64,000 nucleotides of DNA, from the NCBI RefSeq assembly GCF_009914755.1, contig NC_060939.1; one strand, written 5' to 3'. This stretch comes from the human T2T-CHM13v2.0 reference genome, Homo sapiens. A program made the position numbers and the translations under genes. How positions within the stretch are numbered: position 1 is the stretch's first letter; each line of letters begins with the position of its first letter. Shown here one piece after another: positions 1 to 64,000 of this stretch. The notes beneath the pieces were generated by a model. It was given only the letters and a program-made list of their open reading frames with translations, ran no database searches and was not told the DNA's origin.

Positions 1-2058
1 AACATCTTGTTTCTCCTCTGTTTATGAAGCTTAGTTTGGCTGGATATGAAATTCTTGGTTTGAATTTCTTTTCTTTAAGGATGTGAATATAGGCCCCCAA
101 TCTCTTTTGGCTTGCAAGATTTCTACTGAAAGGTCTGCTGTTAGCCTGAAGGGGTTCCCTTTGTATGTTACCCAACCCTTCTCTCTAGCTTTCTTTAATA
201 TTTTTTCTTTCATGTTGACCTTGGAGAATCTGATGACTACGTGTCTTGGACATGGGCATCTTATATGGTATCTTGCTAGGGTTCTCTGAATCTCCTGAAT
301 TTACATTTTGACCTCTCTAGTGACACTGAGGAAATTTCCATAGAAAATATCCTCAAATATGTTTTCCAAAAAGCTTCTTCTCTCTCCCTCTCTTTCTAAG
401 ATGGCATTGGGTCATATATTTGTTTTTTTTTTTTAATATAATCCCCTGTTTCTCAGAGGTTTTGTAGGTTTGTTCATTTTTTAAATTCTTTTTTCTTTTT
501 TTGTCTGAGTCGATTTGAAGAACTGGTCTTCAAGCTCTAAAATTCTTACCTCAGCTTGGTTCATTCTGCTGTTAATACTTCTGATCATATTATGAAATTC
601 TTGTAGAGAGTTTTTCAGCTCTAGAAGATCAGTTTGGTTCTTGTGAAAAATTGCTATTTTATCTTTCAGCTATAGTATTATTATATTGGATTTCTCAGAT
701 TCCTTGGATTGGGTTTCAGCTTTCTCCTGAATCTTAGTGATCTTGGCCATCCAGATTCTGAATACATGTCTACCATTTCAGCCATTTCAGTCTGGGTAAG
801 AACCATTGCTGGGGAGCTAGTGCAGTCATTTGGAGGTAAGAAGACACTCTGGCTTTGGAGTTGCCAGAGTTCTTACACTGGTTTTTTTCTCATCTTTCTG
901 GGCTGATATTCCTTTAATCTTTGAAGTTGTTGTCCTTTGGATAAGGGTTTTGCTTTTATTGTCTTTGATACCCTTGAGGGCTTGACTGTGTTATAAGTTG
1001 TGTTTAGTCGACTGGCTTCATTTCTGGATGATTTCAGGGGCCAAGGCTCAGCTCAATACTCCTAGCCTGTGTGCTCTAACCCTGTGGGGGATGGAGCCAG
1101 GCCTGCAGCTTTTTTCTCTGGCTCCTCGAAGTTAGGAACCTGTTGTACTGGAGGGGTCAAGATGTGCCCAGTTCACTGGCAGCAACAGTCCAATGAGAGG
1201 TGCTGGTAAAAGCACTTGAACAGGAAAGCAGTGGGCAGCAGGTGTTCCTGTACATGCACCAGCAGTGGGTCCTGCACATGCACACACATGGCTGAAGCAG
1301 CACGGGGAGGTGCAGGTGGGTATGCACCAGTGGAGGAGTTCTATCGGTGGGTGCTTGCAGCAGGGGCCTGCCTTCAGAAGCTCTCCAACTGTTAGATAGA
1401 GTCTAATGATGAAAGAGCTATGGTGATGGCCACTGGCAAGCACCTTGACTTGGCAGCTGATGCCACACTGCATGCAGGTGTGGCCAAGCAGGGACCCTGG
1501 GATAGGCTGACAGACTGGGGGGCACTCAGATCAGACTGTCCCCATCCCACAGGCAAGATAGCCCTGCTCTGTTTAGGTATGACACTCAACAAAGATGAAA
1601 ACCACATAGAGGAGCATGGAGAGCCTTGTGGGTTGGGCACCTATGGCTGTGCTCCATTGCAACTGTTCCTGCCAAACCCTCTGGGCTCCATGCAGGCTGG
1701 AAGTCTGTCTCCACCAATTCTCCAGGCAGTTACCCCTGCCAGCTCGAATGTCTGTGGCAGTCCTGGGGTTTCCTGCAGCTAGGATTTCAAAGGTCCATGG
1801 TGAGAATAGGCCACTCCACATCTATTTAACTCATCCCTTCCCCAGGAGCTGCTTGGGGCCAGGAATGAGTCCTGGTGCTCCCAGGACTGTGCAGGGTTCC
1901 CAGATTCCTCCTCTTTTAGCCCAGGGTTTGCATCCTCCCTCTGTCCACTCTCAATGACTTCTTTCCAAAGATCTGTTTGGAGTGTGCCAGTCTACTTGAT
2001 GGTCTGGTCTCTTTCAGCGGGAGAAACTCCCTGGCTGCATCTAGTTGGCCATCTTGGC
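1..2058 (-). mobile_element. 5' part (5'UTR + decayed ORF1) of an old primate L1 (L1PA13-16/L1P4 type); continues beyond the window start
   Basis: Minus ORF 31-213 MKEKILKKAREKGWVTYKGNPFRLTADLS..RDWGPIF matches the L1 ORF1p C-terminal region; reverse complement at 2030-2058 reads GCCAAGATGGCCAACTAGATGCAGC, an L1 5' terminus with YY1 site. Confidence 0.88.
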
Positions 2059-2269
2059 TTTTATTGATTTATCATTTTATTCTGAACTTTAATCATTTCT
2101 CTTTCATGTTTTGTGAGCATATTCTGTTTGTAATGTTTTTCATTTATCTTATGATGTCTTTGATCAGAAGAAGTTGTTTATTTTAACATAAATTTTTAAA
2201 TCTTTTTTTTAATGAGACATAACCTAAAGATTCCAAAGGGCTTTATGTGGAAAAAACATTTAATAATAA

Positions 2270-3020
2270 CCGTTCTTGTTAATAATGATGATTTTTTCCT
2301 TTTTAATCTTTGTATTCTTTATTTCTTTTTCTTATTATGTGGTCAGCATATTTTTGAGGAGAGATGATGGGTGTTTTACTTTCTTTTGAATTTAAAGAAA
2401 ATGTTTTTAAATTTTCTTGTTAATGATGTTGTTCACTATCAGGATTTGTTTTGTTTTCTTTACATGCTGTGTGTCCAAGTTTAAAAGTTGCCTTCTCTTC
2501 CTAAATTGCCAGAGTGATTTTTGTTGTCATTTTGTTTTTTGCTTTTGTCTTTGTCTTTAAATCAGGATGTAATGTCTAATTTTATTGAATGCTTTTTTTT
2601 TTCTGCATAAGTTGAAATCATCATTTTTTTTCCCTTAAGGAGTGAATTAACGGTGAATTACATCATTTTCTTAAGATGGGTTTTTTTTTGTTGTTAACCC
2701 AACCTTGCATGCCTGGATTAAATCCAACATAGCAGTGCTCTATTTCTGTTTAATACATTGGTGGATCTAGTTTGTTAGTACCTCATTTAGAATTTTTGTA
2801 TCTATGTTTATGAGTGAGGCAAGCATACAATTTTCTTTTTTCATGCTATTCTCAGGTTGTGGTTATGCCAGCCTCAAAAACTAGTAGGGGATCTTTCTTC
2901 TTTTTTATCTTCTGAAATAGTTTATGTAAGTTTGAAAATAACTAGTTACTGAATATTCAGTAGAGGTTAGTTGCCAATAAAATTATCTAGGCCTAGTTTT
3001 CTCTGTAGAATTATTCCTTT
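2270..3020 (-). mobile_element. Ancient L1M ORF2 fragment
   Basis: Antisense L1 ORF2 motifs such as aaccaaccttgcatgcctggattaaatcc and aatttttgtatctatgtttatgagtga; boundaries approximate. Confidence 0.65.
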
Positions 3021-3617
3021 TAAATATTTTCTTTTACTTTTTATACTTTCTTTTTTGTTTAAAACTGTTAAATATATTTATCTTCTATTCTATCCTGGCA
3101 AGCCTGATATCTGAGAACAAGAACACTATAACTTTTCTCTAAATTGTGTTTTGCACCAAGAGAATTTTTCACATCTCTAATCAGTGATATTGTAAAAATG
3201 ACACATATTTTTCAAGGTAATTTCATCAAATGTCTCTCTTAAATATCTCTGAGATTTGGTGAGTAAGTATTATTAAATGAAAGTTTTAAATATAAATGCT
3301 TTGTAAGTAGAGGACACTGTTCTTTTATTTTTGCTGATAACAAGTAAGAAACCTGGGGCCTAGAGCTATTAAATGAAGTGAAATTTTCTCCTAATCTGAT
3401 ACATTTTCCACTCATACAATGACTGGGTCTAGCTTTTTTATTTTTATTTTTTTTTTCACGTTGAGAATGACTTTTTACTTGCCCCAAGAAAACGACAAGA
3501 CTGAACTAAAAACAAAAACTAAAAAGTGATCTAAGAACTAAAACAACAGCTGAAAATTCTGCCCTGTGTGTCAATAGTAATGGGATAAACTTTTCTTCTT
3601 AAAAAGGAAAGCCCCAA

Positions 3618-3743
3618 AGCACAGCAGCACACACATGCAGTCCCAGTTACTTGGGAGTCTGAGGTGGGAGGATCGCTTGAGCCCAGGAGTTCAAGACCAG
3701 CCTGGGCAGCATAGCAAAGGCTCATCTCAAAACAAACAAAAAA
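3618..3743 (+). mobile_element. Alu monomer (FLAM-like)
   Basis: tcccagttacttgggagtctgaggtgggaggatcgcttgagcccaggagttcaagaccagcctggg followed by an A-rich tail. Confidence 0.8.
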
Positions 3744-3959
3744 ACCCAGAGGTATGCCAAGATCTAAGTTCACTGTGTCTTTCATTTGAATTTGATTTTA
3801 TTGGAGATCTCTAACCTTGAAGTTATTCGTCACAAGCATTTTTTTCAGTTTATTATACAAATGTTTTACTTTTTTGGTATCTTATAATTTTTCATGCAAT
3901 GTTAGAATTTCATTAATCATGAAGTGGAAGCTCAGAGAAGTAAGGAAACTAACTGATTA

Positions 3960-4140
3960 AATTATAAGTATGTGCCTAGTGTACACGTACATTAATCATA
4001 TACTCCTCCTAACAATCTTGCAAGTTATACATTGTTGTTTCTACTTTACAGATGAGGAGACTAAAGTCATACATCTGTAAGTCATGGAGCCAAAATTCAA
4101 GTCCAAGTTTTTGTCTCCAGGCCCAGTACTTTTTCCACTA
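3960..4140 (-). mobile_element. MIR SINE
   Basis: MIR core tttacagatgaggagact and 5' end ..cccagtactttttccacta. Confidence 0.7.
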
Positions 4141-4279
4141 TTTTACATAACCTTTCTATAATTTTCCAGAGTCATGCAACTTAGTTGTAAGTGATATAAC
4201 CAAGACAAAAACTCCGTTCTTTTGACACCTAGTCCAATAACCTTTTACCATACCACACTGCCTCTATGAAAATAGAGGT

Positions 4280-4582
4280 GGCCAGGAACGGTGGCTCACG
4301 CCTGTAATCCCAGCACTTTGACAGGCCGAGGTGGGCAGATGGCTTGAGATCAGGAGTTGGAAACCAACTTGGCCAACACAGTGAAACCCTGTCTCTACTA
4401 AAAATACAAAAAATTAGCTGGGCATGGTGGCGCACATTTGTAATCCCAGCTACTCGGAAGGCCGAGGCAGTAGAATCACTTGAACCTGAGAGCTGGAGGC
4501 TGTAGTGAGGCAAGATCACGCCGCTGCACTCCAACCTGGGACATGCAGCAAGACTCCGTCTCAAAAAAAAAAAAAAAAAAAA
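4280..4582 (+). mobile_element. Alu, full-length (AluS/J)
   Basis: ggccaggaacggtggctcacgcctgtaatccc..gactccgtctc followed by A20. Confidence 0.97.
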
Positions 4583-4639
4583 GGCAAGCAAGAATTTCCC
4601 TGAATATTTTCTAAGAGTAAATAAAAAGAGTTAGATGAC

Positions 4640-5126
4640 TGTTATGAAGAAGATTAGTTGGTGGCCCCTAACATCTGTTAACTCTTCTCCCAAGTTTTAG
4701 CTGGGCCATGGCCACCTTGAATAAAGTCTAAAATTTCCTAGCCTTCCTGACAGCCATGTAGGGCCATGTGAATGAGTTCTGCCAATGGGATATACGTGCA
4801 AATGATGTGCCTGGCTGTGGGAAGCATTCTTAAATGGAGCATGTGCATTATCCTTCTGTTCCCTCCTCCTTTGGGTTAGAATAGAGATGTGAGGGCTGGA
4901 ATTGCAGCAGGCATTTTGGATCACAGGAGACCCTGGGAACGGAGACCGTTACTAGTCAGTCAGGAAGACAGGAGCCTAGGATCTTGTACCAAGAAACATG
5001 GTAGCAGCCCTGAACTCTCTCTCCTTCACTTTATATAAGAAAGAAATAAGTTGTTACCTTGTTTAAGATATTTTGGTTTTGCTTATTTCTTTTCCTTGTC
5101 ATAACCAAACTTAATCCTAACAAACA
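4640..5126 (+). mobile_element. MaLR LTR (MLT1J-like)
   Basis: gccatgtgaatgagttctgccaatggga, gcagcaggcattttggatcac, agaaataagttgttaccttgtttaag and end ..cctaacaaaca. Confidence 0.65.
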
Positions 5127-5947
5127 GTAAAATCTTAAAAGGAAGAAACTGAATTCAAAATCCTTTTTTTTTTTCCGATTGGGAAAAACAAATGTTTGTT
5201 AAAACTGAAGCTAATTCTTCATTATTATTTCTCTTTGGGAGTAGGGAAGTTGGAATGGAGCCTAGAAATGAAGTCTTGGGGTTTTAACATTCCCACATGG
5301 TTTATGTAATAAAAAGCAGAGCTTCGGGATGGCTTTTTAGAAGTTCAAGATGAATGGACTACAAAACCAAAATGGGATGTAATATCCAAAGTATAAAAGG
5401 CCTACACTTTGTATCTTACCTCAATGAAAAGAGTCAAGCATTTATCCTTTTTTTAAAACTCACTCACCAGCTAAAGCTACTATAGTAATTTCCTGTGACA
5501 GTCAAACTGACTAGCAACTTATATCATTTCACATGGAAGAGAGAAGAGGCTTTAAAATTATTTTTGCCTTTTTTCTAATGACTTTAAAACTTGTCAGATA
5601 CACTCATCCTTGTTTAGCAGAGCAGTATTTATGCACTGTTGACAAAAAGAAAAATTCTGTAACATTGCACAGAGATTTGATAAACTCAGCCTTATGTCAG
5701 TACTTTTATGAAACATAAAATTAACCATTTTCAGTAACTTAGCTTTTCTACAAAGACCAATGAAAATCTATCAGTATTTCAATTGTATCATTCAGCATTT
5801 TCAACACAGATGAATCACATTTCATTCTTTAAAAATTGAAGATATTATTATGGATAATTTATATTCAAGGCAAAAATATATATGGTTAATAGGGGAAAAA
5901 AGCAAGAAGAAGGAAATAAAAAGTTACAGTAATCCCATTACGTAGAA

Positions 5948-6131
5948 GAGTGGGTCTCAAATGTAAGCATGCATTGGAATCATCACAGTTTTGTTAAAAC
6001 AAATTGCTGGGCCTTACCCTCAGTGTTTCTGATTCAGTAGACACAAGTGTACCTTGCAAATTTGAATGTCTAACAAGGTACCTGGTGAGGCTGATGCTGC
6101 CAGTCCTGGGATCACACTTTGAGAAACATGG
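5948..6131 (-). mobile_element. MER5A (hAT-Charlie MITE)
   Basis: ttgttaaaacaaattgctgggcc..ttctgattcagtag..ctgatgctgcc..cacactttgagaaac with degenerate TIRs. Confidence 0.85.
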
Positions 6132-7024
6132 ACTTGGAGGAATTGCTCTTACCCTAATGGAGTTGGTCTTTTCAATCTTCCAGTTAGCAACATCTAACCA
6201 TTCTTATAAAAGTTACCAATGACATCCACATTGCTAAATACTAGGGTCACTTCTTGGCCTTTCTCTTTTTGACCTGTCTGCAGAATAAGCCACGATTAAT
6301 CATTCCTTGTTCTTGATACGTTGTCCTCATTTGATTTCTGATGTCTTCTCATTTCTTATTTCTTGAGCACTCACTCCTCATATCTTGGCCTCAGATGTAG
6401 GAGTGCTCCAAGGCTCCGTTCTTAGACTTCTATTTTTGTTCATTTACACTCAGTCTTTTGACGGTCTCTTCCAGTTGCATGGGTTTGAATACCACCCCTG
6501 TGCAGAACATTCTTATATTTACATCTCCAGGCTGGTCACACTTCCTGCATGTATAGACAGACTGACAGAGCCAACTTTCCATTCTGTGTCTCAGATGTCC
6601 AATAGATGTCTCAGATTTAACATATTCAATACTGAATACCTCACTCTGCCCCATACTCCTCCTGTAGGTTTCCCCATCATGGCCAATGGCAGCATCCATA
6701 TTCCAGCGAGCCAAACCAAAAATGTAGAGTCTCCTGACTCATCTAATTTTTTCCAGAAAATTATTTCAGTTTTTCCTTCAAAATATATGCAAAATTCCAG
6801 CACTTTTCTGGCTCTTATCCTAGCCAAAGTCACCTTCATCTCTCATCTGGAAACTGCGTAGCCTCCAAAGCATTCTCCCTACTTACACCTTGCCTCCTAC
6901 AGTGGCAAAAGGAATCCTTCAAAAATGTGTGTTATGTCACTTCTTTGCTCAAAGCTTCTCATTTCTCTCAGAGGAAAAACAAAAACAAAGCCTTTACAAT
7001 GGCCCACAAGATCCTAGGTGTTTC

Positions 7025-7538
<514 letters not shown>

Positions 7539-7974
7539 TCACACACTCCCAGCCACACTGGCCCCTTACTATTCTTCAAAAATGTCAAGCCCTTTTGCAC
7601 TTGTAGTTCTCCTTTCCTGGTCTATCTCCATGATTTTCTCCACCAATATTTTCACCTTTTTAAATTTTTTTGAAGTGTGGGAGCCTATATAAAATAAAAT
7701 AAAAAAAAAGCCATCCTCTAAACCTCTTACCCTGCTTTATTTTCTCCATAGTTTGTTTCTGACAAATAAAATCATCTCATTTAATTGCTTATGGTTGAAC
7801 TTACTCCACTACATTGGACCCTCTTTGAAGACAGGGACTTTGGTTTACTGCTGTATTCCCCAGGCCTGGAAAGCTCTGTGAATGTATGAACAAATGACTT
7901 TTTAAAAATCCAAACTTTGTACCACATGCAATATGGCCACCTAAAAATGCTGCTGCTGATGATAATAATGTTAT

Positions 7975-8155
7975 TAAAACAAATAATAATGATTTCCTGA
8001 GTACTTTCAGTGTATTTACTTATAGTACTCATTTGATCTCTACAATCTTTTAACCCAGATACTATGTTACACATTTTACAGATAAAGAAAGGAAGTTTAG
8101 ACAGATTGAATAGCATAACTAAGGATCCTAAAGCCAAAGTTTTCATTCTTAATCA
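7975..8155 (-). mobile_element. MIR SINE
   Basis: ctcatttgatctctacaa..cattttacagataaagaaa. Confidence 0.6.
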
Positions 8156-8231
8156 TGTCAATGTACAGCCTCAATGTGAAGTCTTCGCATACATTCTTGT
8201 GTACAGTTTTCTCCTCATTTCTCGTGTACAT

Positions 8232-8267
8232 TTCTTGTGTACAGTCTTGTGTACAGTCTTGTGTACA
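8232..8267. repeat. 12-bp tandem repeat TCTTGTGTACAG x3
   Basis: Seen directly; related partial copies at about 8195 and 8220. Confidence 0.85.
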
Positions 8268-8279
8268 TTCACAGATTTT

Positions 8280-9530
8280 CATAAAATTTTTTATAACTAG
8301 TACATCAACAGTTATGCAAACTTTTAAGAATTTTAAATCAAAACATAATAATTGTATATCTCCAAATAAGAATATTAAGAAATTAATTTGCCTAAACCTA
8401 CACCAGTTGTGAATAATTGTCAGTTTTTTTAGTGGAAAATAATATCTTATTGTTGTATTGATTTGCATATTTTAGCAGGTTAGGTTGAATATTTTCCCAG
8501 ATCTATATTTGCCAATGCTGATTTTCTCCTTGTCCTAATTTCCTGTTTATAACTTCTCAATGGGATGTTGACATTTTCAGTGATTTTAAAAATTCTTTTA
8601 CACGTTTAAGATGCTAATTATTGATTGCATATGTATTTAATATTTCTCTCAATTTCTGTTTGGCTTCAAATTGTTTATGTTGCATCTTTAAATGTATGGA
8701 AGGTTTTGGTTTTTATATAATCAAATCGATCAATGTTTCGGAAATGCTTCCTGATACTGATGTCAGAAAGTCTTTCACGTATACACATAGGCTTATCATT
8801 TCCCCTCATTTGTTTATGATTCCATTTTTACATTTATCTCTTGAAACCATTCGAGATTTGTTTTAATGGGTGAGTTGAAGTCCAGATCTAACTTGTGTGA
8901 ATATGTGGTTACCCAGTTGTCTTCTAACTATTTATTTAAAAATCCATTTGATAAGTACATTCCATGATATGACAGAGAAAGAATGAGAGAGAGAGAAAGA
9001 GGTTCTTGCATAAGTATCAATGCCAGATGAACTTTGTCCTTTTCTTTATGGAACTGATTCAATTCATTTTTTAGGGTACTTTTTCATTTTAGTTGGATAA
9101 CTAACATCTTCACAAGTTCAAAGTTTCGATTCACAATTATATAGTTTCTCATTTATTCAAATTTATCTCCCTCTGTAAAAAGTTGGAAAGTTTCTTTCAT
9201 ATAGACCAATAACATTCCTAGATGATTACCAATTATTTCAATACTAATGTTACTATCAAGAATAGAGTGGTTTTTCTTAATCTTTCCTCAATGGGCATTG
9301 CTATTTATCAAGGAAAGTGATTGGTTTAAAGTACCTATTTTGTAACTGACCACTTTTCTGAACTCTCTTATAGGAATGTTTGAATGATTTTTTTAGTTGA
9401 CCATTTTGGCTTTTTCAGGTACATGTTAATATTCATGGTCATATTAATAACATGTCTTATTTTTTCATATTTGTTATCTTGGCTAGCACCTTCAGTAAAA
9501 TGGTGAGTATTTGTGGTCATAGCAGAAAGT
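8280..9530 (-). mobile_element. Ancient L1ME fragment
   Basis: tatcttattgttgtattgatttgcat, aaggaaagtgattggttt..ttttgtaactgaccacttttctgaactctctt; approximate. Confidence 0.55.
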
Positions 9531-10169
9531 GTACAAAGAGAAAGTTACCAGTAGCTTTCATTACAGGAATCCAAAGTTAATTCATTATCATAAAATGTGT
9601 TAAAATATTCAATAATCACATTAGCAAATCATAGAAAATATCAGTTGACAAAAAGGATTTAATAAAAATTTAGTCTTTTCTTAAATTTAAAACTAAGATT
9701 AGAAATATATTTCTATTATGTTTAATGTTTTAAATGTCATACCAAATAACGTATCTATTTAAAGATGTATGTTTAAAGTTATATTTATCCACTATTTTTA
9801 AGATGTATCTATTTAAAGATACAATCGCTTAAGGCAGGAAGAGGGTAACCATGGTTGCTTTCTAATGTATTTGTTTTCATAACATTTTGTTGATCAATTT
9901 CTGTTTTTTCTTCTTTTTTATATTTGAAAATTAGAAATTTTACTTTTAAAGTAGAAACCATTAGTAAATAAATGTTAAAAAATACTTTAAAGTTAATGTT
10001 TAGAAAGAATTCATGTCTATTCTTCCCCCTTTAGAAGTGAGGAGTTGAGCAGAATTTTACCCTCTTCTTCCTAACCTTCTTCTTTTCAGAGCATTTTTCA
10101 TGGTTCTGCTAGGTAAAGCTACATCTCTGTGAGTAATATCAACTTCATTTTGGCGTCTGCACCATTCTG

Positions 10170-10606
10170 TCAAGACTCTCATGATCTGGTTTCTAACTCA
10201 ACTCCTAGAGCTCCACCTCCTGCCGTTCTCCCTTAGTGCTCCGACTCTAGCCACACAAACCAGCCAACCACCAGCTCTGCAGAGACCCCATGATCTTTCC
10301 CATCTCAAAGTCTTGCACAAGCAACGATTCCTCCTGCTTGGAATAGTCTTCACTTTCATCCCCTTTTCCTAATTAATTTCCACCTCTCTTTTATGTCTCA
10401 AATCAAGCATCACTTCTACGGCATACTCTGATAGTACTGTCTTTTTCAGTTATGGCCATTACTATAACTCATAACTACACATTTATTTATTGTGTGTGTG
10501 ATTATATGCTGCCTTTTTCCTTCACTAGTCTTTAAGTTTTATGTGGGTAGAGACTGTCTTGATGACCACTTTATCTCCAAGACTTTTTATTGAATAACTG
10601 AATGAT
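10170..10606 (+). mobile_element. L2 3' fragment
   Basis: catgatctgg..ctctagccacac..ttcctcctgcttggaat..gggtagagactgtctt..tgaataactgaatga. Confidence 0.65.
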
Positions 10607-11254
10607 GTGTATCTTAAATATTACCATGCATAATCATCCTAACAGTGATTTGAACTTACATCTGTATAGTATCAATTTTATTGTCCATTAGCTGGAGGAA
10701 CTTCTTTTAAATGGTTTTCTGTAAGAATGGTGAGGCCAAGAGGGATAATAAGGCCGCATGTAATTATATGTCACCTTTTCTCTCTGTCATGCAGAGCTCC
10801 TCCATGGGGATTCAGGTACATTTCCATGAGGCACAAAGGTTCTTATCCTAATATTAGACACAAAATAATACCCCAAGACAAGGGGGCTCAGCAATATCAA
10901 TTTACAGAGTATGGGTCAGATCAGAGAATTTGTATCAGATTTCCCAAGCACTGGGTCATTTCTTGATTCCTGTCAGCAACTTTAAAATTAGTTCCCAAGA
11001 GGCTTCTAGAGAAAAATTATTTTCTGCATTTTCCAATTGTTTTATAATGCTTAAAAATAAAATGTTAACCAAAACAGAATGACTCTTCAAAAACTTTGGA
11101 CCTTTTGTGGAATCCTGTTCTAAGAAAGATTATTTAAGTTTTGGAATTAAACCCCAGCTCTAAGAGGATGTTTATTTTTAATTGCATTTGGTTTCCTTTG
11201 TCCGCAATTAGAATATACTGCCATTAATTCAGCAATAATTTGCAAACCTATTTG

Positions 11255-11452
11255 CCGTAGTGTATTGGAGCTAGCTCATACCAGTTTGAATGTCAAATTT
11301 TCTGAAATTTTGCAAGCCATTTGTTAAACCTACAGTAGCTTGGAATCAGCTATGGTGGAAGTTTTACACCATGGAAATTGGCAAATGCTACAAATCATGG
11401 TGCTTTTTCCTCCTTGAGAGCTGACTGTTAAACATTTACCAGCATACCACTG
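11255..11452 (+). mobile_element. MER63A (hAT-Blackjack MITE)
   Basis: gtagcttggaatcagctatggtggaagttttacaccatggaaattggcaaatgctacaaatca; end gttaaacatttaccagcataccactg. Confidence 0.85.
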
Positions 11453-11750
11453 AAGCAGGCTTGAATTATGCAGTATTCCTTTGGGCAGTTTAAAGGTATA
11501 GCCTTAAACTCTGAGTAGCCTAATCCTTCACATGTGTGGTTAACCAAGAGAGAATTTGGAATGATGCCTTACTTCATGAATGCTTTATTATATTTGGTGC
11601 TTGACAAAATCAGACGAGACCTCCCTCTGTAGGCTAGACATATTTGAATATTTTAATCAGCAATGAGGCAAAATTTCAAGATGCCAAGAAGCTTAGAGGC
11701 CAGTCAAATGATTTCTACAACTGCTCATGTATTTTCTGCACATGCACTTG

Positions 11751-11771
11751 CACACACACACACACACACAC
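11751..11771. repeat. (CA)10 microsatellite
   Basis: Seen directly. Confidence 0.9.
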
Positions 11772-12559
11772 CCCTTACAGAATAGTCAGAAACTCTCTGC
11801 CTGAGTATTCAGCTCTCTGCTTCTGAGATTAATTCTTATTTTTTATATCTAAACAGAGCCCGAACCCCCTCTTTTTGTATGGAACAGATACCGAGGACTT
11901 AAGTCATCTTAACTCAGATGCGGAAGGGGCTCTTTTCCTCTTCATACAGCTCCTAATGCAAAAATAATTAGCAGTGATGCCATTCAATCAGAACATTATT
12001 CCCTCAGGGTGAGATGAATGGGCAGGTCCTTTGTTCTTCTTTAGTTGCTATAGTAAATAACAAGCTGGTACTTGTTATTTTTAAGACTTTCTTCCAGAAA
12101 TTTTTTCAGTTGTCTTATGTACATTTGTTCCTAAAAGGTAAAAATGATCTTTTGGACAACAATGCACACAGATCATATGAGACTTAAGTTGAAAATAACA
12201 GTTAACGGTTGCAATTTGTTTTTTTCTCTTTTCCCCATGAGAAAAAAAAAAAGCATGTGGTATACAATGAATATCAATCAGGCTCCAGGCCTGTAAAGAG
12301 GAATTTGACCACAGGTCTTTTGGAATATCACACAGCACTAACATTCCTCTATTCTGCGCAATATTAGCCATGGGAATGGCTGGGCACAGCACACATGCAG
12401 GCAGTCTAATGCTATAATACTTTCACCTACATTGTTGCTCAATTCTCATCTGGGATTCTGTTGCATATTCCTCAGAGCCTCTTCCACTAGGCTCATGTCC
12501 CAAATCTCAATCTCCCTCTCCTCTTTTTTTTTCTAAATAGAGGATCTCTCATTCTGTTA

Positions 12560-13633
12560 AGATATCCCATCCTATCTATTTTAGAATACCTTCTTACCCA
12601 TCTAAAATTCTTCATCTGTGCTCCTAATTCCCTACCAAACTACCCACTAGAGATCTGGCTTCCTCATGATGTTATAACATGTCCCCAATTGAAACTTTCT
12701 CATCATGCTACCTCCATCCTTCTTTCCCCACCTTCTCCAACCTAACGCTCTTTTCTTTCTGTTTTTCTTCCTTTTAGTAAATAGCATCTCTATCTCTCTG
12801 GTTGCTAAAGACAGAAATCTGGGAGTCATTCTTCATAACACCTCTTCCACGTCATCACTAACATTCAATTTGTCACTAAATCCTGTTTATTCTATCGCCT
12901 CGAAATGCCTAGACTCATTCCACCTCCCTCTGTATCAGTACGAGCCACCACCATTGTCTCAGCTCAATTGCCACATGAGAGTAGAGGGTCTTCCTACTTA
13001 TACTCATACCCCTCCTGCAACCCATTCTTCAGATGACAGCCAGAGAAACCTTTTTGAAATAATGTCACTCTCTTGCTAAAAGCAATTTGAATTTGTTTTC
13101 CATTGCACTTCAAATAAATCTAAGTTCTTGGGGATTTTAAAATCTTTCAGGACAGGCTCACCTCGTTATACTCGCCCCTTGATGCTCTTCCCCTCTTTCA
13201 CTACCCTTTAGGCAGATTGACCATTTGGTGCTTCCTTAATATAACCAAGTTTTGCTCTGGTTCAGTCTTCAAACAAGGCATTTTTGCTTTACCTAGATTA
13301 TTTCTTGCCTTACTCTTTTTCTCACTGTCCTTTAGCCATCATCTAGCTCTCAGGTCAAACTATATTTTCACTGAAAGACCTTCCTTGACTCTTTGTTTTT
13401 CTCAATCAGAACCACACCATCATCTTTCACTGCATCTTGATCTTTTTCTTCATGGAGTTTAGTAACTGGCACTATTGCATTCATCTGCATGCAATTGTTT
13501 AATGCAGTTTCCATCTCGAGACAGTAGGTTCCATGGGAGGAGCAAGCATTTTTGCTTCGTTCACCATTGAATACCCTTGTCTAATACAGTGCCTGGCACA
13601 TAGTAAGTGTTCAGTAATTGTTGACTAATGAAT
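12560..13633 (+). mobile_element. L2a
   Basis: agaaatctgggagtcattctt and canonical 3' end acagtgcctggcacatagtaagtgttcagtaattgttgactaatgaat. Confidence 0.8.
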
Positions 13634-13909
13634 CTGTGTATATTTCCCAAACTTTTCCCTATTCTCAGAGAATGGCTTTTCCTTTATCCTTTCTAAGAAG
13701 ATCCTTCAGCCTATATTCTGGGCATACTTTCTCACAACTCTTCAATGATTTAATTCCCTAATGATCCTCTTTCTGGCAGCTCCAATACTTCACTTTCACT
13801 GACTTTTATACTTTATATTCAAAGATTTAGACAACACTTCTTTTGCCCATTCACTCAACTCTGCTGTCTTCTCTCATCAAGCTAACCAGCATTCCCTTAA
13901 AAAAAATCC

Positions 13910-14105
13910 ATGAAGGAGAAGGTAGGAAAGTCATCTGATTGTAATGCAAGTTTGACCCCTGTAAAAGACGGGAGAAACATGGAAGGGTTGGGTAGGAAGG
14001 GTTTCAGTTTAAAGCAAATTTCTAAGAAAATTGCTATCAGACTAATAGGAGCCTTGGAGGTAAAGTCACCTGTAAGAGGAGTACCATATCTCTAAGAAAT
14101 GACTT
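13910..14105 (-). mobile_element. ERVL LTR fragment (LTR16-like)
   Basis: aatgcaagtttgacccctgtaaaag..ggttgggtaggaagggtttcag..aaagtcacctgtaagaggagt. Confidence 0.5.
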
Positions 14106-14109
14106 TTTC

Positions 14110-14950
14110 TCATTCAATATGTTAATGCAGCAAATGACAGCGATTTCTCAAATGTTAAACCATCCTGTTTTGGGACAGATTCCATTTAATTATAGTATAT
14201 AATCATTTTTCCATATTGTTTGTTTATGTCTGCTATTATTTTGTTGGGGACTTTAACACATGTACATTAATGAGTGAAGCGGGTCTTTTACATTCCTTTC
14301 TCATATTGTCTTTTTAGTTTTGAAATCAAAGTTATGCTGGCCTCATAGAGTAAGTTTGGATATATTCCTTTTTTTTCTTCCCCTCTAGAATACTCTCTAA
14401 GATTGGGGCAATCTGTTTCTTTTAAGTTTGTTACAACTTGCCAATAAAACCAACTGAACCTAGTGTGGGGTGTGTGTGTGGGTGTGTGTGTGGGTGTGTG
14501 TGTGTGTGTAAAGATACTAAATTACTACTTCAATTTATTTTATAGTTTTTTAAGTTGTTAAGCATTTCTACTTATTTTGGGCACAGATTTGGTAAGTTAT
14601 ATTTCTATTCATCTAGAGTTTTGAGGTTTGTTGGTCTGTCTTTGATATTAAGCTCTTTTCCTTTTTTCTCCTTAATCTATACTTATGCACTTTTGCATTT
14701 ATAATATTATTTGTGCCTTGCCTTTCTTTTCCTTCTTCAAACTTGCAGGGCAGTATCTTAGTTTTTCCCCCAAAGAATCAGCCTTTAGCTTTGATCATCT
14801 TCTCTATTGTATCTTTGTTTTTATTTCGTAAATTTTTTACCTTTATTATCAGCACTTCTTTCATCTTCTTTTGGATTTCTACTCTTTTACCCTTTCTCAT
14901 TTTTTACTTTGTTCATATAGCTCATTACTTTTCAGCCTTTTCTTATTTCT
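14110..14950 (-). mobile_element. Ancient L1M ORF2 fragment
   Basis: atcaaagttatgctggcctcatagagtaagtttgg; caaagaatcagcctttag. Confidence 0.7.
14463..14509. repeat. Interrupted (GT)n microsatellite
   Basis: Seen directly. Confidence 0.9.
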
Positions 14951-14959
14951 AGTACATCC

Positions 14960-16498
14960 CTTCTGCCTTTGAACAACTGATAGATACAGAACTGGCTGTA
15001 GCAAAAATATCTCTATTTAATTGACAAGCTCCATCACTGCTATAACCAAACATATCGTGGAGGGTGGACAACTAAAAACTTAATCAAATATTAGCCCTAA
15101 TTGCAGCAGCTGTGCAAGATGGGCAGTCTTTGCTAGAGCAGTGTAAAGGTAATTGTCCATCCCACTCAGAAAGAAAGATCAGAAACAGTTCACATTCACT
15201 TGGGACAGAAAACAATATACATCAATGGTTTTACTCCACGGTTATTTTATCTCACTCTCTGTCAATATAGTTTCAATGCACCTGGACTGTCTGAACATTA
15301 CACAGAATATCATATGGGTCTACTCTAGTAATCGATGATTCATGTTAAAAGGAGCTGTTAACTGAGAAGTGATGAATACTCTCAAGTGTTAGTAGGACAC
15401 ACGTACTCTAGAGAGAGAGAGTGAACCCTATGTAAATTCGGGAGCTGCCACAGCAGGGAAGGATTTAAGGGTGTGGAGCAGGCTTCATGTGCTGACACCT
15501 TGGTGATACAATAATTTGTCCTTTACTCCAAGCTCTCACCACATAAAGGAAGCACAACATCTGTCAGACCTCTTCAAAACTGGAAGTGCTCTAATCTCTT
15601 TACCGCATCTCAAGAACCGTCATCAGTTTCAGGCTGCCACACAGGTAGGCCAGCTACTTGACCATGAAACCTTGCAGATTCAGTATGCAAAGAATCTGCG
15701 GTGGGAAAAGAAACCATGTGGAGTTTATGGCAGGCTGCATCAGGAGAATAACAAGGGAGATTCTTGAAGTTCTGGAGCAAGGTCACGCTCTCTGCTGCAA
15801 AGCACACACCGTTTGCAGAAAGCTCCCAGTCTATACTTACTATCTATACTTACCTAATCTATACTTATGCATTCTCTTGCATTTATAATATTATTTATTT
15901 GCACCTTCTTTTTCTTTCCCTTTTTTAACTTTCCAGAGTTTTATCTATCTTAGTTTTTTTGTTTCTTTGTTTTTCCAAAAGAATCAGCCTTTCTGAGCCC
16001 TGGAGGGTCGAGTACCCAACCATGGGTAATCAGGAACTGTGCAACTAACCTGCCTATCAGAGTCTGGGTTCCAACAGAACCAGAGGGCACAAGTAAGGTG
16101 ACCCAGAATCCTATGCCACTGTTCATTAGTGCCTCTCAGTTCCTACCTGTAGCCCATATGGGGTTCCCTTATAATTGTTGATAAAGGAAGAAAAAGGCCA
16201 AGTATGGTTCCTGGACGGATGACTTTCTATGTAGGTATAAAGTAAAAGTGAACTGCCATTGCAATACAGCCCTCTTCAAGGGTGGTCCCAAAAGAGGCCA
16301 GTAATGGGAAATTGTTCCAACAGCCAGAGCTTCAGGTACAGCACTTGGTGACCCCTTTGGAGGCCTGAGGTAAGGATAGATGGGTAGTGGCAAGTGATTT
16401 CACCGGTTGGCCAGGGGCCTGGAAGGAAAAAGATGGAAAGATCAGGGACAAGGGAGACTAAAACTGGAGAGGGTTCAGAAACTGGACAAGTGACCATG
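14960..16498 (+). mobile_element. ERVL-class internal (pol RT/RNaseH) relic
   Basis: ORF 15153-15338 SIPLRKKDQKQFTFTWDRKQYTSMVLLHGY..LDCLNITQNI resembles ERV-L RT (SIP..QKQFAFSWQGQQYTFTVLPQGY..); downstream FWSKV and ..EEKGQVWFLDG-like segments; heavily frameshifted. Confidence 0.8.
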
Positions 16499-16504
16499 AA
16501 TTTT

Positions 16505-16778
16505 AAAAATCCACTTTACTGAGGTATAATTTCCATACAATAAAATCACCAATTTTAAGTATAAAATCTGATGAGATGTGAGAAATATGTATGCAGCCAG
16601 GTCACCCTCACTGTAATCATGACCCAGACTGTTTCCATCACCCTAAAAACTTCCTTTGTGCTTCCTTACGATCGATCGACCTCCTCTCCAGCCCTTGGCC
16701 TCTGGCAACTACGCATCTACTTTCTTTGATGATACTTCTGCTTGTTGGAGAATTTCACATAAATGGAATTAAACAATT
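16505..16778 (-). mobile_element. L1MB-type 3' end fragment
   Basis: tttactgaggtataatttccatacaataaaatcacc..tttccatcaccctaaaaacttcc..aatttcacataaatggaat. Confidence 0.75.
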
Positions 16779-19589
16779 AGATAATTAATAAAAGCATGAA
16801 AGGAACGTGATTTGCCCAGATTCACAGTAGGCCTGACCTGGACTCACACTTAAATCTCCTGATTGATTCCTAATGTTGAACTTTTTCACTCCAGCCCACA
16901 ATTTTCCTGTGTTGAAAGCTGTGAAATTCCCTGAAGCTATCCTTCAGTTAACTAGCAGTAGACTTTGTGGGGAAAAGTTAAACACTAAGGAATTTAGTGA
17001 CAATGCTAGGAAGGGCTCAAGCTCTGCAGCAGCTCCTTTCTGAACCAATGATCCAAAATGCAAAATGCAAAATTTGCTGACTTCCCTCAACTCTCTATGG
17101 ACATGAGGAGGTGAGGCTCCAATATTGGCACACATTGGCTACTTTTATTGAAATGTAGAAGCTGTCTAAAGTAAAAGCAAGAAAAGAAAAATAGACACAA
17201 GAATGCAAAAGTCTGTCTTCCTTAGAAAAGAGGGAAAACTCGTGAATCTATAAGCCTCAATATCAAGATTATGATGTTCATTTATTTTTGGCCCTTTAAT
17301 TCTGTGTTCCTATTTCATATTTTTTTGAAAAATTCTTTAGTTGGAAAATTGTGATCAGTGGAGAAATTGCTTAAAGTTTTAATCACATAGCTTCCTTTGC
17401 TCAACTGATGTTAAAGCCAGTATAGATCCTATTTCAAGACTTTTTTTTTAGTGTTTTTTAGAACCCTCAACTTTTATATGTTTGCTGCATGCTTTCTATG
17501 TATGGAGCCTCACATCCATTTATAGCATGGTATATATGTCTGGGGCAATCTGTCCCCATGCAAAGGTTGTGTCATTGTTATTTCCTAGACTCCATTCCAA
17601 AGCACTTCTTCACTGGCTTCCCGCCAAAGCACAGTATCTCCAAGGAAACCTGGGGCTGGTTGCCATGGACACTCCCTTTACTGATAAGTCACATCACACC
17701 TCTTCACTTCTAAACACGCCCACGAAGCAAGTCCTTTGGGTGATCAGACAATTCTATTCATTGACATTTCCAAGCCCTACAAGCTCACATCCATTCCATG
17801 CTCAAGGAATAGACATACAAAGAGGCTTTTCAAATATTTGTACCTGTCCAAACTAGCATGGAGTGAAGCCATCTTTCTGTAATTTGGTTTCATGCCATGG
17901 GGAATAAGTAAGCTTCAGCAAATATCAAGCCTGAATTGGAGCGATTGCAACGATGCAATCAGAGCAGCAGGAATGAGGACTGCATGTGAAATCCGGTCTT
18001 TGTAACATTATATTTGGCTTCACTTGATTCAGGGTCATGCCCCTCTCTGTTTTCCCTGGAGCTTTGCCAGGAGGCCATGGTCTCCTGCAAGGGTCATTCT
18101 TATCAGTGGTGTCAATGTTCAACACGTGGCCATTTTTTTTAACTGAATATTTTGCTTATAATTTAATACTGACCATTCACCTTACTAGTATCTCATGGAA
18201 AGCTCTTCTTTCCATATTTTTAGTATCTTGGTACTTTTTCTTAGTATTTCCTGAAAAATTTTTTTGGACAGCTGTTAGTAGTGGAAAAGCAGGCTTTACT
18301 AAATTCTTCTGACAGGATCTTTTCCTAACACAAAATATTTTGAGCCACGAGCTTAGTGAATAATTCTCGATGACTGGAAATTCTATATTAAAATTAAGGA
18401 GGGATGGGCTTCTTGGGACATAGTCCCATGGTTTAGTTGGTAATATGGTCACAGCTTCTATACTCACTACTCTGTACCAAAATTTACTGTGAAACAAAGG
18501 AACTTCAGATAGGAAGCTGTGGTTTTCTGTCAATCCACAAATATGAGGACTTATATTTTTAAACAATTACTATAAACCAATAGTATATATGAAAAGACAG
18601 AGAAAACTATGGAAACATACTTGAGATTCTTCAAATTTGTTACCTTATGGTTGAGGGGGTGAAATTGGAATGTAGATAGAAGAAGCTACTAGCTTTTTGT
18701 TCTAAACATCTCTGTATCATTGATTTTTTACAATGAGAATGTAGTATTTTTGCAGTTAAATAGGCAGATTATTTTTACTTTTAAATCAATGGGATATTTT
18801 TATCCTTGAACATCTGCTATGAATATGAAAAATAAAAGGTGCAAATAAGCTGTAGGAAGATGTATGTTTTGGCTTGCCCAGGGGCACATGTTGAAGAATG
18901 CTTTACTTGAGAGGAAGAAGGTGACTGGTCTTGAGGCATGTAATTTCCCTTGCCCCTGCAAATGATGGAAATGACCACGTACAGTATCAATGGAGGAAAA
19001 CCTGTACCACTACTTAAAATGAGGGAAGAATGTCATTCGTATGCAATGGTCATCAAGGGAGTTTGGGATACTGCCTATGGGACCAGGTGGAGGGCCAACT
19101 CCACATACCTCTTCCTGGGAAAGCAGGGCTCCATCACAAGGGGTGAGCAAAGAATGCCCTGGCAGCAATGGAGTTAACATCCAATCTGGTTGAGAGGCTG
19201 TGTCAACGGGCATGTGTCACAGGGTTCAATCTGCACTGAAACAATGACTTGAGTCCAAAGGGAGAAGGACAAGCAAAACCACAACAAGCAGAAAACTGGA
19301 TGTGGTGGAGCTGCCTTCACTCGGGAGTAGTAGCCCAGGGCACTAGCAGCAGGGACTTCAGAGAAGAGCTGATGCTGGACAGAAGACTCAGCAAGCTCAG
19401 TGTGTATTCAGCTCAGTCCAACCAAACAGAGAAATCATGTATGAGTAGGAGCTGATTGCCCATCCCCATACACCCAACCCCTCATAATGCCCTTCCTGCA
19501 GCCAAAGTACTGAACAGGAATTAAACCTTCCACTCCCGGGGCTTCTTGCTTAAGATGTGAGAAAGGACTCTATGTCTCCAGCTGGATGG

Positions 19590-20210
19590 TTCAGACAAGT
19601 ATTTTCCCTTCATCTTATTGCTCGCTGACTCTCCCAGGGATTTGTCTGCTATTTTCTTTTCTTCTTCTTTTTTTTTTAATTTTCAAAGAACCAGTTCTTT
19701 TTCTGTTTTCTGATGCTTTAATATTGAATTTGTCAGCATATAATCCTTCCTTCTACTTTCTTTGGGTTTATTTTGATGTTCTTTTACTAATATTTTGAGG
19801 TGAATGCCTAGATCATATATTTATATTCTTTCTTGTTTAATAAAAAAAGAGGTAGAGGTCTTATGAATTTCATATTGAATAAAACTTTGAGCACATCTAA
19901 TAAGTTTTGATGCAAAATTGCCTTTGTCCTTACTGCCTATGTAGTCTGGGATTGCTTTCATTTTCCTTTCTCGTTTTGTGATCCAAGAACTGCTTGAGAG
20001 TGCTTTTTAATTTAAAAGCAAATGATATTTCTATTTAACCTATTTTAGAACTTTTTTTAATGAATGTGGTCTTTATAAATTCCAGTTTTTGAAATGTATT
20101 TTTCTTCCTGATATAACACATCATTAGTTTCTTTAAATAAATGTTTCATGAGCACTTTTAAGAAGTATACTCTCCATAGAATAAAAAATATTACGATATA
20201 TATCGGTTAT
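19590..20210 (-). mobile_element. Ancient L1M ORF2 fragment
   Basis: ttttcaaagaaccagttc, ccttccttctactttctttgggttta. Confidence 0.6.
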
Positions 20211-20732
20211 TTGTTGGTTTAATCTCACTCTTGAGGAGTCAAATTAGTACTATTTCTTCATCAATGACACATCATCATTATTAGTTCAAGCCAGGCTCTA
20301 TTCTCCTTAAGTTAATTTGCTTTAATCTTTTGGATTTTTCTCACACACCAATTCATTCCTCTCTTCCTCTAGAGACACGGTACTCAAATGTGTTTGCTAA
20401 TATCCTTTGAAATAATATATTCTTGTAAAAAATATGATTTTGCTTCGGGTATGTATATTTTAAATTTATACAAATCATATTGAGCTGTCGACTTAATTTT
20501 ATTTCTCACCTTTTTTCACTTAACACCATCTTTTAAGATCTATGCCTATTGTGTGTTTTTTTCTGCTACTTCTATGTGCTGCACACGGTATTGTGTCTCC
20601 AGCATATTTTATGTTTTATTTTATTTCATAATAGACTCTTACATGTTCCGGCTCCCCACTTGTGGAAACAATACTGTGATAGAGTACTTCACATGAGCCC
20701 CTTTCCACACCTATATAAGAGTTTCTCTAGGG

Positions 20733-20951
20733 CAGGGTTTCTCAACCTCAGTACGATGAACATTTGGGGCTGCACGGCTCTTAGTTGGTAGGGGCTGTCC
20801 TGTGCATTGTAGGATATTTAGCAGCACCTTGGGGTCTACCCAGTAGATGCCAGTAGCATTCTCCCAGTTGTGACAATCAAAAATGTTTCCAGACATTGCT
20901 AATTGTCCTCTGGTGGAGACGGGAAGAATCACCCTAACCTGAGAACCACTG
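20733..20951 (-). mobile_element. MER20 (hAT-Charlie)
   Basis: cagggtttctcaacc..ggggctgtcctgtgcattgtagga..agatgccagtagca..gttgtgacaatcaaaaatgtttccagacattg..gagaaccactg. Confidence 0.93.
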
Positions 20952-23900
20952 GTCAATGTCATACCCTCAGGAGAAAGAGATGGATGGGTTATTGTGTATC
21001 TGTAATTTCACTAAGTATGACCAAATTGCTTCCACCAGCAGGGACAAGGATGTTGTTTTCAGTATCTTGGCCAAAAAGATAACATTCAACTTTCTTGTTT
21101 AATATCACTGGTCATTTTATTAGTCAATGAGGTTTCACTTGAGAGATCAATTAAACATCTCTTCATATACTAGTTAGTCATTTAAGGTCTCCTTCTGCGA
21201 ATTGACTTCTAATATTCTTTTCCCATTTTCCTGTTGTGTATCTTGTATTTTCTCTTGTTGAATAAATATATTCTCCCTGTCTGTCAGCTGTTAACTTTGT
21301 CTCTGATGTTCTTTACTAAGCAGAAATCCTAAATTTTGATGTAGTCATAGCTAACATTTTGCCTTATAAAGTTTTGTGCTTTTGGAAGTATAAGATCTTT
21401 GCCTTCTAAAGGTTAAAAAAAAATCAACCATTATAGTTTTTACCAATCCATCTAGAGTTGAACTTTGCATATATCATGTGGTAGGTATCCAAAATTATTT
21501 TTCTTCATTAAGTGAACCATTTTTTCCCAGCAATAATTATGGATCTAGCTTTTTCTAAATATATGTAGTAAGCGTCTCCTCCCAACATAAAACAACTTTT
21601 AGTTTTTGTAAGATTTTAAGACAGCCAAATTTAACTTTTTGTCCTGTGTAATATTTATTTATTATTTAATATTGTTCCTGTTTAAGAAATCTTTCCCAGT
21701 CCTAAAGGCAAAAACATATTCATCTATATTTTCTACTAATATTTTGTACCCTTTCTTTGACATTTAAGCTTTTACTTCTTTGGGAGTTAATTTTGTTTTT
21801 CATTTAAACTAAGGATAAAACTTAATTTTCCCCTAACTTGAATCAACATGTTTTCCAGCTCCTTTCATTGAACAATCACTCCTTTTCCCAGTGATCTGTT
21901 ATACTATCTTTATCATTTATCAAAGTTTACCGTACTGTAGGTTTTTGTTTCTGAGATGTCTAATCTATTCCACTGGGTAATTTGTCCATCCCTGTGTAAT
22001 AACATACTTTCAGACACAATGGCTTTATAGTAAGTCCTGATTTCTGGCTAAGCATATCTTTCCTCCTTATTCTTCTTTTTCACATGTATCTGGAAACTTA
22101 GTAATAGCTTGTCAAGTTCCATGAAAAACGCTATTAATTAGAGTTGTGTTCAATCTGTAGATTAATTTAGTGAGAATTAATATCATTTTGACATAAACTT
22201 TTCCTACTCATGAGATATTTCTCCATTTTCATAGGTTTCCTTAATGTTTTCCAGTAAATTTTCATAATTAATGTGTGTGGGTCCTTTATATACTTCGTTA
22301 GATTCATTACTAAGCTTTTTATTATTTTTATTGCTAATGTAAATAGTGTTCCATATAAATTACATTTTCCATTAATTTGTTGCCATTATAGAAATGCAAT
22401 TAATTTTGAAAATATTGATCTTATATCTTGGTACCTTACAAAAATCTCCTACTATTTCTAATAATTTGTAGGACTTTTTTTTTTTTTTTGTCAAGGTTCT
22501 TTGTAGACAATTATGTTGTCTGCAGATTTTAAGGGCAATTTTATTTCCTCCCTTCTAATTCTAAATATCTTTATTTTCTTTTTCTTCTCTTATTGTTCTG
22601 GCTATGCTCTCTACTAAAACGTTGAAGGAAAAAAGTGGTACAGGTAATGTATTTGTTTAGTTCCTGATTTTAAAGAAAATGCTTTTAAATTATTTTCTCA
22701 TTTAAGATTATGCCTACTGTAGGTTCTTGGGTGTTACGTTTTTAGATTAATTTGATTTGGTTTTTTAATCACACCTGAGGCATTTAAAATTTTTTACATT
22801 TTGGATATTTTAAAAATTTCCTCTTTAATTCAAGCTTATTAATTGTGTTATTCAAATCCTCAATAAATTTATTTTTTTTAATTCCGTTTGGTCCAACAGT
22901 TTCTAAGTTGAATATATGGGATATCTAATTACAATTTCTGATATTTTTACATCTCTATATGTCTGCAGTTGTTGTATACATTTTGCGACTATATTGTTAG
23001 GTGAATATATGTTCATGTTTACTATATCATCAGGGTATATTGTTTCTTTTTGCAATATTAAATGTCCCTTTTGTCCCTTATGATGATCTGGAATACAATC
23101 ATTTTTGTGTCTTATTAAAGCTGTTACCCTGTCTTTCTTTTGGTTCACATTTGCATAAGATATTCTTTTCATCTTATTATTTTCCAATTTTTTTGTATAT
23201 ATTTTTTCAGTTTGCTTATTGAAAAAAACATAAAGTTGAATTTTTTTCCATTCCGAGAATCTCTCTTCTGAAATATGAGTTTAAGCTATTGATATTTGTG
23301 GTAATTAATGGTAAACTATTTCGTGTTACCTAATGATTTTTTATCATCGTGATTTCTATTTAGTTTTTATTTAATATTCTATATCTGCTTTATATTGGCT
23401 TGAAAACTATATATTTCTGTCTTTCTAGTACTTTCTCATATCTTATTAAAATTCATACTTTTTTCTATCTATTTCTAAGGCTTATTCATATATAAATAGT
23501 TCTCAAACAAGAAAAATACTTTAGGAAGTTCTCATTTCCCTCTGGTTTCTGTCCTTTCTACTTATTCCCCCACTCCAAGTCCCAAGCCACACTGCTATTT
23601 TAATTTTATTGATTAATTTTTGTCATTAACTTGGAAGGAAGGGAACATTTATTTAAACAAGAGTAAACTGGAGTCACTTCCAAGATGGCCGAATAGGAAC
23701 AGCTCCGATCTGCAGCTCCCAGTGAGATCAACGCAGAAGATGGGTGATTTCCGCTTTTCCAACTGAACCTCTGCTGGTGATACCCAGGAAAACAGGGTCT
23801 GGAGTGGACCTCCAGCAAACTCCAACAGACCTGCAGCTGAGGGGTCTGACTGTTAGAAAGAAAACTAACAAACAGAAAGGAAGAGCAGCAACATCAACAA

Positions 23901-23973
23901 AAAGGACATCCACGCCAAAACCCTACCTGTAGGTCACCAACATCAAAGACCAAAGGTAGATAAAACCACAAAG

Positions 23974-24995
23974 ATGGGGAGAAACCAGAGCAGAAAAGCT
24001 GAAAATTCCAAAAAAACAGAGTGCCTCTTGTTCTCCAAAGGATCACAGCTCCTCACCAGCAAGGGAACAAGACTGATGGAGAATGAGTTTGACGAGTTGA
24101 CAGAAGTAGGTTTCAGAAGGTCAGTAATAACAAACTTCTCCAAGCTACAGGAGCATGTTCTAACCCATTGCAAGGAAGCTAAAAACCTTGAAAAAAGGTT
24201 AGACGATTGGCAAACTAGAATAAACAGTGTAGAGAAGACCTTTAATGACCTGGTGGAGCTGAAAACCATGGCACAAGAACTTCGTGACGCATGCACAAGC
24301 TTCAATAGCAAATTCGATCAAGTAGAAGGAAGGATATCAGTGATTGAAGATCAAATTAATGAAATAAAGTGAGAAGACAAGGTTAGAGAACAAAGAGTGA
24401 AAAGAAACAAGCAAAGCCTCCAAGAAATATGGGACTATGTGAAAAAACCAAATATACGTTTGATTGGTGCCAGAAAGTGATGGGGAGAATGGAACCAAGT
24501 TAGAAAACACTCTTCAGGATATTATCCAGGAGAACTTCTCTAACCTAGCAAGGCAGGCCAACATTCGAATTCAGGAAATACAGAGAACACCACAAAGAAA
24601 CTCCTCGAGAAGAGCAACCCCAAGACACATAATTGTTAGATTCACCAAGGTTGAAATGAAGGAAAAAATGTTAAGGGCAGCCAGAGAGAAAGGTTGGATT
24701 ACCCACACAGGGAAGCCCATCAGACTAACAGCAGATCTCTCAGCAGAAACCCTACAAGCTAGGAAAGAGTGGGGGCCAATATTCAATATTCTTACAGAAA
24801 GGAATTTTCAAACCAGAATCTCATATCCAGCCAAACTAAGCTCCATAAGTGAAGGAGAAATAAAATCCTTTACAGACAAGCAAATGCTGAGAGATTTTGT
24901 CACCACCAGGCCTACCTTACAAGAGCTCCTGAAGGCAGCACTCAACATGGAAAGGAACAACCGGTACCAGCCACTGTAAAAACATGCCAAATTGT
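23974..24995 (+). pseudogene. L1 ORF1p, disrupted
   Basis: MGRNQSRKAENSK.. with premature TGA at 24370-24372 and a frameshift before VPESDGENGTKLENTLQDIIQENF.. Confidence 0.93.
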
Positions 24996-25060
24996 AAAGA
25001 CCATTGACGCTATGAAGAAACTGCATCAATTAATGGGCAAAATAACCAGCTAACATCATA

Positions 25061-28000
25061 ATGACAGGATCAAATTCAAACATAACAATATTAACCTTAA
25101 ATGTAAATGGGCTAAATGCCCCAATTAAAAGACACAGACTGGCAAATTGGATAAAGAGTCAAGACCCATCAGTGTGCTGTATTCAGGAGACCCATCTCAC
25201 GTGCAAAGACGCACATAGGCTCAAAATAAAGGGATGGAGGAAGATCTACCAAGCAAATGGAGAGCAAAAAATAGCAGAGGTTGCAATCCTGGTCTCTGAT
25301 AAAACAGACTTTAAAACAACATCAAAAGAGACAAAGAAGTCCACTACATAATGGTAAAGGGATCAATTCAACAAGAAGAGCTAACTATCCTAAATATATA
25401 TGCACCCAATGCAGGAGCACTCAGATTCATAAAGCAAGTCCTTAGAGACCTACAAAGAGACTTAGACTCCCATACAATAATAGTGGGAGACTTTAACACC
25501 CCATTGTCAGTATTAGACAGATCAATGAGACAGAAGGTTAACAAGGGTATCCAGGACTTGAACTCAGCTCTGAACCAAGCAGACCTAAGAGACATCTACA
25601 GAACTCTCCACCCCAAATCAATAGAATATACATTCTTCTCAGCACCACATCACATTTATTCTAAAATTGACCACATAATTGGCAGTAAAACACTCCTCAG
25701 CAAATGTGAAAGAACAGAAATCACAACAAACTGTCTCTCAGACAACAGTGCAATCAAATTGGAACTCAGGATTAATAAACTCACTCAAAATTGCACAACT
25801 ACATGGAAACTGAACAACCTGCTCCTGAATGACTACTGGGTAAATAACGAAATGAAGGCAGAAATAAAGATGTTCTTTGAAACAAATGAGAACAAAGACA
25901 CAACATATCAGAATCTCTGGGACACATTTACAGCAGTGTGTAGAGGGAAATCTATAGTATTAAATGCCCACAAGAGAAAGCAGAAAAGATCTAAAATCAA
26001 CACCCTAACATCACAATTAAAAGAACTAGAAAAGCAAGAGCAAACACATTCAAAAGCCAGCAGAAGGCAAGAAATAACTAAGATCAGAGCAGAACTGAAA
26101 GAGATAGAGACAGAAAAAAACCCTTCAAAAAATCAATGAATCCAGGAGCTGGTTTCTTGAAAAGATTGACAAAATAGATAGACCGCTAGCAAGACTAATA
26201 AAGAAGAAAAGAGAGAAGAATCAAACAGATGCAATAAAAAATGATAAAGGGGATACCACAACCAATTCCACAGAAATACAAACTACCATCAGAGAATACT
26301 ACAAACACCTCTATGCAAATAAACTAGAAAATCTAGAAGAAATGGATAAATTCCTGGACACATACATCCTCCCAAGACTAAACCAGGAAGAAGTTGAATC
26401 TCTGAATAGACCAATAACAGGTTCTGAAATTGAGGCAATAATTAATAGCCTACCAACCAAAAAAAGTCCAGGACTAGAGGGAGTCACAGCTGAATTTTAC
26501 CAGAGGTACAAAGAGGAGCTAGTACCATTCCTTCTGAAACTATTTCAGTCAATAGAAAAAGAGGGAATCCTCCGTAACTCATTTTATGAGGCTAACAGCA
26601 CCCTGATACCAAAGCTTGGTAGAGACACAACAAAAAAAGAGAACTTTAGGCCAATATCCCTGATGAACATCAATGCAAAAATCCTCAATAAAATACTGGC
26701 AAACTGAATCCAGCAGCACATCAAAAAGCTCATCCACCATGATCAACTTGGCTTCATCCCTGGGATGCAAGGCTGGTTTAACATATGCAAATCAATAAAC
26801 ATAATCCATCACATAAACAGAACCAATGAAAAAAACCACATGATTATCTCAGTAGATGCTGAAAAGGCCTTCGACAAAATTCAACAGCCCTTCATGCTAA
26901 AAACTCTCAATAAACTAGGTATTGATGGAACGTATCTCAAAATAATAAGAGCTATTTATGACACACCCACAACCAATACCATACCAAATGGGCAAAAACT
27001 GGAAGCATTCCCTTTGAAAACTGGCACAAGACAAGGATGCCCTCTCTCACCACTGCTATTCAACATAGTGTTGGAAGTTCTGGCCAGGGCAGTCAGCCAA
27101 GAGAAAGAAATAAAGGGTATTCAATTAAGAAAAGAGGAAGTCAAATTGTCCCTGTTTGCAGATGACATGATTGTATATTTAGAAAACCTCATTGTCTGAG
27201 CCCCAAATCTCCTTAAGCTGATAAGCAACTTCAGCACAGTCTCAGGATACAAAATCAATGTGCAAAACTCAAAAGCATTCCTATACACCAATAAAAGACA
27301 AACAGAGAGCCAAATCATGAGTGAACTCTCATTCACAATTACTACAAAGAGAATAAAATACCTAGGAATCCAACTTACAAGGGATGGGAAGGACCTCTTC
27401 AAGGAGAACTACAAACCACTGCTCAGTGAAATAAAAGAGGACACAAACCAATGGAAGAACATTCCATGCTCATGGATAGGAAGAATGAATATCATGAAAA
27501 TGGCCATACTGCCCAAAGTAATTTAGAGGTTCAATGCTATCCCCATCAAGCTACCACTGACTTTCTTCACAGAATTGGAGAAAACTACTTTAAAGTTCAT
27601 ATGGAACCAAAAAAGAGCCCGCATAGCCAAGACAATTCTAAACAAAAAGAACAAATCATCATGCTACCTAACTTCAAACTATACTACAAGCCTACAGTAA
27701 CCAAAAAAGCATGGTACTGGTACCAAAACAGATATATAGACCAATGGGACAGAACAGAGGCCTCAGAAATAACACCACACAGCTACAACCATCTGATCTT
27801 TGACAAACCTGACAAAAACAAGCAATGGGGAAAGGATTCCCTGTTTAATAAATGGTGCTGGGAAAACTGGCTAGCCATATGTAGAAAGATGAAACTGGAT
27901 CCCTTCCTTACACCTCATACAAAAATTAACTCAAGATGGATTAAAGACTTAAATGTAAGGCCTAACACCATAAAAACCCTAGAAGAAAACCTAGACAATA

Positions 28001-28870
28001 CCTTTCAAGACATAGGCATGGACAAAGACTTCATGACTAAAACACCCAAAGCAATGGCCACAAAAGCCAAAATAGACACATGGGATCTAACAAACTAAAG
28101 AGCTTCTGCACAGCAAAAAAACTATCATCAGAGTGAACAGGCAACCTACCAAATGGGAGAAAATTTTTGAAATCTATGCATCTGACAAAGGGCTAATATC
28201 CAGAATCTACAAAGAACTTAAACAAATTTACAAGGAAAAAACAACCCCATCAAAAAGTAGGCAAACGATATGAACAGATACTTCTCAAAAGAAGATATTT
28301 ATGCAGCCAACAGACATATGCAAAAATGCTCATCATCACTGGTCATCGGAGAAATGCAAATCAAAACCACAGTGAGATACCGTCTCATGCCAGTTAGAAT
28401 GGTGATCATTAAAAAGTCAGGAAAGAACAGATGTTGGAGAGGATGTAGAGAAATAAGAACGCTTTTACACTGTTGGTGGGAGTGTAAATTAGTTCAACCA
28501 TTGTGGGAGACAGTGTGGCGATTCCTCAAGGATCTAGAACTAGAAATACCATTTGACCCAGCCATCCCATTACTGGGTATATACCCAAAGGATTATAAAT
28601 AATTCTACGATAAAGACACATGCACATGTATGTTTATTGTGGCACTATTCACAATAGCAAAAACTTGATGGACCCAAATGTCCATCAATGATAGACTGGA
28701 TTAAGAAAATATGGCACATATACACCATGAAATACTACACAGCCATAAAAAATGATGAGTTTATGTCCTTTGCAGGGACATGGGTGAAGCTGGAAACCAT
28801 CATTCTAAGCAAACTATCACGAGGACAGAAAACCAAACACCACATGTTCTCACTCATAAGTGGGAGTTCA
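25061..28870 (+). pseudogene. L1 ORF2p (EN/RT), disrupted by multiple stops and frameshifts
   Basis: MTGSNSNITILTLNVNGLN (endonuclease), [13 protein letters not shown] and [12 protein letters not shown] (RT), CWRGC..HCWWECK (C-terminal) are spread over at least eight ORF fragments. Confidence 0.95.
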
Positions 28871-29584
28871 ACAATGAGAATACATGGACACAGGGCAGGG
28901 AACATCACACACCGGAGCCAGTCGGGGCACTGGGGCCTGGAGGAGAGATAGCATTAGGAGAAATACCTAATGTAAATGACAAGTTGATGGGTGCAGCAAA
29001 CCAACATGGCACATGTATACCTATATAACAAACCTGCACATTGTGCACAGGTACCCTAGAATTTAAAGTATAATAAAAAAGTAAAATAAAAAAGAAATTG
29101 GGAAAGCTGAAAATAAAAAAATAAAAAAGTGAATTTACTTTTTCTTTACAAATATCTCATGAGGGCTCCAATTTATTTTTCTTTTTAAAAATACCTTCTT
29201 CCTATGAGTTTTCAAAGAGGGTCTTTGGGAAACTTTCTAAAGGTTTTTTTTTTTTTGATTGAAAATATCTTTATTTTGTCCTTATATTTAAAAGATAATT
29301 TAGCTTGCTATATGATTCTAAGCTTTAAGTTCTTGTCCTTCCACAATTTGAAAATACTACTCCATTGTCTTCTGATATTTGGTGTTGCTGTTGATAAGTG
29401 TGAGGTCGATCTAATTCTTTTCCTTTCTAGGTTATCTACTTTTTCTCTCTGAAATCTTTTAGAGATTTTAGTTTGACTAAACTTCTTAAAATTCACTGTA
29501 ATGTGACTAGAATGAGGTAATATGAATGCATGTTTCTGTGAACTTTCTTATCTATTTTGGCATTCATTCTACAACACATTTCTT

Positions 29585-30030
29585 TTTAAAATTTAATTTA
29601 GTTTTCAAGCGATTTCTTAGAGGATTTTTCCACATACACAAGAAAGAGACTTATATGTTATAATGAATTCCCATGTATTCATCACTCAGTTTGAACAAAT
29701 GTCAATAAATGACCGATTTTCTTTCATTTATACTTCTGTTGCACCACTGCCACCAGTTTAAAGCAAATCGCAAGCATCACACACTTCATTCATAATAAAT
29801 TTGGCATATCTAAATGAAAAGGACTCATCTTTTTAACATACCCATGATACCTTTATCACACCTAGAAATATTTCAATAATTCTTTAACACCATTTAATAG
29901 ATAGTCTGTGTTCAGATTTTTCTGATTGTTTCAAAGATTTTTTACAATTGTTTTTTTTTCCAAAATAGGATTAAAAACATGATCAAAACATTGTATTTGG
30001 CTTATATATCTTTTAGGTCTTTTAAAATTA
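29585..30030 (-). mobile_element. L1MC4/5-type 3' end fragment
   Basis: ataatgaattcccatgtattcatcactcag..aaagcaaatcgcaagcatca..atgatacctttatcacacct..gtgttcagattttt. Confidence 0.65.
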
Positions 30031-30869
30031 ATGACTATTCTCCATTCTCTATTACCTTTTTAAATCTAAGGGGTTTTTATGCATTTTTTTAATGTCAGGA
30101 AATTTTTGATAATTTTTTTAGCTACTCCTTCTTTTGCTTACATTTTTCTCTCTTTTTTGAATTTTTTTTATAAAGGCATTGACATTTCTACTTTGATCTT
30201 CTATCTCCTTTAACTTTTTCTCTTACTATTTTCTATTGCTCTATTCTCTCCTAATGCAATCTGAGACAGTACCTTAAATTGTTATACTTACTAATTGTTC
30301 ATCAACTGTACCTAATTTGTTATTCAGTCCACTCATTATGTTCTTTGTTCCAATTCTTATACTTTTTATATCCAGTATTTATAACTTGCTTCTTCTTACA
30401 ACTGCTTCTTTCTGTTTCATGCTACCAACATTCTCCATTATTTAAGAGTAATTTCTACGTTTATTTTATGTTGCTCCTTTTCTCTTCTCTATAATGTTTC
30501 AACAGTTTATGGTTTTTCTTACATGCAGACTGTCTCAAATATCTTGACATTTCTCTCCCTGACTTTGTATTTTACTAAAGATAACAGCTACCTTGACAGG
30601 TCATATGTACCCAGGGGCCCAACTCTCAGGGAGGAAAATTTGAGTGACCTGCCTCAGAGAGGAGAGTCTCTGACCATGACTATGCCATCATTCTACACTA
30701 CCCCTCCCTGTCCCCTTCCATCTCTTTTGCACCTTCCTAGACTTTGAAATTCTGTAATATTTGTCTCCATTTGTTGTGATCCTCTAGCTTTATGGAGTAT
30801 GAGCAATGTGCTACTGTTTTTCTCTCTTCCAGTGGCAAATAATCCAGTGTATCAATAATAACAGAAATT

Positions 30870-31600
30870 CATTTTATCAAAAACTGAAATACAATTTTAG
30901 CTACCAAATTGACAAATACCTTAAAACATAGTATGATTTATTACAGGCACGATTGTGCTAAAACAAGGACTCCTGTAAACTTATTTTGAGATTACAAATT
31001 GATGTATATTTTCTGGAGTCCTGTCCTGTATCAAAAGACTAGAAAATGTCTGTGTTCTCTGATCTAATATTTCTATGCCTAAGATTTTTTCCCAAAGAAA
31101 TAAAATGCACACACACACACACACTCACACACACCCATCCATATACACATACATACATCTGTATATATGTGTCTGCATATTTATATATAGGTGTGTGTAA
31201 AGCTGTTCAACAGGACATCATGTATATAAATAACACTAGATACTTCCATTCATAGGACTAGGTCATCCACAACAAATTAAAATTATGTTTCTGATTATTT
31301 TAAAACATAGAAAAATCTTACATAATTTAGAGAAAAAAGACAAAGCTATACAACTATATTTGCAGTCCATGTGTATACTGTGAAAACTTATAACGTATGT
31401 GCTATATACATGCTTTTAGAAAGTACAAATGTAGAGTTTTATGTACACAGCAAAAAGTATCAAATGGAAATACATCAAACTGTTAATAGGGGTCAACTAT
31501 AGATGGTGCAGTTAAGGATGACTTCTCTTTTCTTCTTAATGCTTTATTTTTTACATAGTCTCCTGCGAACATATTCTACTCTAATAATTATTACAAAATG
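30870..31600 (+). mobile_element. L1ME 3' region with CA/TA-rich tract
   Basis: ctgaaatacaattttagctaccaaattgacaaa..tgatctaatatttctatgcctaag; decayed. Confidence 0.5.
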
Positions 31601-31629
31601 TTATTTTTAACAGTGAGTCATCTGGTCTG

Positions 31630-31900
31630 ATAGCATCTCTGACAGATGGTACGCCAGCCTGAACACGTCCAGCGTGTTGGGGTCTCAACATTCCACAGAT
31701 TATCCACTCCATTGTGTGACAGTTATAATGATTAGAAAATGTCTCTTCTATTGAGCCCAAATCTGTCTCCCTGTTAATTCTATCCATTGATCAGAAATCC
31801 TTCTTCTCTTCCGTATGGCGAGTCCTCGGACATTTGAAGACAGCTGTCTTGTCAGCTCTGAATTTTCCCTTAGCTTCTTTAACCATCCCTGGTATGGACA
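31630..31900 (-). mobile_element. L3/CR1 LINE fragment
   Basis: gattagaaaatgtctcttctattgagcccaaatctgtctccctgttaattctatccattg..atttgaagacagctg. Confidence 0.65.
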
Positions 31901-32640
31901 ACATCCAGCTCTTTGGCTCTCAAGTTGCAGAACTATATGTTAGATAAGAAAAAGCTTGATTATCAGAATTCTTTCTGCTTCGCCATAAAGGAAAACTCCA
32001 AGTCTGCCTGGGGCCATTTCTCCAAGCCCCAATCTGGTTTTTATTCTATGCATACCTACTCATATCTAACCATATCTCAGGGCACACCATGAAGTAGCAG
32101 GACTCTTGCCCTGGCTTCATCCATTCCCCCTTACCTTGCCAAATCTCAGTTTCCTTCCCACTGTTAGAATGAAATGCCATCCCTTCATCTTGTTCACAGC
32201 TGAATGCAAGGTACCCACTCCTGCTCTGCTATTCTTTTTATACTGCTTCTTTAATTTTCTCTCCCCAAATCTTATCTCTTTACATTATTAACCAATTTTA
32301 TCTGCCCCTTCACCTAGTATATCTTCACCCAAATCCTGATCACCAGACATCTAGAAGTCCATGAAGATAACCTATGAATAGAACCAACCATTTCTTCCAT
32401 CTTCATTGCAGTTAATCCTATATTAGCAATTTTTTAATTTCTTCTTTAAAATTTTAATTACATTTTAATAATTTACTTACAGAAAAATTAAAGTAGAAAA
32501 CAATATTAAGAGAAAATACTGGATTATGACACAATATTATGTTATAATATGAAACTTCTAAACAAAATTTTGATGGATTCCATAAGCCTCAAAAAGTCAT
32601 TTCTCTATGTACAAAAGAATAATCACTTTAAGCGTCATCC

Positions 32641-33118
32641 TGAGAGGTGAAGCCAGCTGGACTTCTGAGTCCGGTGGGGTCTTGAAGAACTTTTCTGTCT
32701 TAGAAGAGGTTTGTAAAATGCACCAATCAGTGCTCTGTAAAAACACACCAATCAGTGCTCTGTGGCTAGCTAGAGGTTTGTAAAATGGACCAATCAGCAC
32801 TCTGTAAAATGGACCAATTAGCACTCTGTAAAATAGACCAATCAACACTCTGTAAAATGGACCAATCAGCAGAACATGGGCGGGGTCAAATAAGGGAATA
32901 AAAGCTGGCCACCCCGCAGCCAACAGGGGCAACCCAGTCAGATCCCTTTGCATGCTGCGGAAGCTTTCTTCTTTTGCTCTTCACAATAAATCTTGCTGTT
33001 GTTCACTCTTTGGGTCTGTGCCACCTTTAAGAGCTGTAACACTCACCATGAAGGTCCCTGGCTCCATTCTTGAAGTCAGCAACCACAAACCCACTGGAAG
33101 GAGCCAACTGTGGACCTA
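32641..33118 (+). mobile_element. Solo ERV9 LTR (LTR12F-like)
   Basis: Starts TGAGAGGTGAAGCCAGCTGGACTT; tandem accaatcagcactctgtaaaat repeats; AATAAA at 32985; 4-bp TSD ATCC at 32637-32640 and 33119-33122. Confidence 0.93.
32723..32903 (+). promoter_or_regulatory. LTR12 promoter: six CCAAT (NF-Y) boxes, GC box, TATA-like AATAAAA
   Basis: CCAAT at 32723, 32748, 32790, 32814, 32838, 32862; GGGCGGGG at 32878; AATAAAA at 32897. Confidence 0.65.
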
Positions 33119-33219
33119 ATCCCATGATGTTTCTAATCAAGAAAGAGAGAAACAGTTCTCAAATTCTCAAGTGCAGCAAATATGATTCTACTGGATTTCT
33201 AAAGAGTTTACTTCTAGGG

Positions 33220-33522
33220 GGCTGGGCACAGTGGCTCACGCCTGTAATCGCAGCACTTTGGGAGGCCGAGGTGGGCAGATCACAAAGTCAGGAGATTGAT
33301 ACCATCCTGGCTAACACGGTGAAACCCCCTCTCTACTAAAAATACCAAAAAAAAAAAAAAAATTAGCCAGGCATGGTGGCAGGTGCCTGTAGTCACAGCC
33401 ACTTCGGAAGCTGAGGCAGGAGAATGGCCTGAACCCAGGAGGTGGAGCTTGCAGTGAGTCAAGAACTACTGTACTCCAGCCTGGGCAACAGAGCAAGACT
33501 CTGCCTCAAAAAAAAAAAAAAA
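33220..33522 (+). mobile_element. AluY-like
   Basis: ccatcctggctaacacggtg, gagaatggc, ggagcttgcagtgag; perfect 15-bp TSD AGTTTACTTCTAGGG at 33205-33219 and 33523-33537. Confidence 0.95.
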
Positions 33523-33545
33523 AGTTTACTTCTAGGGATTACCTG

Positions 33546-33957
33546 TGCATTAGGATTTTCCAGAGAAACAGAAACAACAGGATACGTATACATAGAAAGA
33601 GATTTATTATAAGGAGTTGCTTCATGTGATGATGGAGGCTGGCAAGTCCAAAGTCTGAAGGATGGGTTTGGAGGGTGGAGACCAAGGAAGAGCTGATGTT
33701 ACAGTTGAGACTCAAAGCCCATCTGCAGGCAGAATCCCCTCTTGCTCAGGGAAGGTCAGTCTTTCATTCTAGTTGAGCCTTTGACTGATTGGATGAGGCC
33801 AAGCCATATTATGGAGGACAACCTGCTTTACTCAGATTCCCCCAATTTAAATATAAATTTCATCTGAAAACGTAATTGCAGAAACATACAGAATAATGTT
33901 TGACCAAATATTGGCACTGTGGCCCAGCCACGTTGACATATAAAATTAACCATCACA
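33546..33957 (-). mobile_element. MLT2 (ERVL) solo LTR, MLT2C/D-like
   Basis: ccagagaaacagaaacaacagga..gactgattggatgaggcc..gttgacatataaaattaaccatcaca; 5-bp TSD (a/g)cctg. Confidence 0.88.
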
Positions 33958-34793
33958 GCCTGATTATTGGAAATAACCTAAATACTCATGAGTGGCATTA
34001 GATGGGCAAATAATAATACCTGGTAGAATATTATGTAGCTACTAAAAATAAAAAATAAATGTTACTGAAAACTGCCTATGAAATAAGATTTTATGAGGAA
34101 AAGCAGACTAGAAATGTGCATATTTACAAAGATAGCCCATAGCCTGCCAAAAACAAATGTGCATGCCAACAGTGAGTAGAAGAAAGTCTAGGAAAAAATT
34201 GGGAGTAGTGGGGATGAGGGTATAAAGTTTCTAAAATTTATAATAAAATATTTCTGCAATTATGATACAAACTGATGATTCAATCATAAGTTTATAATTT
34301 CTGTTATGCCCTATAAAATTATTATTAAGCAGTCACTTGAAAAATATTTACAGGCTCTAAGTATTAGGTTGAAATCAATAAAACTTCCATACCTAAATTG
34401 GCGAAGGATGTTCCAAACTTTCTTATTTCTCTTTAAAAATAAGTGCCAAATCAAAGAGATTTGATGGATTTATTTGAATATGTTCTTTTGATAAGGGTCT
34501 TAGTGATCCCAGGGATAAAAAGAACAAAGGATAGGCATTCACACAGCTGGCTATCTGCTTTTAGAGAAATCCCAAGCCTGATAATTATATAAGACTCGAA
34601 AAGAAATCTTCTGAAGTTCTCCTCTCGCCTTATCTTTCCATTCTCTCATAAAACTGTCTAGTTAGAGAAAGTGGCAAAGTATTCACTTCTGAGTACAAGG
34701 AGTAACATAGATTCCAAACAAAACTCATTTGCAAGAATAAAAACTCCATTTTAAGAGAGCAGGGTATTCTCACTTATTTTCCCTATTGACAGG

Positions 34794-35166
34794 TATTATG
34801 GTCTGAATTTGCGTGTTCCCCAACCCAGCCAAACTCACAGGTTGAAATCGTTATTCTCAATGTGATCGTATTAGGAGGTGGGGCCTTTGAGAGGTGATTA
34901 ATATCATGAGGGTGAAGCCCTCATGCATGTGATTAGTGCCATATAAAAGAGGCCCCAGAGAGCTCCTTCTCACCTTCCACCATGTGGGGATGCAGCAAGA
35001 AGACAGCCATCTATCAACCAGGAAAAGGGCCCTCACCAAACCCAAAATCTACCAGTGCCTTGATCTTGGACTTGCCAGTCTCTAGAACTGTGAGAAATAA
35101 ATGTTTGCTGTTTAAGCCACTCGGTATATGGTATTTTTGCTATGGCAGCCCAAACAGTCTGAGATA
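34794..35166 (+). mobile_element. MLT1A/MLT1A0 MaLR LTR
   Basis: tatggtctgaat..ggaggtggggcctttgagaggtgatt..ccttgatcttggactt..agaactgtgagaaataaatgtttg. Confidence 0.88.
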
Positions 35167-35181
35167 GCAGGGATAGAGGCT

Positions 35182-35857
35182 TGTACGAGTCAGGGTTGCA
35201 ACAGGACCAGACAGCTGAAGTTTATTAAAGACAGAATGTGGGGAGAGAACCAACAGCGAATGTTGGGGTACCCAGAAAGTAACAAGAGCAGGAAGCTGTT
35301 GTTGTCTGAGGCCTAAAGGAGCACAAGGTTACCTTGGGGTTTGGGTCATGGTATCAAAGTCCACTGAGAGCTGGAGCTGAGGAGAAGGAACTCAGGCAAA
35401 AGCTGTAGTCCCTGAAAGACACAACTGCTCTCAGTATCTCTGTGCCTAAGTTGGGAGCAAGTGGGGAAGAAATAACTGCGACTCCTCTCTGCTCTAGCTC
35501 TGCGTTTCTCTCTGCTCTAGCTCTGCGTTTCTCTCTGCTCTAGCTCTGCGTTTCTCTCTGCTCTAGCTCTGCGTTTCTCTCTGCTCTAGCTCTGCGTTTC
35601 TCTCTGCTCTACCTCTGCGTTTCTCTCTGCTCTAGCTCTGCGTTTCTCTCTGCTCTAGCTCTGCGTTGTCTCTTGATGGTGCCTCCCATTAGTCGATCCC
35701 ATGAGAAGCTGGTGAATACGGGTACCTAGATGATACAGGCCATTAGGGGGAGTCTCTTAAGTCCCAGAGCAAGGCAGAGAATGGCAGAGGAAGGGAGAGA
35801 AGAGCTCTCATCTCATGTGGGTAGGGGTAGGAGGCCAAATAGAAAATAATCAGCACA
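35182..35857 (-). mobile_element. ERVL LTR (LTR33/LTR41 family) containing a VNTR
   Basis: Reverse complement starts tgtgctgattattttctatttggcc and contains ctaatgggaggcacc. Confidence 0.6.
35485..35667. repeat. Minisatellite, 23-bp unit CTCTCTGCTCTAGCTCTGCGTTT x8
   Basis: Eight consecutive units with one internal substitution (35612 G>C). Confidence 0.98.
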
Positions 35858-36865
35858 GTGTGTTCTTCGCTGAGATAGGTGGAAGAGGTGAAAAGTCTCT
35901 TCAGGGTTTTGCTTGACTTTTGTTAGGAAATGATAGTTCTCTCCATAATATAATATGAGCACCAACCAAGAGGCTTGTGTCCTCAATTGTGTGAAGGTCG
36001 GCTGGAGTTTAACGAAGAGCTTGGGTCCTCATCATCCTTCACTGAAATACCTACAGGGTATGCTGACCTGGAGGTGATAATTGTATTTCAGAGCCTGGTA
36101 CTTAACACCTATCAGGGTCAAAACAGAATCAGCAGCATCTCACCCAAATGGAGAAGAGCGAAGGTCCCTGGGGCAGTGTATCATGGTCAGCATTTGTAAT
36201 GGGTCACATTTTCCACGAAAGTAAAGCCCTGTAAGTTTTTATTATGCCCAAGCACAGCTTTTATGTTTTATCTTTGCCACCTCCATGAGAAAAGGGAGAA
36301 ACTAATATCCCTTGGTTGGTCAAACCCATGGTGAGGGTAGATGCTCATGGTTCAGAAGCTCCACCTGTGCCATAACACAACTCATACAACTAAGGGAGGA
36401 TGCTATTTCCACTTGTGATGTGTACAACCCCAAAGATGACAAAAGCACTGATATTTAAAAAAATTTCTGATGTTCAATGTCTTTATAAGTGTTAGTAATA
36501 ATCATGGCCCAGTTCAGGCCGTGCTCTAAGAGAATGCCATATTATCTCTGAATGGAGACAGATTTGCAGTGGAAAATGATATTCATATCTCTCTTGGTTA
36601 GATATATGGCTCATCTACTACAGAGCTCTCCCAGAAAGAACTGTGTCTGAGGGCTATCAAATCCTTACCAGTATGAAATAAAAATCCCTGAGTCTTCTTG
36701 CCAGCAACTGTTTGTCAGGAGATGTTCTCAAGGCTCATAGCTTGCCATCTCTGCCAGTCGCTCCCCACTCTCCTTCATAAGGCATTTCTTATTGTGCATC
36801 CTGCTTCTGTAGTATCTTTTGGCTTGTCTTTGATTACAAGTATTGTGATTAAAAATTTTCTTTGG

Positions 36866-37158
36866 GGCCAGGCACGGTGGCTCACGCCTGTAATCCCAGC
36901 ACTTTGGGAGGCTGAGGCGGGAGAGTCACCTGAGGTCAGGAGTTCAAGACCAGCCTGGCCAACATGGTGAAACCCCATCTCTACTAAAAATACAAAAATT
37001 AGCTGGGCATGGTGCCAGGCGCCTGTAATCCCAGCTACTCAGGAGGCTGAAGCAGCCAGGGTTCACTTGAACCCAGGAGGCAGAGGTTGCAGTGAGCTGA
37101 GATCATGCCATTGCACTCCAGCCTGGGCGACAAGAGTGGACTCCGTCTCAAAAAAAAG
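36866..37158 (+). mobile_element. AluS (Sq/Sx-like)
   Basis: Full dimer; TSD AAATTTTCTTTGG at 36853-36865 and 37159-37171. Confidence 0.96.
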
Positions 37159-37541
37159 AAATTTTCTTTGGAATCAGTCATCATTCAAGTCTGCGAACTG
37201 GACCTCTGCTTGTTCACCAACTCTGTGCTTCATTTTCTGTTCAATTCACTTCCAATTGAAACCAACTTTTTTTTTAACCTATCACCCTGAGCTTTGTATC
37301 AAATATCTGCCCAAATATCTTCTTTTTTTCTTTCCTTTCCCTTCAGACAACTTATCTAATCTTTGTGTAAAAATAGTGTTAGATTTACTACTGTTCCCTC
37401 CATGGCTTGATATCATTACTACATCTTACTTTCCTGTCCATTCTTACTCTATTTTCATTTCTTGAGGAAAGTTTCACCAGTATTTCCTGTCTAATTAACT
37501 GCTTGAGGTCTAAGTATGCACTGTATCTCTCTCTCTCTTTC

Positions 37542-37845
37542 TTTTAATTTTTATTTTATTTTTGAGACAGGGTCTCACTCTGTCACCCAGGCTGGAGTGC
37601 AGTGGAGTGATCATGGCTCACTGCTTCCTTGACCTGCTGGATTCAAGCAATCCTCCCACCTCAGTCTCCCGAGTAGCTCTGACCACAGGCATGTGCCACC
37701 ACACCCAGCTAATTTTTGTATTTTTTATAGAGATGGGGTTTCACCGTGTTGCCCAAGCTGATCTCGAACTCCTGAGCTCAAGCCATCTGCTCCCCTTGGC
37801 CTCCCACAGTGTTAGGATTACAAGTGTGAGCCACCACACCCAGCC
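37542..37845 (-). mobile_element. AluJ
   Basis: gagacagggtctcact..gatcatggctcactgc..ctcctgagctcaagc. Confidence 0.93.
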
Positions 37846-38551
37846 TTTCTCTCCCTTTTACTCTCTCTTTACTTGTAGCCATCTCTCAACTATAGATTTG
37901 CAGCTTTTCCTGATGATTATGTTTGTCTAGCAAGCCATGTTACACCACTTGGCTATATTGCCCTCATTTGAATAACAGCCTACAGCCTGTCACTCCCTTC
38001 AATTTCAGCCATTATTCCAGTCATGCCGGAGCATGAGATTTATTTGCCCATTGCTAACATTTCCTGTACTTAGAGGGCATGTACCATACAGTAAAATTCT
38101 AGAAAAAGGTCACTTCTTTGGCCAAGAGTGAAACCTGGTCTTGCATTTAGCACTGTCTCTAAACAACAATTATAGCTCCCTGATCCTGGCCTTGCTCTCA
38201 GGGGTACACAGCCAATTTGTGTGGGTTTTCCATGGAGAGAGAAGATTCCAGGGGAGAAAATCCCTGGAGCTTGCACGTCGTTTTTCATCTAATTATGAGC
38301 ATGTTACTGAGCCTTTCTTGCCTTGTTCTTTGACACTATTTCTGAGTTTTCTAAATTCTTCCTTCCGTTTTCCAATCTGTCAGTATTAAAATGAATTTCC
38401 TTATATTTTTAGATTTTCAGTTATGAGAACAACAACTCATGCATAGTAGCTTCTGGTTTTCAAAGACTGAAGCCCACCTGCCTGTTCCGGCGTAGATAGA
38501 TCTAATCTAAAGATCTTTTTGTTGTCCAAAGATCTGTCTCCTGAAGCTGTC

Positions 38552-38573
38552 TTTTTTTTTTTTTTTTTTTTTT
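38552..38573. repeat. T22 homopolymer
   Basis: Seen directly. Confidence 0.95.
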
Positions 38574-39433
38574 GTGCATTTGGGATGAGCACAGATATCA
38601 AGACAGGAAGACCATGGCCCTGGTATATTACCATCTTGTCTCCAGAGAAATGTAGAAGGAAATAGGTTTCAATTCACTGCTTTCCAGTCTGCCACGTGCA
38701 GCCTTATCCCTCAGAGGAGTGAGTCTCTCAATATCTGGGTCACTGGCCCAGATTTTTCTGTCTCTGTGCTGACTGACCACAAGACATCTCTAGATGTCAG
38801 GATTGTTTGGTATGCAAATTTAAGTAGCCCTCCTTGTGAGGCTTACTGTGCACTTTGTGCATTAGAATGGCATGTTCAATGAAAAAGGAGTGAATTCACC
38901 CTTACAGGTGGGGAAGATGCCAGAAGGGAGGTGTGTCTCACCTGTCAGATGCAACTTCATAAATGCTGTTTGCTGGGATAAGCTCTGTGCATTTTCCTGA
39001 GAATTCTTTTTCTAAGATCAAACTTTTACATGTAACTTGAAAACACGTGTGGTATGTTTGAATGTGCAGAGTGACAAAACCCAGATGTACAATATTCTTT
39101 ATTTCTCTCTGTAATTGAACTCTATTCAATTATTTCAGCTCTCATGTCCTCAGTATTGCTGATACCAGAAAAGTTAGCTAACTCAAGGTCTGAGATTTAG
39201 TCTCTTGGGTAACCATTCAGTCATTTGAAACATTCTCAAAATTCAGCTCCTCTCTCATCTTCCTTTCTCCCTGAGGAAGGCCTAAATTCTGGGGTTGAGG
39301 GTGAGGAAGAAAAAGGAATCTTGACACCGAAGTAAATGGGGTGTCCAGTCTACAATCCTTCTCCTTTCAGATTGGACTCCATGAAGTGTTACTCATTGGA
39401 AATAGTCTCTGACAAATTGTTTTGACATACGTT

Positions 39434-39752
39434 GTTTTGGTTTTTTCATTTTGTTTTGTTTTGTTTTGTTTTGAGATGCAGTTTCACTCTTGTCGCCAAG
39501 GCTGGTGTGCAATGGCATGGTCTCAGCCCACTGCAACCTCCGCCTCCGGGGTTCAAGTGATTCTCCTGCCTCAGGGACTTGGAATCCCTGCATAGCTGGG
39601 ATTACAGGCACCCACGACCATGCCCAGCTAATTTTTGTATTTTCACTATAGATGGGGTTTCACCATGTTGGCCAGGCTGGTCCCGAACTCCTGACCTCAT
39701 GTGATTCACCCACCTCGGCCTCCCAAAGTGCTGGGATTACAGGCTTGCCCAG
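39434..39752 (-). mobile_element. AluS (Sq/Sp-like) with (GTTTT)n tail and a small internal insertion
   Basis: gtttcactcttgtcgcc..ctcctgacctcatgtgattcacccacctcggcctcccaaagtgctggg. Confidence 0.93.
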
Positions 39753-39780
39753 ACACATTGTTTTTTTGGTTTTGTTTTGT

Positions 39781-41300
39781 TTTTTAATAGATTTTATTTT
39801 TTGGAGTGGTTTTAGGTTCACAGCAAAATTAGGCAGAAAGTTCTGGGAACTCTTATATCATCACTTCCCCACACACACGCACAACCTCCCCAGCTATCAA
39901 CATCTGGCACCACAATGGTACATTGTTATAATTGATGAACCTACATTGACACATCCTCATCACCCAACATCCACAGGTTATATTAGGGCTCACTCTTGGT
40001 ATTACACATTCTATGGGTTTTGACAAATTGCAATGACGTGCAACCACCTAGTATCATACAGAGTAGCCTCATTGTCATAAAATTCCCTTCTGCTCCACTT
40101 ATTTATTCCTCCTGCCCACAAACTCGCAGAAACCAGTGGTCTTCTTTATGGTATCTATAATGTTGCCTTTTCCAGAATGTCATAGACTTGGAATCATACA
40201 ATATGTGGCTTTCTCAGATTGGCTTTTTTCACTTAGTGATGGGCATTTAAGTTTCCTCTGTTTCTTTGCATGGATGGATAGCTCATTTCTTTTTAGCACT
40301 GAATAATATTTCATCGTGTGGATGTACCACAGTTTATTTATTCATTCACCTACTGAAGCGCATGTTTTTGGCTTCCAAGTTTTGGCAGTTGTGAATAAAG
40401 CTGCTATCAACATCTGTGTGCAGATTTTTGTGTGAACATAAGTTTTCAGCTCCTTTGGGTAAATACCAAGGGGCATGATTGCTAGATCATATGGCAGGAG
40501 TATGTTTAGTTTTGTAAGAAACCACCAAACTGTCTTCCAAAGGGACTGTACCATTTTGCTTTCCCATCAGCAGTAAATGAGAGTTCCCATTGCTCTACTG
40601 CCTCAACTTGTGGTGTTATCAGTGCTCTGTATGTTGGCCACTCTAACAGCTGTGTAATGGTATCTCATTTTTGTTTCAATTTGCAATTTTCTAATGACAT
40701 ATGATGTTGAGCATGTTTTCATAGTTTATTTACTTCTACATATCTTCTTTGGTGAGTTGTCTGTTCAAGGCTTTTGCCCATTTTTAATTGGGTTATTTAT
40801 CTTCTTATTGCTGAGTTTTAAGCATACTTTGTATATTTCAGATAATATCCTTTATCAGATAATGTATTCTGCAAATATTCTATCCCAGTCTGTGGCTTAT
40901 CTTCTCATCCCCTTGGCATTGTCTTTTACAGAGTAGAAGTTTTAAAAATTTTAATGAAGTCCAGCTTATTAATTATTTCTTTTATGGATTGTGCCTTTGG
41001 TGTCCTATCTAAAATGTCATCACCAGACCTAGAGTTACCTAGATTTTCTCTTATGTTATTTTCTAGAAGCTTTATAGTTTTGTGTTTTACATTCAGGTCT
41101 ATGATCCATTTTGAGTTAATTTTTATGAGGGGTGTAAGGTCAGTCTGGGTTCGTGTTTTTGCGTGTGGGTGTCCAGTAGTTCCAGCATCATTTGTTGGAA
41201 ACACTCTCTTTTCTGCATTGTGATGCCTTTGTTCCTCTGTCAAAGATAAATTATGTTTCTATGGGTCTAATTGCTGATCTCCTTCCTGTTCCCTTGAACT
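39781..41300 (-). mobile_element. L1MC1/2 3' portion
   Basis: ttttaggttcacagcaaaatt..gatgaacctacattgacacatc; minus ORFs MVQSLWKTVWWFLTKLNILLPYD and KINSKWIIDLNVK match the L1 ORF2 C-terminus. Confidence 0.88.
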
Positions 41301-42529
41301 ATTTATCTGTAACATTCATTTTTGATGTGCACCATTCTTCTATGGGCTCTGAGAGCCACCTGCATACACAATGTCTCCTTGCCTTAAGCCCTACCTCCAT
41401 GGGTGCTGTGATTCAGTCCTGAGTGTTTAGGACTCTGCAAGTGCCCCACTGCTCTGAGCACCTCATCTAGTCATTGCTACTCTGTTCCTCTGGTTTTACA
41501 AAGGATGGCGGGCCTCTAAGAAAGGTTCACAGAAGCCACTCCAAGAAGCAAAACGTAAATCACCTTTGCTCTCAGGTTCTCCTTACAACCCTTTGGAATT
41601 TTTTGCCAAACTCTTCTGTGAGGCAGCATGTCCTTCTCCTGCCAGAATGTTGAATTTTTATTTCCTTTTGGGTAGAAATTAAATCTTTTAACAGCATGCA
41701 TTCTCTTCTAAACTATTGAGGGTTTTTTTTTAATAGAAAATTTATGCCTTCCTTCTTTAGAGTTCTTGGTCTGTTTAGTCTCAAAAGACTCTCTTTCTCT
41801 CTCAAAAACAAATAATCAAACAAAACTAAAGACTTATATTCTTCAATTGAAAATGTTGGCTTTAAAAATCTATTATTTAAACGAGTCTAACAAATTCATT
41901 CAGCTACTCCATTCATGCCTGTTGTCTTTATTCTAGGGCCTGGGCTCTGTTCTTCTACCCTGAGACTAGTTCATCTAGTAAGTTGTCTCGGCTCCTTGAC
42001 TAGTGGGGAAAATAAAATGGTATTAAAATGCATAAGAAAAAAAAGTTCAAAATATTGTGGGTACACACATAAACATACATATATATTTCAAACAGAAAAA
42101 TAGATAATCTTATGAATTTAAATAAATAAAACACTATAGACACATTGGTACATTCCTCACTAACCTAATTTAGGGGCATAAATTAGTTTTACGTAGTGAA
42201 GACAATAGTGTACTAGAAGATTCTACCTTTGCTTATACCACTAACCAGTAGTATAACTGTAAGCCAGTTCTTATTTCAGTTTTTTTATCAATCAAATATA
42301 ATATTTAACTAAATATTTAAATATTTAACGGCTGTTAATGAATGGTAGGGCCGTTGGTTATTTATCTTTTCCCTTCTTGTCTGCATTGTCCAAAATTTTT
42401 AGTGGATACAAAATATTTAATCAGATATTCCCCTAGTTTTTAAAAATGTAAAATTCAGCAGTTGCTATGAGATCCAATTGTTCTCATCTATCATTGTGGC
42501 AAATATCCCACTCTTCAAATGCCCCCAAA

Positions 42530-44370
<1,841 letters not shown>

Positions 44371-44679
44371 AAACATTGAAACTAAATTAAAATTATGGAA
44401 AAATATTTAGTTATTGCTAGTGTAAAATGACTTCCAGGAATACCCCCACCCATTGCTGCTACTTTACTCAGGATCCTCACACAAAGGGACAGGCCAGAGA
44501 ATGTATTGTGCTGTGAAAATGTCTTGTGGGTCCCAGAACTGAAAATATGTGGGATATGGGTAAACAAGGTTTTTGATGTATAGAACCAAAGTTACCCTTA
44601 TAAAAAAGTTTCTGATTACTAGCTGTGTAAGTAGAGGATTCATTTCTCACCAATACCTACTCAAAACAGAATTTTGACT

Positions 44680-45960
44680 AGATAAGTTAGCATAAACAAT
44701 TGCAAACATACCATACATATTATTTTTTTCTTTGATGGATATCACTTGAAGTAAAATTTATCAACATTCTTGTTTGTAGGGAATAAACATACAACATACT
44801 ATAAGCAGTGAGTAATGTTTTGTGAAGTCATGTTGTATTTATCTCATCTTATTACATCTTATTAGGTATCTGACACTTCTCACCCTAACAGAGTTGAGTG
44901 GTTCCATGAAACAGTACTCAAAATTAGCATCTACGTGGTGAAATGACCTGAAGAAACATGTTGCTGCAATAAAATGCTTACACATATTCATTCATAAATC
45001 AATGTGTATCATATTAGAGTAATTTGATTATGTGTTTGTTTATCTCAATCCAATGTAGCAGTCATTTTAAAGTGCACTGAAGTCATTGTTGCATATCTTC
45101 AATTTTAGACTATTTTTGGTGTATTAATGATTATACCAAAATTCAAATATAATGAAAAGAAAGTACCATATTGGAAGACAATAAACTTAAAAAAAGACTT
45201 ACAAAAGCTTCAAAATATCCAAAATTTATTTCATTATATTGCAATGAAAAATAAAATTTTAAGCCTGATGATCATGACAATACCTAAAAGAATTATGATA
45301 GCTAAGAAAATATTGATAATGAAATCAACAAGAGAGGAGATCCTGAAGATTAGAAGAACATTCTGAAACAAAATGGAAAAGCAGAAGGAAGATAAAAATA
45401 ATAGTAAATAAAAGTGTAATTCATATGTTCAATAGAGTACACATGAAAGTCAGCAGCAAGTTCATTTTGATGAATTATTTGACTTCAGTACGTACTGTGA
45501 TATTTCATTATTATCTGATACAATAAAGAGTAATCCTATTTAATTCTATTTAATTACAGGGGCTTTTTAAAAAAATCTATTAATAATAATAGAGAATCTG
45601 CTAATAATAGAGAATCAGACAAAATATATAAAGAATATAATTTAATATATGCAATATGTTTTTCTAATAATTTGAAAAAGAAAATTAATGGTCTCATTCT
45701 TACCCAATCTGGTTAAAGTTTGCCTACATTGTTTTGTTTCTAATTAGTTTTTAACATGACAGATATTGCAATAATCATATAAACTTTCAGGCTATTAAAA
45801 TACATTGAAACCTTTGACAGTCATGATAATGCATACAGTATAAGAACGTTTATTTGGATTACATATAGATCAAATAAAAATGAAATCGATCGATATCTTT
45901 AAGAACATACAGATACAATTTTGAAGGGATAAAAATAGTGTCTGGTGCTGGTATTCAACT
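44680..45960 (+). mobile_element. Probable hAT-Tip100 (Zaphod/Arthur-like) DNA transposon relic
   Basis: AT-rich non-L1 segment; conceptual translation of 45670-45960 (..LFCF..LLKYIETFDSHDNAY..NKNEIDRYL..) loosely resembles the TTF zinc-finger region of ZMYM1-like hAT transposases. Confidence 0.4.
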
Positions 45961-45973
45961 TTTACATGAAGGT

Positions 45974-46575
<602 letters not shown>

Positions 46576-47169
46576 ACAAGTCTATCCTGTTTCTAAACAA
46601 GATTCACAGCCGGTTACACCAAAGGCTGCTGTTTTTTTTGTTTGTTTGTTTTTGTCTTTATTTTTTTTTTTTTGAGACGGAATTAAAAATCTGTTCAAAC
46701 CTTGAAGGATGGTATAATGACATTTTTAGGAGTCTAGAATAAAATTTTGAAGCCTCATAAGAGAAGCCAATCACAAGTGCAATGCAAAAAGTTTTCTTTA
46801 GAAAGTTGCTATCTTTCAGATGTGCCTCACCTAGCAACAGTCTTCCATTCACTATCCTTCAAAAAACGAGAGGCTCCTGCCCTTGGTTTTCTTCCTGCTT
46901 GACTGAATTTCATCCTCCTCCAGTTATCTTTTGCATAGCCTGCTCTCTGGCTGTAAGCTCATCTTTCACTCTCTTATCTTCTCACGTTACGTCTTTTCAT
47001 TCGAAAACCTCATTTAACCACAACTCCAAATAATAATCTTGATTTTATCGACACACTGATTTCTCTCCTGACTGCTATTTTTGTATTTCCACCTGCCTGC
47101 TGAACCTCCCTACAGCAACACACTGTCTCTATTTCAAATACAAATATTGAAAACTAAACTCATTGTGAG

Positions 47170-47290
47170 TCATCCATCCTATACCCATTTGTTTGAACAT
47201 CTACTAAGTGGTGGGCTCTTTCATTTTGGGGATACAAAAATCAGGTGGCTTAGTCCCTGCCCTCAAAAAACTCATCGTCTGGAGAAAAAG
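47170..47290 (-). mobile_element. L2 3' end fragment
   Basis: catttgtttgaacatctacta..ggggatacaaaa..gtccctgccctcaa. Confidence 0.6.
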
Positions 47291-48623
47291 GAAGATCTGT
47301 GAATAATTGCCTGAATGTGCCCAGTGTGCTCCAGGGGAATGTACTGTGGCTCCCTATTCCTTAGTTTAGGGTGTCTCCCTCCTCCCAGCTCCTTGGGCAT
47401 AGTTCTCTTTGGCTTCTCCTTTTCCTGCCACCTCCTATGGAGGCAAACCGAGGCTTGTTAATTGCAGTCCTTTTCAGTCTCTTGGCCACCACTGCCCTTG
47501 TTTTCACAGTAATTAAGGCTTCATATCAGCCTTTGAAAAGGGTTTTTTCTGATGTTAGCTTTCTGCTTACCATCCATTTTATACACACAACCAGAAGTAG
47601 CACGCAAAAACACAGCTCCAGGGCTGTCTCCCCAGGCCAAAACAGCTCAATGGCTCTCACTGTCCAGAGAATCAAGGAATCAAATCCAAATTCTCACTTG
47701 ATACTGAAAGATGGCGCCTTCCCACTGGGTTCCCACTATCTCCTACACACACGCACATATGTACAAACACACACTCCCTTTCCCATGTAATCTTGGACTC
47801 AGGCACACTGGGTGGGCACAGACCATCCTTGAGTGAAATGTGGGCATGTCTGCCTCACCTCCTGGAGCATGCATCTGGGTACTGCAGGAGCAAGATGCAG
47901 GCTATGTTACCTGCTCTGCCTCCATCCCCTGCCACACACACACTATGCAAAGCGGAGTCCAGAAGACATGTGGTGTCCAGCAAATGCTTTCTGAATTGAC
48001 AGACATGCTTTAGAAGTTTTACTGGCTCAAAGCAGTGAAGGGAATTCAACACACTCATTAGAGAGAGGCAGCACTGGGTGACGGTAAACGCTGTGTATTC
48101 TGCGAAGGCCAGGGCAGTGTGCGATGTTGGCCAACACATCAGAGCAAGGGATGCTGCAGTAGTCTCCGTGAAAAGCAAGGAAACCAAGGCTTAGAGAGGT
48201 TAGAGAAGGAGCAAGTCCTAGGTAACCGCCTGCAGCTGGGCAGGATTGGGGCTCAGGTCTCTGGCACCCCAGCCTCATTGTCTTTCCCACACAACATGAT
48301 GCCTGCAAGATTTCCTGTTACAGTGACAGACCATTTAGTGAGTCTGTCAATTTGATTCTAATTTGGTATGGCATGCATCTCCAGGAAAACAGACAAACAA
48401 ACTTAGGCCCCATTTTATGAAGTTTCCATAAAATCCCAGAAGCATTATCCAAAAGACATTCAGATGTTCTGGAAAGCTCCGTGAAGAATTTGGGTTTGGG
48501 GAACTGTAATGTGGGAAGGGCCTTCACTGATGCCCTCACCCACCCGCCATGGGAAAGAATCCTGATGGGGGTTCAACTATTTCTGTTTGAAGGACCTTTA
48601 CGGGTGGAGACCGAGGGTCTTAA

Positions 48624-48980
<357 letters not shown>

Positions 48981-49894
48981 TAGCTTTGAAATTCCAGCAG
49001 CCTAATGTTTCTGTGACAGAGACACTTCTGGGGCCCATCTCATTGCTGAGTAGTTCCTAATTGTTAGGTTGGGTGGAGCATACGTCTGCCCTTTGGACAG
49101 GAAGCTGCCTTCACATAATGTGAGGGGAATCAATGGGCAACAGAAGGACTATCCTCTCTCCCTCCAGTGGCTGACCTGGCTGTCAGCCCCAAGCACAATG
49201 TGGAGTCTGTTCACCCTTGGCTGCCCTTGAGGAAATGAAGTTTTCCCCCCAGTCTCTCCAGTTTTCCTACCGAGGCTGGCGAGCTCTTTAATTACACCCT
49301 GTCACAAACACTGACCTGGTCAGAGGAACAATGCCATCAGGTGGCTCAGGCCTGGTGGCAGCAAAGAGGAGATGCCCTTCAGACCTTATTTCTTGTCTGG
49401 TGAAGGCCTCCCCTCCATGCCAACAAAGGTGAATTGATAGACCCTTCACCGAGAAGCGAGTGATGATGCTGGCCACTGTGACGGCCATGTGGAGAGGGCA
49501 CAGGGAGCAGGGCCTCTGAACTTTCATCCGTGTAGGGCAGATCTCTAAAAGCCCTTCTGCCTGATTGCATTCCTTGATTCCCTTGATAAGGGTTCACAAA
49601 AAAGACTGTGACCTCAGCATGGCCTCAGGTGCACTGCTCTACTGGATTGTGGCACCTCCAAGCAGCATCACAGCCTGCAATGAGAAACAGGTAATGGAAG
49701 CGTGTCATCTAAATTTAATTCCAAAATGAAAGTCACCTTTCAGGCCACATTACCTGTATAATCAGAGGACTGCCTCTTGGAAAGGACCATTTTCCTTGGG
49801 AAATTACACTATATCAGTGATGAAAGGGCTTCTCGAAATCACCTAGTCCATACACTACCATTCCTCCTCTTTCTTTGCATCAACCTCATCATCA

Positions 49895-50120
49895 AAACTA
49901 GCATTTACTGAGAACTGACTGCATACTAAGCACGCTCCTAAATGTTTTACATGTATTATTTCATTTAATCCTCACAACAATTTTGTGAGATAGGGCCTGT
50001 AATTATCGTCATTTTGCAGTTGAGGAAACTCAGGTCTAGAGAGATGGAATAATTTGGTTTTGGTCATGCAAGTAGGAAAATTGTGGAACCAGAAAGTGGT
50101 AGGGCCTGGATTTGAAAGTA
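49895..50120 (-). mobile_element. MIR SINE
   Basis: catttaatcctcacaacaa..cattttgcagttgaggaaactcagg. Confidence 0.85.
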
Positions 50121-50239
50121 AATCCCAATGAGAAGAAACGACATGCAGACAGTGATTCAAACATGCAACACAATCCAGGTCTTCTGGTCCCTACTGCCCC
50201 TCTCTTAAGATCTTGGGGACCTGAGCTCTGGAGGGATCA

Positions 50240-50422
50240 AGGATATAAGGCTTAGAATCAGACAAGACTAAGATATTTAATTCTACTAATTCTATAACCT
50301 TGAATAAGTTAGTTCATATCTCTGAGTCCCAGTCTTTTTCTTCTATACAATGGAGATAGTGACACCAACTCAAAGGATACTTATGAGTATTTGATGAAAT
50401 TATTTGAAGGCTCTTTAGAATT
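50240..50422 (+). mobile_element. MIR SINE
   Basis: accttgaataagtta..tctctgagtcccagt..ctatacaatggagata. Confidence 0.65.
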
Positions 50423-50621
50423 GGAGAAATTGGCAAAGTTGAGAAGGAATAGCCAGGACTAAGCAGCAATAGGATAAATTGATGGGGGTTTCAGGAAGGA
50501 GAAAGTGGTTGATGAAGCCAAGGACTACTGCAAGGTGCACTAAAAGGAAGAATGGAAAGAATACACTGGATTAGTCAACTAGAGGATAATAAGGACCTTA
50601 GCAAGAATAGGTTTCAATAGG

Positions 50622-50830
50622 TTTCTTTCTTTTCTTTTCTTTCTCTCTTTTTTCTCTTTCTTTCTTTCTCATTGCTTTCATTCTTTCTTTTGCTCTTTCT
50701 CTCTCCTTCCTTCCCTTTCTCCCTTTCTTCCTTTCTTTCTTTCTTTCTTTTTCTTTCTTTCTTTCCTTCCCTCTCTCTCTCTCGCCCTCCCTTCCTTCCT
50801 TCCTTCGTTCTCTCTCTCTCTTTTTTTTCT
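50622..50830. repeat. About 200-nt polypyrimidine (TTTC/TTCC/TC) compound repeat inside a minus-strand L2
   Basis: Seen directly. Confidence 0.93.
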
Positions 50831-51329
50831 GTCATGGAGTACAGAGGCAGCAAAACCTCTTTGAGTGGACTGAGGAGTGATTGAGCAATGAAGCAGTGGA
50901 TAATCTGTCTGTAAAAGGATAAAGACAGGATAGCAACGAAGGAGGAAATGAAGTCTGGGATGGGAATGGATTGCTTTTTAAAAAGGGAGAAACTCGATCA
51001 TGTTAGGATGTTGATGGAAAGATAAAAGTTTCCTGGGGAGGTGGGAAGAGATGTGAATCAGAGCACAGGTGAAAGGAGGTCAGCCTTTCATAAAAGGAGA
51101 GACATTTCCTCAAAATACATCATAGAGGAAAGAGACCATAAACATCCTCTCCCTGGGAATGTTCGCTGATAAGGGAGCTGAAATCCCCTTGAAATGCATC
51201 TGTGGTTTTATTCCAATTTTAAAGGGAACTGCTTCTCAAAATAGCAAATCAAGTATGGACTGCCCTCATGAACAGAGAATCTCTCAGCCTAAATATTGGA
51301 ATATCTACCAACAGACAGGTAATAGATGA

Positions 51330-51555
51330 GAGAGGCAGCCTGGTGTTAGGGAAAAACGAGGACTACGGGAAACAGAGGTTTGCGTCTTACCTCTGCCATT
51401 GACTCACTCTGTAATTAACTTTGGGCCAATCTTCTTAATCTGGCTGACTCAGTTTCTCATTGTAAAGTGAGGAGAGTAATCACCCATATTTATGAGGCTG
51501 CTCTGAAGACTCGGTATTAATGTATCTCACATGTAATGAGCACTTGATAAATTTC
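51330..51555 (+). mobile_element. MIR SINE
   Basis: gagaggcagcctggtg..ctctgccatt..ctcagtttctcattgtaaagtg..gagcacttgataaat. Confidence 0.7.
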
Positions 51556-52555
51556 AGGTTTCATTTTAGAAAATTTCATCTTTCACAACATCAGTATTTG
51601 ACCCTTAGCATGAAAAATTGGAATGAACACACAGCTGGTGATAACGCAACACACCTGGGTGTCATGATCCCGGGGCTGGCAAGTTCCGTGTTAAATATTA
51701 GGCTAGTGGTTCCACTTTTTCTTTAAAGCTCATCTCAGTTTGCCACTACATTTTGATCAATGTGTAAAGTGGATATTTGTTGAAACTGAGGGTGCCGATG
51801 ATCACAGAGAAATCTTTTAGAGGGAAGATGAAACTAAATGGGTTGAACAAAAGCTAGTTCCCCTGCTGAGTATAAGAAGTGGTTCCTGGGGTTTAGGGGG
51901 AATAATTATATTCTTTTCTCTTTTCTGCAATTTGGTTACCATTGAGAAACAGGATACAGGAGTCAGGAAGTTAGAGGTAAAATTACCGGTTTTATGAGTG
52001 TGGGGAAAGACTGGAGAACTGGGTCTTGTATTTGCCTTGCAATTGAGCTTAAAGATGCTGTCCCACAGCTTCAGGGTTTCCTTCCATCACCTTTTCTCAG
52101 GGACAACACCTGCCATGGTGAGCTAACGTCATGCAGAGGCAGAGAACTGCTGCGTCCTGCAGACGGCTGATCCAAAGTGACAGACAGCTAACGGAGCTGT
52201 GCAGCACACACGCTCAAAAACAGAGGCTTCTCAGGGAGGAAGGGCATGAAGGAGGTAGAAAGGAGAATGTAAGTAAGTGTTGCTTCAAATTGCTTCATCC
52301 TGGGAGGCCAAATTCCCTCTTGGAAACATGAAGATGGGGAATAAAAACTCTCATCACCACCTCAATAGGGTGTCAAGTGAAATCAAATGCTGCACCTAAT
52401 GGGCTGATAGATGGTGTGCTCTAGGTGGTGAACGATTCTGTACAAACGGTGACATGGTGCAAAACACCAATCTGAGTAACTGAAGTGTACTGTGGATCTT
52501 TTTAGAAATACGTTGAGACACAGTTATAGTGTGGTAGTTAATAATTACTGCTAAG

Positions 52556-52914
52556 GCCGTAAAGAAGAACGAGATCATGCCCTGGATGCAGGGACATGGA
52601 TGGAGCTGGAGGCTGTTATCCTTAGCAAACTAATGCAGGATCAGAAAACCAAATACCGCATGTTCTCACTTCTAAGTGAGAGCTAAATGATGAGAACACA
52701 TGGACACATAGAGGGGAACAACACACACTGGGGACTACCAGAGGGTGGAGGGTGGGAAGAGGGAGAGAATCAGGAAAAATAACAAATGGGTACTAGGCTT
52801 AATGCCAGGATGGTGAAAAAATCTGTACAATAAACCCCCTTGACACAAGTTTACCTATGTAACAAACCTGCACATGTACCCCTGAATTTAAAATAAAAGT
52901 GAAATAAAAACAAC
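52556..52914 (+). mobile_element. 5'-truncated L1PA13-type 3' end
   Basis: aggaaaaataacaaatgggtactaggcttaat..gacacaagtttacctatgtaacaaacctgcacatgtacccctgaa; 16-bp TSD AATAATT(A/G)CTGCTAAG at 52540-52555 and 52915-52930. Confidence 0.93.
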
Positions 52915-53409
52915 AATAATTGCTGCTAAGTACTTTGGTGGTGTTTTAATTTTTCAGCCATTCATCAACGCCACTGAAAACTCTTGATTGTTTTACAATT
53001 GAGGAAATCCAGAAAAGACCAGAGAGATGAAGAGTTAGGATTCAAGTCTGGGTCTTCTAATATCCAGGCCAGAATTTTCTGGAAGAGAAGTAAATCGCAT
53101 GAGGAAAGCTAAAAGTATGGAAATGTGGCTAAGCCCTACCATTAAGTAGTTTCTTAAGACTACCACCACTTCAGGTACCCCTAACCCGACAAGCCCAGAG
53201 GGACTAGTGCAGCTGTCAGTCAGCAGAGGCCTGAGCAGAGAACAGTTTGAAGACCAGCTCTCTGGAGAAAAAAGAGCATATTAATGATGTGATCTGCATA
53301 TTCTTAACAAGGCAGCCTTGGAGAAATTAAGCATAAAGGAGTAGTGTGCTGCTCAGAGCTAATTTATAACCTATTCAAGGCAAAAAGATCTTAATGAGGA
53401 TGAAAGTTA

Positions 53410-53555
53410 ACATTTTTGAGAAATTTTTCACATGCCAGCAAATGTGCTAGTTGCGTTTCATGGATTTTGCCATTTAATCCTTATGGAGGCTTAAGAGTTA
53501 GGTTCTAAGATTATCTGCATTCCTACAGATGAGGAACCTCTGGCCATTCAGAGGC
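53410..53555 (-). mobile_element. MIR SINE
   Basis: catttaatcctta..tacagatgaggaac. Confidence 0.65.
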
Positions 53556-53559
53556 TGGG

Positions 53560-54005
53560 AGCCTCTGACCATTCCTCACCACTGAGTTTGCTCCCACCTC
53601 ACACCTGTGCATTTGCTAGTCTTGCTTTCTGGAACAATTCCTCCCCAAATCTTCTCATGGCTGACCTTTCACATGCTTCAAATGTGTGCTCACATGTCAC
53701 TTCCTCAGGGAGGACCTCCTGACACCCAGACTTAAACAGCATCCCAATTTGCTCCCCAATGCCTAACTCTACTCAGTTTCCTTTTATAGCATTTATCACC
53801 ACTTGAAATTATATCACACACACACGTGTTTACTGCCTGTCACTCACTATTACTAGAAGGTAAACTCCACAAGGACAAGGAATTGATCCAATTTACCACT
53901 GTCTCCCCTGCTTTATGAACCTTGCACATAATCTTTATGAGCCTTTATTGAGCACCTACTATGACCCTTGCACATAGTAGGTGCTCAGTAAACATTTGCC
54001 TGAAG
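53560..54005 (+). mobile_element. L2a 3' end with a rearranged terminus
   Basis: ctcacatgtcacttcctcagggaggacc..gcacatagtaggtgctcagtaaacattt. Confidence 0.85.
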
Positions 54006-54326
54006 TGCCCGTCTTGGCAAACAGTGCAATGCACACACAGGCTAGCGTCCTACTTCAGTGTCTGTGACCCTAACCACTGCTCCACACTGCCCTTCAGGCC
54101 AGTACAAGCTTCCCTGAAGAATCCTGCTCTGCTTCAAAGTATCAGTGTCTACAGGTCAGCGAACAAAAACAGGAATGCTTTTGGCACCATGCAAGTCAGT
54201 TTTCCACCACAGGTCATTGGGCTGATTAATTTAAAGCCAGAGAACTGAGACTCATCAAAAGCTCTCTTGGAGATTAAATTCTGTCCGTTGCTATTTCTTC
54301 AAATATTTCTTCCTCCACTTCTCTCT

Positions 54327-54368
54327 GTTTGTTGTTGTTGTTGTTGCTGTTGCTGTTGTTTTTTTTTT
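54327..54368. repeat. (GTT/GCT)n plus T-run
   Basis: Seen directly. Confidence 0.85.
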
Positions 54369-56189
54369 TAATTTCAGGAATCCTACTAAGCAGTCACTGA
54401 AACTTTTGAGCCTGCCTTCCATATCACTTTTTTAAATATAGTTTCTATCTCCCTGTCCATTTCTGTTGCATTCTGGGGACTTGGCTTAAACATCACCTTA
54501 TTAATTTGGTCTTTAGCTGCCTTCTGCTGTTTATTTCAAGCATTCAGTTTTCCAGCTGATCGTTTATAGATGCAATATCTGCTGTTATCTCGTGGAGAAT
54601 ATTCACATATCAATCTGAAACCACTTGACCATTTCCTTGGATGGCAGTTGCTCCCTTTGTTGGGTTTGTTAATCCCCTTTCGGGGTACTCATTTGCTTCC
54701 GACATTTGATCACTCTCGCGTGTGTTCCTGCCTCTGAATCTGAGAACCTGCATCCAGTATAAGTGCAGGCTTTGTTACTACAGCCTGCCCCCAGTGATTG
54801 TTAAGGTGGGATAGGAACACGACCCACAGGTGTCCCATTGGCTGCTCCCACTGGGTGTCCCCATGCACACAGAGCACTGCCTCCTTCTCTGGCCTCAGGC
54901 ACCCCATTCACAGCTCCTGCCTCTAAGTAGCCCCCTCTGCTGTCTTCTCTCTGGTACAGGAGGGCTTTCCTGCATCTACCATGACCTCCCAATTTCCTGA
55001 TGGTGGCCACAAGGCTATGCCTGCTCCCGCCTCCTCCTCCTGCTGACAGCTTCCCAGCAGAGCTCCTCAACAGCCAATACCCCAGGGGCAGCAGTCCTTC
55101 CACTCTGTATCCTTCATTCTATGAGACACCCCTCTAATCTGATCCCAGCTGCCATCTCTTTCAGAGATTCTGTCTAATGACCGAAAGGTCTTCTTGCTGT
55201 CTTGGCCCGTGCTCTTTGCACTCTCATATATCTCCTTAGCATTTGGTAGCTTCCTGGATTTAAAAAGAAATCCCTAGTGCGAAACCTTGAAAAAAAAAAC
55301 ACTAACAAACAAAAACTTTTAATAATTTGAAAAATGAATAATAAAAATTTAAATGTCCATAATATAGTCCCCTTTAAGTGTCTCTGAGATATCTGGGTTG
55401 CCAAATGTGAAATCCTGGACACTTACTCAGTGAGACATTTACCATTACCCCAAGGATGTAAAGCCTCATGCAATCTGTGTAGCCACTCTGCGTATGAGCA
55501 ACCCTCAGAGAGTCTAAGGAAAGAGCATGTTGGGGCAGCCCTGGTTCTGAGTGATGTAATCCTATAGGACATTCTGCCACAGAATCCATTAGATGACAAA
55601 CACAGCTACCTTTCAAAGTCGTTTCAATGATAAGCTTCATGAGGGCAGAGGCCACATTATACTCACTAAGTATCACTATGGTGCCTTGCACTACAAATGC
55701 AGTTTTCCACTCATATATTCTCTAGAGGTGAGTTGATGTTATTTCTTGAAATTAAAATGATTTGTGAATCATTTTGCAAAGATCATAGTTAATTATTATT
55801 TACCAGACCTTAATTGATTCAATAAATTATCTACACTCAGTAGGTTGATTGTAAACTAAGAGGGATAGATTGTTTGATTTTTTTTGTAGTTTAAAAATAT
55901 TTGTTATATCCCCCTCTATAAAAAACATATGCCCTTTGATAAAATAATAAATCAATTCATAAATATACAGCATAGCAAGTGATAACCCCCCTTAGCCTAT
56001 CAGTCAACAAAAATCAGTATTAACAATTTCTGACTGCACAAGAAAATAAAAAGAAATGTGCTCTGGTAGAGCCAAAAATCACAAAGAGTCTCTGAATGTA
56101 AAACAAAAAGACAAGATCATATTAATAGAAGAACCAAATACAGGGTTAGTATTTAGATATCAACAACAAAAACTCAAGGGCAAAAATTA

Positions 56190-56412
56190 AAGCTACTAAA
56201 TGTTTATTGCAAACTTAGTATGTGCTTTATATGTATGAACTTGTTTAGTCCTTATAACAACTCTATTAAGCATGTAGTTACTATCTCTATTTATAAGTGA
56301 GGCCCAGGGAGGTAAAGAAACTGGCCCAGAGTCACACAGCTAGTAGGTGATGAAGCTGGGATACAAATCCACACTGCCTGGTTCTAGAACTCATGTCTTG
56401 ACTACTGTATAC
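56190..56412 (-). mobile_element. MIR SINE
   Basis: ggcccagggaggtaaagaaactggcccagagtcacacagctagtaggtg. Confidence 0.85.
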
Positions 56413-56949
56413 TCTACTCAACTCTCTGAGACTTGACTTTATGCTGTGCTGTACTGTAGTATACATTATACTGCCATTCAACAGAAGGATTAGAATGTCA
56501 CCAAGAATGACAGTTTCATTTATTCCTTTCTGGTCCTTATTTTGTTTCTTTCTGCATTGACGTATGCCTCATATTCAATGTTAATTACAATTGGTTGTCA
56601 TCTCTGTCCTGAGTTGTTCCTGCCTATGATGTATATGTGTGACTACTTCACCAGTAAGGAAGATGTTTACCATAAATTTGTAGTTAGAAGTTCTTTGCTA
56701 AGTTAAGAGAGTTTCCTTTCGATTAGTTTACTAAGAGATTTTGTTTTGCTTTCTTCTGACTATTCATATGTATCGAATTTAGCTAAATGATTTCCTGTAC
56801 CTATCAAAAGAATCACGTTTTTCTTTCTATCTTTAATGTATCAAATAAGATAATCTATTCCTTGAGATTTTTGTAAAAAACTCACCTTAAAATTTGTCTA
56901 GACCTGGTTGTCAACTGTTAAAAAACATTTTACTGAAATTTATTATTAG

Positions 56950-57117
56950 AGCTTGGGCCACATGGTGAAATCCCTGTCTCTACAAAAAATACAAGAAATT
57001 AGCCAGGCATGATGGTACTCACCTATAGTCCCAGCTACTCCAAGGCTGAGGTTGGAGAATCACCTGTGCCCGGGAGGTTGAGGCTGCAGTAAGCTGAGAT
57101 CATGCCACGTCACTCCA
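56950..57117 (+). mobile_element. Internal AluJ fragment, truncated at both ends
   Basis: catggtgaaatccctgtctctacaaaaaatacaag..gaggctgcagtaagctgagatcatgccacgtcactcca; no tail. Confidence 0.88.
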
Positions 57118-58144
57118 CAATAATTTCTACATACCTATGAATGTTCACAAAGTTAATATACCTTTATTCTCAGTGCTCTACAAAGAAAGAGAACATTACT
57201 AGCACCCCAGAAAACTCCTTCATATCCCTTCCAATCACTGTCTCCTCCTCCACCAGGGACAGCCTCTGTTCTAACTTCAAATAGCATGGACTAATTTACC
57301 CGCTTTGTGCTTTATATAAATTGAATAGGACAAGATATACTCTTCCTGTGTCTGAAATTTTTTGCCCAATGCTATGTTTTCCAAAATGCATCCATGTTGT
57401 CACGTCGGTGTAGATAATTCCTTCTCATTGTTACACAGTTTTACTTCGTGTGAACAAGACTATTTATTTTTCCATTCTGTTCTTGAGGGACTCTGGAAGT
57501 AGTTTCCAGTTTGGGGTTCTTATAGATAGTGTTAACAATCTAGTACATGACCTCCTGTCCTTTTATTAAAGAGGGAGGTGTGTTGTGGGAACTACTATTT
57601 TTAGTAAGAACTGAAAATTTTAAATAATTTCCGATTCATTTGTCTACTTTTTTCTTTGGTCAATTTTGTTTATATTTTTTCTTTGAAGTTATTAATTTAT
57701 CTAAGCTTTTAGATTCTAGATAGGTGTAAATTTGTTCATAATATTTTCATATGATTTTTAAAAGTCTGAATATGTCTCTAAAATCTTAGCATTATTCTAA
57801 CTAGCATGAATTTAGACTCTTATTCTTTCTCTGGCTATTTTTTGTTCTGGTTTGTTTTACTATTTTGTTTTCTTTCAACAGTCATCCTTATAATATCTTT
57901 TCTTTTGCTTCTTTTAGGTTTACAATATTTTTCTTTACTTTTATTAAACATGTTGCTTATTTCCAGCTTTTCTCGTGTATGTGGTTAATAGATAAATGTA
58001 ACTAATGCTTTATATTTTGTCTTAAGTCCCACTTTAGATGCATCCCATGTGCTTTGATGTGCTGAGATTTTGTTGACAGTCATAAATATTTTGTAATGTC
58101 TATTGTAATTCTCTCATTGACTAGAGATTATTAAGACACAACTA

Positions 58145-58533
58145 TATAGCTACTTATGAGAACCTTTGTCTTACTGGGAACACAGTCAGCTGTTATTTCC
58201 CTTTGCAGTTGTAAGTGGCCACAATTGCATTGCAGCCAACAAAATGTGATCAGATGTGATGTCCATTATCACCTTTCCTGATCCCTAAGAACTCCCACAC
58301 TTGACCCTCCATGCTCTTCTGCCTTCCCCTGGCTTCATGCAGACGAGCTCACAGACCTTGGAAATCAAGCACTGAAGACAGATGAAGCAAAAGGGAGAAA
58401 ATGAACTGCTCACAAAAAATAAACACCCCTTGGAGGCTCTCATTGAGGAATAAAGTAAGCTTCTGTTATGTTTGAGCCATTATGCAGTGGATGCTTGTTT
58501 ATCATAGGAACCAGTGGTACTTTAGCTAACATA
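58145..58533 (+). mobile_element. MaLR LTR (MLT1I/J-like)
   Basis: ccctttgcagttgtaagtggccac..gccaacaaaatgtgatcagatgtgatg..aagcttctgttatgtttgagccat. Confidence 0.65.
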
Positions 58534-58880
58534 GCTATATGGGGTTGCATTTTGTTAATTTTAAAATAATATATTTATTGGATTTTTTGTCTAATTTAAT
58601 TGTTTTATAGTCAAAGATTTCATCTGTTTGATACCAGTTCTTTGGTTTTTGATGAAACTTCTTTGGGGCTTGATAGGTAGAGATTGTTTATAAATGTTTC
58701 ACATAAGTTCTAAAAGTATATATTTTCTTTATTTCTTTGACCATATATCTATGATCAAGCCTGTTAATTATAGTGCTCAACTTTTCTCTGACTTTACTAA
58801 CTTTTGGCTACTTGATTGCTCTTAGAGAGGCTTTGTTAAAATGTTTTCCACTTTAAGTGTGGAATTGTTTTATTTTTCTT

Positions 58881-59140
58881 AAAAGTCAAGTCATAAAAGC
58901 AGAAAGTAGTATGGTGGTTGCCAGGAGCTAGGGAGTAGAGGAAATGAGGAGATGTTGGTCAGAGTAGGACCTTTCAGTTATAGGATAAGCAAGTTCTGGG
59001 GGTCTAATGTGCAGCATGGGTGGTGATGGGTGTAATTAATTTGACTGTAATAACCATTGCAAAATGTGTACTCATAGAAAATTAACACATTGTACACTTT
59101 GAATGTATTCAATCTTTATTTAACAATTAAATTTTTTAAA
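58881..59140 (+). mobile_element. L1MA10/L1MB-type 3' end
   Basis: gcagaaagtagtatggtggttgccagg..ctttcagttataggataagcaagttctgg. Confidence 0.75.
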
Positions 59141-59595
59141 ATAGCAACATTATTGCTGCTAAAAGCAATGATTTGGTTAAATTTTGATTCATAGATTTTG
59201 AAGCTCTATTGTTAGATACATTTATTTTTGTGATGGTTTATCTCCTTATCATTTTGAATGCTCTCTTTATAGATTCACTAATGTTTTTGTCTCAGAATCC
59301 TTTTTATCTGACATTCTCTTTGCCAGATTAGCATATATTTTTCCAGTTTATTATTTTAAAACTTTTTATTTTGTTTTAGGTTGTATTTTTTAAAACAGTA
59401 TATATCTGAGTTGTGTTTTTATTTCATCTGATCTGAGGATCTGTACCTTTTAAATTCCATCTGTTTATACTTGCTGTGTTTGCTGACGTATTTGGGCTTG
59501 TTTTTACTATCTTCTTTTTTTCTGCAATTATTTTATCTATGCTTTCTTTTTTTCTTTCCGGTCTCCAATTATTCTATTAAATTAATTAAATATAT

Positions 59596-59615
59596 ACACA
59601 ACACAGACACACACA

Positions 59616-59649
<34 letters not shown>
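59596..59649. repeat. Interrupted (CA)n microsatellite
   Basis: Seen directly. Confidence 0.93.
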
Positions 59650-60304
59650 GACTAGAATAACACCTGGAACACAGTGTGATATAAGTATTATTATTATTAC
59701 TCAAGTTATTTTCATTTCATTTTTCCCATGTTTCCTTTATCTCCATTTTCATTACTCCTTTTGTAGTTATTCATTCTATTCTTTTTTAGTGGTTACTCTT
59801 TAATTTTTAACAGGCATTTATTAACATAATAAAGTCTACAGTTAATTCAGTATATCTCTCCGCTTACCAGACAATACAAGGGCAAGCTCTAACTGTAATT
59901 TTCCTCTATTGGTTTCACATTATTACTGCTTAGCATTTAATTTCTTCTTTTAAAAATAAATTCCACAAAATTCACTTTCTTTAGTGTTTTATTTCAATTT
60001 ATTTAGATTATTTAGATTTATCGAAATACTAACCAAATTCTTGAATACATTATTTCTTGCATCCCATTCTTTCTGGGGAATTTTATTTTTTGTTGTCATT
60101 GACGAAAATTCCTTAGTATTTATTTAAGTGATAGTCATTGAGTTGCAAAGTTTCTCCGTCTTTTGAATCTGAAAATAACTTCTTATCACCCTAACTTATT
60201 TATAAAGAAACTACAGGCCATTCTTTAAAGATGATAATATAGATAACTTAAACTCTCTGTGACCTTTGCATTTTTAACTCACACTTTTAAAAAATAAACT
60301 TTAT

Positions 60305-61055
<751 letters not shown>

Positions 61056-62805
61056 TCCACTGTTAACTTCTTAGGTTAGTACAGCACACTTGTTACAATG
61101 GGTTAACCAATATTGATATATGATAATTAATAAAGTGATACTCTAGTCAGATTTCCTTAGCTTTCACGTCCTTTTCTGCCCCAGTATCCCATCCAGAACA
61201 CTACATTACAGTTAGTTGTCTTGCCGCCGACTTAGTTAGGATCCTCTTGGCTCTGATGGTTTCTCACACTTTCAATGTTTTTGATGACCTTGACAGTTTT
61301 GGGGTGTACTGGACAGGTATGATCTGTCTAATGTTTTTCTCATGATTTGACTAATGTGATCGATTTTGGGGAGAAGGATGGTGGAAATAAAGTGCCATTT
61401 TCATCACTTCATATCAAGGGTACTCACTACCAACATAGCCTATCACTTGACTACCTGGCTGCAGCAGTGTCTGTCAGGAAAATGACTCTTTTTTGCCCCT
61501 CTATCCACGCTGTATTCCACAGAGGAGAGTAGGGCATGTATGCTCCTCTTCCTTGAGGGTGGAGAGTCCACATAATTCATTTAGCAATCTTCTTCATGAG
61601 GGATTTGTCTCTTCTCCCTTGTTTTTTAATTACTTCAGTCGTTTATTTATATCAATATAGACTCATGAATATTTATTTTATACTTCAAGTTTTATCCAAT
61701 GCTACTTTATTTTATCCAATATAAATTATTGGAAGAATTTTTTGCTCAAATTATTCCAGTTTTGGCCATTAAGAGCTTCCTCAGTTATCTCCTGTGTCCC
61801 CTTGGCATTCCCTCATCATTGTGGGGTTTTGTGTTTTAGCATTTCCTTACCTTTCGGCTCTACAAGATGCTTTAGGCCCATCTTGTATATTTCCTGTCCC
61901 AGTCCTAGAATCAGCCATTTCTCCAAGGAGCTTTGTTTCCTTTTATTGGAGAATGGTATTAGAAACCAAGATCAACGTGCTAGGTGAGCTTGTTCCTACT
62001 GTAGTGTTATTTTTTTATGCCTGCTCAAATGACAGAACAAGGAGATTTATGTGCACATACTAACCCAAGTATATACACATATCTATAAATTTTGCTATAT
62101 GCAACATGTTAAACCAAGCATGAGTTTCTACTGATGTTGCTAACTCTAGCACATTCCTACATGGATGAAACTAGCTTCCTTCCCTTGGCATCTGTAAACT
62201 TTCACTACAACAGTGAGAAACTATCTCTCACCATCCACCATCCATTTGCTTAACTGCTCAATATGAATATATATGTATCTCAGTTAACCCACACTACTGT
62301 GGGATACAACTTTATCATCTACGGTATAGTACTTATATACGGTTTCTTTCGCCTTTAGTTTTACAGACTTCGCTCATTTCCAGAATTACTTCACTCAGCA
62401 CCTTTCCCTCACCCCTTTCAGGAAGGTTGTTTTATACATTTAGAATACAGTTAGATTGTTTTGTCAAATTCTGCATTCCATCCTGAGATTTCTGCAAAGT
62501 GACAAATTATTTGTTTAAATTTGCATACATTAAATTTCATTCTTTTTGCTGTAACATGCAATGGCTTTGAAAAATGCAGACTGCCATGAATTTAAAATTA
62601 TAGTACCATACAGAATAGCTTTCCCACCCTGAAAACATCTGTGCTTTACCTATTCAACCCTCCCTTTCCTAGCCCTGAATCCCTAGCAAACTACTAACTT
62701 TTTTACTACCTCTGTAGTTTTGCTTTTTCCAGAGTGGCATATAATTGAAATCATACAGTATGTAACCTTTTTCAGACTGGCTTCCTTCACTTAGCAATAT
62801 GCAGG

Positions 62806-63483
<678 letters not shown>

Positions 63484-63656
63484 GTATTTTAGGTTTTTCC
63501 ATATCTTTTCATGGTTTGGTAGCTAATCTCTTTTTATTGTGCAATATTAGTCAATTATATGGATTTACTAGTTTTGGTATCCATTCATCTATTGAATGAC
63601 ATCTTAGTAGTTTCCAGTTTTGGGTGATTGTGAATAAAGATACTATAAGCATTTGT

Positions 63657-63973
63657 GACCAGGTATGGTGGCTCACACCTTAATCCCAGCACTTTGGGAG
63701 GCCGAGGTGGTCAGATCACTTGAGCCCAGGAGTTCGAGACCAGCCTGGGAACATGGTGAAACCCTGTCTCTACAAAAAACTCTAGCTGGGTGTCGTGATG
63801 CATGCCTGGAGTTCCAGCTACTCAGGAGGCTAGGTGGGAGAATCACCTGAGCCCAGGAAGTCAAGGCTGCAGTGAGCAGTGATTGTACCACTGTACTCCA
63901 GCCAGGGCGACAGAGTGAGACCCTGTCTCAAAAAACAAAACAACAGAAAAATTAAAAAACAAACAAATAAAAA
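63657..63973 (+). mobile_element. AluJ
   Basis: cacttgagcccaggagttcgag..aagtcaaggctgcagtgag..gagaccctgtctc followed by an A-rich tail. Confidence 0.93.
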
Positions 63974-64000
63974 ACTTGTGTGTAGGTTTTTGTGTGGATC

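What the first reader, a model, noticed from the sequence alone, without database searches (positions are those of the whole stretch)
23670..23973. Spliced L1 retrocopy (SpIRE) using an acceptor inside the 5'UTR segment lost from younger L1s
Seen: the 5'UTR of this otherwise full-length L1PA6-like element is only about 304 nt (23670-23973) instead of about 1 kb. The break lies at 23767|23768 (..TTTCCAACTGAA|CCTCTGCTGGTGATACCCAGG), 98 nt from the 5' end. Known: the consensus reads AACTGAG|GTAC at the +97 splice donor, and the right side follows TTCTGCAG| in L1PA4-and-older consensus, so both breakpoints fall on GT/AG. This acceptor is 61 nt upstream of the CCAACAG|ACCTG '790' acceptor, inside the 129-bp ZNF93-bound segment deleted during L1PA3. 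It is therefore not one of the 97/622, 97/790 or 97/976 SpIRE junctions. Inference: a spliced L1 mRNA was retrotransposed in cis, leaving a fossil of ancestral L1 splicing. The YY1 site (23681) is retained, while the antisense promoter/ORF0 region is gone. The last exon base is A rather than G, which requires one later substitution. I cannot tell whether this copy or junction class is already catalogued.
Basis: partly seen in the sequence, partly recalled or inferred. Interest (0 to 1): 0.8.

Follow-up and report, generated by a model that had tools for sequence, protein, structure and literature searches.

The report
Known-type spliced LINE-1 retrocopy (SpIRE97/853)
This is an old, dead LINE-1 copy made from a spliced LINE-1 messenger RNA; the splice type is already published as SpIRE97/853, although this copy is not in the published list and the type looks several times commoner than reported.

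Summary
Window 23670-29125 is a LINE-1 whose 5'UTR is 304 nt. A break at 23767|23768 removes about 718 nt. In unspliced relatives the missing piece starts with GT (AACTGAG|GTACC) and ends with AG (TTCTGCAG|CCTC).

The interpretation, a retrotransposed spliced L1 mRNA, is supported. The junction class is not new. Larson et al. 2018 (PMC5860796) showed by RT-PCR that donor G98U99 splices to acceptor A851G852 inside the 129-bp L1PA4 segment. They listed nine genomic 'SpIRE97/853' copies. Their printed sequences carry the same junction letters as the window copy.

The window copy is not among those nine. It was absent from all 8 supplementary files searched.

My census of the window's own genome found the junction at 78 places, which I count as 51 independent insertions. 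One of those insertions has been copied to 28 places by segmental duplication.

On a tree, spliced copies interleave with unspliced ones, and a single spliced lineage is rejected (AU p 0.0004). Splicing therefore recurred across successive L1PA subfamilies.

Target-site duplication of this copy: not demonstrable. Orthologues: not testable here.

Verdict: an ordinary new member of a known kind, plus a modest census extension.

The parts
23670..29125 (+). Whole SpIRE97/853 element, about 5.46 kb: an L1PA6-age LINE-1 lacking 718 nt of its 5'UTR
   Evidence: Colinear with other spliced copies from 23678 to 29098. The 5' end was read and the A-rich tail.
23670..23767 (+). 5'UTR exon 1 (98 nt), ending at the splice donor. 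Last base is A where most copies have G.
   Evidence: In the unspliced copy L030 the next bases are GT.
23681..23691 (+). Retained YY1-type core caagatggccg
   Evidence: Sequence read. That this motif is the YY1 site of the L1 promoter is recalled knowledge, not tested here.
23767..23768 (+). Splice junction (donor side | acceptor side)
   Evidence: Same column in 29 of 29 aligned copies. Same letters as the published SpIRE97/853 sequences.
23768..23973 (+). 5'UTR exon 2 (206 nt). Its first 61 nt lie upstream of the ccaacag|acctg site.
   Evidence: 96% identity to unspliced L030 over 223 nt. In unspliced copies the acceptor is preceded by ..TTCTGCAG.
23974..24990 (+). ORF1 remnant with 7 in-frame stops in 338 codons
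24991..29073 (+). Inter-ORF spacer, broken ORF2 and 3'UTR. The internal boundaries were not mapped.
   Evidence: ORF fragments listed. Colinearity with L041 and L049.
29074..29125 (+). Degenerate A-rich tail
   Evidence: Sequence. L1 homology ends at 29072-29098 depending on the copy compared.

Best explanation
A full-length L1 of roughly L1PA6 age was transcribed from its own 5'UTR promoter. The spliceosome removed about 718 nt of the 5'UTR, from the donor after nt 97/98 (AACTGAG|GTACC) to the acceptor ..TTCTGCAG|CCTC. That acceptor lies inside the 129-bp segment later lost from L1PA3/L1PA2. The spliced mRNA was then reverse-transcribed into chr15 by the L1 machinery.

The product is a SpIRE97/853. 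It keeps the first 98 nt, including the YY1-type core, but lacks most of the internal promoter. It has since decayed: 7 stops in ORF1 and a fragmented ORF2. It has no evident present function.

Shown here: the junction, the GT/AG in unspliced relatives, the recurrence at independent sites, and the match to the published class. Inferred: retrotransposition in cis by target-primed reverse transcription, loss of the antisense promoter/ORF0, and the age.
For: **Junction and splice signals**
- Junction and coordinates.
- Unspliced L030 shows G|GTACC at the left break and a 718-nt interval to CCTCTGCTGG.
- 7,350 genomic places carry AACTGAG|GTACC. 4,342 carry TTCTGCAG|CCTCYRCTGG. Both controls gave 0.

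**Recurrence at independent sites**
- All 29 copies aligned have the break in the same column with different 5' flanks.
- The junction is at 77 places by pattern, plus L028, making 78.
- These form 50 flank clusters, corrected to 51 insertions.

**Match to the published class**
- Larson et al. 2018 detected this G98U99 to A851G852 splice by RT-PCR from an L1 5'UTR carrying the 129-bp L1PA4 segment, and listed nine SpIRE97/853 copies (section 16; S1 Table).
- Their S1 Data sequences read ..TTTCCAACTGAG|CCTC(C/T)(G/A)CTGGTGATACCCAGG (7 occurrences).
- Their copies 3, 6 and 9 match my L002, L023 and L017 in size and internal deletion.

**Acceptor choice in older elements**
- In older elements the downstream '790-type' acceptor was not used. 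That junction occurs at only 4 places, all of the young CCATCTGAG type.

**Rest of the element**
- Colinear to the A-rich tail.
Against: - No target-site duplication could be shown. The best flank match is an 8-mer, and 67 of 300 shuffles reach it.
- No orthologous or empty site could be examined, so a deletion after insertion is excluded only by the recurrence argument.
- The last exon-1 base is A, not G. This needs one later substitution; the same state is seen in 3 of the 51 independent insertions.
- The subfamily name L1PA6 was not tested, because no RepeatMasker or Dfam was available.
Confidence: 0.93

Rival explanations
1. The copy is a daughter of an already spliced SpIRE that was still able to retrotranspose. 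On this reading it is not a direct product of splicing of an unspliced source's mRNA.
For: The spliced label is more clustered on the tree than shuffled labels: 10 changes against a mean of 17.3, with 0 of 500 shuffles as low. Small spliced-only groups exist, with SH-aLRT support of 86-91.
Against: - In one search the window copy has no spliced sister. It sits alone on the ladder, and its nearest row by path is the unspliced U_L052.
- At least 7 changes of the label are forced by starred branches.
- One clade of all spliced rows is rejected: delta lnL 492, AU p 0.00037.
- Two candidate clade markers are not confined to spliced copies. One 20-mer is at 43 places, of which 1 is a spliced locus and 1 lies in a known unspliced copy. 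The other is at 10 places, of which 1 is spliced.
- Only 20 unspliced rows were sampled, and they were chosen for a perfect acceptor context. That choice alone can create clustering.
- Larson et al. report reduced promoter activity for the intra-5'UTR SpIREs they tested (abstract).
Confidence: 0.06
2. A genomic deletion of about 718 bp after a normal full-length insertion, or a reverse-transcriptase template jump at the short AG homology. No splicing is involved on this reading.
For: Both sides of the break end in AG (CTGAG / TGCAG), a 2-nt homology. No orthologue was checked.
Against: The same break, to the base, is present at 51 independent insertion sites. It falls exactly on GT...AG with a pyrimidine-rich run before the AG. 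The same RNA junction was obtained by RT-PCR from a reporter (Larson et al. 2018).
Confidence: 0.01

Closest known systems
SpIRE97/853 (Larson et al. 2018, PLoS Biol, PMC5860796)
   Same: Same donor, same acceptor and the same junction letters. Length about 5.4-5.5 kb, as in the listed full-length copies.
   Different: This copy is not among the nine listed. It has A for G at the last exon-1 base. On the tree it branches outside the clade that holds the listed PA6 and PA5 copies.
SpIRE97/790
   Same: Same donor. Its acceptor is only 61 nt downstream in this copy.
   Different: That junction occurs at only 4 places, all in young CCATCTGAG-type elements that lack the 129-bp segment (Larson section 16).
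SpIRE97/622 and SpIRE97/976
   Same: Same donor, and the same principle of a spliced L1 mRNA being retrotransposed.
   Different: Different acceptors. 97/976 also removes the start of ORF1. 97/622 is reported at 116 copies.

Membership tests
SpIRE97/853 | The junction joins the base before the G98U99 donor to the base after the A851G852 acceptor, with the letters of the published copies | tested here: met
   ..TTCCAACTGA(G/A)|CCTCYRCTGGTGATACCCAGG in the window copy, in L002-L029 and in the S1 Data of PMC5860796.
SpIRE97/853 | In unspliced relatives the removed piece starts with GT and ends with AG | tested here: met
   (L030: G|GTACC). (7,350 places, control 0). (4,342 places with CAG|CCTC, control 0). 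L030 itself has CCG at the acceptor.
SpIRE97/853 | The acceptor lies in the 129-bp segment absent from L1PA2/L1PA1 | tested here: inconclusive
   Taken from Larson et al., section 16. Here I showed only that the 97/'790' junction is confined to young-type elements. The limits of the 129-bp segment were not mapped.
SpIRE97/853 | The rest of the L1 is colinear to a 3' A-rich tail | tested here: met
SpIRE97/853 | Target-site duplication and an endonuclease-type cleavage site | tested here: inconclusive
   the best flank match is no better than 67 of 300 shuffles.
SpIRE97/853 | An independent insertion, not a duplicate of another copy | tested here: met
   the window copy's 5' flank clusters with none of the other 77 places.
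SpIRE97/853 | The short 5'UTR was present from the time of insertion (orthologues) | not testable with these tools
   No other primate genome is held.
L1PA6 subfamily | Diagnostic positions of the subfamily consensus | not testable with these tools
   No RepeatMasker or Dfam. Indirect evidence only: end branch 0.052, and a position just outside the 40-row clade that holds copies Larson labels PA6 and PA5.

The most novel reading that the evidence does not exclude
SpIRE97/853 is not a rare side product. With at least 51 independent insertions it would be the second-largest SpIRE class (116 are published for 97/622). It arose repeatedly along the L1PA ladder, including in elements that branch deeper than any listed PA6 copy. 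Its copies are more clustered than chance on the tree.

The boldest reading still open has two parts. First, a few of these spliced copies stayed mobile and seeded daughters. Second, the 129-bp deletion in L1PA3 was favoured partly because it removed this much-used acceptor, not only the ZNF93 site.
Probability: 0.1. Interest if true: 0.5.

Novelty: new member of a known kind. Interest (0 to 1): 0.22.

Why it matters
**The copy itself.** It does not matter much. It is a decayed, intergenic fossil of a published class of spliced LINE-1 insertions.

**The census.** This may be of some use.
- The published list of nine came from a BLAT probe built from a young L1 plus the L1PA4 segment, with a >95% identity cut-off (methods).
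- A degenerate junction pattern over the complete genome gives 78 places and 51 independent insertions.
- About 1% of old elements that carry this acceptor context are therefore spliced copies: 51 insertions against 4,342 unspliced places. The denominators are rough.
- For as long as the 129-bp segment existed, this acceptor rather than the '790' one was the one used.

This strengthens Larson et al.'s point that changes in the 5'UTR rewired L1 splicing.

Tried and rejected
- **Target-site duplication.** A local alignment and an ungapped scan with shuffles gave nothing beyond chance.
- **Single spliced lineage.** Rejected by the AU test.
- **Lineage markers private to spliced clades.**
  - A clade-F marker 20-mer is at 43 places, of which only 1 is a spliced locus.
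  - A clade-C marker is at 10 places, of which 1 is spliced.
  - Clade B had no private column.
- **Shared 4-nt deletion in L009, L010 and L026.** These three are not sisters on the tree, so the deletion probably recurred.
- **The L016-L045 flank link.** This is an artefact: both sit just after Alu poly(A) tails.
- **Sampling limit.** More unspliced comparators and full-length copies of all spliced loci could not be fetched, so the tree has only 20 unspliced rows and 1,735 columns.
- **Later literature.** Two full-text searches and passages of PMC7110667 and bioRxiv 10.1101/2025.02.02.635956 show no larger 97/853 census. Papers outside the held library were not searched.

Full report
**What is there.** One search shows an L1 5' end at about 23670 (ggagtcacttccaagatggccgaatagg...). 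The ORF1 start, atggggagaaaccagagc, is at 23974, so the 5'UTR is 304 nt. The sequence ..ttttccaactgaa|cctctgctggtgatacccagg puts the break at 23767|23768.

- The rest of the element is colinear with other copies of the same kind from 23678 to 29098: 90.5% identity over 5,447 columns to L041 and 89.6% to L049.
- It ends in a degenerate A-rich tail, about 29074-29125.
- ORF1 has 7 in-frame stops and ORF2 is in pieces.
- No gene is annotated over it in the table supplied with the finding.

**Are the breakpoints splice sites?** An unspliced relative from the same genome, L030, aligns to the left part up to AACTGA and then reads G|GTACCTGG. It aligns to the right part from CCTCTGCTGG, with 718 nt in between. 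L030 itself reads CCG before the right part, so I asked the whole genome.

| Pattern | Places | Reversed-pattern control |
|---|---|---|
| Acceptor context TGCTGTTCTGCAG\|CCTCYRCTGGTGATACCCAGG, up to 2 mismatches | 4,342 | 0 |
| Donor context GCATTTCCAACTGAG\|GTACCKGGTTCATCTCA, up to 2 mismatches | 7,350 | 0 |

The missing piece is therefore bounded by GT and AG, with a pyrimidine-rich run before the AG.

**Is the junction recurrent?**
- A search of the window's own genome with the 304 nt scored 40 of 4,383 candidates. Beside the window copy, 28 places matched across the junction at 86-92% identity. Eleven matched the right part only, at 94-95%. One matched the left part only.
- Aligned, all 29 copies have the break in the same column and different 5' flanks. 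The last exon-1 base is G in 26 and A in 3: the window copy, L008 and L024.
- A degenerate 32-letter junction pattern with up to 3 mismatches found 77 places, control 0. L028 is a 78th that the pattern missed.
- Clustering the 130 nt upstream of each copy gave 50 clusters.
- One cluster has 28 members: the acrocentric short arms of chromosomes 13, 14, 15, 21 and 22, plus sites on 1, 3, 9 and Y. All 378 pairs align over at least 250 nt at 91-100% identity, median 95.6%. This is one insertion spread by segmental duplication.
- The only other multi-member cluster, L016 with L045, is an artefact of both lying just after Alu tails.
- I therefore count 51 independent insertions. This is a lower bound.

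**Is it known?** Yes. I saw the following parts of Larson et al. 2018 (PLoS Biol 16:e2003067, PMC5860796): the abstract, passages, sections 16 and 21 in full, searches of S1 Table and S1 Data, and a search of all 8 held supplementary files.

- They put the 129-bp L1PA4 segment into a young L1 5'UTR. [quoted passage not shown]
- A BLAT probe across that junction then gave 'nine additional SpIRE97/853 sequences'.
- Their S1 Data sequences contain AACTGAGCCTC six times and AACTGAACCTC once, in the context ..TTTCCAACTGAG|CCTC(C/T)(G/A)CTGGTGATACCCAGG. These are the letters of the window junction.
- Their copies 3 (341 bp), 6 (379 bp) and 9 (deletion 1390-2186, 797 nt) match my L002, L023 and L017 in size and in a 796-nt internal gap. 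The flanks printed for copies 4, 5 and 8 are those of L010, L003 and L008.
- The one listed chr15 copy is L003, 2.49 Mb from the window copy.
- Two strings specific to the window copy occur in none of the 8 supplementary files.
- The class is therefore catalogued and this copy is not.
- Their method explains the gap: hg38, a probe whose left half comes from a young L1, and a >95% identity cut-off. That the window copy fell below that cut-off is my inference.

**One lineage or many events?** I built a tree on the first about 1.7 kb after the junction, with 1,735 kept columns (IQ-TREE, quick search).

- Rows: 44 spliced cluster representatives and 20 unspliced copies.
- The unspliced copies were L030 plus 19 of 20 taken at intervals from the chromosome 1 rows. 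All have a perfect acceptor context.
- Seven rows were dropped beforehand for truncation or large internal deletions: S_L002, S_L023, S_L017, S_L027, S_L084, S_L079 and U_L070. L016 was not a representative.
- The tree is the ladder expected of L1. Spliced and unspliced rows interleave.
- The spliced label needs 10 changes, at least 7 of them forced by starred branches.
- Holding all spliced rows together costs 492 log-likelihood units (AU p 0.00037). I ran that test after seeing the tree, on a group defined by the junction alone.
- Against a purely random scatter: the label is more clustered than shuffled labels (mean 17.3; 0 of 500 shuffles as low).
- I looked for substitutions private to spliced-only groups and checked two in the genome. 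One 20-mer is at 43 places, of which 1 is a spliced locus; one of the others lies in an unspliced copy already listed. The other 20-mer is at 10 places, of which 1 is spliced.
- These are ordinary subfamily variants, so I see no marker of a spliced master element.
- The small and biased unspliced sample may explain the clustering.

**Where the window copy sits.** It is alone on the ladder, just outside a 40-row clade (SH-aLRT 97). That clade contains the copies Larson labels PA6 (L003, L006, L008, L010) and PA5 (L034, L081). The window copy's end branch is 0.052. Thirteen spliced rows branch deeper still. The root is only a midpoint, so 'deeper' rests on their generally longer end branches. 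The name L1PA6 could not be tested.

**Acceptor choice.** The junction of the same donor to the downstream '790-type' acceptor occurs at 4 places, all with the young CCATCTGAG exon 1. This agrees with the four reference SpIRE97/790 copies in Larson et al.. In elements with the older CCAACTGAG exon 1 it occurs at 0 places, against 78 for the 853-type junction.

**What remains open.**
- No target-site duplication can be shown for this copy (an 8-mer at best, reached by 67 of 300 shuffles).
- No orthologue could be examined.
- Loss of the antisense promoter/ORF0 and of promoter strength is inferred from the position of the deletion and from Larson's assays on other SpIREs. It was not tested for this class.
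- Two literature searches and passages of two citing papers show no larger census of this class. The held library lacks most subscription journals.

Noticed in passing
L031, L038, L073, L075, L082, L087-L109 (G000 chromosomes 13, 14, 15, 21 and 22 short arms; C1:127.9 Mb; C3:75.85 and 95.6 Mb; C9:76.76 Mb; C24:11.45 Mb): One SpIRE97/853 insertion with its unique flank is present at 28 places at 91-100% identity. It marks a segmental-duplication family shared by the acrocentric short arms, several pericentromeres and the Y.
   Followed up: partly
G000:C12:42211955-42212612 (not fetched): The donor-side and acceptor-side matches lie only 368 nt apart on the same strand, instead of about 718. This looks like another, partial internal deletion of an L1 5'UTR.
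   Followed up: no
L009, L010, L026, exon 2 (alignment): The same 4-nt gap in GGGAC----CTGTTAG appears in three spliced copies that are not sisters on the tree. It is probably a recurrent slippage in CTGACTG.
   Followed up: partly
L031, L043, L084, L086, about 108-166 nt after the junction: These copies lack 30-60 nt of the 3' part of the 5'UTR relative to the window copy. It may be a subfamily length variant.
   Followed up: no
L016 (C10:12.87 Mb) and L045 (C8:127.58 Mb): Both spliced L1s were inserted directly behind an Alu poly(A) tail, as expected of an endonuclease that prefers T/A-rich targets.
   Followed up: no
L079 (C13:84.93 Mb): A spliced copy cut off only 47 nt after the junction, with about 136 nt of L1 in all. 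It is a third very short 3'-truncated SpIRE97/853, beside the two in Larson's list.
   Followed up: no
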